A DNA stretch of 64,000 bases from Narcine bancroftii. Taxonomy: Eukaryota. Positions 1-64,000 of this stretch are shown piece by piece. The stretch is from positions 355,012,001-355,076,000 of the forward strand of contig NC_091471.1 in the NCBI RefSeq assembly GCF_036971445.1. Direction: 5' to 3'. Positions within the stretch are counted from its first letter, which is position 1. Each line of letters begins with the position of its first letter. The position numbers and the translations under genes are program-made. The notes beneath the pieces were generated by a model. The model saw only the letters and a list, made by a program, of their open reading frames with translations, did no database searches and had not been told where the DNA came from.

Positions 1-722
1 ACCAGGGCCTCGCGCTTGATGACGGAGAAGGGGAAGTGAGCGCTGACGGCGCCGGCCGCGTTGTGCGCGGTGCACGTATAGGTGCCGGCATCCTGCAGCT
101 GCGCGTTGTAGATGACGAGTTGCCCGATGTTGGTCACCACCATGTTGCCGTTGACGTGGTTGGGCCGCAGCACGACGTTCGGCCCGCCGCCCAGCTGCTT
201 CTCCCACGTGATGTCGGGCCGCGGGCGCCCGTTGACGTCGCAGAGGAAGCTGACGGTGCCGCCCACGTAGATGGACTGGTGCACGGGCGTGGTGAGGAGC
301 GCGGGGGCGAGCGCGCCGCCCCCGGCGGTGGTGGGCGCGCCCGCCGTAGTGGTGAGCGCGGTGGTGCGGGCGGGCGCGGCGGTGCTGAGGCCTCCGAAGC
401 GGTGGGTGCAGGTGACCACGGTGAGGGTGATGCCCTTCGTGCAGGCTTCGGCGTCCATGTAGCACTTGTTGTAGTAGGTGAGGCCGTCCGAAGCGCAGGT
501 GAAGTGCGGCTCCTTCTCGCAGCGGTCGCGGCACTTGCACACCGGCTGGCCGTCCCAGATGTCGCACTCGGAGCCCTGCTGGGCGCACGTGAAGCGCTCG
601 CAGCTGGCGCCGCGGGCCGCCACGGCCGCCCCTTTCATGCCCTTGGGCGCCACGTAGCGCGCCGCCACGCAGCTGCGGGAGCCGCACACGTTCGGGCAGC
701 ACTTCTCGAAGGTCTCGCAGTC
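1..722 (-). CDS. WFIKKN2: WFIKKN2 (GASP-1) coding exon 2, partial: rest of WAP, follistatin/Kazal and Ig domains; continues beyond window start
   Basis: AG acceptor at 724-723 (minus). Translation DCETFEKCCPNVCGSRSCVAARY...QQGSECDIWDGQPVCKCRDRCEKEPHFTCASDGLTYYNKCYMDAEAC...VGGTVSFLCDVNGRPRPDITWEKQ is in phase with exon 1. Neighbours ANKRD40/LUC7L3 support WFIKKN2 over WFIKKN1. Confidence 0.93.
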
Positions 723-812
723 CTGCGGGCGGGGAGGGAGGGAGGGAGGGGGGGGAACGGGAAAAGGTTGGTCGGCGGCGCGCACACCAAGCCGCGCGCC
801 GCGAGCCCCCTC

Positions 813-3331
813 CCACCACGCCAACCTCTGCCCGGGCCCCCTCCCGCCACGCCAACCTCTGCCCGGGCCCCCTCCCGCCACGCCGCCCTCTGCCCCCGTC
901 CTGCCCGGGCCCCCTCCTGCCACGCCGCCCTCTGCCCCCGTCCTGCCCGGGCCCCCTCCCGCCACGCCGCCCTCTGCCCCCGTCCTGCCCGGGCCCCCTC
1001 CTGCCACGCCGCCCTCTGCCCCCGTCCTGCCCTCTGCCCCCGTCCTGCCCGGGCCCCCTCCTGCCACGCCGCCCTCTGGCCCCGTCCTGCCCGGGCCCCC
1101 TCCCGCCACGCCGCCCTCTGCCCCCGTCCTGCCCGGGCCCCCTCCCGCCACGCCGCCCTCTGCCCCCGTCCTGCCCGGGCCCCCTCCCGCCACGCCGCCC
1201 TCGGGCCCCGTCCTGCCCGGGCCCCCTCCCGCCACGCCGCCCTCGGCCCCCGTCCTGCCCTCGGCCCCCGTCCTGCCCGGGCCCCCTCCTGCCACGCCGC
1301 CCTCTGCCCCCGTCCTGCCCGGGCCCCCTCCTGCCACGCCGCCCTCTGCCCCCGTCCTGCCCTCTGCCCCCGTCCTGCCCTCTGCCCCCGTCCTGCCCTC
1401 TGCCCCCGTCCTGCCCTCTGCCCCCGTCTGCCCGGGCCCCCTCCCGCCACGCCGCCCTCTGCCCCCGTCTGCCCGGGCCCCCTCCCGCCACGCCGCCCTC
1501 TGCCCCCGTCCTGCCCGGGCCCCCTCCCGCCACGCCGCCCTCGGCCCCCGTCCTGCCCGGGCCCCCTCCCGCCACGCCGCCCTCGGCCCCCGTCCTGCCC
1601 GGGCCCCCTCCCGCCACGCCGCCCTCGGCCCCCGTCCTGCCCGGGCCCCCTCCCGCCACGCCGCCCTCGGCCCCCGTCCTGCCCGGGCCCCCTCCCGCCA
1701 CGCCGCCCTCGGGCCCCGTCCTGCCCGGGCCCCGTCCTGCCCGGGCCCCGTCCTGCCCGGGCCCCCTCCCACCACGCCGCCCTCTGCCCCCGGGCCCCCT
1801 CCCGCCACGCCGCCCTCGGCCCCCGTCCTGCCCGGGCCCCCTCCCGCCACGCCGCCCTCGGCCCCCGTCCTGCCCGGGCCCCCTCCCGCCACGCCGCCCT
1901 CGGCCCCCGTCCTGCCCGGGCCACCTCCCGCCACGCCGCCCTCGGCCCCCGTCCTGCCCGGGCCCCCTCCCGCCACGCCGCCCTCGGGCCCCGTCCTGCC
2001 CGGGCCCCCTCCCGCCACGCCGCCCTCGGGCCCCCTCCCGCCACGCCGCCCTCGGGCCCCCTCCCGCCACGCCGCCCTCGGGCCCCCTCCCGCCACGCCG
2101 CCCTCGGGCCCCCTCCCGCCACGCCGCCCTCGGGCCCCCTCCCGCCACGCCGCCCTCGGGCCCCCTCCCGCCACGCCGCCCTCGGGCCCCCTCCCGCCAC
2201 GCCGCCCTCGGGCCCCCTCCCGCCACGCCGCCCTCGGGCCCCCTCCCGCCACGCCGCCCTCTGCCCCCGGGCCCCCTCCCGCCACGCCGCCCTCTGCCCC
2301 CGGGCCCCCTCCCGCCACGCCGCCCTCTGCCCCCGGGCCCCCTCCCGCCACGCCGCCCTCTGCCCCCGGGCCCCCTCCCGCCACGCCGCCCTCGGGCCCC
2401 GTCCTGCCCGGGCCCCGTCCTGCCCGGGCCCCGTCCTGCCCGGGCCCCGTCCTGCCCGGGCCCCGTCCTGCCCGGGCCCCGTCCTGCCCGGGCCCCGTCC
2501 TGCCCGGGCCCCGTCCTGCCCGGGCCCCGTCCTGCCCGGGCCCCGTCCTGCCCGGGCCCCCTCCCACCACGCCGCCCTCTGCCCCCGGGCCCCCTCCCGC
2601 CACGCCGCCCTCGGCCCCCGTCCTGCCCGGGCCCCCTCCCGCCACGCCGCCCTCGGCCCCCGTCCTGCCCGGGCCCCCTCCCGCCACGCCGCCCTCGGCC
2701 CCCGTCCTGCCCGGGCCACCTCCCGCCACGCCGCCCTCGGCCCCCGTCCTGCCCGGGCCCCCTCCCGCCACGCCGCCCTCGGGCCCCGTCCCGCCACGCC
2801 GCCCTCGGGCCCCGTCCTGCCCGGGCCCCGTCCTGCCCGGGCCCCGTCCTGCCCGGGCCCCGTCCTGCCCGGGCCCCGTCCTGCCCGGGCCCCGTCCTGC
2901 CCGGGCCCCGTCCTGCCCGGGCCCCGTCCTGCCCGGGCCCCGTCCTGCCCGGGCCCCGTCCTGCCCGGGCCCCGTCCTGCCCGGGCCCCGTCCTGCCCGG
3001 GCCCCGTCCTGCCCGGGCCCCGTCCTGCCCGGGCCCCGTCCTGCCCGGGCCCCGTCCTGCCCGGGCCCCGTCCTGCCCGGGCCCCGTCCTGCCCGGGCCC
3101 CGTCCTGCCCGGGCCCCGTCCTGCCCGGGCCCCGTCCTGCCCGGGCCCCGTCCTGCCCGGGCCCCGTCCTGCCCGGGCCCCGTCCTGCCCGGGCCCCGTC
3201 CTGCCCGGGCCCCCTCCCACCACGCCGCCCTCTGCCCCCGGGCCCCCTCCCGCCACGCCGCCCTCTGCCCCCGTCCTGCCCGGGCCCCCTCCCGCCACGC
3301 CACCCTCTGCCCCCGTCCTGCCCGGGCCCCC
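813..3331. repeat. GC-rich modular minisatellite (42-bp master unit with 16/18/26/33-bp derivative units) in the WFIKKN2 intron
   Basis: Repeated GCCCGGGCCCCCTCCCGCCACGCCGCCCTCTGCCCCCGTCCT and sub-units such as (GCCCGGGCCCCGTCCT)n at ~2810-3210; C-rich on the + strand. Confidence 0.97.
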
Positions 3332-4113
3332 GATGCGGAGAATTGTGAGCCACTTCCCACCGCCCCCGGTCGCTCCAACAGACCGGAACTATTCATACCT
3401 CGGACGGGTCTTCAGCTTCCCGAGCCACGGTCCACTCAGCCCGCACCCCACCCCCTTCTCTTCTCCACCGTGTCCCTCAGCCCCGAATACCACTGGCTCC
3501 CTGGTCCAGAGAAGTGTGGCCCCGGGACAATTCCTTCAACCCGTGGTGGGTGGGGGGGGGGGGGGGGGGGGAAATTGAGGCAGTACTCCCTCCCCAACCT
3601 GCCCGCTGGCTTCCTGCTCGGGCATCCGGTCCTCTGTCCGGGACGCTCTCGAGAAAGGATCCCTCTCGGGGCCGCAGCGACCGCTGAACTGCAGCCAAAC
3701 GCTGCCTCCCAGACCCCAGAGATCCCCTCTGCCCAGCGCATCTCTCTATCCCTGACTCCCCATTTGCCGATCATCCTAGATCCGGGTCCAGAGCCCGAAA
3801 GGCTCGGAGGCCGAGTAACCGGTCCCTCCGCACGATCCACGCTCCACCCGAGGTTCGTCGCCCATCGGGGCAGACAGAACCGGAGATCGTCCCTCCGCGC
3901 ACCCTGGCCGAAGCCCAATGGAAGCGGGCGGCGAAGAACACTTCCCATTCTCCGGAAACCTCCAATATTTGAAATAAGACCCTGGAACTCGGGGAAACCA
4001 CCCCAATATGCGAAGGGATTCCCCGCAGACGGGACCAAAGTTCTCCTCGTGTAAACACAGGCACCGCCGTCCCCCTGCGCGCGCGGTCTGAGGACATCCT
4101 CAGCGGTCGTTAC

Positions 4114-4278
4114 CTGGTCCGCCTCACACTCCCTGGAGCAGGTGCTTTGAGCATCCACCCAGAGGCTGGGGGTCATCTCGTTTGGGCAGATGCCAGCATG
4201 GGAGTATTTGATCCGAGACACCTGCACGTTGTCCACACAAAGCGGGAAAAACAAGAAGAGCAGGATGGCTGGTCGCAT
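4114..4278 (-). CDS. WFIKKN2: WFIKKN2 coding exon 1 (signal peptide and start of WAP domain, 55 codons)
   Basis: MRPAILLFLFFPLCVDNVQVSRIKYSHAGICPNEMTPSLWVDAQSTCSRECEADQ, then donor CAG|GTAACG at 4113; phase 0 matches exon 2. Confidence 0.93.
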
Positions 4279-4385
4279 TGTGGCTGTCAGCTCTGGCCGC
4301 TGCCCCGCTCTCTCTCCGTCTCCTCTCCAAGCTGCCTGGGATTACTGACTTCTAGGCACTGAGATTTCCGATGGCGTCGCCCTGT

Positions 4386-4392
4386 ATTTATA
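4386..4392 (-). promoter_or_regulatory. Candidate TATA box of WFIKKN2
   Basis: TATAAAT on the minus strand ~110 nt upstream of the ATG, in GC/CpG-rich context. Confidence 0.55.
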
Positions 4393-6699
4393 CGCCGCCG
4401 GCGCGGGGGAATCTGTCGGGGGGGGCTGTCTGACAGGGCACCTCTCACTCGCGATCCTCTCGGTGACAGTAACAAACTGGTGCGGCGGCGTGTGTGCCGG
4501 TACTGGCCACTCTGCAGGCTATTGCATAGGGAGAATTCCGGAGCCAGCGACAGAGGGTCAGTCTAGGAAACGTCTCATCACACCTGGCTCCCGGGGTACA
4601 GGCTCGGTGCCGGAAGCCAAGGGTCGCCACTCACTAACCCCCTCAAACCTGAGGTCCAAGGCACACCAGCCCTGGACTGAAGGAATTGATTATTTTCAAG
4701 AGGGATGAAAAGTGACCTCTTAATAGAGGTCTACCAGATTCTGAGAAGCATAGAAAAGGTAGACAGCCAACACCTTTTTCCCAGGGCAGAAACAGTAAAC
4801 ACCAGAGGACATCGTACAAAATGAAGGGAGAAACGTTTAGGGCCAATATTAGGGGGAAGTTTTAGAGTTGTGGATGTCTGGAATGCCTTGCTGGAGATGG
4901 TGGAGCCATGTCCTGGGCCCTGCCACCCACTTCTTCAGCAGTGCCCTTCTCCCATCAGCTCAGGTGTGGGGACTGTCCGATGATGGTGCAATGAATCCAA
5001 GCCATTCCCAACACTAGTGAGGCTGAGATGGCATTCGAGCATGGGTGGAGAGTGCAAATTAATTTTCACCAGAAAGTCTCAGCACCTCTACCTATGGCTG
5101 AGTCCCACTCTCAGTTATGGGGGGTCACCACAGACCTGGGACTATTGGAACAGCCATGCTGATTGGAGCAGATCTATGGCTGGATGTTGCATGGTGAGTG
5201 ACTCACCTGCTGGGAATGCGAAGGCCTTTCCCCATCTATCAGTCAGGATGGTGTTGCAACACCCCCCACCCTGCCAGGATAAGGGCAGTGACAGTTTTCA
5301 AGGACCCAGTACAATTCATCTGCTCAATCAACCCCCCCCCCCCCACCAACATTCAACTGTTGTAGTGTCAACAAAATGCCCCGTAGTTTCCAGATCCACA
5401 TGAGACAATAAGAGGAAGCACAATTCTAATGCCATCTACAGAATCACAAATGGCAATGAGGAAGTTTTGTATTTTATATAAATGTTTGCACTAAGATGCT
5501 GCTGCAAAACAACACATTTTGTGATATGTTCTTGACAATAAATTTTGATTTGACACCTCTCCCCCAGCAATACACAGTGGCTGTTGTGTGGAACATTGAC
5601 AAATTGCCCCACAGGCATGTGAGCCAACGGGGAAGAGAGGTCACAAGTTGGGCCGATGTTCATTGGAATCAAGTTGAAGGAGAACTGATCCCATTGAAAT
5701 ATTTGGCTCCAAGAGAGTTCACAAGGTGGCTGTTGGAGTGGGGGGGGGGGGGGTGTCCCCTAGTTGGTGAAGATCTGCAAGCGCATTCAGAATAAATGGT
5801 CATCCATTTTAGACAAGATGAACTTTTTTTGAATACTCGAGAGCTGAGGAGAACTCGAACTTCTCTCGTTCTAGGGATCAGCCCGGGAACCTTAGCTCTC
5901 CCACCTCAGTCCTTGATTAGAACAGAATGAGGAGGAATTTCTTTACCCAGAGGATGAGGAATCTTAATTCATTGCCCTGGACAGCTGTGAAGGCCAAGTC
6001 ATTATTAAGACAAAGGGAGGTAAGTTGATTAGCATCAAGGGTTACTGGAAAAGGTAGAAGAATAGAGATGAAAAACATAGTATTTCACAAATGATGGCAG
6101 ACTTGATGGGCCAAATGACTTGAATAAGAACTTGTTTCATGGTCTTGAGTAAATGGATGAAACTGTTCCCTGGTTAGCTGCACCAAGGAGATAATCTTGG
6201 CAAGTACTGGTGGTGTGAATGCCCCAACTTCCATCAGTGTGTGACCCTGACTTCCTGCACAGCACTCTGTCAGACTAAATGATGAATCAGCGCAGGAGCC
6301 CTGAGGTTGGGTCCCTACAGACACAACATGGAAGGCTGCCTTTGTCTGTCTGCAGAACCTGACTGTGAACCAGCCTAAGCAGATTCCCAGAACTGTGCCT
6401 CTCTCCCCTCTCTGAATTGAGAAATAACAGCCTTGGACTTCTTCACAGATTTAAACTCTGTGGTATCTGACCATATTTATGCCATCCCACTGAAGAGAAG
6501 GAAGATGTTAGGCCCACCAAACGTAACCCAGCTCTTTCCCATGGGCCTCTCATTTCAAGCAGCATTGTTCCTCTCCCTTCCTTGAAGATCTCACCAATTA
6601 CCACCTTTGCCCCGAAAGCCACTTGAAAAGGAACCTCTCTTCCCACAAACCATTGGTGAGTAGTTTATAGGCCACCAAATAATATCACAGCACATGCTG

Positions 6700-7440
6700 T
6701 CTTAGACCTGTTCCTGTGCAAAGTGACAGATAATATTAACAATCTTGTCATTAGGGATCGTCTGGGAAAGAGGGATCACAGTATGATGGAATTTCTCGTA
6801 CAAACGGATGGTGTAATAGTACAATCTAAAATTGGTGCATTATTCCTAAACAAAGGAAACTATAATGGGATGAGGGAAGAGTTGGCTAGCATAGACTCGG
6901 AGCAAAGACTATGTGGTTGGGCAGTTTAGGAATAGTGGAATACTTTCAAAGAGATTTTTCACAGTGCTCTACAGAATGAGACTGAACTTGTCAGGTGTCC
7001 AAGAATTATTCCTGACACAATATTTGGACCAGCTGACTAGAGGAGAGGCCATACTAGATCTAGTACTGGGTAATGAACCTGGTCAGATGACAGACCTCTT
7101 GGTGAGGGAGCATTTTGGTGAGAGTGACCACAACTCTGAGCTTTAGCATAGCTATGGACAAGGATAAAAGCAGACAAAAAGGGGAAGTGTTTCATTGGGG
7201 AAGGGTGAATTACATGGGATGAGGAAGTGACAGATAATATTAACAATCTTGTCATTAGGGAGTGAGTAAATTGGGAACAGATGTTAACAGAAGAAATGTG
7301 GAGGATATTTAGGGCCTACTTGTGTGGGGTTCAGGATAGGTTTGTCGCATAGACAGTGAAAAGAGAACCATGAAAAGAGGTGAGGCAGCTAGTTAGGAGG
7401 AAGAAGGAAGCGTGCATGTACATTAGATTTAGGAGGAAGA
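6700..7440 (+). mobile_element. CR1-clade LINE ORF2 fragments (endonuclease region), degraded and rearranged
   Basis: Residual peptides TRGEAILDLVLGNEPGQMTDLLVREHFGESDHN and RDRLGKRDHSMMEF, typical of CR1 APE endonuclease C-terminal motifs. Confidence 0.8.
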
Positions 7441-8548
7441 TTTGAACCTTTTAATGTCCAATAATGCCATTCTTAAACTGATTAACGCTACATCCTTTTG
7501 TGCACGGCATTGTCTGTTGCAATTTAAGGTGGTTCATAGAGCATATATGTCTAAAGTTAAACTGGCTTTTTTCCAGGCATAAATTTTTGATGTGACAAAT
7601 GTTAAACAAGTGATGCCTCACATGTTTTGGAACTGCTCTAAAGCTTAGAAAAAATTTGGAAGTGTTTCAAATTCTGGGTTATTTTTAAATTAAAATTGGA
7701 ACCTAACCCTTTAATAGCTCTTTTTGGAATTCCTCATGACAATGATGTTATTCTAACTTCAATGTTGCATTTTATCCTTTTCTTCGTTAATAACCAGATG
7801 TTCAATTTTCATTTAAATGGAAAGACAATATTTGATTATGGATCATATCACAGAACAACATGATCATATTAAAGAAGGGAATTTTACATGTGTTATTTGT
7901 ATAATTTTTGTATTCAATATTATTTTTTGGACATAGTACAAGTTGTGATTTAATTGTTTAATTATTATAATTATAGAAATTGATGTCTTGAACATGTTAT
8001 GTAATTATGGTTCTGCTTCTAATTTACAATTGATAAGTGATATGTATATATGATTTGATTTATGTTATTAGTTTACTATGTGTAAAGAGTTTTTGTTAAA
8101 CTCAATAAAAATATTTTAAAAAGAAAGGAAAGACAATATTTCACCTACACATGCACAATGGCTAAGGGATATATCTTGTTTAAACTTGGAAAAAAAATTT
8201 AGATAATGCTGTTATTGATTCAAATATCAAATTCCAAATGATATGTGCTCATTCATGGACTACTATCATAACTAAGAGTTAGTGTGGATTTGGAATTTTG
8301 GCACGGTGCTGTCTTTCTCCAAGATTATGCGACTTGAACTTTTTAAATGTCAACCTTACTTAGGGTAAGGGGTTTAGAATTCATCTTTTTTGTTAGGTTC
8401 AATTGTCTCATTATGTTTGTGCTATTGTACTTTTGAATTTCTACATATGATTATTATTGTAACTTTTTTACTAGTTCTGTAGCACATATAATTGCATTCC
8501 TTTTTAAAAAATTGAATAAATATTAATAAAAATATTTTTTTTAAAAAG
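7441..8548 (+). mobile_element. AT-rich, degraded L1-like 3' fragments interrupting the CR1
   Basis: AT-rich, ends in AATAAA plus an A/T tail. Residual ORF2 C-terminal-like HMFWNC motif at ~7620. CR1 sequence resumes at ~8549. Confidence 0.5.
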
Positions 8549-9570
8549 ATTCAAGAAATAGGAAGGGCTCATGAGAATTGCATGGTAGCCAGGAAGGAAC
8601 TTAAGAAATTACTTAGGAGATCTCAAAGGGGACATAAGAAGCCTTGGGAAGTAGGATTAAGGAGAACCCCAAGACGTTCTATGCAATGTGAAGATCAGAA
8701 GGATGTTGAGTGAAGGTGGGAGTACATAAGGATAAAGGAGGCAACATGCTTGGAGGCAGAGGAGATTGGGAAAGTCTTAATACTTAGCTTCAGAATTCAC
8801 CAGAGAAAAGGACCTTGATCAGGGTAAGGTCAGAATAGAATAGGTTTGTGTGCTGAATGACGTTGAGATTAGGGAAGAGTTCCTGGGAATTATAGACTGA
8901 TGAGTCTTACATCAGTGGTGTGCAAACTATTGGAGAGATTCTTAAGGATAGGATTTATGAACATTTGGAAAAGTGAAGTATTCTCAGTAGAGTCAGCATG
9001 GCTTTGTGAGGGGAAGATCATGCCTTACAAGCCTAATTGAGTTTTCTGAGGAGGTAACAAAAGAAATTGATGAAGGTAGGGTGGTAGCTATGGTCCATAT
9101 GGATTTTAGTAAGACATATGATAAGGTCCCTCTTGAGAAACTTGATCAGAAATTATGAGGCATGGAGTCTATGGAACCTTGGCTGTGTGGATTAAAAATA
9201 GGCTTGCATGTAGAAAGCAGAGAGTAGTAGTAGATGGAAAGTATTCCATCTGGAGGTCAGTGACTAGTGCAGTACCACAGGGATCTATTCTGGGACCCCT
9301 GCTCTGTGATTTTTATAATATGACCTAGATGAAGAAGTGGAGGATGGGTCAGTAAGTTTGCAGATGATACAAAGGTTGGAGGAATTGTGGATAATGTTGA
9401 AGGATGTTGTAGGTTACAAAAGGATGTAGGCGAGAAGCAGAGTTGGTCAGAAAAGTGGTAGGCGGCGTTCATTCCGGATAAGTGTGAAGTGATGCATTTT
9501 GGAAGGTCAAAATAGAAGGCTGAGATAATGGTCAGATACTTAACAGTGTGGAGGAACAGGAAACTTGAGG
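8549..9570 (+). mobile_element. CR1-clade LINE reverse-transcriptase region, degraded
   Basis: Residual motifs QHGF..G.SCLTSLIEF, MDFSK.YDKVP, VPQGSILGPLL, KFADDTKVGG. Confidence 0.85.
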
Positions 9571-10199
9571 TCACTGAAGAAAGAGTGCTGAACAAACAGG
9601 TGGGCCTATAAAGGTAGGTAAGTCCCCTTGTTCTGATGGAATGAGTCCCAGGACACAGAAAAAAAACCATTAGTCAGTATAGTAGATGCATTTGTGGTCA
9701 TTTACAAAATTCTCTGGACTTCAGACAGGACCCGTCAGATAGGAAGGCATACAAATCTCACTCCAGTTTTGAAGAGGATGCAGGAAGAAAGCAATACATA
9801 AACCTGCTGCAGAAAATGAGCAAGTCACGCAGTATCCATGGGAAGTAAAAGGTAACCAATGTTTCAGGCCTGGGCTTTCACCAGGAAAAACCAGTAAGGG
9901 GAGGGGTATAGAGGAGAGGAAGGGGAAGTGTACCCATGCAGGTACCCATGGCGATAACTTGACTGGAGAAAGTGGGATGAGTCAAAGGTTATTGATGGTG
10001 AGTACATGTTCAAGTTCTGTCAGATGGAGGTGGTTGTGGAGAGACTGATTTGGTCTGTTATTGAGGAAGAAACAGCCTTTAGACCCTCTGTAGAGGCATA
10101 TAGAGATTGGAGGGAGAGAATAGAGGGCAGTGTGTTCCATGGGGTTAAGCTTGGAAATGGTGAGTAGAGTGGCATCACAGGGTTGTAAAGAGGGCTTTT

Positions 10200-10503
10200 G
10201 GTATATTGGCCATAAATCAAAGTATTGAATATAGGAGTTGGGATGTTATGGTAAAGTTATATAAGATATTGGTGAGGCCAGATTTGGAGTATTGTATGCA
10301 GTTTTGGTCACCTAATGACAAGAAACATTAATATGATAGAAAGAATGCAGAGAAGAGTTACTAGGATGTTGCCCAGACTTCAAGAATTGAGATACAGGGA
10401 AAGGAAAAACAGGTTAGAACATTATTCCCAGGAGCGTAGAAGAATGAGGGGAGATTTGTCAGTGGAATTTAAAATTATGAGGGGTATAGACAGAGTAAAT
10501 GAA
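10200..10503 (+). mobile_element. CR1 3' fragment; its last 194 bp (10310-10503) are duplicated at 12342-12535
   Basis: LYKILVRPDLEYCMQFWSP...ERMQRRVTRMLP...RRRMRGDL, the CR1 ORF2 C-terminal signature. Confidence 0.85.
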
Positions 10504-11570
10504 ATATGCATTCCGGCTATGAATATCTTCATCAGGGCTCCCCCCATGTACCCACAGCCTCAAACGCCCTGCATACAAGGCAGAGGCCAGGGCCTCCTGA
10601 CGAATATAATGTTCCTAATCCCAACAATTCCTCAGGGGTTAAATATACATTACCCCCTCCTTGCTCCCAAACATGCAGGAGCCAGGCTGCCAGAGTTTCT
10701 CCCACCTTTTGCCTAAATCGATCTCCAGTGGTAGCGAGCTCTTTTATAGAGAAGTCACGGATCATTGACGGCTCTTGACCTCTGCTCCCACTTTGGCCCA
10801 CAGGATCCTTTGCCCAGTGGACGGGAGGAGGCCTAGGCCATCCCATAGAGTATAAGCAAGGGTTCGGGTATTTTCCCCTGGGTCCGCTTGGGAGATCGGG
10901 CTATCTATCCCTTCAATCTCTTCCCTTACATCTGTTAGGGAAGTCTGCTGCCTCATGGGGCGGGCGTGAACAGCAGGTGGAGCAGGCAGTATGTTAGGCA
11001 CATGCTTAGGAGTATCTGCATTATTACCATGGTCTTTCCAGATATTCCCGTCCCATTCATCAATTAAATCAGGATTGTCGCCATTCCTTATCATGGCACG
11101 AATACGATGTGGATCGGGTTCTACTCCATGCCTTTCTTTATCTGTACAGAGCTGCAGCCGGAGTTTAATATTACGGCAGATCATTTGGACATGCTTATCC
11201 TCCCATTCTTTGACTCGGTCCTGACTGGTGTAAACAATCTCACTCATCATGGAACAGCGTTGTTGCAGGGCCTCTACCTCCTCCTCTAGTTGCTCTCTCT
11301 TATGCTGAGATTCTACTTCTCACTGAACTGATTCTGCTTCACGCTGAACAGAGTGGCGTAAGGCTGTGGCCAGCAGCTAAAAACCATCCGTCAGCGTCCA
11401 CTTTTTAAACTGGAAATTTACTTTCTCGAAGGAGAGTGGCAACCCGCTCTCCCAGAGGCGCACTTGATGGATCTAACTTCTCATCCCAACTGAGGGGTGG
11501 TCCCAACAAAGACAGGATATTGGCCAACATGCCAAATCCATTGTCTTTGGAAATCCATCCCGGAATCAAG
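10504..11570 (-). pseudogene. Disrupted retroviral gag (ORF pieces 11405-11665, 10762-11250, 10532-10846)
   Basis: Coiled coil followed by the WDGNIW motif and the FRQKxGE...WLLxxWxxG motif, as in ERV-L/ERV-S Gag; stops and frameshifts lie between the pieces. Confidence 0.72.
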
Positions 11571-11618
11571 AACTGCTCAGGACTCACCTCATTCTTTCGG
11601 CGAAACTTCTTGAGACCA

Positions 11619-11636
11619 ATCCTGCTGACTACGCCA
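11619..11636 (-). promoter_or_regulatory. Retroviral primer-binding site, tRNA-Ser
   Basis: Minus strand TGGCGTAGTCAGCAGGAT, 2 nt after the LTR CA end. Complementary (1 mismatch) to the vertebrate tRNA-Ser 3' end ...ATCCTGCCGACTACGCCA. Confidence 0.85.
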
Positions 11637-11638
11637 GT

Positions 11639-12341
11639 TGTCTTGGGTAAACTTGTACCTCTCACTTTGTTCGTTTTAGATTGGCCACAGTGTTCAAGCT
11701 ACCGAAATAAAATAGACACACACACCAAGAGCAGTTCAGTTTATACAAGTCTTTATTACTAAATCTAAAGCTGAATTCACACTACAATATGCAAGCCCTT
11801 CCCAATTATACTTATCAATGGCTGGACTGGTCCCAACTGCCAAAGCGAGGCGACGACTGCACACTTGTAGTAGGTTGTCTGGGCACCGGTAGCAGCTTCT
11901 CCACCTCCCCGGACCGGGACATCGGTTTGGAATCTTGAAGTTCTTCTTGCTGAGAGATGTTGCCACCTCTTGGAGAGTCTCAAACTTCAGCAGTGGGACC
12001 ATGGCTTATATTACCCAAAAGTTTACTTCAGATCTTATCTCTTTGAACAAATGATTTAATTATCTTCAAAGTCTCCTGACAGTCTGCAACCAACAAAAGA
12101 CAACTGCATCTCTTGGCCTCATGGTGGAAGTTGGATAATGTCTACTGATTCATATGCATCCCTGGGCCCCATAGTGTAAATTTAGATAATGTCTTCCTAT
12201 TCAACTGCATCCTGGGCCCCATAGTGGAATTTAGGTGTGTCTACTAAATATGCATCTTGGGCCTCATAGTGGAATTGAGATTATGTCTTCTGATGCAACG
12301 GCATCCCTTCTTTCACAAGCTAGTCTAAATCCTCCATTACA
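11639..12341 (-). repeat. 5' LTR (703 bp) with U3 tandem repeats, TATA and poly(A) signal
   Basis: Starts TGTAATGG and ends AAGACA on minus. About four ~50-bp repeats at 12101-12305; TATAA at ~12010; AATAAA at 11757-11752. Confidence 0.8.
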
Positions 12342-12780
12342 ACCTAATGACAAGAAACATTAATATGATAGAAAGAATGCAGAGAAGAGTTACTAGGATG
12401 TTGCCCAGACTTCAAGAATTGAGATACAGGGAAAGAAAAAACAGGTTAGAACATTATTCCCAGGAGCATAGAAGAATGAGGGGAGATATGATAGTGGAAT
12501 TTAAAATTATGAGGGGTATAGACAGAGTAAATGAAGGTAGGTTTTTCCCACTGAGGATAGGTGAGATACAAACCAGAGGACATGGGTAAAGGGGAAAAGT
12601 TTAGGGGGAACGTTCACTGAGAGTGTGAAACAAGCTGTCTAAGAAGAATTTGGATAGGTACATGGATGGGAACAGAATGGAGGGTTATGGACTGGGTGCA
12701 GGTCAATTTGGATTCGGCAGAATAATAGTTTGGCACAAACTAGAAGGGCCCGTGTTGCAGTGTTCTGTGGTTCTAATGGT
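12342..12780 (+). mobile_element. CR1 3' end (second copy of the duplicated segment, continuing into the 3' UTR)
   Basis: MTRNINMIERMQRR...FFPLRIGEIQTRGHG, then a CR1-type tail ending ...GTGTTCTGTGGTTCTA. Confidence 0.85.
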
Positions 12781-12870
12781 GCAGTCATTGGTGGGGCCAT
12801 CACACAGTCCTCCCAATAGGAGTAGGAGATGGGAAGGGAAGAATTGTTGGCAGATAACTGTGAGCTAATA

Positions 12871-13050
12871 TAGCGGTTAATGCTAGCAACTTGGGTTCGA
12901 ATCTACCTCTGTAAGGAGTTTGTACATTTTCCCAGTGTCTGCGTGGGTTTCCTCCCACTGTTCAAAGCGTACAGGGTTGTAGGGTATTTGGGCGGCATGT
13001 GCTCGTGGACAAGAAGGCCTGTTAGCGTGCTGTAGTATAAATTAAATTAC
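12871..13050 (+). mobile_element. tRNA-derived SINE (V-SINE/HE1-like), degraded
   Basis: B-box GGTTCGAATC and core AGGAGTTTGTACATT...GTCTGCGTGGGTTTCCTCC, shared with copies at 17243, 22179 and 54716. Confidence 0.7.
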
Positions 13051-15904
13051 TAGATGTGAAAGCAACCAAGTTGTTGGTGAGGGTAACTAAGAGGAGGTTT
13101 AGATGGAGCAGAATTGTTGGGGATATCCAGGGTTTACTGAAATAGTACATTAGATCATCCAACAAGGAAAGGGCCAACAGAGTCCTTGTTCTGGGAACTG
13201 AGCCTCGCCAGATGATTGAAGTTTCATTGGGAGAGCATTTTGGGAACAGGTATGACTAGGTTTTCAGATAGTTGTGGATAGGGATAAGACTGGTGGAAGG
13301 TGCTAAACTGTGGAAAGATTAATAACAAACATTCGGTGGGGGGGAAGTACATTATTGTTATTATTATTGGACAAGACAACATCTGACACGTGGGAGTTGT
13401 CAGAATTCAGAACCTGTGTATTCCAGTGTGGAAGACGAGAGCAACCTCTGGGAATCTCAAGATGCTGCAGATTCAGTCAAAAAGAAATGGAAGCTTATAC
13501 AGGGCTTAGGAATCTGAAATTGGACAGGAAACTGAAGGAATATACTGCAGGAAAGAGCTCAAGCATGGCATTAGGAAGGAAAAAGGGGGGCATAAAATGC
13601 TCTCAGCAAGCAGGTTTAAAGAGAATTCCAAGATGTGTTATACTTGCATTAAAATCAAGTTGATGACAAGGGAGCGGATAGAACCACTTAAGTACAATAG
13701 AGGGAATTTGTCCCTGAGTCCAGAGGAAGTGTGTGAGGAACGAAAGAAGTACCTCATACCAAGAAGGACAGAGGTGCTAGCTAGATTATGGGAAGGGTGG
13801 GGTGAGGGGGGGGTGAAACTGCTGTTATTCTTGGGCATTTGATATCAATAAAGAGGAGTTTCTTAACATTACGGTGGATAAATTCTCATGGCCTGATTGA
13901 ATCTCTCATAGGTTATTGAGAGAGGCAAGACAACTTGGCAGAGATCTTGTTCCTCTGATTGGCAATGGAGGACTCTGCCCATAACAGCTACTGCATGTGT
14001 ACTATTCTTTAAACACTAACTGGTCACCGACTTTCTATCACATCAAGTAGCCTCCCAATCTCCCAAAGCCAAATTAGTGCTTCATTCACCTGGTTGCAAT
14101 TCACTTTTGATCTATTTTGTTTAGATTACTATTACCTGAAGCCTTATTTAAATGCATAGCATCAATGTACCTTTTCTTATTACTTCAGCATTGATCTAAA
14201 ATAACTTGCTCCCTTCACACGTTGATCTAATAAACAGTTTCCAGAACCCTGAAAACATTCCCGACGTGACTGATGCTGTCTTTTGCCCAGTCTCCCAGCA
14301 GGTTAAGGTTACCGTTGCTGTGACATTAATGGTCATAACCTACATGACATCACAGCTGGGTCTGTTGACAACTCTACTGAGGTCTCCCACACCTTGCTGC
14401 TTCTCAGCTCTACCCACCCTGCCTCCACCGCTGGATGTTCTGACCTTGCCTTCTGAGTTTTACTCTGATCTATTGGAGCACCACCTCCTTTCCCCTTGTT
14501 GCCGGTACTGAGATAATTTCTCACCTTGAGCTTTATAGAACCCTTTGACTGTGTGGTTATTGGGCTGTACCCATTCTTTTCTACTTGGGTCATTAGTTTG
14601 CCTGGCATGACTCAGACCAGAGGCTTTCATTCTTGGATTCTGATTGGAGCTGATATTTGCTGCACTCTTACCTGACACAGGGATGTTCATTAATTAAATA
14701 AATACTGAAGTTACTGGAAATTTGAGACAAAAGTAGGTCCAACAGCATCACTGGGAAGAGAAACAGTCCTTTTTTTAAATCAGAACTGGACCCAAAACAC
14801 TGTTTCTCTCTCCACAGATGCTACGTGACTTGGCGAATGTTTCCAGCATTTTCTGATCCTGTCTCATTCTTCAGTTCCCGAAGCACTCCTGAACTATCAC
14901 TTTGTTCTTTCTCTAAACTTTCTAAATTTCCTTGCTCCATAACCCTCTGTAGACATATAAACACATACTAACACAGACACTCACAGTCAGACACTTGCAC
15001 AGACACAAATTCATATGCATACTAACATACACACACTAACACAGATATACATAAAGGCACACACACTAGCATAGATACACATACATGCTTGGAAATACAC
15101 ATAGGTATATACACACAGAGCCATTCACACTAACACAGATGCACATACAGACATAATAGGACCCCCTGCTTAGTGTGGGACTCTTGGTCAGTGTGGGACC
15201 CCCTGGTCAGTGGAAGGGTTAAGGTACCAGCTGTAGTCCCAGACAGTTCACCCTAATCTTTATCCACAAAACATGATTTTTGTTCATCTTAGTTCTGCAA
15301 GGAATGAGGTGATTCTTGAACTAATCGCATTAGCGTCTGCTAACAACCTCAGCTCAGGAGTAATCCTGCCAGCAGACTCTGCTCTCGGCTGCCCCCCCTG
15401 GGAACAGCAACCAGTCTCTGATTGACCAGGGATTAGCCCTGACCAGCCCTCAGCCTCAGTAGCTCAAGCTCTGTGCATCTGGGTCATAACCCTAACCCTA
15501 ACCCTGTGCAGGGATGATCTGATTGTGTCCCACCCAACCTTGTTTACCCCTAGCCTCTCAACATCTGTCCTTAAAATAACCACACTCTGCCTTCATTTCC
15601 CTCTAAGCCAAAGATTCACTGGCTCAGAGATAGAGCCCATCTCCTGTTTATGTGATGGATTCTCCCACAGAGAGATCTTCCTCTCCACTTCCACACCCCC
15701 CCCCCCCCAGATCATGAGCCCCTTGTGTCCAAACTCCAGAATAATCCAACATGCCATCCATGCATAATACAACTCACTCCCATTCTAGGGATCCTTCTCT
15801 CAACTGCCCGAAACTCTCATACTTTCCTCAGGCCCTGACACCAACATAGTAGACAACACTGGGCTCACCAATGCCTGATCAAACATAAGCACCATCAAAA
15901 AATG

Positions 15905-16405
15905 TGGTGACTCTCACTGGGGGTCCCACACACATAGACCCTCTCTGGGAGACAGGTCTCACACAAACCGAGCTTCACTGGAGGATGGGTCCCACATACA
16001 CTGACTCTCACTGGGGGACAGGTCACACACCCACTGACCCACATTGGGTCAGGCCCCACACACTGACCCTCACTAAGGGATGGGTCCCACACACTGACCC
16101 TTACTAGGACTGTCCCACTCCAGTGAGGGTTAGTGTATGGGACCCATCCCCTGGTGAGGGTCAGTGTGAGGGACCAATACCCCAGTGAAGGTCAATGTGT
16201 GGAACCGTACCCCAATGAGAGTCACTGTATGTGGGGCATGTTCCTCAGTGAGAGTCAGTAGGTGTTGGACCTTCCCCCAGTGAGCGTCAGTGTGTGTGGG
16301 ACTCTCCCCCAGTAAGGGTCACTCTGTGGGACCATCCCCCAGTAAGGGTCACTGTGTGGTCAGTAATTTTTGGTCCCATCCCCCAATGAGGGTCAGTCTG
16401 TGGAC
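15905..16405. repeat. Degenerate ~30-bp minisatellite that switches orientation at ~16110
   Basis: Left half (GGGTCCCACACACTGACCCTCACTGGGGGA)n; right half is its reverse complement (CCCCAGTGAGGGTCAGTGTGTGGGACC)n. Confidence 0.8.
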
Positions 16406-17242
16406 TGTATCATTTGGACCTGACTTGGATCTCTGCTTCTTGAGCTGTAAGGAAGAGGTTAATAATCCACTCTCACTGGTAGACGTTCACTGATCGCTTT
16501 GCTGTTTGTTACAATGGTAAGATTGTCTGGGAATTTAGATCCCGGCCCCGTGGTACCAACTCACAGCACACACATCTGTGCAGCCAGGCCAATGGTCTGA
16601 GCTCCTGGGTAGGTCAGCCAGGGGACACAAATTGTGAAACTAACTCACTGGAACATTGGAGCAATGGGTCTGAACTGACTGGAACCAGCAAGGGCTCAAC
16701 ATAGGGGAGAAAGATGAAGGCAGAAAAGATTCAGTGGCTGTGGGAGTGGTGCAGTCATGGACACACTTCCTGCTCTCCTTCTCCAACCTCCTGCCTACCT
16801 CCACCTTGGATTGACTGTCTCTTCACCCACCTCGTGGGGGACTGCAGTTGTTCACCTCCTTCCTTTTGGGGCTTGGTCCTATGGGATGGTTGGAATCTGT
16901 GACCAATTACCATTTTTTGGGGGGTGGTCACTTTACCCAGGAATCACCTCCACCTCCTGCTCACCACCTGCTTTCTGTCTCTCTGCAGTGATAGATGTGG
17001 GGCTCATACCTCCACTGAGAGACCCAGTCCCCAAGTGATACCTCCACCAAGGGTGGCCTTCATCAAACACACTTAAATAATCCTGGCACATGGGGCTAAT
17101 ACAAGAGCCCATGTATAACAGGAAAAAAATATTAACACGTGTAGAGCATTGGCTGAATGGCAGGAAGCGGAGAGTTGGAATACAAGGATCATATTCTGAT
17201 TGCCAGTTGCTTTTGGTGTTCCACAGGGGTCTATGTTGGAGT

Positions 17243-17464
17243 GGCTTGGTTAGTGTAGTGGTTAGTGTAATGCTCTTACAGCACCAGCCATTGGGACTGG
17301 GGTTCAAATCCTGCACTGTCTTCAGGAGTTTGTACATTCTCTCTGTGTCTGCTCGGGGTTTCCTCCAGGGGCTCCAATTTCTTCCCATTGTTCAAAATGT
17401 ACTGGGGTTGGAGGTCAATTGGGTGAAATTGGGCGGCACAGATTCGTAAACTGAAAGGGCCTGT
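17243..17464 (+). mobile_element. tRNA-derived SINE (V-SINE/HE1-like) inserted in a CR1 remnant
   Basis: A-box-like TAGTGTAGTGG, B-box GGTTCAAATCC, core AGGAGTTTGTACATTCTCTCTGTGTCTGC. Confidence 0.75.
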
Positions 17465-17923
17465 AAGTCAAGGAATGGCTTTGGTGGCTAAGTTTGCAGA
17501 TGATATGAAAGTAGGTGGAGGAACTGGTCATGTTGAGGAAACAGGGAGGTTGCAGAAGGATTTAGACAGGTTAGGAGAATGAGCAAAGAAGTAGCAAATG
17601 AAATATAATGTCAGAAAGTATCCAGTCAAGCACTTTGGTAGAAAAAAAAAGAGAAGGTTTTTTTTTAATTGAGAAAAAATTAAATATTTCTGAATTCAAA
17701 GGAACCTGGAAGTCCTCATGCAGGATAGCTTGAAGATAAACTTACAGGTTGAGATGGTGGTGAGGAAGGCAAATGCAATGCTGGTGTTCAAGAGGAGTAG
17801 AACATAAGAGCAGGGATGTGGTGTTGAGGATTTATAAGGCACTGTTGACTCCTCATTTCAAGTATTGTGAGTAGTTTTTGGCTCCTCATTTAAGAAAGGA
17901 TGTGCTGACATTGGAGATGGTTC
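17465..17923 (+). mobile_element. CR1 RT/3' fragment, split by the L1 insertion and resuming at 20311-20750
   Basis: KFADDMKVGG...LQKDLDRLGE...VRKANAML; resumes after the TSD with RRMRGDL-like and RTKWH motifs. Confidence 0.8.
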
Positions 17924-17939
17924 AAACTACTAGGTTCAC

Positions 17940-20294
17940 GGGTGAACTCCAGCCCTCTCCAGAAAAGTCGGGAAAAACAAAGGAAAACACAAAGGCACAG
18001 AAATAAAAGTTACAGAAAAGTGAGTATAAAGGTGGAAAGAAGATGGCGACAAAAAAAGAAAAATCGAAAGCAACGGTAAGAAGAGAGGAAGAGAAGACAA
18101 AGGAGGAAAAAGGTGAAGGCCTTACCTGTCCGAAGAGGCCCGCTGCGGAGAGAGAAACCCGCTCCCTCAGGTCGGTAAATAATGGACTACAAAAATGGCT
18201 CGCAGAGCCGAGTAAAAGTGCGCGATGCGAATGAAAAAAAACACACCGACGGGAGGGGGGACCAGCTGGGGAGTCGATCTCCACAGCCGGCAACGACAGC
18301 TGCAGAACACCTGCAGCAAGAAGAGACCACAGAAGACAATAGAAACAAGAAAGAAGAGGAGGAAAGTGCACCAAAGAAACAACAGATGGTCAACCCAGAG
18401 GAAGAGGAAGAGTACAGTGAAATAGAAGAAGAAAAGAAAGGCAAGGTAAAGGATATACTTGCTCTTATTAAAGGATACATGGAGTCATTTAAAGAATGGC
18501 AAACACAGGAATTTAAGGATTTAAGAAAAAGAATAAACAACACAGAAGAGAAAATAAATAAAATGGAGATGACCTTAACAGAAATGGGAAAGAAAATGGA
18601 CAAGATGGAAGAGCGGGCAGTAGCAGCAGAAATGGAGGTAGAAGACTTAAAAAAGAAATTGGAGAAATCTAATAAAAAAACTAAAGAGACACAAGAACTA
18701 CTAGCTCAAAAAATAGATTCAATGGAAAACCATAACAGAAGAAATAACATAAAGATAGTGGGCCTTAAGGAAGATGAAGAAGGCAAGAATATGAGGGAGT
18801 TTATAAAAGAGTGGATCCCTAAGACCCTAGGATGTCCAGAACTACAGCAAGAAATGGAAATAGAAAGGGCACATAGAGTATTGGCCTCTAAACCACAACC
18901 ACAACAAAAACCAAGATCTATTGTAGTAAAATTCCTAAGATACACTACAAGAGAAAAGGTACTGGAGAAGACAATGGAAAAAATAAGAGAGGGCAACAAA
19001 CCACTGGAGTATAAAGGGCAAAAAATCTTCATTTATCCAGATATAAGTTTTGAACTCCTAAAGAAGAGAAAAGAGTTCAATACAGCAAAGGCGATTTTAT
19101 GGAAGAAAGGGTATAAATTTATACTAAAGCATCCAGCGGTATTGAAAATATTTATTCCAGGACAACAAAACAGACTATTCTCGGATCCAGAAGAAGCACG
19201 AAAATTTGCAGAACAATTACAAAAATAGACTGAGGGAGGAAGACGGGTAATGAGAGTTAAAATGATCACGATTGATATGTATGTGGGTAAAGACAAAAAT
19301 AGACTGAGGGATGAAGACGGGTAATGAGAGTAAAAATGATCACGATTGATATGTATGCGGGTAAAGAGGTATAAGAGTGAATAGAGACAATGAGCATACA
19401 TGAATGTATCTGTACTTAGAGGAAAATATAGATAGTATAGACAAGAATTAATAAGGGAAGGTAATGGAATAGAGAGAATAAGGAGGGAATTAAAAGAGTG
19501 ACCTTTGTGACATATGAAAAGTGAAATCTTTTCTGGGGGAGGCGGGGTGGGGGGAAATAGCGGTCACTGCAAAATCAGTTGACGCTTGCGAGTGGATTCG
19601 CAAATCCAAATGGAGAGGGGAGATGTGGTTGTCCGACAAGGGATAAAGGACAACTCAGGAGGCGAAGGGAAGATTGGGGATAAATAAGATAGAAATAGGA
19701 GAATAAGGAAAATGTTGGATGTTGTAGGAATGTTGTCTTATAAAGAGTTGAAAATAAGAAAACAGAAATGGAAAAGGAGGAAAGGTAATGATGGAAAAAC
19801 GGAAAGAGAAGATAAACAAAATATAAAAGGGCTACGCTGAACTATATGTCTTTAAATATTAATGGATACATAACCAAATTAAAAGGAAGAAACTACTAAA
19901 TTTAAATGAATAAATGTATTCCATTAGAAAAAATAACATATAGGTTAAGAAATAATATTGAAATATTCGAACAAGTATAGGAGCCTTACATTAAATACAA
20001 TAGCGAAAACCTACCGGGGACAAACATTACCTAAGTTGATGGAAGGAGAAGGAAAGAAAAGAATGGACTCAGTAGAATTTCTGGTGTAATTTTGTTGAAT
20101 GACAACATTGTCTGACTGGCTTAATGCAACCTAGATTGTATACCTAAAATGGATGAGAGGGGGGGGGGTGGGGGGGTGGTTTGGGAGGAAAGGTGGGGGG
20201 GGAGAAAAAGTCACTGTATATGTGTGAAAAAGAAATAGTGTATATCATGGCTAATGTGATTTAAGGTGTGAAAAATAAAAAATTTAATAAAAAA
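17940..20294 (+). mobile_element. ORF1-only (HAL1-like) internally deleted L1, 2.35 kb, with poly(A) and 16-bp TSD
   Basis: TSD AAACTACTAGGTTCAC at 17924-17939 and 20295-20310. Near-identical to the element at 48693-54639 but lacks ~3.58 kb of ORF2 (junction ~19903). Confidence 0.93.
18043..19228 (+). pseudogene. L1 ORF1 (coiled coil, RRM, CTD); frameshifted near 18222, with a 348-aa downstream ORF 18182-19228 still open
   Basis: ENHNRRNNIKIVGLKE, IERAHR, PRSIVVKFL, IFIYPDIS and PAVLKI motifs; a 32-bp deletion relative to the sister copy. Confidence 0.88.
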
Positions 20295-20756
20295 AAACTA
20301 CTAGGTTCACTAGGATGATTCTATGAATAAAATTATCATATAAGGAACATTTGGCAGCTCTTGGCCTGTACTCGTTGGAATTTATGAGAATGAGGGGGAT
20401 CTCACTGAAACATTTTGAATGTTGGAAGACATGGACAGAGTAGATATTGAAAGATTGTTTCCCATGGTTGGAGCGTCTAGGACAAAATGGCACAAATTCA
20501 GGATTAAAAGGCATCCCCTTAGAACAGAGATGCTGAGAAATTTCTTCAGCCAGTGGCTGGTAAATCTATGGAATTTGTTGCCACAGTCAGTTATGGAGTC
20601 CAAGTCATTGGGCAGAGATTGATAAGTTCTTCATTAGCCATGGCATCAAAGGTTGGGCAGTGGGGCTGAGTGGGTAAATGGATCAGCTCATGATTGAATG
20701 GTGGGACAGACTTGATGGGCTGAATAGCCTATTTCTGCTCCTATGTCTTATTGGCT

Positions 20757-20906
20757 ATGTGCCCAGATGTGGCCCATTCCTTGTGAGGGTTGACCACATG
20801 TCCAGATGTGCCATATTCTGTGTGAATGTTGGCTTTAAGTCCATATGTGGCCTATTCTGTGTGAGGATTGACAAGTCCAGATGTGGCCTGTTCCCTCTGA
20901 GGGTTG
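20757..20906. repeat. Four degenerate ~39-bp tandem units
   Basis: Recurring GTCCAGATGTGGCC..TTC.GTGTGAGG.TTG. Confidence 0.65.
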
Positions 20907-22178
20907 CTGCACTTCCAGTTGTGTCCTCAGCCAGGTTATCAGACATACTCCAATCCCTGCATCATGTACTTGGACAACTTAATCATCTGTTCCCTCGAGG
21001 ACACCGGATAAGGTAAGAGGAATGGAGTTTAAAGAGGATCTGAGGAATTAATATTTTTTTTGAGAGTTTGACATCAACACTCACTGCCAGAGAAGGTGAT
21101 GGAATCCGATACTGAACCTGACCCGTTTGAAAGACATTAAGACAAGCACTTAAGCAGGCAAAGCAAAGTAAGATGTTCCCCACACTCCTGACTCCCATGG
21201 CAGACATTGAGGAGTGGGGATAATACCCCATTCACCTTACCAGATGGTTAACAGACTTTGGGGAAATGAGGTGAACAGGGTTCCAACCTGGCCTAGTGTG
21301 GCCACAATGGATCTCATTATTGCCTAGCACAGATATAGTGAGAATGTTACTGCCACCTCTCAGCCCAAGCTTGGAAATTCAGATCTGACAATTCAGTTGT
21401 GAACTGTTTTATTCTCGGAGGAATGTTGAATGGTCCGTGAACATCCCCACTCCTGACGTGCCAATGAAAGCCCACAGCTGGAGCAGCTGAAGGTTGGGCT
21501 TGGACCTCTCCTCAGAAGCTCCTGCAGAAATGTCCCGTGGTACAGATTGCCCTCCAACCACCATAACTACCTTCCTTTGTACAAAGAATAGTCCTAAACA
21601 AGGCAGGTTTGGCCCTGGTTCCCTCTGCCTGTAGTTTAGCTGGGATTCCTCGATGCTGCCTTAATGCACCAGCCCTGCAATCCATGTTTGACTGAGGAGC
21701 TGAGTGACTTTGGTGGAACACAGAGCTGCTGTGAGTAGGTATCGATCAGCAGTTATGACAGCACCATTGAGGAGTCCTTCCCATCACTGCTGAGAATCAA
21801 ACACTGGCCGGCTTAATTTGCTTCTTGGGCACAGAAGACACATGGATAGTTTTCCACATTGCCGGTAGATTGTTGGTGTTGCAGTCCACAAAACGAGACC
21901 TACACCTTGACTTTCATAGAAGACCAGTTTTGCCATTTCTGACCCATCTCTCACAACTTCTACATGGGCACCATGAAAATCAGATTTGCTGGGTGCATGA
22001 CAGCATGGGACAGGAGCTGCTCTGCTCAAGACTAGAAACTATAGAAGGTGGTGAATGCAACTCAGAACATTGCCCAAACTTTCCTCCCCTCCTCGCACTT
22101 GATATGAAAAGGTGGACTACCACTCCTTGGAAATACTCACGCCCTCCGTAAACTTGTTAAACTGCTCACTGATGTAGA

Positions 22179-22424
22179 TTTAGACATACTGCACGGTGAC
22201 AAGCCATTTTTGCCCATGAGTCCATGCTGCCCAGTTTACGCCCATTAACCTACACCCCCAGTACGTTTTGAATGGTGGCAGTAAACAGGAGGCCCCAGAG
22301 AAAACCCACACAGAGTCAGGAACGTACAAACTCCTTACGACAGCATGGGATTTGAACCCTAGTCCAGACCCAATCACTGGCACTGTAAAGACGTTGTGCT
22401 AACCGCTACACCAACCGAGTTGCC
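22179..22424 (-). mobile_element. tRNA-derived SINE (V-SINE/HE1-like)
   Basis: Reverse complement reads GGTTGGTGTAGCGGTTAGC...GGTTCAAATCCC...AGGAGTTTGTACGTT. Confidence 0.75.
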
Positions 22425-22649
22425 CAAAATATAGAAAACTGTATGAGGTATAATGTGACAAATCAAAGGTCAAGGGTGCAGTCAGTGGTGGATTACACAG
22501 GAAGCTGAGGAGGTGGGGAGTGTAAGAGGTAACCCCCCCACCCCCTCTCCCACTGCCCTCAGCAAACTGTTGCCAGCATATGGTACCCTCCAGCATTACA
22601 CTAGGTCCAGATGACAGGAGCCACACCAACAAGACAGGCACACAACCCA

Positions 22650-24870
22650 ACAATCAAACACAGGAAACAGAAGAAGGATTAAACTAACAAATTGGATTAT
22701 TTGAAAGAGAAGGAGAGTATGGAAAAAGATCGGTCAAGAAATCCCTCTGATGAAAAAAGGAAAAGTTTAATAAAGAAGAAATGTTACTATAATACGATCC
22801 AGACTTATAGAACTGAAAAAATTGATTGAGAAAACTAAACAAAAATATTATGAATTGGAGATAGAGGACAAAGTTTTGGCTTGGCAATTGAACAAACCTT
22901 CAGAATATTTAATGCTATTAAAAAGAATACTAAGAAAATTACTTTAAAACCTCAAGAAATAAATGATTCATTTAAGGATATTTATTTTAATTTATATAGA
23001 TGATTATTAGCGATGAGGTTAAAATTGATCATTTTTGTCTCAAATTAGTTTGTCTACCTTGAATTGTCAAGATCAAAAAGATTTAGATGCTCCATTGATA
23101 GTAAAAGAAATTAGTGAGGTTCTTAGATGTTTGCAAAGTGACAAGTCACCAGGAGAGGATGACTTTCCTCCTGAATTTTATAAGAAATTTAAAGATTTAT
23201 TAAAACCTCCTTTTATGGAGGTGTTGAAACAAGCAGCAGAAACCCATTTTCTACTGGAATCTTTTTCAAATGCAATTATAACTAAGAAACTGAATCTTAT
23301 AGGTCAATATCTTTATTAAATGCTGATTACAAAATTATAGCTAAAACTTTGGCAAACAGAGTGGCTAGATATCTACAAAATTTAATTCACATAGACCAAA
23401 TGGGTTTTATTAAAAATGCCAATCTGCTGATAATATTGCTAATTAATTCATTTATTACATTTATCTCAAAAGAAGGGTGACATCGGTGGTGGTAACTTTA
23501 GATGCTGAGAAGGCCTTTGATAGATTAGAATGGAATTATCTATTCAAGGTTTTAGATGTATATTTATTAATTGGGTTAAAACTTTATATAAAAATCCCTC
23601 TGCTATAGTTGTAACTAATGGACAAATTTCTTCTACTTTTCCATTGTCTCGATCAAGTAGACAAGGGTGTCCTTTATTTCCAGCTTTTTGTTTTAGCAAT
23701 TGACCCTTTAGCAATGTTAAATACAAGATTCTAAGATTAAGGGTATAAATGATAGTCAAGAGGAACATAAGATTAATTTATTTGCTGATGATGTCTTAGT
23801 TTATATGACAGATTCCAAAAATTTTTTGTGTCAATTATATTTAAGACTGGAATAATATGGTGAAATATTGGGTTATAAGATTAATTGGGGCAAAAGTGAA
23901 ATTATGCCCTTCGTTAAAGGTAATTATATTCAATGTAGAGAATTTGTGCAATTTAAGTGGTCAGAGGGAAGAATTAAATATTTGGGGATTAAAGTTGATA
24001 ATGATTTAAATAATTTATATAAATTGAACTATTTACTTTTATAAAATTAAAGATTTAAATAGGTGTAATAACTTGCCTATAACCTTAGTAGGTAGAATGA
24101 ATTGTATAAAAATGAATATTTTTCCAAGGGTTCGAAACCTTTTTCAGTCAAATCCTTGTTGGATTCCTCAAAAAATTTTAAGGATTTATATTTGAGTGTG
24201 TTTGGAAAAATTGACCTGGAAATTTGAATTAAGAGGCTTGCAACTATGTAAAGAAAATGAGAAAAATTATTTAATGTTAGGTATAGATTGGGTCAATATA
24301 ATTTTTTTTACATCAATTATATTTAATTCCTCAACAATTAAAAAAAATGAACCCAACATTATCAGATTTGTTTTAGATGTGGTCAGGAAGTTGGTTCATT
24401 TTTGCATTCTATTTGGAAGTGTTCTAGAGTAAGACCTTTGTTTCTAAGAAGTGCATGGTCATTACTTGGAAATCAGATACAAATTTAAGGATGGAGATAG
24501 GGCATGCTGAATTGCATTCTTGTATTTCACTTGAGAAAATAACATAATTTATGTAATAAGCATCAATTTATTTTAAAGTATGGAGCCCATACTTACAACA
24601 CATTGATTTGAAAATTTGAAGGGCTCTCTGAAAGCCCATCCTCTTTGTAACCCCCAGTTCCATTGTTATTTGTATTGAGACTATTATTTCTTTTTGACAT
24701 TCTCCCAATTTTTTTTTCCTTTCTTTGATATTTTAGGGGAGGGTTGGTGAGGGGGGGGGAGGGAAGAGATGAAGGAGTGGGGTTTATATGTGTAATTAAT
24801 TTTTTCTTTAGTTTTATTGAATATGTAGATATGAATGTGGTTTTAAAATTCTTAAAATATTTTAAAAAAG
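22650..24870 (+). mobile_element. Old 5'-truncated L1 ORF2 remnant with 3' tail
   Basis: KSPGEDDFPPEFYKKFKDLL, LDAEKAFDRLEW, SRSSRQGCPL, INLFADDVL and GRMNCIKMNIFP motifs with many stops; G-rich 3' tract and A-rich end. Confidence 0.85.
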
Positions 24871-24927
24871 GAAACAAACCTGGCACCCAGACAGGTACCT
24901 GGTGTCTAATCCACCAATAGACCATGT

Positions 24928-24945
24928 TTTATTAATAATTTTATT
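24928..24945 (-). terminator. Two candidate AATAAA poly(A) signals of ANKRD40
   Basis: TTTATT on + at 24928-24933 and 24940-24945, ~660 nt past the stop codon. Confidence 0.45.
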
Positions 24946-25600
24946 CAATACAATTCCATGGTTACTTATTTTGAAAGTAAATAAAATAATGATGTATATA
25001 GAAAAATAGCCACATCTAAGTGCATAGAGTTGTCCACGTCCACAGAGTAGGGATTGGGATGGGTCCACAAGGCAGCTGGTGCTCAACATTCAGAGAGACA
25101 TGCCTGTCAAAGCCTCTCTACCCCACAGCAAGGCAACGATAGAAAAATAAATGGACTTCTATCCTCAAAGGTGAAGCGCTGGCACAGGGAATGGGGCCTA
25201 GTGTCCAGCAGTGGCTGAGAGGACGTATACAGGCCCAGCGCACACAGCCATCCTGCAAACATATGGTGCGTGTGCACCCATGTGGGGGGGGGGGGGAATG
25301 GTGAAAGTGAGGGAGGGTGACTGGAAGGAGGGGTGAGTGTGGGGGAGAGAGTGAAGGTGGATATGATGGGGTGGAGTGGATCTTGGCCAGTAGGGTGGGG
25401 GGAGAGGGAGTGGGATGAGGAAGGGGGTGGAGGAGGTCTAGGGCAGTGGGGTGGGTGTTGGTAGCCAGGCAGGATGAGACATCGGCCAGTCAGCAACTCC
25501 CAGCTGGGAAAACAAGTACTAGAGGATGAAGCTGATGCAGTTGGTTCTGGCCTGAGTCCACCTGTTCTGGCCAGAGGCCGTCGGTCCCAGTCAGAGACTG

Positions 25601-25741
25601 TTAGTAGATGAGTGATGCTGCTACTGGATTGTAGCAAGGCCTTTCGGTCAGCCCCACCTGTACTGACTCAACTCCACTGTCACCCTTCACCAAGACTAGC
25701 TCCAGCTCCTGGTAGTTCTCAAGCCTCATCACATCTTTGTC
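25601..25741 (-). CDS. ANKRD40: ANKRD40 coding exon 5 (last)
   Basis: CAG|GAC acceptor; DKDVMRLENYQELELVL...LTERPCYNPVAASLIY*. Confidence 0.93.
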   Translation of the reverse strand, partial: DKDVMRLENYQELELVLVKGDSGVESVQVGLTERPCYNPVAASLIY

Positions 25742-25934
25742 CTGAAATGGAGAATAAAGAGTCAACTCCCCTATCGAGGAACTCCATGTCAGGGTGAGGG
25801 GGGCGGCAAGGCGAGGGGCCAAGGAAGTCAGTGGGATGATGGGAGCGGTGACAGCGTAGCAAGGGGTGCACTGGGATGCAGTGTAGCAGGATGCAACGTA
25901 GATTTGTCCACCTTGTCATGCTCTCCTGACTTAC

Positions 25935-26116
25935 CTTCCTCAGTAGTGTGTTGGGCAGCTTCCTGATCTTCTCCACTTTCTCTGGACTAACAGCCAGCTC
26001 CTGGCAGGTGACCCTTAGCAGTGCCTGGAACGTGAGCTCGCATCGATCTAGTTCCACCTCGATGAAATCGTCGTCTTCTGCCGTAGGGTTGTGGAGTCGA
26101 ACTTTCAGCACCAGCT
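25935..26116 (-). CDS. ANKRD40: ANKRD40 coding exon 4
   Basis: ELVLKVRLHNPTAEDDDFIEVELDR...EKIRKLPNTLLRK; CAG acceptor and AAG|GTAAGT donor; 182 nt, phases fit. Confidence 0.94.
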
Positions 26117-26459
26117 CTGTGGGAAGGAAGGAAAATGCTGTCTGTGGCATCTGCAGCGTGGCCTGGATTACTGTGCCCAACTGATGACTGTACCTTGTGG
26201 GATAGGTCGATGATCTGTCACAGCACCAAGACTGGGCGATAATCTCTGTCAACTGCCAGGGTCAGCTCACACTGTAATGGACCCCTTTGGATCGGAGATG
26301 AGGAGGTCTTCTCTTCCAGAGGGAGTTAGTTTCCACAGATGGCTTTGGGGTCAAGAAACTCGGTTGATTTAAAGCAGAGGTTGATGGTTTCTTGATTAGT
26401 GAGGGTGTCAAAAGTTATGTCAAGTAGACAGGAGAATGGGGTTGAGTGGAAGAATATGA

Positions 26460-26830
26460 AATTTGTTGTCATGTAATAAAAACAGTGCAATATTGCAAGG
26501 AATTTGCTTTCGTCTGTTGTAAGTCAGGCAGATTGGCAGAAATTGCCTGAAGCACCTCTTAGGGTCAGAGAAAGAGAAGCAAGAGAGCCCCCTTAGAGTC
26601 ACCGAATATCCATGAATTCATTTCTGTCGCTGCTGCAGCTCCACAGCCATAAAGGGTCCAGTCCAAACCATCATCAGCCCAAGCTGCAGTTCTGAATCCC
26701 AACACCATCAATATACCTTCAACGCCCTCTTGCACCCCGGTTCCAATACCTGGTCATCCTTCAGCCAGTCTCCAGCAGTCCGTCACCTGGTGTGAATCCC
26801 TCGACCACAGTTGCCAGCAGCCTGTACAGG
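26460..26830 (+). repeat. Unclassified interspersed repeat; inverted copy at ~31110-31490
   Basis: TTGTCATGTAA...GTGCAATATT...AGAAATTGCC...GAGAAGCAA.AGAG.CCC...GTCCAGTCCAAACCATCA...TTCCAATACCTGGT recurs as a reverse complement at 31110-31490 and partly at ~35890-36110. Confidence 0.7.
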
Positions 26831-27315
26831 TTCCTCACTTCGAGCAGCCTGTGTGTTCTTCAGCTGCAGAACCCCTTGGTGGTCTGCTGTCACTGACCCG
26901 TGGGTTGTCTCCTCTCCTTTTCAAACAGGAGATTTTCTCCACATTTTCTGGTTCCCTGCAACAGTCCTCTGCTTCCTCAGAGTCTGCATCCTCTCATAGA
27001 CGCTGCCATCTTGGGCGCAGACCCTGTGATTGCAGAATCTTTAAATAAAACCACTGTGAGGTCCATTTACAGGCAGTTTAAAGTCTGCATGAAGCTGATG
27101 GCAGTCAGACTGAATGGTTGGACCACACGGAAAAGCTGTTCTCCGTGGTTCTGCACCAGCTGTAGTGCTGCTGTTATAGAGCAAGGGAGGAAACTTGATG
27201 GGCCAAATGACCTCATTCTGGTCACACTGTGCCTTCTGTGTTAGATACAATGGATTGACCAATACATAGATCATGAATGTAATGAGCAGCACCCTCGTCC
27301 CCTGCCCCCTCTCAC

Positions 27316-27555
27316 CTTGCTCTCTCTCAGGCACTGCTCCCCTCCAGAGGAGCTGGGACGTGGCTGGGCTCTTGGCCTGCAGGCAGACCCACTGACTCGT
27401 GGCAGGCAGCGGCGTTGAGCAGGTAGTGGAAGCTGGGAAGCTGGTGCCGGAGCCCTGGCCGCTGTCCACCAATGGGAGGGGTGGGTTCGCCAGGTAGTTA
27501 GGGATGATCGGGAGCTCTGCACATCCATTCACCGCTGCCACAGTACTCTCATCCA
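27316..27555 (-). CDS. ANKRD40: ANKRD40 coding exon 3
   Basis: VDESTVAAVNGCAELPIIPNYLANPPLP...WRGAVPEREQ; TGCAG acceptor and AAG|GTGAGA donor; 240 nt keeps phase 1. Confidence 0.88.
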
Positions 27556-28061
27556 CTGCAGAGTGAGAAAGCGGCAGTGAGAATCTTCCACACAGTGCTC
27601 AGGTGTGGGACAAGGGTATCACTGGCTGAAACACTGGGCTCCTGTCCTCATTGGCCCTGACCTCAGCCGATTGCGCAAGTGTGTGCGAGCTCAGAGACAA
27701 TCGCTTCTTGTGCAAAGAAACAGGCCTTCGAGCCACCTTATCCATGCTGATCAAATCAGCATTCTGGGCAGGCTCCATTGCCTGCATTTGTGCCACACCT
27801 AAACCCTCCCTCTATCCATAGATCTGTTCAAATTGTATCATTCAGGTGCACATTCTAGATTATGACCACCCTCTGTGTAAAAACGTTGCCCCTTGGTTCC
27901 CTCCCAAATTTCCTCCCTCTTCCTGCCCAACTACTGCAATACTTGTACCTTCCTCCAACACCTCATACCCTCCATGTGTCACAGCACAATGTGACTTCCC
28001 GAAACAGGTCTGAAGTAAAACACAGATGTCTGCAGATACCATGTTTGATGTAAAAAAACAC

Positions 28062-28587
28062 AAACTCAGCAGGTTAAACAGCATACTTTATATAGCAAAG
28101 ATAAAGATGCATAATCAATGTTTTGGCCTTGAGGTATGGAAAAATGTTGGCAGGCGCCCGAACAAAATGATGGAGGTGAGGGGTGGGGGAGGAGCACAGT
28201 CCCAAAGGCAGGAGGTAATAGATAGCTAAGGGAGGGAGGGCACACCAGCAAACAGGAGGGGGGGGGGGTGGCTCGGTGAATAGAGAGGGATAGGAATGGA
28301 GAGCTGAGGTCGTCCTCCCTTCCTTCCCTTTCCGTATGTCTTTTGTCCAGCTCTCCACACCATTCCCTCTTCATTCACAGAGCCATCCCTCCTCCCTGTT
28401 TGCTGGTGTGCCCTCCCTCCCTTACCCACCTATTACCACCTGGTTGTGAGACCATGCTCCTGCACCCCCCCCACCATTTTGTTTGGGTATCTGCCTACAT
28501 TTTGTCAATCCTTGCTCAAGCTTGAATCGTTGGTTACATATCTTTTATCTTTGCTATATAAAGTACATTGTTTGACCTGTTGAGTTT
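28062..28587. repeat. Long imperfect inverted repeat (arms 28062-28306 and 28348-28587), probably a Penelope-like/retroelement fold-back
   Basis: TACTTTATATAGCAAAGATAAA vs TTTATCTTTGCTATATAAAGTA; AAGGGAGGGAGGGCACACCAGCAAACAGG vs CCTGTTTGCTGGTGTGCCCTCCCTCCCTT. Confidence 0.85.
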
Positions 28588-29049
28588 CTCCAGAATTGTC
28601 TTTACCTCGCTTCTGCTACAGCAGCACCAGTCATCGTGTTGCCAGACCCACACTGCTCCCTGAGGTACGGCATTGGACCAAGACCCAGCTGGATCCCTCC
28701 CTCTGATGGCCTCCCATCACCAACCCAATTTTGGGCCCACTTTGACAGGTTTGTTCCCTGTGCCTGGTAACAGACTCCCAAGTAGTCAAAGAAGGATGCC
28801 GAGTACTCAGTTTCCCAATGGAGTGAGGGTTTTATGGTTACTATTTAATCACTGAAAAAATTTTGTGCTTTTTAAATCCCTTATTTTTATTTATCTGCTG
28901 GAAACCTGATCCCAGACTGCCAGGATGAATTGGGAACGGAGTTCAACGTAAACCACCTGCCCATTGCACAAATTCCTGTCAAAGAGGGAGGCAATATTAG
29001 CATTGGAGAATGGTCCTGACCTGGATTTCGCAGCGGGCCTGGCCATGAC

Positions 29050-30025
29050 CTGGGGTACAGGTGGACAGTGAAAGGGCTGGGTGGTACAGGCGAACAATGA
29101 GCAGGATGGGACGGGAGTACAGGTGGGCAGTGAGCAGGGTAGGGACATGGGGTACAGGCAGTGAGCAGAGTGGAGACGTGGGGACCAGGCAGTCGTAGAG
29201 CAGGGTGGAAATGTGAGGTACAGGGAGACAAGGATCAGGGTGGGGCTGTGGGGTACAGGAAGTTAGAGAGCAGGATGGGTTGTGGAGTACTGACAGATGG
29301 TGAGCAGGGGAGGGAGGGGTGGTGGTACAGGCAGACAGTAAGTGGAGTGGGGACAGGATGTACAGGTGGATGTAGGATGGGGAAAAGGACAGTAAGTGGG
29401 GAGATATGGTTTATGCAGATAGTAAGCCGGTGGGGACGTGGGGTAGGGGTATAGGTGGACGGAGAGCAGGGCTGCGATGCAAAGGGATGGAGAGCAGGGT
29501 TGGGGGGATATAGGTGGATAGAGACTGGGGTAGGGTACCGGCAGATGGAGAGGGGATACAGGTGGATGGAGAGTGGAGTACAGGTGGACAGAGGGCAGGG
29601 TGGGGGAACAGACCGATGGAGAGTGGGGTGAGGTGAGGGTTACTGGTTAATGGATATCAGTGGGGGGAAATACAGGCAGACAGTGTAGAGTGGTCTTGGG
29701 AGATACAGGTGGTCAGCAAGGTGAGGTTGGGGGTACAGGTGGACCTAGAGCAGGGTGGGCGTACAGAGAGCAGAGTTGTGTGGGGGGGGGGTATGGGCAC
29801 TGTGACAGGAGTGCACAGGCAGACAGAGCGGGGTAGGGATGGGGGTGGGGAGTACAGGGGACAGAGCGGGGTGGGAGGTACATGCGGGGATAGTGGGGTG
29901 AGGGATTCTTGCAGATGGATAATGGGCTGGGGTCGTAGAGCGCTGGGGGATACAGGCGGACAGAGAGCGATGGGGGGGTGGGGGGGTTCAGGTGGACGGG
30001 GGAGGGTACAGGCGGACGGATAGCA
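29050..30025. repeat. Degenerate G-rich minisatellite in ANKRD40 intron 2
   Basis: Many variants of GGGTACAGGTGGACAGTGAGCAGGG. Confidence 0.75.
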
Positions 30026-30035
30026 GAGTAGTTAC

Positions 30036-30184
30036 CTCCCAATATCGCCCGGATCTCCGGTTTGGACGTCAGTTGGGCCGCACTCTCACCCTTGGCGGTG
30101 AGGATTTCTTTATCCGCCCCGGCTGCCAGCAAGTCGGAAACGATGCCGGGGTGAGCCCGCTTGCACGCCCAGTGCAGGCACGTC
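30036..30184 (-). CDS. ANKRD40: ANKRD40 coding exon 2 (ankyrin repeat)
   Basis: (W)TCLHWACKRAHPGIVSDLLAAGADKEILTAKGESAAQLTSKPEIRAILG; TGCAG acceptor and G|GTAAC donor; 149 nt. Confidence 0.94.
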
Positions 30185-30331
30185 CTGCAACATAACCGGA
30201 GCCAGTACAGTTACCACCGCCAGAGGAGCAACCCCCACCCCAACCGGCACCCGGCTGCGGCTTCCCCCTCTCCCTCCAACCAACCGTGGACAAGGTTCCC
30301 CCGGCCCGGCCCGGCCCGGCCCCCTTCCTAC

Positions 30332-30462
30332 CAGCCGTTGACGAGGTTCTGTCCGTTGACCCAGGCCCCACTGTCCAGCAGCCGCCGCACCGCCTCGGCG
30401 TCCCCGACGCTGCACGCCTCCCGCAGCCGCTCCTCCAGCTCCAGCTGCGGGTTGGCCGCCAT
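30332..30462 (-). CDS. ANKRD40: ANKRD40 coding exon 1
   Basis: MAANPQLELEERLREACSVGDAEAVRRLLDSGAWVNGQNLVNG(W); donor TG|GTAGG. The five exons total 843 nt = 280 aa plus stop. CpG-rich. Confidence 0.92.
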
Positions 30463-31361
30463 CACGTCCCGCAACCCTCAGCCTCTTCGCTCCGCCCTCC
30501 CCCTTCAGGCCCCGGGCTCCTCACTCACTCCACGCCTCCAGCAGGCTCCACCCCTCCAGAGCGAGCCGCGGGACAGGCACGGTAGGGATGCGGGTGGTCC
30601 TGGGGAAGGGATGGGAGGTCTGGGCCGGAGGGCCATCGGGGTCGGCGAGTCCTGTGGCTGCGACCCCCCAACTGCACAGACTCGTCTTGGAGCGGCCCGG
30701 CCCCAGTGGGGAAACGAAGCCATAAGGAGCGGGTCGATCAGCCCCTGGCAGCAGAGGGGCTCCAGGAGGCTCACTACCTCTCTCCTGTCAGCCCGAGGAT
30801 GCCAGTAACACCCTGCTACCTTCAGGCAGAAGCCTGAACACAACACCTCTGGATTCGAACAGTTTCTTTCCAACAGCCATCAGGGTCTTGAACCTCCCTG
30901 TGATCAGCCGTGCCCATGAGGGGTTGCACATAACACCAGAAAACTGGGAGACCACTCTTTCCCCCCCCCCCTCTCCTCCAACCCCCTCTCAATTTGAGGA
31001 GAAGCAGAGGAGAGAAGAGTCAACCCGTGGAATGATGACCATGGTGGTTGTCCTTTGAGGGGCTCTACGGCTGAAGAACACACAGGCGGCGGGCTGTTGG
31101 CTTGAGGAACCCGCGGCGGCTGCTAGTGACTGCAGTCGAGGAGATTGATGGACATGTGTTTGGAGCGGGCTGCTGGAGATTGGCTAAAGGGGTACCAGGT
31201 ATTGGAACTGGGATGCGAGAGGGCGCTGAAGGTTTCCTGGTTTTGTCGGGGTTTGGATATGGAGCTTGGGCTGCTGATGGTTTGGACTGGACTTTGTGTT
31301 GGCTGCAGCAGCGCAAGCGGTGAATCCACGGACACTCGGGGACTCTGATGGGACTCTTTTG

Positions 31362-31400
<39 letters not shown>

Positions 31401-31494
31401 GTAAGAGGCAATTTCTGCTGATGGCAAATCTGTCTGCCGTAAGCAAATTCTATGTAATATTGCACTTTTGTTTACATGACAATAAAATAATCTT

Positions 31495-32120
31495 TTTTTG
31501 AATATTTTATTTAAGTTTTAAGAAAATACAGAATATAGGATTCAATTAATATAATATCAATAATGCTGAAAATAAATCAGAAAAAACATTCATAAGGTCC
31601 GAAAAAAAGACCACTTCTTCTCCCAGCGTCCCCTCCTCAGATTCAAAAGAAAAGGGGACAAACAGTGGGGAAATAGAGAGAGATAAAAAGAAATAAATGG
31701 AAAATAAAAAGCAACAGGAGCAAGATTCGCCATCTCAGAGTCGCATCATTTAAAAAGTATTAAATTTCTAATACTAATTGACAAATATCAAAATAAATTA
31801 TACAGTCAGGGCATTAAAGCAATCTAAATAAGGTTGCCAAATTTCGATGAACATACTATATCTATTCCTTAGTCTGTAAGAAATATTCTCAAGGAGAATA
31901 CATCTTTGCACTTCCATGTTCCAACAATCAATGTGAAGTAGGGAATCGAATTTCTATGTTACCACTATACATTTCTTGGCTATTGACAATGCAATTTTAA
32001 TAAATTTAGATGTACTTCTGGAGAAATTTACTTTTATAACAGCCAAATTCCCCCCCAAAAAAACAATTCCGGGTTCAGAGGGAAGTTCACCCTCACAATT
32101 TTTGTCAACATTTACAATAA
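31495..32120 (-). mobile_element. L1-like 3' fragment, minus strand
   Basis: T-rich head on +. Minus strand gives FIKIALSIAKKCIVVT...WNMEVQRCIPLE, similar to the ORF2 C-terminus at ~54160. Confidence 0.7.
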
Positions 32121-33196
32121 AAGAATCTTGAATCTAATCATGATTGCTTGTGCTGCTGGTCAATTTTTGCACTAAGATTACTATGAATATTATCTATATT
32201 TGGCACTTATTGTCTATTAATTTAATTCAATTTTTTTACTATTATAATATTTCTTTTTAACTACTTGTTCTACTACTGCAAGGAAGAATTTTGTGCATGT
32301 GTACATTGTGTTATCATTATCTCCCCTACTCCCTGGAGCCCTGCATTCACAGTTTATATAGGTTGGCACAACATTGTGGGCTGAAGAAAGGCCTGTAACG
32401 TGGGTGACAGGAGTGGGCAGCATACAAGGCGTTGCAGTGCCCCTGCCCATGCTGGGTGTCTGGTCTTGGTGTATGGGTATGATGCTCTCATTGCCATCTT
32501 CTGTAGTTTGAGGAGTCATGAACAAACCATTGGGTGTAATTGATTGCACGGGTTAGTGGGGTAGAAGGACCTGATACCGTGCTGAACATCTAAAGGTAAA
32601 TCAAAACCCTCCCCCCCCCTTCCCCAAGGAGGCTGAAAGGACATCTTTGATCCCTTTTCTCTGCTTATCTCTTCCCTTTCCTCAATAAACATTGGTCTGA
32701 ACTGCAACACAAGTCTGGTGTCAAGCAATGAGTGTAATTTGGTCCTGAGAGAGGACACTGGCCAATTATTAAATCATTCCAATACTGTAAAACACATCTA
32801 TGGGGCAAAAAGAAAAAAATCCTGCCTCCTGACCTGCACAGACGTGTTCTCCTCCACCCTGCTCTGGCACCAGATGCAAATCCTTCATTACCTCCTGTCT
32901 GTACTGACTCCGCTTCCCATTCCTGCTCCTTCCTCTCTTGTTCTGACACTGGATTCTCCTCCCACCACACCTGCTTTCCTCAAGGTCTTTCCTGGGGGAT
33001 GACACAAAGCAGAGGCTGGTTGATTTTGGGAGTGGGGTGGAGAAAATGTTAGGGGTGGGATCAGGAGATGGAGGCAAAGGCAAGAGAAAGGAGGGGGTTG
33101 TGGGGAAGGGTGCAATGCTCAGCAGGGCTGGAGAAGCTCAGCAGGCCAACCAGCATACAGAGGAAGTTGACATTTCAGGCCTGAGCCCTTCCTTCA

Positions 33197-33510
33197 AAAA
33201 CTTCAACAGGTGTATAATGGAGAGCATTCTGTCTGGTTGCATCACTGGCACAGAGGTGCCAATACTCAGGCCAGGAAAAATCCCAGCGGGATGTAATCTC
33301 GGCCTGTGACATCGCAGGCACCAGACTTCAGTCCATCAAGGACATCGACATGAGGCAGTGTCTTAAGTAAACAGCCTCTGTCTTCAAGGACCTCCACCAC
33401 CCAGGCCTTGTCCTCTTCACTCCGCTATCATCAGGGAAAAGGTACAGGAGCCTGAAGATGAGCACTCAGTGGCACAAGGTCAGCTTCTTCCCCTCCGCCA
33501 TCAGATTCCT
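33197..33510 (+). mobile_element. Rex1/Babar-like non-LTR 3' fragment (related pieces at ~35700-35830, ~38816-39024, and minus ~57840-58190)
   Basis: NFNRCIMESILSGCIT...HHPG..LF..L.SGKRYRSL...SFFPSAIRFL, a C-terminal signature of this clade. Confidence 0.7.
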
Positions 33511-33624
33511 ATATAGCAATGTTGTAAAATGGTTAATAATATGCACTGTGACGCTGCCGCAAAACCCCGAATTTCATGACTTATTCATGACAATAAATTC
33601 TGATGCTGGTACAATGGCTGGATG

Positions 33625-33771
33625 GTCACGTGATCCACTGACGCGTTGCCTGGCAACGGCGCCTGCCCGCACCGACAGGTGTGTCAAGGATAAGGTCGTG
33701 ACGCAGGGCAGGCTGGGAGGTTGTGGCTGTGCGGTGCAGTGTGGGAGCAGGCAGGCGACCGGCGCCATTTT
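33625..33771 (+). promoter_or_regulatory. LUC7L3 CpG promoter with E-box, CRE half-site, RFX X-box and YY1 motifs
   Basis: GTCACGTGA 33625-33633; TGACG 33639; GTTGCCTGGCAAC 33645-33657; CGCCATTTT 33763-33771. Confidence 0.6.
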
Positions 33772-33795
33772 GCGGAACGCGGGCCTGAGGGAAAG

Positions 33796-33894
33796 ATGTT
33801 GTCGAACGCGCAGCTGCTGGATGAGCTGATGGGCCGCGACCGGAACCTGGCCCCGGACGAGAAGCGGCAGAACGTGCGCTGGGATGATGACAGC
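33796..33894 (+). CDS. LUC7L3: LUC7L3 coding exon 1
   Basis: MLSNAQLLDELMGRDRNLAPDEKRQNVRWDDDS|GTGAGT; 99 nt. Confidence 0.96.
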
Positions 33895-36800
33895 GTGAGT
33901 GGCAGGCTGGCGAGGGCGGGGAGGTGGTGACAGGCCGTCCGGTCTCGGGCTCGGGGAGCGAGGCGAGGCGAGGCCCACAAGCGGGAGGGAGGGAGGGGGA
34001 AGATGTGACAAGGAGGAGTCTCTGCTGTCGTCCCGAATCTGCCCTCGGGGTCTGGCCGCGGCTGCACCCTGGTCCTCGGGGTCTGGTTACCGGGGACGTG
34101 GCTGGCTGCATGGCCGCTTCCTTAGACTCCACCCCGGAGGAGGGATGGTCATTCACTCGGCGTCGCGGAGATTGGTGCTGAGCTCCGGGCCTTGTCATCC
34201 GTGCCAGGGCCCGTCGGTCACCACCAGCGGAAGGGTGACAGATCTCCAGGCGGCACGGGACTCCGCAGCTCCCCCAGGCCCGTCCCTTTCCTGGTTCTCC
34301 CCCCCCCCCCCGCATCCCTAGCGGACGGGTGATTGATCTCCAGACGGCCATGGGACTCCGCACCTCCCCCAGGCCCGTCCCCGGCCCAGCCCTGGCTTCC
34401 CCCCCGCTCACCCATCGAGCTGGTGACTAATCACCGTGCGTTTCCCAGCCGCCACAGTACTCATCAACTCCGCTGGGAATGGAAGGAAAGGCGGCTTCCT
34501 GTTGGGGATTGCGTTCATTCATGAAACACCGGCATTCGCAAACTTAAGATTGATTAAGAATCTATTGTCTTGACAGTTGTTGGGTAGAAATATCTCAGTG
34601 AAAACATTTATATGAACGACCATACAAAATAAATAAAAATAGTGCAAGAAAAAGTCAAAGTGAGGCAGTGGCTGTGGTTGATTGTTTATTCAGAAATCTG
34701 ATGGCAGAGGGGAAGAAGCTGTCCTTGTGCTCACTGACTGCTTGAGTTCCATTATGATAATTTCCGGTGACGCATTGATTATCAACTTGTTTTTTAAACT
34801 CTGGTGGTTTTCATATTTTTAAAATATACGGTCACATCCCATCATTTACTATCTATCATCAGACACCTCAACAAAAAACTCAATCATGGACTCACTTTGA
34901 TTTTTTTTCTCTAAGTATTGCAGTCAGTTTGTTTCCATTTCATTATTTACATGTGTATGTTCAGTATGGTTTTTTTTTTGAACACAAATAAGTGATAATT
35001 CTGCTTCACCTACAGGAAAAAGAATCTCAGGGTTGTATGTACTTGGATAATAAATCTGAAATCTAAACCAAAATAGCTGTTCCCAGTGGTGTTTTGATCC
35101 AAGTTTGGCGGAATGGTTGCCCGTTAGGTGTGGGAGAAAGGGAGCCATTACATCAACTTTGTGGATGAGTCTCACTATAAACTTGAATAGCATCCATCAG
35201 TGAATAGTTAAAATTTGAGGCCAGTAAGCAGTTCTGATGAAAGGTTAGTGATCTTAAATGTGGGAGAAAAACTTTTAGGAGTGGTAGGTATCTGGAATGT
35301 GGTGGAAAGTGATAGTAGCATTTAAGAAACTTCTAGATAGATTCACAAACATGAAGGGGATGGAGTGTTATCTGTTACGTGCAAGCAGCAGAGTTTTAAT
35401 TTGAATTGAATATCATATTTGGCACAGGCATAGGCCAAAGGGCCTGTTCCTTTACTGAACTGTTCTGTGTTTTGTATTTCTGCATGCACAGACATTATTT
35501 GGCCTAAGAATCAGAAACAGCCAATGGCTCTGGCTGTTCTGTTATCCAACAAAATTTTAGCTGACCTACCTCAACATCATTTTCCCCAGCATTCCCTTAA
35601 ATCCTCTCATCTATCGATTTTGAATGAACTTTGTGACTAAGCCTCCACATCTGTTGTATAGTGAGTCGAGAGATTTACTAGCCTCTGAACAAAATTCTTA
35701 TCCACCAGATTCGGGAACAGCTGCTACCCCTCCAGCTTCAGACTCCTCAGCAACAAACTCAATCAGGAACTCATTTTAGGACTCTTACTTTTGCACTTTA
35801 TTGATTTTTATTTCTCTCCTTATTGCACAGTTGACAGTGTTTCGATATTTAATGCTGTTTCATGTTCTTTGGGTGCCTTTCATGTAATCTGCATACTTTA
35901 AGGTTCAAAGTTCTTTTTTTGTCACGTATTAATACATGTGATATACATGATGCATTTCCAAGTTTTGTCTGTTATCTGGCAAACAAAACATCACCATCAA
36001 CATTCCCTGGCACCGCTAACACAATAAGAGAAAGAGAAGCAAAAAAAAGTCCATTCAGAAACAGAGCTTTCTCGCAGCCTCTGCAGTAGCAGACTCCAGT
36101 TCAAACCATTGGGCAAAGCATAGATTTACCAGAATGATCCTGATCTCCACAATTTACAAGGAGAGGTTATAGTTTGGAATTTGGAAACTTGAAGGGTGAA
36201 GATACTGACTGTAGATGCTGGAATCAAGTTCACCATCTGTCACTTTAAAACCAAACTGCAAATGCAGTGCGCGTTTTTTTTTTAAAGTTCCTCCAAAAAC
36301 AAAGATGCTACATTTAAACAACACAAGACTACACAAAAACAGCATTAGACAACACAAGACTACACTACTACACAGGACAAAGGTGCATAAAGTGAATGAA
36401 AACATTGCAACAATACAGTAATTAAAAACTTGACTAAAGGTACAGTAGAGACAACCTACAATATAATAGACTCAGGATATTAAAAGTCTGATAGCTTGAT
36501 TAAAGAAACTGCCCCACAGTTCACAATCCATAGGAGCCCAAAAGACTTGACACCAGGAGAAAACAACCTTTGTAGGAACTTCATGGATCAAGCAGAGGAG
36601 AACCTACATTAAAAACTGGGTCTCTCTTTTGGTTGGGAAGCTTGTGGCTTCTTTCTTCCCTTGAAAATCTAAAACTGAGAGCCATCGTTCAAAATAAAGG
36701 GTCAGATAGACGAGAGAGATGAATTTTGATTGTGTTTCACACACCTTGGGGACTCTCCTGAAGGAGAGCAGGAAGCAGAGTTCAAAAGACTTTCAGACAG

Positions 36801-37101
36801 TAATTGTTTACCATGGGTAGTTACAAGTTAAAGACTTCATTGAACAGAAGAATATGAGCAAGTGGCTTAATGTTTATCTTAATTTGAAGCTCCCAAGCAT
36901 TTAATCAATTGTTAAAATTGGGAACAAAGTTCCAGTGTTCAGGTCTTGGATAAGTGGGCTTGAAGTAGCAATTTCTGTGGTATTTTTAGCAGAACAGGCT
37001 TTGGTGCCACCTCTAACTAATAGGGTAGGACTGATGAAAGAGGTTGGGCAATGATGGGAGTTGATGCAAATTGTTAACTCAGTGGTGTCTTATTTTTACA
37101 G

Positions 37102-37168
37102 GTGTGTAAATACTTCCTGTGTGGATTCTGTCCAGCTGAGTTATTTACCAATACACGTTCTGATTTGG
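37102..37168 (+). CDS. LUC7L3: LUC7L3 coding exon 2 (zinc finger 1)
   Basis: TTTTACAG|VCKYFLCGFCPAELFTNTRSDL G|GTAAGA; 67 nt. Confidence 0.96.
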
Positions 37169-39023
37169 GTAAGATTGCCTCATTTATTAACTACTTCATA
37201 ATGCTCAACACTCGGGGAAGTGTATGTGTCAGAGCTGCCATTTACAACAAACATGGATATAGGATAAGATGAAGCATTGGTACATGGATGGTTGCCTCCA
37301 ATTTTGAGAGTAATGTATAGTGGGGCCTTGAGGGATCTTGCTCTGGTGTCTTGTCACATTTCAGTTATAGTTGATGAGGGGTGTTGCCACTGCTTCATTA
37401 ATGTTAGGGCCAATCCTCTACCTTTCTTTGCCCTTTCAACTCTGTGTCCATAAATTGTCCTTGATATTGTGCACTGGTTAAAGGTAGATGTTGAGAAGAT
37501 GTTTCCCATTGGGGGAAAGTGGGGTGGATATTTCTGGAATTATGGGCCAAAGCTTCAGAATGATTGTCTCATTACAGGAAGGTTATGGAGGCTTTAAAAA
37601 TGTCTGGGAAGAGTTTGAACAAACTTAAATTGTTTTCTCTTGATTGTCAAAGGCTGAGGAGAAATCTAATAGATGTTTATAAAAAATTGAGGCATTGATA
37701 GGGTAGAAAATGTCCAATTCTAGACTGTATGTATTTGAGGTGGGGAGGGATTTTTTTTTAACTGAGATTAATAGGTGCCTGAAATTGGCTGCTGGGGTTG
37801 TGGTGGAAGTATATGTAAAAGTAGCATTTAAGAGGTTTTTAAGATCGACCTATGTATACGCAGAGAGTAGAGGGATGTGGTTTGTGCACAGGCAGGAAAG
37901 AGTCAGTTCAGGAAAACAAACTACAGATGCTGGAATTGAACAAATGCAACTACGTGGAGGAACTCTGGCTCAGGCAGCATCCACGGGTGGAAATGGAGTC
38001 AGCATTTCAAGTCAAGTCCCTTTGTTTATCAAGACTGATATTATAAAGGAGGGGTGGGGCAAGGAAATAATAGAATATTGGATAGTAGGTAGGAGAGGTG
38101 GAAAGACCACTGGGTGGTGGGATGGTGGTTGGAGAGAAAAGTAAGAACAAGAGCAGGTGAGGGAGTGGTGGAAATTGTTGACCCAGATAGAGCTGAGTGG
38201 TTACTTGAGATTTAGCTTGGCATTGTATTCGTCCCAGTCATCAAAAGCTGAAGGCATGTTCCTGTGCTGTACATGGGGGATTTCCCATTTCTGACCAAGA
38301 TGAGGGCAATTTCTTGGGTCACAAACCTTAGTAATCCTCGACTTCAGAAAGCTGTAGACTAAAGGCAGAATTAACAAAAATGGATGGATTTTTCATCTAA
38401 AGAGGTTTTAGCAACCAGCAGCAGCGAAACTAAAATCAGAAGCCATGAACCTACTGAGCAATGGATGAGGGTAGAGGAACATGTGGCCCATAACTTCTGT
38501 TTGTGTTCTTGGGTGCAGGAAAGGTGAGATAGAAATCCAGTGCTGCACATCCCACTCTGATACGACCAGCCACTTGTTTTAACTTGAGCCAATTTTATCA
38601 TCATTTTGCTTCATCCAGTCAAGCTATATTTTAGTGAAATTGCTTCTTGGCTTCTCCCAATCACTATGTGATTCACTCCTAGTAGGTAAAACCCTTCACC
38701 CAAGGATCAATGTCGTGAATTTTTGCAGTTAATACAGGAAAGTAGAGCTGATGCCTCAGTGTCAGAGATCAAGGTTCAATCCTAATCTTGAGTGCAGTTT
38801 GTGTGGAGTTCTTGTTGTGATTGAACATCTTCAGGGAACTCTGCTGTCAGAGAGCAGCAGCAATCATCGAGGATCCACACCACCCAGCACATGCTCTGTT
38901 CTCAATTCTACCATCAGGAAAGAGGTTGAGGTGCCACAAGGCTTACACCACCAGGTTCAGGAACAGCTGCTACCTCCATCATCAGACTCCTCAACAAACT
39001 CAATCAGGGACTCATTAAAGGAC

Positions 39024-41960
39024 TTTCAGCGGGCTGGGTCAACCCCGCACATGATGGGGCGAATCGCCATAGCGAACAGCCAGCGCGGCAGGGCACAGGG
39101 GCTTCACCCCTCCTACGGCTCAAATGTTCCAGGCTGCAGGAGCACATTGCCAGGGGAACGGCCAGGCCTCAGCAGCATTATGACATCACTTCCGTGAGCC
39201 TGTCACCTACCCTTAAAAGGGAACGTGCGTGGTTTGAATAAATGGCAGTGCCGGTTTACTTGGTGTGGACAGCATTTATTTCACCAGCTCTGCCTTTAGC
39301 AGTGCTACAGTGATGACCCACCCCCCCCCCCCGCCCCGAAAAGGTTCTAACATTTTTAGAACCCACAGCACACAGCAAGATGAATCCTGCCGACTCATCC
39401 ACAGCCTAAGCGGCTGCCACCAACGGAATCCCTTGGCAGTTTACACGGTAAGTGTGACTTGCTGCCATTCTGGGCGAACCAGCCGCACAGTTGGCTGCAA
39501 CTTGCAGAATCACAGTTCACCCTGCGAGGAACAACAGCTGAGGACATGAAGTTCTGGCATGTGATCAGCGCCACAGCAGCGAAGGTCACCCCGTTTGTCA
39601 ACAATCCATTCTTGGACGGCAAGTACACAATGGATGTTTAAGGGGTTTTTGCTTGAGTCATTTGAACTCAGCCGGCATGAGCGGTCCTTTCGCGTGATTA
39701 ACACGCATGGCCTGGGTGGTTGCAACCCCTCAGAACTGATGAAGGAACTAGTGAACCTTGCGGCACAAAGTGCTTCCTGTTTAAAGCCCTGTTCCTTTAC
39801 AAGTTGCAAGTCTTTTACAAGTCTGCCATCTCCAACATGGACTTTGCTGAACTGCACTCCGTGTCGAGAGAAGCAGACTGGCTCTTCTGCAGCCCATTTG
39901 CGCAGCAGGAGCAACAGCACAAACGTCAGCCACCTTGTGAGCTCCCATGGCAACCATTGCAGCAATCCAGCCACAACGCGATGACCACAGCGTCAAAACA
40001 GCAAGGTACTGCCTCTATCACCATCAGTGGGGCTGCAATACCTGGCGGTGTGTACCGCTCTACACCTTTGCAGGCAGCAAACCCAGGCTGGAAACAAGCA
40101 AGCTGGCCGCTGTGGCCCTCGATGGTTGGCTCCTGAAAAGGCCTTCTTTACCTTTTGACTGGAAGGCCCAGTGGGAATTCCTGATAGACACTGGCACAGA
40201 AATCAGCCTAGTTCTGCCCACGTTCTTTGAGCAGAAGAATATTGCCAGAAGCTTACCCCTGCAGGCTACCAATGGTTCAACTATCCCCACCTATGGGACA
40301 CATTGCGTGACCATTCACATTGGGAGCACTGTTTTCAGGTGGGATTGTACTGTCGCCTCAGTAGGCCAGGCTCTCCTAGGAGCAGATTTCCTCTGGGCGA
40401 ACAAACTTCTGGTTGACCTCAACCGATGCCGGCTGATTAATGTCACCACCTTCCAAGTTTTCCCCTCCCCCTCACACTTTCCAGCCTGTGGGGGCCCACG
40501 CTCTTAAACAAAGTGAGTACACCGCACTGCTCACCAACTTCCCTGCTCTACTGGCCCCCAACTCCTACGATGCAGAACCAGCACATGGTGTGCAACGCCA
40601 CATTCAGACCACCGGATCACACATGTACTCATGGGCACGGTGACTGCCCCACGATAAGCTCCTCTAAGCTAAGGCTGAGTTTGTCACGATGAAGGAATTG
40701 GGGATCATCTGCTGTTCCAACAACCCATGGGCTTCATCATTACACATGGTCCCAAAGAATTCTGGCAGCTGGCGCCCATGCGCAAACTACCACAGGCTCA
40801 ATTTCGCAACGATACCCCATCCCACATGTATGGGACTTTGCCGCACAACTCCAAGGTGCCCAGATTTTTCCCCAAAGTCAGTCTGGTGAAGGGCTACCAC
40901 CAGATTCCAGTGCACCATGACAACGTCCAGAAGATTGGCCTCTTCGAGTTCCTGAGAATGTCATTTGGGCTTAAAAACTCAGCCCAAACCTTCTAGAGCC
41001 TCATGGACGTGGTGACAAGAGACCTGGAGGGGATTTTTGTGTACTTAGAGACATTCTCATTGGCAGCCCAGGCGTAGGACTCACAAAGAAAATTTAAAAC
41101 ACCTGTTTGCCCAACTGCAGACTTGTCGGGCTAACCATCAACCCGTCCAAGTGCCAGTTTAGTTTATCCACCATAGACTTCTGTGGACACCGCATCTCCA
41201 GCGAAGGAGCAACACTTTTGCCTGACAAGGTTTTTAAAAAAATTTTTTATTTTTATTTTTCATACTATGAACCATATTGACCAAAATACACACAAACATT
41301 TCCCTCTTGAATATACAGTCATTTTCTCCACTTTTCCCCCCTCCCTTCCCTCCCTCCTTCCCACCCCACTCCCCACCCACGAAACGTTCAACATGTACAA
41401 TACATTAAACAATGTCATCACACAATGAAAATAAACAAGAAAATTGTGTCATATACTTTTACACACTGGGTCAGTTTCCTGACAAGGTTGAGACCATTTG
41501 GAACTTTCCCAGGCCCAAAACCATTAAAAGTCTGCAAGAATTCCTTGGGATGGTGAATTTCTATAATCACTTCCTCCCAGGAGCAGCAGCCACCAGACGG
41601 CCTCTCTTTAACCTCATTAAGGCAGGTAATAAGGAGCCCAGCTGGTCTCCGGAGGCACTCCAAGCATTCGAGGAGATCAAAACAGCACTTTCCAAAGCTA
41701 CGTCCCTAGCACACCCGCGTCCAGACTTACCCCTGTCGTTAAAAACAGACGCCTCAGTGGGCGCAGTGCTGCAACAGTGGGTGGATCACCAGTGGCGGCC
41801 ACTTGCCTTCTTCAGCAAACACCTCTGACCACCTGAGCTGGAGTGCGGTGCTTTTGATTGTGAACTGCTGGCAATGTACCATGCCATTGCCAGTACATCC
41901 TCGAAGGCCGAGTGTTCACGGCTAACACAGACCACAAGCCACTATTGCAGGCGCTGGGCA
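39024..41960 (+). mobile_element. Degraded Ty3/Gypsy LTR retrotransposon (5'LTR, PBS, gag, PR, RT, RNase H) in LUC7L3 intron 2
   Basis: LTR with AATAAA ends ...GCTACA at 39309, followed by a degenerate tRNA-Trp-type PBS (TGATGACCC). Gag LLPFWANQPHSW...AESQF; protease FLIDTGTEIS; RT PWASSLHMVPK..GSWRPC, GYHQIP, MSFGLKNSAQTF; RNase H TDAS...WRPLAFFSK. Confidence 0.88.
41233..41477 (-). mobile_element. 5'-truncated L1-type 3' end inserted antisense into the Gypsy pol
   Basis: 12-bp TSD CCTGACAAGGTT at 41221-41232 and 41478-41489; T-rich head; tail similar to the L1 3' ends at ~20260 and ~54600. Confidence 0.78.
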
Positions 41961-43420
41961 AAGTCTTGGCAACAATGGCACCTTTTCAAATTCAAGTTAA
42001 ATATATTCAATTATAAAGTTCAACTAGATGAAATGGTATTCTTCAGTCCTCGGTGTAAAAACTTGCGAACGAATATATTGACCTAGCACACATATTTACA
42101 AGCAATTTATGTGCAGTACAGATAAAAAAAATATTGTTTAAATAATAGATTCTTGGAGGGATTGTATGATCTTCACCTGTTTCGCATTCTCGCTGCCCGT
42201 GGAAAGAAGCTGTTATTCATCCTGGTGGTACTGGCTCTGATGGGAGCAGCTGACAGATCCTGTGTGCGGGGTGGAAGGCATCAACAATTTTTAGCCCTCT
42301 TCAAACAACAGACTTGGTTGATTACATGGTGGGGGGGGGGGGAGAACCCCGAGTGATTCTTTCTGCCACTTTTGTGGTCCTGTGGATTGACCTCCCGTCC
42401 AATGCTTAACAGAAATCTCATCACACCGTGCAGCCAGCCAGACGGCTCTCGATAGAGCTCCTGTAGAAAGTCGACAGGTGTTTGTTTCCATTCATTTCCT
42501 CTGCACTTTCAGGGAGGTAATCTTTGATTAATACTTGGATTGGTGATGGTCAATTTCTTGTTCTCCACTCTCACAGCTGTTCTCTTCATTCTCCATAACT
42601 CTCCCTTTGCTCTTTATAGTCTGTTGTACTGATTTTTCTCAGTTCTCATGCTGAACTTGCTGAGTATTTTTTTTTATTCCACCTTTTTCCTTCCCTATTT
42701 GCTGCATTTTAAGGTTTGTGCATTTCCAGCGTTACTGGTTTCCCACCAATTGAATCAGGTTGTCTTGGTAACTTTCTCTACCTTAAAATTTTTTTCTTTG
42801 GGTTATACTTCATATGCAGTCACCCTACCTGTTCATGTAACATGCTATCCCCCTTCGCTAACACCTTCCATCTTCACGTTTGCTTTCCCACTTTGCTTTA
42901 CAAACTTCAGTACATCAGTTTGTGTTTTTGTCTGGTTTGTATGTACAATGTGAATTGTTGAGAGTGCCTCGTGAACCCATCACTTAGAGGGGCCTAGGAG
43001 TGACCCTTTATTTCAGCTGTTTTCCTGCTCTATTTCTGCTCTTCCATCCAAGATCATCTTTTCAACTCCACCAGATCAGTTGTGTGCATTCTTGTCACAA
43101 CCCATTTAAAATGCATGTTGCCCACTGCTCCTCATAACTTGCCCTGTGTGTGTAATTAGAGGGCTGTGTCGCATTGTGGTGGCAATTCTATCATGGTCAT
43201 AAGCCAACTTTACTAAAACAGGAGATGTCTCTTTACTTTGGTTATAATCCCCCATGTAAAGCAGATAAATGTTAATGACTAGGGAGAAGTGACTGATTTA
43301 CTTTGGTCATCCATCTGATGATTGGACGTTAGACCTTTACTGTAAAAGTCAACATGAAATCTGCTAGTCACAGATTCTCAGTGTGCATCATTAACAATCT
43401 GGGCATCAGGTCAATTTATT

Positions 43421-43672
43421 TGTGGCGGCATGCCAATTAGGGAGGCGAACCGGCCCCGCTTGTAATCCACGTGGCGAGGCAGCCGGCCAAAATGACGCCG
43501 ACGGGGGTTTCCCCTTCTTCTCAGCACCGGGCTCAGAAGCCCCCCAGCGCGGTTCTCAGCCAGGTCCGGGGCTGGGAGTACAAGTCCAGCCCGGCAGCCA
43601 GCAATAAACCAGTTTTCTGCTCACTGATCTCAACCCGTCTGGTTTTGTGTTCTTTCAGTAGCTGCCGCTACA
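43421..43672 (+). mobile_element. Solo LTR (252 bp, Gypsy-like)
   Basis: TGTGGCGGCA...TGCCGCTACA terminal inverted repeat (9/10), internal AATAAA, flanks TATT/TGTT (near-TSD), CpG-rich. Confidence 0.8.
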
Positions 43673-44250
43673 TGTTAATGTTTGCTTTTTGCTGTGAAGT
43701 TTACAGTTCTGCCATTCTTGTCATTTTCCACATTACCATGTCCTTTTGTTTTCCATCATCACCCTATTTGATCTCTTCTCGTATTCCTCCACCTCACCTT
43801 TCCCAACCTTTCTCTATTTCTGCACATATTTAAAACCTGTTTTTTTTTTCCACATTGGTCCAATTCTGAATCATGAAACATTAACTCTCTGTTAACGTCT
43901 GAATTGCGGAGTATTTCCACCAGTTTCTACAGTATTTTTATTTCTAATTTCCAACATCTGCAGCACTTCAGTGACACGTCCCAGTAACCAGATTCAATTC
44001 TTAGATCTAGTGTCCCAGACCAAGGGTTATCGCAGTGTATTCGTTCTCTGCCTGTGTTTATTTTGAATTTGTCCTGCACTGTGTCCACTGGAGCTATGAC
44101 TCAACGCGTGTGAATGTATTTAAAAAGCTGTTTTTTTGTGTTTGGAGCAAGTGTTTTGTGTAATGATGGGCTAGTGAAGTTTTTGGATGGTGTGGCCCGG
44201 CTAATTTGGAGTGAGGTGCACCTTGGCTGATTTTTATTTTGCTCCTTCAG

Positions 44251-44290
44251 GTCCTTGCGAGAAAATTCACGATGACAACCTACGAAAGTA
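44251..44290 (+). CDS. LUC7L3: LUC7L3 coding exon 3
   Basis: CTTCAG|(G)PCEKIHDDNLRK TA|GTAAGT; 40 nt. Confidence 0.94.
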
Positions 44291-44370
44291 GTAAGTATCT
44301 CATTGTATGGGCTTCTTGCTGGTTTTACTGCCATGGAGCAAATGTGTGATCATTCCCCTTTTCTCCACAG

Positions 44371-44518
44371 TTACGAGAAGAGCTCTCGTTTTATGAAAGT
44401 AGGCTATGAGAAGGATTTCTTGCGCTACCTCCAGAATCTGATGGCTGATGTGGAGCGGCGGATCCGTCGAGGTCATGCACGACTGGCACTCTCACAGAAC
44501 ACCTCTGCAGGAACCACG
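44371..44518 (+). CDS. LUC7L3: LUC7L3 coding exon 4
   Basis: CCACAG|YEKSSRFMKVGYEKDFLRYLQNLMADVERRIRRGHARLALSQNTSAGTT|GTGAGG; 148 nt. Confidence 0.94.
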
Positions 44519-44710
44519 GTGAGGGTGTGATGGGCTACGTGCTGCTGCATGAATATGGGGGTTATAGTGTGCGCATTGGAAGAGAGTGGTGAGTGGGGAT
44601 GAGATTAATGGGTAGAAGGTGTGGAGTAGACACTGGTGTTCTGAAACGCATGCCAGGGTCTGGCGGTTGGTGTCGTTGCTGATGTTGGCAATTTGATTTT
44701 CATCTTGCAG

Positions 44711-44785
44711 GCTGGAGGCCCTGTGAGTAAAAATGAAGAGAAGGGTCAGGTCCTAACCGAGAAGATTGAAGAACTCTTGGAACAG
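44711..44785 (+). CDS. LUC7L3: LUC7L3 coding exon 5
   Basis: TTGCAG|AGGPVSKNEEKGQVLTEKIEELLEQ|GTAAGG; 75 nt. Confidence 0.94.
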
Positions 44786-45719
44786 GTAAGGATGAATCCC
44801 TGTTGCTTAAAGCAAAATGCAAGTTTTGGGTTTCTTGCAGATTTTTCTTCATTTTCCTTACCGGAAGTGGAAAACGTTTCCACTAATTTTACTAAAACAT
44901 CAGTGTTATTGATGCTATTCTGCTTTGATCAATGGCATTCAAGATTCATAAACTACATGAGCAAAATGGGTTGTAGGCTAATCACATTATCGTTGGAACT
45001 GCTCTTCAATGTTGTTTGTGATCATGTCTCTGATATTTTTCTGTCCTGTCGACAGTGGGACTAGGAGAGAGCGTCTTTAGCCTTTTTTAAACTGCAGCAC
45101 CTGGGTAGCCCTCCTGGGACCTATGTGCGATTACTGGGGCAAAGGTACTGGAAGCACCTTTTAAATTGCAGGGGGATTGACCCATTAAATTGTCAACCCG
45201 GCGATTTAAGGGAGATCCTGCCACCCACAATGACACGTCACATACTCACCAGAAGTACTGCCGGATGTTTGGGTGCTGGCTGCCCAGTGATACACGTGCG
45301 CAAGCACTGACTTAACTGGAATAAGCGTGTTGGCCATTTTTGTTTTTAAATTGCCTGTGGACGTTACCTAGGTACGTCTAACTGGGTCCCCTGACTACTT
45401 CTGAGGTAGGTCAGGGTCCCGGTTGGATTCTTCTGATGGGGTTGACTGGGTCAGACCCTTTCTAACTGCTATGTAACTGGCGCTAATCGGGCAAATTGCC
45501 CAGTTAACCTCATTTTAAATGGCAGTTTGAAAGGGCCTATTGTTTTCAGAAGTGGAGTTGGGAAATGTCCCATGGTTGCAGCTAAATTCCCCCATACATG
45601 GAGTCACACAGCATGGAGACAGTCTGTGGCGCAGAGTGCTTACTAACCATCAGGCATTTGTTTGCATTAATCCCATTGGTATTCTCACCATATTCTTGTC
45701 AATTGGCCTCTTTCCTCCC

Positions 45720-45925
45720 GCGAGTCGGCGGGAGGGCGAGAGACTGAAGGCGTGAGTCGGGTGGGGGGGGGGTGGAGAGACGGTAGTGTGATTGGAAGGG
45801 GTTGGGGGTGGATACAGCAGCACAATTTGGGTGGGTTTGAATCTGGCTTTCCAAAATTTGGAAAAATCCAAAATTCGGAACACACTGTGCCCCCAGGGTT
45901 CCGGATTAAGGATTGTGTATCTGTA
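45720..45925 (-). mobile_element. Partial MITE copy, inverted relative to 46510-46860
   Basis: AAAATTCGGAACACACTGTGCCCCCAGGGTTCCGGATTAAGGATTGTG is the reverse complement of the left end of the 46510 element. Confidence 0.65.
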
Positions 45926-46078
45926 GCAAGACACAATGTTGAAGGTGGTTTCAAATGCATACCAATAGACATCTCTGATAAGAAAAGCAGTGCAGAGAAA
46001 GGCTGGTTGGTACCTAGCAAAGGCAACATAATTTTACTAATTTGGGGTTCAATCAAGAGTCTTTTAACAGTGGGGAAA

Positions 46079-46162
46079 GAAGCTGTCCTTTAATGTGATG
46101 GTGTGTGAAGCTGTCCTTTAATGTGATGGTGTGTGAAGTTGCCCTTTAATGTGATGGTGTGT
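46079..46162. repeat. Three 28-bp tandem units
   Basis: GAAGCTGTCCTTTAATGTGATGGTGTGT x3 (the third has 2 changes). Confidence 0.9.
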
Positions 46163-46509
46163 AATCTCTCACTCTTGCTTGTAATAAAGATCCTGTGTCT
46201 TAACCACCTGAACTGCCCTGCTAACTTTAAGAATCTGCACATGTTCTGAGGTCATTTGTTCCACCATGTTTGTCGCCTTGTAACCCTTACCCATTACCTG
46301 GTCCATCTGCCACTTGTATCCATCTGACCAGTTGCTTTATAAAGCTCACTTTGACAATTGGTATCAAAGCAGTAAGCTTTCTGCCCCATACACCAATAAT
46401 CATCAAATGTGGACTCCATTGCATTTCCTAACAGATGCTTTAGTGTAACTACACCACCTCTCCTCTCAGGTGGGGATAAAAAAAAATCCCATAATTTCAT
46501 TTGAGAGAT

Positions 46510-46860
46510 CACATTCCTTTATCCGAAACCCTTGGGGGACAGTGTGTTCTGAATTTCAAATTTTTCCGGATTTCGGAACAAAAGCCAGCTGCCCCAGACT
46601 TGAATCCACCCGAATTGTGCTGCCATATCCACCCCCTTCCAGTCACGCTTGTATGTCTCTCCCCCTCGCCCACCTGAGTCGCGCTGCCGTCTCTCTCTCC
46701 TCCCCCCGTTCGCGTCACACTGCCGTCTCTCTCTCTCTCTCCCCCCCGCCCGCCCGCATTGAGCTGCCGTCTCTTCCCGCCCACCCTCCCACCTTACCAG
46801 CACCAGGAAAAAAAAATGCCGATTTTTGGAGCTTTCCGGATAAAGGATTGTGTACCTCTA
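46510..46860 (+). mobile_element. MITE-like non-autonomous DNA transposon
   Basis: Terminal inverted repeats CACATTCCTTTATCCGAAA ... TTTCCGGATAAAGGATTGTG; no coding capacity. Confidence 0.65.
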
Positions 46861-46987
46861 TTTCTTTCAGGTATTTTGCCCAATTTTTGCCTTTTCAGAT
46901 ACTGATTTTCCTTAGGATCTTCCAAACTGCTTAATTCCTAAGGTTGTGGGAAGGTGCTGTTGAAAAGGTTGTTTTGCTTCTGAACAG

Positions 46988-47092
46988 ATCGAGGAGTTGG
47001 GTTCGGAGGGGAAGGTGGAAGAGGCCCAGGGAATGATGAAACTTGTGGAACAGCTGAAAGATGAGCGGGAGCAGCTGCGATCTGCCAGTTCA
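46988..47092 (+). CDS. LUC7L3: LUC7L3 coding exon 6
   Basis: AACAG|IEELGSEGKVEEAQGMMKLVEQLKDEREQLRSASS|GTGAGT; 105 nt. Confidence 0.95.
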
Positions 47093-47177
47093 GTGAGTTT
47101 TCCTTGTATCATTAATATCAATATTTCACCTAGGTTGCACCTGTATTTTAAAAAAAAATGTGTAAATTATTCTGCAG

Positions 47178-47339
47178 ACCATCGAGAGTTTTGCAGCTCA
47201 GGAGAAGCAGATGGAAGTGTGTGAAGTGTGTGGTGCATTTCTTATCGTGGGCGATGCCCAGTCGAGGGTCGATGATCATCTGATGGGGAAACAACACATG
47301 GGATACGCCAAGATCAAAGCCACAGTGGAAGAACTGAAG
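47178..47339 (+). CDS. LUC7L3: LUC7L3 coding exon 7 (zinc finger 2)
   Basis: CTGCAG|TIESFAAQEKQMEVCEVCGAFLIVGDAQSRVDDHLMGKQHMGYAKIKATVEELK|GTTAGT; 162 nt. Confidence 0.96.
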
Positions 47340-48194
47340 GTTAGTATGCAATCCATAGGGTGTAGATGTCTAGTGGACAGATCAGATCCATGTTACAATG
47401 TGCATTTTTGGAAGGACATCACAGGTTACCCAAAATAATAGTGGGGAGAACAGGAATAATTGCATGCTATCTTTTAAGCATTAAAGATTAATGATATTGA
47501 GAGGAGATTAAAGATTTTGTATACTCTGGTGCAGAACTGCATTTGAATATTAGTGTGGATGCATTGAGTTTAGCATTTATCACTGGTGTGCTAACTTTGT
47601 TTAGTGTGTATTGACAAGCAGGCCAGTAAGCTTAGTGCATTGATTTGAATGAGATTACTTAACTGGAGTTGTAGACTAGTGGGATTGTTTGGCTTGTGTA
47701 TGGGGGACTGTTATTGGCATGCAGTATTGAGTAGCTTGTATCCATACAAAATAATAATTTTTTAAATGTAGATATGCAGCACAGTTACAGGCCCTTCTAG
47801 CCCACGAGCCTGAGCTGCCAAATACCCCAATTAACCTACAACCAGGAACATAGGGTTGTAGAAGAGCTTTTGGCATACTATTACCTGTGTAATAGACAAG
47901 TTCAGGGGACCAATTTTTCAGGACAAATTTTGGTGTGGGGGGGTCAACTTTTACATATATACTACTTTTGACCGTGTTAAATACCTGCGTCATTCAAGGC
48001 AACAGGAATTTGGGCGGCTGGGACTGGATGGTAAGTCCACATTCGAGGCATCAGAAATTTGGATGGGTGGCAGTTGGGACCAGAAATGGAGGGGGGAGGG
48101 GAGGGGGAATCGACTTTCACGTGCGATATATGATTTTTGGGCCAAAAGAGCGTGGGGACAACTTTTACATGGGATCAGCTATTATTCGAGTATA

Positions 48195-48679
48195 TATGGC
48201 ATTGGTTTTCATAAATCAGTGTATTGAGTATAGAAGTTGGGATGTTATTGGTAAAGTTGTTTAACACATTTGAGGCAAATTTGGAGTATTATGTGCAATT
48301 TAGGTCACCAAACCACAGGAAATATATCAATAAGATTGAAGGAATGCAGAAAAGATTTATTAAGATGTTGCCAGGACTTCATGAACGGAGTTACAGGGAA
48401 AGGTTAAGCAGATTAGGGAGATTTGATAGAGGTATAGAAAATTATGAGTGGGGTACACAGAGTAAAGTCAACTAGGCTTTTTCACTGAGGGTAGGTGAGA
48501 TACAAACCAGAGGACATGGGTTAAGGGTGAAGGGGAAAAAGTTTAGAAAGAACTTCTTCACAGAGTAGTGGGAGTGTGGAATAAACTACTAGCTGAAGTG
48601 GTGAATGAGTGCTCAATTTTTGCATTTAAAAAAAGTTTGGGACATGTACATGGATGGGAGAGGGTCTGGAAGGCTTTGA
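48195..48679 (+). mobile_element. CR1 3' fragment hosting the L1 insertion (tail resumes at 54653)
   Basis: NLEYYVQFRSP..RKYINKIEGMQKRFIKMLPGL..SYRERLSRLG; the 3' UTR matches the CR1 tail at ~12660-12750 across the L1. Confidence 0.8.
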
Positions 48680-48827
48680 ACTCTGTCGGTCAAGAGGAGT
48701 CACGTGATGGAGTAGTGGCCGGACAGTGAACTCCAGCCCTCTCCAGAAAAGTCGGGAAAAACAAAGGAAAACACAAAGGCACAGAAATAAAAGTGAAAAA
48801 AAAAGTGAGTATAAAGGTGGAAAGAAG

Positions 48828-50061
48828 ATGGCGACAAAAAAAGAAAAATCGAAAGCAACGGTAAGAAGAGAGGAAGAGAAGACAACGGAGGAAAAAGGTG
48901 AAGGCCTTACCTGTTCGAAGAGGCCCGCAGTGGAGAGAGAAACCCGCTCCCTCAGGTCGGTAGATAATGGACTACAAAAATGGCTCGCTGAGCCGAGAAA
49001 AAGTGCGCAACCGCGCATGCGTGAAGAGTCGCGCATGCGCGATGCGCATGAAAAAAAACACACCGACGGGAGGGGGGACCAGCTGGGGAGTCGATCTCCA
49101 CAGCCGGCAACGACAGCTGCAGAACACCTGCAGCAAGAAGAGACCACAGAAGACAATGGAAACAAGAAAGAAGAGAAGGAAAGGGCAACAAAGAAACAAC
49201 AGATGGCCAACCCAGAGGAGGAAGAAGAAGAGGAAGAGGAAGAGTACAGTGAAATGGAAGAAGAAGAGAAAGGCAAGATAAAGGAGGTACTTTCTCTTAT
49301 TAAAGGATACATGGAGTCATTTAAAGAATGGCAAACACAGGAATTTAATGATTTAAGAAAAAGAATAAACAACACAGAAGAGAAAATGAATAAAATAGAT
49401 ATGACCTTAACAGAAATGGGAAAGAAAATGGACAAGATGGAAGAGCGGGCAGTAGCAGCAGAAATGGAGGTAGAAGACTTAAAAAAGAAATTGGAGGAAT
49501 CTAATAAAAAAGCGATAGAGACACAAGAACTGTTAGCTCAAAAAAATAGATATAATGGAAAATTATAACAGAAGAAATAACATAAAGATAGTGGGCCTTA
49601 AGGAAGATGAAGAAGGCAAGAATATGAGGGAGTTTATAAAAGATTGGATCCCTAAGACCCTAGGATGTCCAGAACTACAGCAAGAAATGGAAATAGAAAG
49701 GGCACATAGAGCATTGGCCTCTAAACCACAACCACAACAAAAACCAAGATCTATTGTAGTAAAATTCCTAAGATATACTATAAGAGAAAAGGTACTGGAG
49801 AAGACAATGGAAAAAGTAAGAGAGGGCAACGAACCACTGGAGTATAAAGGGCAAAAAATCTTCATTTATCCAGATATAAGTTTTGAACTCCTAAAGAAGA
49901 GAAAAGAGTTCAATACAGCAAAGGCGATTTTATGGAAGAAAGGGTATAAATTTATACTAAAGCACCCAGCGGTATTGAAAATATTTATTCCAGGACAACA
50001 AAACAGACTATTTTCGGACCCAGAAGAAGCACGAAAATTTGCAGAACAATTACAAAAATAG
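48828..50061 (+). pseudogene. L1 ORF1 (~410 aa once corrected), split by a +1 A in a homopolymer at 49540-49546
   Basis: The two ORF-track pieces (48726-49568 and 49555-50061) join if A7 is read as A6, as in the sister copy at ~18708. Confidence 0.88.
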
Positions 50062-50586
50062 ACTGAGGGATGAAGACGGGTAATGAGAGTAAAAATGATC
50101 ACGATTGATATGTATGTGGGTAAAGAGGTATAAGAGTGAATAGATAAAATGTGCATATGTGAAGGTATCTGTACTTAGAGGAAAATATAGATAGTATAGA
50201 TAAGAATGAATAAGGGAAGGAAATGGAATAGAGAGAATAAGGAGGGAATTAAAAGAGTGACCTTTGTTACATATGAAAAGTGAAATCTTTTCTGGGGAGG
50301 GCTGGGTGGGGAGAAATAGCGGTCACTGCAAAATCAGTTGACGCTTGCGAGTGAATTCGCAAACCCAAATGGAGAGGGGAGATGTGGTTGTTCGACAAGG
50401 GATAAAGGACAACTCAGGAGGGGAAGGGGAGATTGGGGATAAAGAAGATATAAATAGAAGAATAAGGAAAATGTTGGATGTTGTAGGAATGTTGTCTTAT
50501 AAAGAGTTGAAAATAAGAAAACAGAAATGAAAAAGGAGGAAAGGTAATGATGGAAAAACGGAAGGAGAAGATAAACAAAGTATAAA

Positions 50587-53500
50587 ATGGCTACGCTGAA
50601 CTATATGACTTTAAATATTAATGGAATACATAACCAAATTAAAAGGAAGAAACTACTAAATTTACTGAAAAAGGAAAAAATTGATATAGCATTTGTCCAA
50701 GAAACACACTTAACTGAATTGGAGCACAAGAAATTAAAGAGAGATTGGGTAGGACATGTAACAGCAGCATCGTATAATTCAAAAGCAAGAGGAGTGGCTA
50801 TATTAATTAGTAAAAATGTGCCATTTAAAATAGAAGAGGAAATAATAGATCCAGCAGGGAGATATGTTATGATAAAATGTCAGATATATTCGGAGTTTTG
50901 GAATCTACTTAATGTATATTCACCTAACGAAGAAGATCAAAAGTTTATGCAAGATATCTTTTTGAAGGTGGCTAATACGCAAGGGAACATACTAATAGGA
51001 GGGGATTTCAACCTGAATTTGGATCCAAATATGGATAAAACGGGGAAAAAAATTAACAGGAAGAACAAAGTAACCAAATTTATAATTAAATCAATGCAAG
51101 AAATGAAACTTTTGGATATATGGAGGAAACAAAACCCAAAAGAAAAGGAATACTCATACTACTCGGCTAGACATAAAACATACTCAAGAATAGACCTATT
51201 TTTGTTATCAGCTAGTATGCAGGATAGAGTAAGAAAAACAGAATATAAAGCGAGAATACTATCGGACCATTCACCCTTAATATTGACAGTAAAGCTGGAG
51301 GACATCCCTCCAAGAATGTATAGATGGAGATTAAACCCCATGCTACTTAAAAGACAGGATTTTAGAGAATTTATTGAAAAACAATTAAAAATGTATTTTG
51401 AAGTAAATACGGAATCAGTGGAAGATAAGTTTATACTATGGGACACAATGAAAGCATTCATTAGAGGGCAAATAATAAGCTATGTAACCAAGATGAAGAA
51501 GGACTGTAATCAGGAAACAGAGCAGTTGGAAAGGGAAATAGTAAACATAGAAAAAAAATTAGCAATAAAGGAAGATACAACTAAAAGAGAATTGGCGGAT
51601 AAAAAAATAAAATATGAAACATTACAAACATATAAGGTAGAGAAGAATATAATGAAGACAAAACAGAAATATGAACTAGGGGAAAAAACGCACAAAATCC
51701 TAGCATGGCAGTTTAAGACAGAACAAGCTAAGAAAATGGTATTGGCATCAAGGAAAAAAGACAAACAAATTACATATAATCCAAAAGAAATTAAGGAAAA
51801 CTTTAGAGAATTCTATGAACAATTATACCGAACTGAAAATGAAGGGAAAGAAGGGAAAATAGAGGAATTTTTGACTAAAATTGAACTACCAAAACTACAA
51901 ATAGAGGAACAAAATAAATTAACAGAACCATTTGGAATAGTAGAAATACAAGAGATAATAAAAAAATTACCAAATAATAAGACACCAGGAGAGGATGGAT
52001 TTCCAATAGAATTCTACAAAACATTTAAAGACTTATTAATACCGCCCCTCCTGGATGTAATCAACCAGATTGATGAAACACAAAGCTTACCAGATTCATG
52101 TAAAACAGCAATAATTACAGTAATACTAAAACAAGGGAAAGATCCACTCTTACCAGCGTCATATAGACCAATATCTTTGCTAAACACAGACTATAAGATA
52201 ATAGCTAAACTATTAGCAAACAGATTAGCAGAACAGGTACCAAAAATGGTAAATTTAGACCAAACTGGATTTATCAAAAAAAGGCGCACAACAGACAATA
52301 TTTGTAAATTTATTAACTTAATTCATGCAGTAGAAGGAAATGAAGCACCTGCAGTAGCAGTTGCTTTAGATGCAGAGAAGGCCTTCGACAGAGTAGAATG
52401 GAATTATTTGTTCAAAGTATTGCAAAAATTCGGTTTACCGGAGAAGTATATTAATTGGATTAAAGCATTATATAAGGGACCGTTAGTGAAAGTGACAGTA
52501 AATGGACATGTATCAAAGCAATTTAACTTAAGCAGGTCAACGCGGCAGGGATGCCCACTATCACCTTTATTGTTTGCGCTAGCTATAGAACCACTAGCAG
52601 AATTGATAAGAATAGATAATAATATAAAAGGAATAAAAATAAAAGACAGGGAATATAAAATCAGTTTATTTGCGGATGATGTTATAGTGTACTTAACAGA
52701 ACCAGAACTATCAATAAAAGAATTATATAAGAAATTGAAGGAATATGGAGAAGTGTCGGGATACAAGATAAACGTAAATAAAAGTGAAGCAATGCCTATG
52801 AATAACGCAGATTTCTCAAAATTTAAGAAGGAATCTCCATTCAGGTGGCAAATGCAGGCAATAAGATACCTAGGTGTACAAATAAACAAAAATCTAGGCC
52901 AATTATATAAACTCAATTATAATCCACTAATGAAAAAATTACAGGACGATTTAGAGCATTGGAAAGATCAACCACTAACACTGATAGGAAGGATAAACTG
53001 TATTAAAATGAACATTTTTCCAAGGATATTATACTTATTTCAGGCATTGCCAATACAACTGACAGAAAAATTCTTCAAAGAGTTAAAGAAAATAATAAGG
53101 AAATTTTTATGGAGAGGGGGGAAACCGAGGATAGCACTAGATAAATTAACAGAATGGTATAAACAAGGAGGCTTACAATTGCCAAACTTTAAAAATTATT
53201 ATAGAGCCGCACAATTAAGATACCTATCAGATTTTTATCAAACAAGGGAAAAACCAAACTGGACGAGATTGGAATTAGATAAAATAGGGGAAAAGATACC
53301 TGAACACATATTATATAAATGGGACGAAAAATTGGTACAACATAGAACTTCTCCAGTATTACATCATCTCCTCAATATTTGGAAGAAGATCCATGTAGAA
53401 AGAAATAAAACAAATTATCAATTACCAAAACTAATATTGACGCAAAATAAGCTACTCCCTTTTACAATAGACAACCTTTCCTTTAGAGAATGGGAAAAAA

Positions 53501-54441
53501 AAGGGATTAAAAGAATAGAAAATTGTTTTTCAGGAAGTAGATTCTTATCCTTTGAACAAATGAGAGATAAGTACAATACAACTGGAGATACAGTGCTGGC
53601 ATATTACCAACTGAGATCCTACTTGAAGGATAAATTAGGAAGCAATTTGAGTTTACCAGAGGGAAGTAACCTTGAATATGTGATTACAGATACAATGTTA
53701 ATCAAAAGATTTATAACAAATATGTATATTAAACTGCAAGAAAAGGAGAATGAGGAAACAAATGGTAAAACTAAACAAAAATGGGAACAAGATTTAAATA
53801 TAAAGATAAAAAAGGAAACATGGGAGAAATTATGTTCTGGAACGATGAGAAATACAATAAATACGAGGCTACGTATGATACAATATAATTGGTTACACAG
53901 ACTATACATTACACCGCAAAAGTTAAATAAATGGGACCCAACAGTATCTGATAGATGTTTTCGATGTAAAAAAGAAATGGGAACAACAATTCATGCAATC
54001 TGGACATGTGAGAGAGTAAAAAAATTTTGGGATGATCTCAATCAGATATTAAATAAAATAACAGAAAACAATATACCAAAGAATCCAGAGATCTTTCTCC
54101 TAAGTAACATAAAAAACAAAGAATTTGGAATTGATTTGGAGGATGCACAAAAAAGATTTGTTAAGATAGCCCTAGCCGTAGCAAAAACATGTATTATGTC
54201 AACCTGGAAATTGGAAGATAATTTGAAAATACAACAATGGTATATAGAAATGAATAAATATATTCCAGTAGAAAAAATAACATATAGTTTAAGAAATAAT
54301 ATTGAAATATTCGAACAAGTATGGGAGCCTTACATTAAATACAATAGCGAAAACCTACCGGAACAAACATTACCTAAGTTGATGGAAGGAGAAGAGAAGA
54401 AAAGAATGGACTCAGTAGAATTTCTGGTGTATTTTTGTTGA
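50587..54441 (+). CDS. L1 ORF2 protein, 1284 aa: APE endonuclease, reverse transcriptase, C-terminal Cys/His knuckle
   Basis: TLNING, VQETH, GGDFN, SRID, SDH; PGEDG, YRPISLLN, LDAEKAFD, RQGCPLSP, FADD, YLG; CFRCKKEMGTTIHAIWTC. Open reading frame throughout. Confidence 0.95.
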   Translation: MATLNYMTLNINGIHNQIKRKKLLNLLKKEKIDIAFVQETHLTELEHKKLKRDWVGHVTAASYNSKARGVAILISKNVPFKIEEEIIDPAGRYVMIKCQIYSEFWNLLNVYSPNEEDQKFMQDIFLKVANTQGNILIGGDFNLNLDPNMDKTGKKINRKNKVTKFIIKSMQEMKLLDIWRKQNPKEKEYSYYSARHKTYSRIDLFLLSASMQDRVRKTEYKARILSDHSPLILTVKLEDIPPRMYRWRLNPMLLKRQDFREFIEKQLKMYFEVNTESVEDKFILWDTMKAFIRGQIISYVTKMKKDCNQETEQLEREIVNIEKKLAIKEDTTKRELADKKIKYETLQTYKVEKNIMKTKQKYELGEKTHKILAWQFKTEQAKKMVLASRKKDKQITYNPKEIKENFREFYEQLYRTENEGKEGKIEEFLTKIELPKLQIEEQNKLTEPFGIVEIQEIIKKLPNNKTPGEDGFPIEFYKTFKDLLIPPLLDVINQIDETQSLPDSCKTAIITVILKQGKDPLLPASYRPISLLNTDYKIIAKLLANRLAEQVPKMVNLDQTGFIKKRRTTDNICKFINLIHAVEGNEAPAVAVALDAEKAFDRVEWNYLFKVLQKFGLPEKYINWIKALYKGPLVKVTVNGHVSKQFNLSRSTRQGCPLSPLLFALAIEPLAELIRIDNNIKGIKIKDREYKISLFADDVIVYLTEPELSIKELYKKLKEYGEVSGYKINVNKSEAMPMNNADFSKFKKESPFRWQMQAIRYLGVQINKNLGQLYKLNYNPLMKKLQDDLEHWKDQPLTLIGRINCIKMNIFPRILYLFQALPIQLTEKFFKELKKIIRKFLWRGGKPRIALDKLTEWYKQGGLQLPNFKNYYRAAQLRYLSDFYQTREKPNWTRLELDKIGEKIPEHILYKWDEKLVQHRTSPVLHHLLNIWKKIHVERNKTNYQLPKLILTQNKLLPFTIDNLSFREWEKKGIKRIENCFSGSRFLSFEQMRDKYNTTGDTVLAYYQLRSYLKDKLGSNLSLPEGSNLEYVITDTMLIKRFITNMYIKLQEKENEETNGKTKQKWEQDLNIKIKKETWEKLCSGTMRNTINTRLRMIQYNWLHRLYITPQKLNKWDPTVSDRCFRCKKEMGTTIHAIWTCERVKKFWDDLNQILNKITENNIPKNPEIFLLSNIKNKEFGIDLEDAQKRFVKIALAVAKTCIMSTWKLEDNLKIQQWYIEMNKYIPVEKITYSLRNNIEIFEQVWEPYIKYNSENLPEQTLPKLMEGEEKKRMDSVEFLVYFC

Positions 54442-54715
54442 ATGACAACATTGTCTGACTGAATTAATGCAACCTAGATTGTATACCTAAAATGGATGAG
54501 GGGGTGGGGGTGGGGGGGTGGCTTGGGAGGAGGGAGGTGGGGGGGGAGAAAAAGTCACTGTAAATGTGTGAAAAAGAAAAAGTGTATATCATGGCTAATG
54601 TGATTTATGGTGTGAAAAAGAAAAAATTAAAAAAAAAGTACTCTGTCGGTCAGTGGGACTAGGCAGAATAATAGTTTGGCACAGACTAGAATGTTCAATG
54701 GTTTATGTTCTAATC

Positions 54716-54857
54716 CCTGTACATTTTGAAGGGTGGGAGGAAACCCACGCAGACACAAGAAGGACATACAGACATCTTACATACAGTGCCGAATTCAAAC
54801 CTGGATTACTGGCTCTCTAATAGCATTGCACTAACTGCTATGCTAACCGTGCTGCCC
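54716..54857 (-). mobile_element. tRNA-derived SINE (V-SINE/HE1-like)
   Basis: Reverse complement reads GGGCAGCACGGTTAGCATAGCAGTTAGTG...GGTTTGAATTC...GTCTGCGTGGGTTTCCTCC. Confidence 0.7.
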
Positions 54858-55030
54858 AATGGTCTATGAAGCAAGAATTCTATATTATTGGTCTGTGAAT
54901 GATAACAGGAGAATGTTTAGGCTGGTGTGTGCTGGGTTGTACTTTGCTTTGGAGGTGTGGGCCAAGTAAGGGTGTGTGGGTCTGCATGGGGAAGGTAGAG
55001 GCTGTGTCTTTAGTGTTTCATTTTTTCCAG

Positions 55031-55314
55031 GAGAAGGTTCGAAAGAAAACTGAAGAACCAGAACGCGATGACAAATTAAAACGGGAAAGGGAGGAACGGG
55101 AGCTTGAGCGAGAGCGAGAAGAAAGGGAGAAGAAACGCCGCCGGGAAGAGGAGGAGAAAGAGAAGGAGCGGGAACGTGAAAGAGAGGCGCGACGTAGGAG
55201 GAGCCACTCGCGTAGCCGGCACTCCCACTCCAGCCGAGTGTCTGAGCGCAGGCGGAGCAGATCACGAGAGCGCAAGCGTTCCCGAAGCAAAGAACGGGAA
55301 AAGAAACGGAGCAG
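55031..55314 (+). CDS. LUC7L3: LUC7L3 coding exon 8 (RE/RS-rich)
   Basis: TTCCAG|EKVRKKTEEPERDDKLKRERE...RSRSKEREKKRS AG|GTATTT; 284 nt. Confidence 0.95.
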
Positions 55315-56129
55315 GTATTTTGTGGGACTACAAATTGGAGAGGGGCTGCAGTGCTTGTAATGATTCTCGCCTTTTCACTTTGGAGCATAGAAGGATGAGA
55401 GGAGACTTGATAGGATCAGAAAATACCAGAGGACATGTGTACAAAGTTAAGGGAGGGAAGTTTAAATGAGATATTAAGGGTAGTTTTTTTTAAAAAACAC
55501 AGAGGGTTGTAGGTGCCTGGAATGCCTTGCTAGGGATGGTGGTGGGGGATGAAACATTGGGGGCATTTAAGAGACTCTTAGACACACAGATGAAAGAAAA
55601 ATAAAGGGTTATGGGGTAGGGATGGTTTAGTACTTTTTTAGTAAGGAATATATGTACTGTTGTTCTCAGCAGTAACCCACAGGTGCCATCTGCCAAGATC
55701 GCTGTGAATCTGCAGGATGCATCTTTGTGTGAGCCCTTTTGAGCACACTGCATAATATTACCATCCATTACTGTGTCTGCTGTGCAGCAAGACGACTTGA
55801 TGGGTTCCAGCCTCAAAATTTGACCACTGATGCTGATCAACTTGCTGAGTTCCTGCAAATTCCAACATCTACACTCTTGTGTGGCTCAAAGTTTCAGTGG
55901 ATGAATGGGACCAGTTCCCTTGCTGACATGTCTGTCCTTGGTATCCCATTCCCTTGCTGACATGTCTGTCTGTGGTCTCGTACTGCCAGATTGAGGAACA
56001 TGTGTAAGGACAGCATGACATCGGTTATAAATGCAAGATATAGACTGGTTCAATATAATTTTTTACACCAATTATATTTTACCCCACAAGTTACACAGAT
56101 CAAAAGCTGAAATTTCAGAGATGTGTTTC

Positions 56130-56770
56130 AGATGTGGGACTGAGATCGGAATTTTTTTTTACGTACCGCATGGTCATATGTGAAGGTGAGGCCATTTTGG
56201 TAAGAAATCGCAGAAAAATTAACCAGGATAATAGGAATGGCCTTCACGGGCAACCCGGAGCTATATCTACTAGCTAATTTCATGGAACTAAGTGACAAAT
56301 TGAATAAATATCAAATTTCATTTTTAAAAAATAGCACTGGCAATACTGAAAAAATGTATCGTGATCACTTGGAAGTTCAACTCCCCTCTACTTATAGCTC
56401 GATGGACTGTGGAAATGAACAGCTGTGAAAAACCTATGGAAAAAAAAATCACCTACAACTTAAAGAAAAAAAAATGACACTTTTATAAAGGTCTGGCAGT
56501 CATACCTGGACCACATAGGGGCCCAGATACAATAATAAAAGGAACAAAAAGGTATAAAGTAACTATTTTATACAAAAACGTAGTTTCCCCCAACAGTACT
56601 CTATATACTTAAAATATATGTAAGCTATGGCTGTGAACGGATCTATGTATGGAAGGATGGAGGGGCTTTTTGTTTTTGTTGTGTTTGTGAGAAAAAGTTT
56701 AATATATTGTATATTTAAAATGTTACTATATATAATTTTCAAAAAAATAAAAATAAAATATTTTTAAAAA
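56130..56770 (+). mobile_element. L1-like 3' fragment
   Basis: CFRCGTEIG-type knuckle, W..IAEKLTRII, NPELYLL; ends in AATAAA and an A-rich tail. Confidence 0.7.
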
Positions 56771-58292
56771 TTGGAGGAACAACACATCTTGTGCGTGGGC
56801 ACCCTCCAACTGGATGGCTTCTCTAGCTTTCATTAAAACCCACGTGCTCCCCCAACTCCTTACTTCCCCGTCATCTCTCTTGCACAGACATAAATTCCAT
56901 CTAGTCCCATTTCACATCCAGTTAACACCTTTTGTTGGTCTGGATTCCTCCTCCATTGTTTGAATTCTGAGACTTTCTGATAGATCCTGATTCTGCCTTT
57001 TCTGATATTTTCCTTGAAGAAGGGCTCATGTCTGAAATATTGGCAATATATCTTTGTCTCCTATAGATGCTGAAGAGACCTGCTGAGTTCTTCCGGCATT
57101 TCTTTGTTTTTACTACATTCACAGCATCTGCAGCTTATCGTGTTTCTCGCAGTTAGATTGAGAACATGGATAGCAGCATGTAGAAGTTGCCAAATTCAGG
57201 GCTGGAATCTGGCAGACTAGTTAGGCAGTGTATGGCCTCTACTGCTTGAGGGAGAACAGAGTGCAGTCTGGGAGGAAGTTGTAAATTTTCTGTTGAGATA
57301 TATGATGTCCCCTTGGACCTAGCCCCATGCAGCAAACTTGCTCTGAATCAGTGTGTCTGCTTCCACTGGCCAGTCTAGGGTGTAGTTGTCAATTGGAAGG
57401 TCAGAATTTTACCACATCATCAATAGACGTGGACACAAGGGGTGGGCTGCATGCATGAAGCATCCTTCTTTTTGATTTTGCATCATCACATCTTAAACTG
57501 TCTTGTAGTGTATCAGGCCACGTCCAAAGAAACATTGGGTATGGAACCCACTTTAGATTCTATGAATGATGCTCATTGTCCTCCAGCTCAAGTAATAACT
57601 TCCTCATTGAAATTCTTGTTCTTTTCATCTCTTTGTGGCCTCATTAGCTCTTCCCCATAACTGTAGGCTGTTGCCCCACATCCTAATAGTTTCTTGCACT
57701 CCATTTATAGTTGTTCCTAGTTTTAATTGTCCCACGCTAGGTTGAGTCTTCAGCAATCTGGACTCTGAGATTCCTTCTCTCCCTCAATGAATCCCAAGGC
57801 GTAGTCTCATTAACCTATAAGCTTCCTCCATGCCTTGCTTCAGATTTATTGTCAGAGTACATACTTGACATCACATGCTACACTGCGATTCATTTTCTTG
57901 CAGGTCGAGCAGAATTACCACTTATTGGTAGTACAAAAAAGTTCAAAACGTACACATGCTAACAAAATGTAAACAAACTGCAATCAAAAAATCAATAAAG
58001 TACAAAAGTCCGAGTCATTAAGTGAGTCCCTGATTGAGTTTGTTGTTGAGGAGTCTGATGGTGGAGGGAGTGCAGCTGTTCCTGAACCTGGGGGTGCGAG
58101 TCTTGTAGCACCGAGACCGCTTTCCTCATGGTAGCAGCGAGAACAGAGCGTGTGCTGGGTGGTGTGAATCAGATGTGTGTGTTGCATCTGGGGAAGCTAG
58201 AAATATTTTTCTACATTTAGATTCTATGAATGATACTGGCTCTTGTTCTGAGGGTTTTGTTCATTCAACTGTGCTCTAACCTTCCTTCCAAG

Positions 58293-58459
58293 GGGTGAGG
58301 ATCGGCGCAGCAGGGACAGATCTGAGAGAAGCAGGGATCGATCAGAAAGAAAGCACAGGTCCCGGAGCAGAGACCGTCGCAGGTCGAGGAGTCGTGATAC
58401 CAAGTCTCACAAACACAGAAGCAGGAGCAGAGAGAGGGACAGGCGGTCAAAGGAAAAAG
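58293..58459 (+). CDS. LUC7L3: LUC7L3 coding exon 9 (RS domain)
   Basis: CTAAC...TTCCAAG|(R)GEDRRSRDRSERSRDRSERKHRSRSRDRRRSRSRDTKSHKHRSRSRERDRRSKEK G|GTACGG; phases fit. Confidence 0.88.
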
Positions 58460-59943
58460 GTACGGAGGTGTGCGACTTGGCTTAAGCACATGTAATGGTG
58501 ACAGTCGGCAGTCCCAGGGTGGACTCTGTGGTTCCCAGAATTGTTAAACTGGAGTCTTGTCAGGTGGTGGAAGGATCCAATGGCATTTATGAGAAAGGGC
58601 AGAGAGTTCTCTCTGTGTCCAATCAAGGAAAGAAACTACCCCCACCCACCCACCTTCCCTGTCTCTCAAGTCCTTCCAGGATGTCCCAAATTGCTTTGCA
58701 GATTCTGCAAGACATGACAATGTGAACACAGGCATTTGAGAAAGTAAGTTTACATTGAGCAAGATCCCACAAAATATAAACACCATACTTAACAAAACTT
58801 TGCTATGTATAAACTTGTAGGTGCCTTTCCCAAATGCTAGTGATTAGATTGTCAAGTCCTGCAGAGTCTGTCAAGTCCTTTGGAACATCATGAAATTACT
58901 GGGGTGATGGGTTTTCTTTCAGTGTGCAGGTCCTAGATGAATTTATCCTGTCAGGATCACTCTACCTTCTCTGTCTCAATGGCTCAATCTGATGATGCTG
59001 TGTTGTACAACCTCCTAAACTATTTGTAAAGTATACCCATGCCCAACCTGATTCTTCTTCCCACCCCCCCACTTTGGCAGTATTTCTACCTGCCAGAGTC
59101 GGAACCTCTGAACCAGCTCCTGCTTTGCTTCCATAATGCAAAATGGATGGTGACTTTCGGATGGTGTTTGGTAAAGTCCCACGAGAGAGGCTGGTTTCTC
59201 CAACTGGCCCATAATAATGTGTGAGAAATTGTCTTCAAGGTGAAGATCGTGATAAATAGTAGTCCCTAGGGATTGGTGCTGGGGCCACTTTATGCCAGTG
59301 ATATTTACTAATGCAGATGTTGCTGCATAGTATAAAATGTTCATTTGACATAATCCTTGCAAGTGCTGTAGACAGTGCTGTGTTGAAATTACTTTCCTCC
59401 TGTCTGGTAGAGTAGGTTAACAAGTAGCAGAGTTAAATGAAAAGAATTTTGAATGGTGGTCTTGTGCAAAGATCGGGAAACAGTGTAGAATTGAGTGGTG
59501 TGGATCTAAAAGTACCTGGGTGGAAGTATACATTAGCCCTTAAACAGCAGAGAGTACAAGAAAGTTGTTGGGAGATGGTATAGGTTCCTGACTATAAGCA
59601 TCAATTACCAACACGAGGACCTGTGTAAAATGCCACACCTAAAGCACTAAAGTCTAGTTGACCACACTTGAGGAAGCACGAGAAGGGACAAGAATGGTGC
59701 AGAGAAGATGAGGGATTTCACACCAGGGTTGGATTAGAGAAATTGGGCTGTTTCTCTGTGGTCAAAGAAAATGGAAAGATTTGATGAAGGTGGACACAAT
59801 GTCTGGTATAGAGGAGGGCGTTTGAGGGCAGTTGGATATTTAAGGAATGTGGGCCACCAAAGATCCAGGTTGGATGTGAAAGGTGTTTGTGATGCTGTCA
59901 TACTTTCCGGTTCTACATTAAGAGTTCATTGATTGTGTTGCAG

Positions 59944-60110
59944 AGAGGAGAGATTCTGACGAGGTGAGGAAAAGCAGCCGCAAGTCGAGTCAGGCCGAAA
60001 GAGAGTGTGCAGCGCCCCGTGCAGACTCCATGGAGGTGGTACCCACTAAAAGCGAGGTCAATGGGAGAGATGAAGACCTAAAATCTGAAGGTGACACTCA
60101 GTCCAATTAA
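59944..60110 (+). CDS. LUC7L3: LUC7L3 coding exon 10 (to stop)
   Basis: TTGCAG|ERRDSDEVRKSS...EVNGRDEDLKSEGDTQSN*, the characteristic LUC7L3 C-terminus. The ten exons total 1314 nt = 437 aa plus stop. Confidence 0.94.
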
Positions 60111-60112
60111 AA

Positions 60113-60137
60113 CTGATCTGATTTGACCTCAGATCAG
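60113..60137 (+). other. Perfect 9-bp RNA stem-loop immediately after the LUC7L3 stop codon
   Basis: CTGATCTGA-TTTGACC-TCAGATCAG, followed by AAG|GTAAGT at 60141-60149. Confidence 0.7.
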
Positions 60138-61611
60138 GCCAAGGTAAGTGTGGCTTTTGTGTCTTGGTTAGTTTGCAGTTTCTTTTTGTTTGCTTTTAGC
60201 AGTGCAGTGTAAGTATTCCGACAGAAGATGGAGACTCTAACCAGCAAAAAAATCCTGAAGGTATACAGTACTATGTAAAACATCGAGCGACGAGGACAGA
60301 CTAGTCTTGGCAGAGTAAAAGGCAAAACATGCGTGTTGGAGACTCTAGGTACTTACTTTACCTCCTGCCTATTGTATCTTAACGTGCTGAAAACTGAGCC
60401 CCATTTGTGTCCTACTGTGGATCCTGGGGAATGACAATAAATGAGTTATGTTTTTAAGCTAAGCATTTTATAAAATCTGTCGGATTCGGGGAATTGGTTG
60501 GACTGTGCGGGGTTGGTTACTGTGAAGTGTAATAAGTTTAGTGTTCATAAACTTTTGGCAGGGAATAAGTGTTTTTTATTTTGCTGTTTCTATAACTGCA
60601 TCTAAGGCGTATTTGAAAGATTTTTTTTTAGTTTTAACCAATCTGTTAATGTCACGGTTGTTGCAGTAGATTTTTTGTTTTTTTTTGCTTTTTTTAAAAA
60701 ATCTGCCTTGCACTCTAATGGAGTCTTTCTGTAACTCGAGCCAGTAGCTTGGATTGATGGAAGTGTAGGGTTTATGAATAAGTGAACCTGAGAACCATAT
60801 CTCACTGCGCTGGTCTTGTGAGCAAGGAATCAGTGAATGAATTGCAGGTACACTCGCCAGGTACACACCTTTCTCTACCCACCTCCATGTTTGAATGTTT
60901 TTGCCTGTTGTCTTTTCAAATGAAATCTTTTAAAGCTTGCTATTTTGTATTATATTTGCTGATCATGTTAATGCAGGATTTAAATATCCATTTCCTATCA
61001 CCATAATGTTTTGAATTTTGTGGAATTGTTTGTGCAGATATGTTACAGAATTCTCTTCAAATTGCAGGGGGAATGAAGGGAGTTTTCAAGAATTAACTTT
61101 ACTTTTCACATAATTTTTTTTAAAAAGCATATGAAAAGTTGTAGCAGCCTTCTGTGTCCGAGCATTACAGGTCCTAGCACAGAGGTACGAATTCCGTATT
61201 CTATGCCGTTCCCGCCTCCCTTGCCCGCCCATCCCATGTTGAGTGAGCTCTTCATCTGGTGATGCCCTGCCACAGCTGATGAAATTGTTTATCTTAAATA
61301 TTAAATCTAAAAGTCTGAGTAACAGTTGCTTTGGTTACAGCTGGGTAAAAGAAACGTCAATATTAATTCTTTGCTTGTGACCAGCTTGTGGTGGGGAAGG
61401 ATGTTCTAAATCTGTACTAGGCCTTTGAGGTAATTGATAAAGCAGCAGCAGAGTTCCTGAAGTGTCTGTGCCACACTAACTTAATGATGGACCAGCCCCC
61501 AGTTCTGTGCTCATCAGTAACCCTGTTGCAAGCACCATTCCACCTTAATCTGGTGGAGCAAATCTACGTGCCATTCTTCTCCAGTACTAATCTCAACCCC
61601 CCCCCCCCTTG

Positions 61612-61906
61612 CTTCTGGTACATCCTCCCACTACTCAATGAGCTCATTCTCCTGCCCTTGCCCATCCTTGCTGGTAACCTTGATCTAGTCTTCAATTGGC
61701 CTCTTTAAAGAGGCACTTCTGGCACCAATTATGAACTGACCCTGCAATCTTCCCTCCTGTAGTATACGGATTTGCCTTCTGGTGCATCCTCCCATTACTC
61801 AGTGAGTTTATTCTGGCCTTACCCACTCTTGCTGGTAACCTAGCCTTCAACTACCCTTTAAAAGAAGCATTTCTGGTACCAGTTACGAACTGGCCCAGCA
61901 ACCTTC
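61612..61906. repeat. Diverged tandem duplication (period ~165 bp) downstream of the LUC7L3 stop
   Basis: CTTCTGGTACATCCTCCCACTACTCAATGAG...CTTGCTGGTAACCT...TTCTGGCACCAATTATGAACTG recurs at ~61776-61906. Confidence 0.75.
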
Positions 61907-64000
61907 TGCTCTTACCTGTAGTTTTATACAGATACACCTAGTCTGTCCTTTGGTTGTGTTTGGTCACGCGGCTCCCTTTTAAAATAGCTCTTTAGAAGCT
62001 GCCCAATTAGTAGGGGATTCAAACTCTGCACCCAATCAAAGGTCTCATCTTCATAAGGGGGTGGGGCAATGGAATCCAGCTGTCTCTACCATTCCCACAG
62101 CACTACGAAGGTGATGTTGATGGCAGGATTCTGTGCTGGGTCTCCTTTTTCCTTCCACTTGAGCCCCTCATTCATGTGTCATGAATAAATTGCTGATGAG
62201 GGTCTTGTATTTCTGTAGTGTTTTCCATGGTTACAGAGTGTCCAAGAGTACTTTGAAATGAAGTATTTTTGAAGGTTAGTTACTGCTGTAATGTACCAAA
62301 TTATAATTTGTATACATTGCCACTGGTGAGCAATGATGTTGACTGAGAGAGAAATATTTGTCTAGGTTGCTGGGAAAACTGTAGTATAAAGAGTAGCTGG
62401 GTCAGTTATTTAACAGCTCTCATCACCTCTGACAATCCCATAAGTGCCAGCTCGTGTCTGGGACAGGGTCTAATGCTGTAGCTGTCCGATTCACTGGGCA
62501 GTAGGTGCTGTTTATTCATCTCACCTCTGGTGTTAGTGACAGGTCTTAGATGCATCTCTCAAAATGAGAATTTGAAAAACCAGCCAGAGGAGAGCAGCTC
62601 CACATGCCTCCTCCCTGCAGCCTGTGACAGAGAATGGTAGCTCTGTTGGCAGCTCTGGTTTCCAGTACAGCGGCATTTGTGTTAGTCAGGGAATTCACCG
62701 AACTGCTGAATGGAGCTGTCTGCTGACTGAGAGGTACACACAGACCTCATCATTGCTGTTTATAATTCTTTATACTAATCCTTGACCTCATCACAAGTCT
62801 TTGCAACATTCCATTGTTAATGCCCAGGAAGATCCAATAATTCATGAAGATTCCTTGTTTTGTTGGCAGCATGTTTTTCAAACCATTTCCATAGTAATCT
62901 GGCAGGGTGAAAGTAACCAATAGTGAAGTTGGCTGGGGAGCTGGGTTGATATGAAGGGAATGGGTTGTGAGGCTATAGGAGAGGCTGCATGTGGAAGCTG
63001 GCCTAGGGTAATGGTGAAGGGCTTTTATGATTGGAGTTGGGGAGTGTGTTTCTGGGTGCTGCTGACTCAATGGCTGACTGCCGGCCTGTGCTGGCCTTGG
63101 TTCCTGAGCTGCCTTTGTGCACTTAGGACAGCATTTGGAAACTATAACCAAGGAAAATGTTGAGATGCTAATAAGGTAGTTGTGATTACACACTGTCATC
63201 TGCAGCCACACATGGGCTGCTTTCCAGTAAAGAATTAATATTGACATGTGGGAAAATGTGAAGTTACTGCCCTTTGACCCGTTTATGTTGTGTGATAAAT
63301 CAGTTACGACTCTATGCTATCTGTCATTACAGTTGGGAATTTATAGTAAATGACAAATGGATACTGTAGAGGTGGGCTGTTTACACTCTGAGAAAGGGTT
63401 TCCTTTTCTAGGTTAGACCTGTAGCCAGTCGTTAGCAGAAATGCCAGAAGACGAGCTCTGTAGGGCAGTAGGAAGTCTCCGAGAGGTACTTGCTTGCCTT
63501 TTGCCTTTTTTTAAAAAAAAAAATAACTGGTTGTCTTGAAGAGCTGATTTTTGTTTCCCGGGTTCTAATTGTATGCTGTTGGATCTTTCACTTTTGTAGG
63601 AGTGGCCATTGTGAAGACGTCAGGGAATCCAGTGAAGATTTGACTGTTCCGAAGGCTCTGCCCAGTTAAAACAAGGTGAAAGAAAGCTGTGTAGTGGTGT
63701 AGAGAGAGGGAGATGGGGAGAGAAATTGTAAATCTTGAGCAAAAAAAGATACAAAAGTCCAGAAATAAATTTGTATGTTTAGTTACCCTGAGGAGTTCCC
63801 TGTTTTTTTTTGTGCTTGAAACACATCACTGATAGTGAGCTGGAGTCGTTTTTAACCACAAATGTGTCAGGCTAAAATGATGCAGCCCAAACCATGTGAC
63901 CTGCATATGTACCCAAAGGTTTTCCTTGACGTTTAAGTTCGAAGCAAACTGCTCTCTGTAAATACCCAGGCAGGTCGAGTTGTATAGAGCTGTTTTGATT

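What the first reader, a model, noticed from the sequence alone, without database searches (positions are those of the whole stretch)
10504..12341. Class III (ERV-L/ERV-S-like) endogenous retrovirus primed by tRNA-Ser in a probable cartilaginous-fish genome
Seen: a 703-bp TG..CA LTR, an 18-nt PBS matching the tRNA-Ser 3' end (1 mismatch), a strong GAG|GTGAGT donor ~30 nt further on, and gag remnants with WDGNIW and FRQKVGETLAAWLLHVWEQGG. Established: these resemble the WDPxTWDGDIW and Q.PGE...W.LR.WD.G motifs of ERV-L/ERV-S Gag, and ERV-S uses tRNA-Ser. Inference: these lineages are best known from tetrapods, so this could be a little-described deep-branching family. No pol is present here, so the class assignment rests on Gag motifs and the PBS.
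Basis: partly seen in the sequence, partly recalled or inferred. Interest (0 to 1): 0.72.

Follow-up and report, generated by a model that had tools for sequence, protein, structure and literature searches.

The report
Electric-ray class III retrovirus, broken copy
This is the broken front half of one copy of a large endogenous retrovirus family in an electric ray, related to mouse ERV-L and frog XtERV-S; younger copies elsewhere in the genome still have all three genes open, and their envelope gene likely borrows the gag start codon by splicing.

Summary
In detail: on the minus strand a 703-bp TGT..ACA LTR, an 18-nt tRNA-Ser PBS, a donor 31 nt on, and a broken gag that ends at 10504. It is one dead, 3'-truncated copy of a large family (1,618 candidate loci). 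Long relatives read gag-TGA-pro-pol-env, have 5-bp target duplications, a gamma-type Env and no dUTPase. Their RT groups with stingray relatives inside the clade holding mouse ERV-L-like Pol; class I is rejected (p-AU 3.7e-5). So class III is right, but 'tetrapod lineage' and 'deep-branching' are not: clade III is already reported as the commonest ERV type in cartilaginous fish, and XtERV-S has nearly the same build. I found no paper on this family; Dfam/Repbase were not searchable.

The parts
11639..12341 (-). 5' LTR, 703 bp, TGT...ACA; four ~50-nt repeats in U3; TATAA at about 12010 and AATAAA at about 11757 (roles predicted)
11619..11636 (-). Primer-binding site for tRNA-Ser(AGA), 2 nt after the LTR
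10504..11608 (-). 5' two thirds of an ERV-L/Fv1-type gag, begun 10 nt after the PBS; start codon lost, one stop, two frameshifts, ~166-nt internal deletion near 10606, broken off at 10504
11582..11590 (-). Splice donor GAG|GTGAGT after gag codon 7, phase 0; in long copies the likely partner of the acceptor in front of the env signal stretch (inferred)
11038..11055 (-). WDGNIW motif, shared with stingray Gag (WDGDIW)
10655..10717 (-). MHR-like capsid motif
10310..10503 (+). Copy 1 of a 194-bp duplicated host stretch (decayed LINE, CR1-like by recalled resemblance), joined to the broken gag end
12342..12535 (+). Copy 2 of the 194-bp stretch, abutting the intact LTR end

Best explanation
The window holds a dead, 3'-truncated copy (LTR, tRNA-Ser primer site, broken gag) of a large class III endogenous retrovirus family of an electric ray, likely inserted by a one-ended integration that duplicated 194 bp of host DNA, and the complete virus likely made its envelope protein by splicing the first seven gag codons onto an env frame that has no start of its own. 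Shown: family anatomy LTR-PBS-gag-TGA-pro-pol-env-PPT-LTR, 5-bp target duplications, ERV-L-type RT and Gag, gamma-type Env, no dUTPase, several tRNA-Ser primers, purifying selection on env between subfamilies. Inferred: Pol made by readthrough of the TGA; spread by reinfection; the gag-to-env splice (about 80%); one-ended integration of this copy, with integrase joining the intact U3 end and host repair joining the broken end (about 60%).
For: Family: 39 other copies 85-93% identical over the gag part among 40 scored of 1,618 candidates; 3,032 LTR candidates. 4 of 20 fetched older copies span 7.6-7.8 kb with two LTRs and carry RVP, RVT_1, tether, RNase H, rve and TLV_coat pieces in retroviral order. 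Class: bit scores; careful RT+tether tree of 35 rows puts the family with two stingray Pols (98/92) inside a 100/99 clade with the mouse ERV-L-like Pol; grouping with class I rejected, p-AU 3.7e-5; gypsy-type rows fall outside in a 66-row quick tree. 13 of 30 best LTR loci are solo LTRs with exact 5-bp duplications, 2 more with one mismatch. Env splice: gag ATG 10 nt after the PBS in 17 of 20 older copies, donor after codon 7 in 20 of 20; a pyrimidine-rich CAG acceptor sits directly before a hydrophobic stretch (mean hydropathy 2.8-2.9) in phase 0; no in-frame ATG before it in 12 of 12 older copies where the site was found (8 of 20 not found) and 14 of 15 copies with open env; in an open env frame the first Met is residue 178, after the signal stretch and the CWxC motif. 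Two NCBI host-gene models switch from host to element sequence exactly at that acceptor (132 of 132 and 130 of 132 residues). dN/dS between subfamilies 0.11-0.29, env 0.26-0.29; control between two old env copies 0.96. Duplication: copies 97.4% alike versus at most 87% for 39 other repeat copies, and the empty site is collinear with those copies; it starts exactly at the LTR's TG; 2 of 15 other testable copies show an intact 5' end, a broken 3' end and 78- or 216-bp duplications; XMRV precedent of a 273-bp duplication at a defective end (PMC2857682, passages).
Against: The gag-env joint was not seen directly: no spliced DNA copy matched an exact probe. One copy with open env and 16 of 16 young deleted copies do have in-frame ATGs before the acceptor, and the stingray Env model starts with its own Met, so the borrowing is not universal. 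The host-gene junctions are gene models whose read support I could not check. No HERV-S, XtERV-S, SnRV or foamy sequence was in the tree; 'MuERV-L' is my label for an unnamed mouse cluster. The old-gag control gave dN/dS 0.49, so that control is not cleanly neutral. The 194-bp duplication fits later repair equally well.
Confidence: 0.85

Rival explanations
1. The copy integrated normally with a 5-bp duplication; later a break inside it was repaired from the empty allele, which copied 194 bp of flank and was end-joined to gag.
For: Predicts the same X-A-[gag..LTR]-A-B layout; the window copy also has a private internal deletion; one of the two similar copies shows microhomology at the joint.
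Against: The two copies differ by 2.6%, like LTR pairs of the older subfamily (K2P 0.017-0.064 in 12 copies), so it happened near insertion time; a direct precedent exists for uncoordinated integration (PMC2857682).
Confidence: 0.35
2. Env is made from its own start (a non-AUG codon, leaky scanning or another upstream exon) and the gag donor serves something else.
For: In-frame ATGs before the acceptor exist in the young deleted subfamily and one open-env copy; XtERV-S env has its own start and a donor in the LTR (PMC8278194).
Against: Phases of donor and acceptor match, the seven gag codons are basic and would complete a signal peptide, and 14 of 15 open env frames have no ATG before the signal stretch.
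Confidence: 0.2
3. The family is an early-branching lineage that has descended with cartilaginous fish since their origin.
For: Electric-ray and stingray Pols form one clade (98/92); a basal position is not rejected (p-AU 0.21).
Against: In the best tree bird lineages branch deeper and the ray clade is nested; RT is 52-58% identical to amphibian, killifish and lungfish relatives; PMC6001957 reports that cartilaginous-fish retroviruses are not basal in any major clade.
Confidence: 0.15
4. It is a Gypsy retrotransposon or a class I ERV.
For: The Env is gamma-type; Ser primers occur in some Gypsy elements (recalled).
Against: Two RNase H domains, env, RT scores and trees, AU test, no Gag_p30 match.
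Confidence: 0.01

Closest known systems
XtERV-S of Xenopus tropicalis (PMC8278194; parts 1-4 of 8 and Table S2 read)
   Same: About 8 kb; 705-bp versus 703-bp LTR with TGT/ACA ends; tRNA-Ser PBS; 5-bp duplication; ERV-L-type Gag without Cys-His box, with PSAP; in-frame TGA between gag and pol; DTG, YIDD, H-X4-H-X28-C-X2-C; gamma-type TM with QNR..LD and CX6CC; CWxC in SU; deleted subfamilies with a replaced 5' half of the LTR.
   Different: No dUTPase here; leader 10 nt versus 158 nt; donor inside gag versus in the LTR; env mostly without its own start; CWxC about 140 residues into SU versus position 40; thousands of loci versus about 160; D-X57-D versus D-X58-D by my count.
ERV-S / HERV-S (as described in PMC8278194; no sequence compared)
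   Same: Class III, env-associated, no dUTPase; Ser primer (recalled).
   Different: Degenerate mammalian elements; membership not tested for lack of a reference sequence.
ERV-L / MuERV-L and Fv1
   Same: RT 51% identical to the mouse multi-copy Pol; Gag nearest to Fv1 cluster; 5-bp duplication.
   Different: ERV-L has dUTPase, no env and a Leu primer.
Avian sarcoma-leukosis viruses (recalled; search found no paper holding all terms)
   Same: Env translated from the gag AUG through a donor a few codons into gag.
   Different: Class II virus; six codons rather than seven; frameshift expression of Pol.
Mouse IAP 1-delta-1 (PMC6466679, passages)
   Same: Model for the young 5.6-kb derivative: non-autonomous, deleted yet in frame, highly amplified.
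   Different: One deletion in a class II element versus five here, plus an in-frame mini-env.
Elephant-shark CmiERV lineage I (PMC4422223, part 1 of 2) and clade Huo (PMC6001957, parts 1-2 of 5)
   Same: Class III-side retroviruses in cartilaginous fish.
   Different: CmiERV I is SnRV-like; no direct comparison was possible.

Membership tests
Endogenous retrovirus (Retroviridae-derived) | LTR-PBS-gag-pro-pol-env-PPT-LTR with tether plus RNase H, integrase after RT, short target duplication | tested here: met
   (in relatives; the window holds only the 5' part)
Class III ERV, ERV-L/ERV-S-like | RT clusters with ERV-L, apart from class I, class II and Gypsy | tested here: met
   mouse reference identified by inference
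Class III ERV, ERV-L/ERV-S-like | YIDD centre, Fv1/ERV-L-type Gag without Cys-His box, TGT/ACA ends, 5-bp duplication | tested here: met
ERV-L proper | dUTPase after the integrase core | tested here: not met
   HMM of relatives' dUTPase plus C-terminus hits only the last ~50 positions in 12 of 20 copies (those that reach the region), while two controls score 117 and 240 bits
ERV-L proper | No env; tRNA-Leu primer | tested here: not met
   TLV_coat env and Ser PBS
XtERV-S group | Class III gag-pol with gamma-type env and Ser PBS | tested here: met
XtERV-S group | dUTPase in pol; env with its own start | tested here: not met
XtERV-S group or ERV-S | Monophyly with XtERV-S or HERV-S in an RT tree | not testable with these tools
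   No named XtERV-S or HERV-S protein was returned
SnRV-like or foamy-like ERV | RT clusters with SnRV or spumaviruses | tested here: inconclusive
   Foamy RTs score 113-129 bits versus 350-470 for ERV-L-like relatives; no SnRV reference
Invading ERV (ERVi of PMC10435555), for the young subfamily | [quoted passage not shown] | tested here: met
   7 of 15 copies fetched for open env frames
Invading ERV (ERVi of PMC10435555), for the young subfamily | Identical LTRs | tested here: inconclusive
   0-5 mismatches in 767-989 aligned bases among those 7; the pair without mismatch has one gap
Invading ERV (ERVi of PMC10435555), for the young subfamily | Insertional polymorphism in the population | not testable with these tools
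   Only contigs of few samples are served

The most novel reading that the evidence does not exclude
This family is a class III retrovirus with a working envelope that is still invading a ray genome, the first such case in cartilaginous fish; its Env depends on the gag start codon as in avian alpharetroviruses, it switches among three tRNA-Ser primers, and it is parasitised by a young deleted derivative that keeps its reading frames open through five deletions because translation in cis favours its spread.
Probability: 0.4. Interest if true: 0.72.

Novelty: new member of a known kind. Interest (0 to 1): 0.5.

Why it matters
The window's copy is an ordinary fossil with an unusual scar. The family matters more. 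Intact class III viruses with an envelope are rare (XtERV-S was described as unusual for this), no infectious ERV-L/ERV-S-type virus is described in the papers I read, and a survey of 2,004 genomes found no invading ERV in 13 cartilaginous fishes (PMC10435555, supplement row). A young, env-selected family in a ray shows this virus type was recently infectious there and gives natural material for how such viruses express Env, change primer tRNA and spawn non-autonomous derivatives. Its env acceptor also appears to trap host transcripts.

Tried and rejected
IMG/VR scan with the RT: no match. Pfam finds no family for Gag beyond a sub-threshold DUF5535; PDB sequence search of Gag: 0 hits; single-sequence Gag fold was poor (pLDDT 45, pTM 0.24) and was not searched. 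Retrotrans_gag search for an own-genome Gypsy outgroup found nothing and its control did not ring; gypsy-type rows came instead. The 66-row careful tree did not finish; the quick tree is cited only for the outgroups; three rows were dropped there for short RT cover. No RNA holder on record was listed; four runs guessed to be RNA cover the whole element as contigs, but the predicted gag-env joint was not among the 15 joints shown of 42, which is no evidence either way. DNA contigs were too short to bridge the window's junctions. An exact probe for spliced DNA copies found 0. An early idea that the gag start overlaps the PBS was wrong. Among 16 young deleted copies 41 synonymous versus 105 non-synonymous changes give no sign of selection on amino acids. 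Paper searches returned unrelated papers; one search returned none; PMC190236 (SnRV) is not held; PMC2717909 and PMC9967133 passages did not address the env start. One search was a script error, redone.

Full report
Observation. The PBS has one mismatch to two tRNA-Ser(AGA) genes of this genome and none to a third. The gag has lost its start codon and has a stop, two frameshifts and a ~166-nt deletion, and it stops at 10504. Nothing else of the family lies in the window.

The family. The internal part finds 1,618 candidate loci and the LTR 3,032; of 40 scored each, the others are 85-93% and 90-97% identical. Of 20 older copies fetched with 10 kb, 4 span 7.6-7.8 kb with two LTRs and 8 more have two LTRs around internal deletions; LTR pairs differ by K2P 0.017-0.064. 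Natural open stretches match protease, RT, tether, RNase H, integrase and TLV_coat in that order. Gag and pol share a frame, separated by TGA in most copies. Env has CWxC, a furin site, QNRMALD and CX6CC. There is no dUTPase. Of the 30 best LTR loci, 13 are solo LTRs with exact 5-bp duplications and 2 have one mismatch; the rest are followed by a PBS or have incomplete ends. A protein that NCBI labels Narcine bancroftii matches G000 at 100%, so the host is an electric ray.

Class. The RT-tether frame scores 469 bits against a stingray Pol (59%), 390-450 against amphibian, killifish and lungfish Pols, 391 against a 753-member mouse Pol cluster with dUTPase that I read as MuERV-L, 141 against MLV-type, 129 foamy, 86 Ty3 and 62 or less class II RTs. 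In a careful tree of 35 rows the family joins two stingray Pols (98/92) inside a 100/99 clade with the mouse and chicken ERV-L-like Pols; class I is rejected (p-AU 3.7e-5), and a basal place for the ray clade is not found but not rejected (0.21). Gag is labelled Fv1-like by NCBI and by the Atlas (0.94, 147 shared features; a lead). No named HERV-S, XtERV-S or SnRV sequence could be had.

Primer use. Among the 20 older copies 3 match tRNA-Ser(AGA) exactly, 1 with two mismatches, 11 carry a 19-nt form that looks like a hybrid, and 5 are of the CGA/TGA type. Young copies match tRNA-Ser(TGA) or tRNA-Ser(CGA) genes of this genome. The family has therefore used three Ser isoacceptors.

How Env is likely made. 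Gag starts 10 nt after the PBS (ATG in 17 of 20), and the donor follows codon 7 in phase 0 (20 of 20). Just past the pol stop a pyrimidine-rich CAG precedes a hydrophobic stretch, also in phase 0. No in-frame ATG precedes it in 12 of 12 older copies where the site was found (8 not found) or in 14 of 15 copies with open env; in an open frame the first Met is residue 178. The seven gag codons are basic and would form the front of a signal peptide. Two NCBI models of host genes change to element sequence exactly at this acceptor. Against: the joint itself was not observed; 16 of 16 young deleted copies and one open-env copy have ATGs there; the stingray Env model has its own Met. The parallel with avian sarcoma-leukosis viruses is recalled, not read (one search found no paper).

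How this copy came to be. It is flanked by 194 bp of host repeat on both sides, 189 of 194 alike, starting exactly at the LTR's TG. Other copies of that repeat are at most 87% alike and are collinear with the empty site, so the duplication is local. There is no microhomology at the broken end. Two of 15 other testable copies have an intact 5' end, a broken 3' end and duplications of 78 and 216 bp. One of 15 XMRV integrations had a 273-bp duplication at a defective end (PMC2857682, passages). One-ended integration is my preferred reading (about 60%); later repair from the empty allele gives the same layout. With no rate for this ray, 2.6% divergence means about 6 Myr at 2.2e-9 or 60 Myr at the 2.2e-10 assumed in PMC4422223.

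Recent activity. A search with an Env relative found many open env frames. Of 15 such copies fetched, 7 keep gag (597 aa), pol (1,043) and env (518) open; their LTR pairs differ at 0-5 of 767-989 bases, 6 have matched 5-bp duplications, and two share one, so they are at most 6 insertions. Between subfamilies dN/dS is 0.11-0.29, env 0.26-0.29, against 0.96 between two old env copies and 0.49 between two old gag copies: env was under purifying selection, which points to spread by infection. A second young form (5.6 kb; 135 scored of 2,033 candidates, 134 without a stop in the matched part) has five deletions, removing the capsid motif, two parts of RT, a linker and most of env, yet keeps the frames: a 150-codon mini-env in 16 of 16 and one 1,216-codon gag-pol frame in 4 of 16; LTRs are identical in 8 of 16. 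Four gag-pol deletions in frame would be about 1% by chance, but amino acids are not conserved among copies. IAP 1-delta-1 is the model (PMC6466679, passages).

Comparison and novelty. XtERV-S is nearly the same build (PMC8278194, parts 1-4 of 8 and Table S2, which lists no cartilaginous fish); ERV-S shares the lack of dUTPase. Clade III RTs outnumber clade I in six cartilaginous-fish genomes (2,843 versus 2,018; PMC11089739, passages), six cartilaginous fish carry gamma-type env ERVs (bioRxiv 2021.11.23.469661, passages; supplements closed and may list relatives), and such viruses are not basal (PMC6001957, parts 1-2). PMC10435555 (section 6, passages, supplement rows) found no invading ERV in 13 cartilaginous fishes and Narcine and Hemitrygon do not occur in the files searched. 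Searches showed no paper on this family; Dfam and Repbase could not be searched. The scan's own index gave no note on this sequence.

Verdict. A real, dead fragment of an apparently undescribed member of the env-bearing ERV-L/ERV-S-like group. The class call was right and the surprise claimed for the host was overstated. The interest lies in the family's youth, its likely gag-dependent Env start and its in-frame deleted derivative. Interest 0.5.

Noticed in passing
G000, group L125-L139 (aggregate): A young subfamily of the same virus: 7 of 15 copies chosen for open env keep gag, pol and env open, with near-identical LTR pairs and 5-bp duplications.
   Followed up: yes
G000, group L097-L124: A very young 5.6-kb non-autonomous derivative, 98-100% alike between copies, with five deletions that keep the frames open, a 150-codon mini-env (signal stretch plus membrane anchor) and a replaced 5' half of the LTR; at least 135 copies.
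   Followed up: partly
P0301 and P0304 (NCBI models of an NKAIN3-like gene and HSPBAP1): Both models end in the derivative's mini-env, entered exactly at the env splice acceptor: likely exon trapping of host transcripts.
   Followed up: partly
L021-L040, L109-L139, primer sites: The family uses three tRNA-Ser isoacceptors and a common 19-nt hybrid-looking PBS (11 of 20 older copies).
   Followed up: partly
L029 and L034 (oriented ends near 7644 and 4919): Two more copies with a broken 3' end and 78- and 216-bp flank duplications.
   Followed up: yes
P0004, P0080-P0091 (Hemitrygon akajei models): The red stingray carries a related multi-copy family, also without dUTPase, whose Env model has its own start codon.
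   Followed up: partly
G000-wide, L079-L096: A large class I ERV load: 3,521 Gag_p30 candidates, many with long open frames.
   Followed up: no
window 50575-54441 (+), with related pieces at 17942-20293 and 48726-50351: A LINE with an unbroken 1,288-codon endonuclease-RT frame, and a 95-97% identical shorter copy about 30.8 kb upstream.
   Followed up: partly
window 600-3400: GC-rich (73-88%) tandem array with 16- and 42-nt units, giving long spurious open frames.
   Followed up: no
P0133 (unnamed database protein, 1,374 aa): An ERV-L-like Pol that also carries thymidylate kinase, thymidine kinase and dUTPase domains; could be a fusion artefact or a retrovirus with captured nucleotide enzymes.
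   Followed up: no
L073-L077: Five loci share the same LTR, flank and PBS: segmental duplicates or duplicated assembly pieces of one insertion.
   Followed up: no
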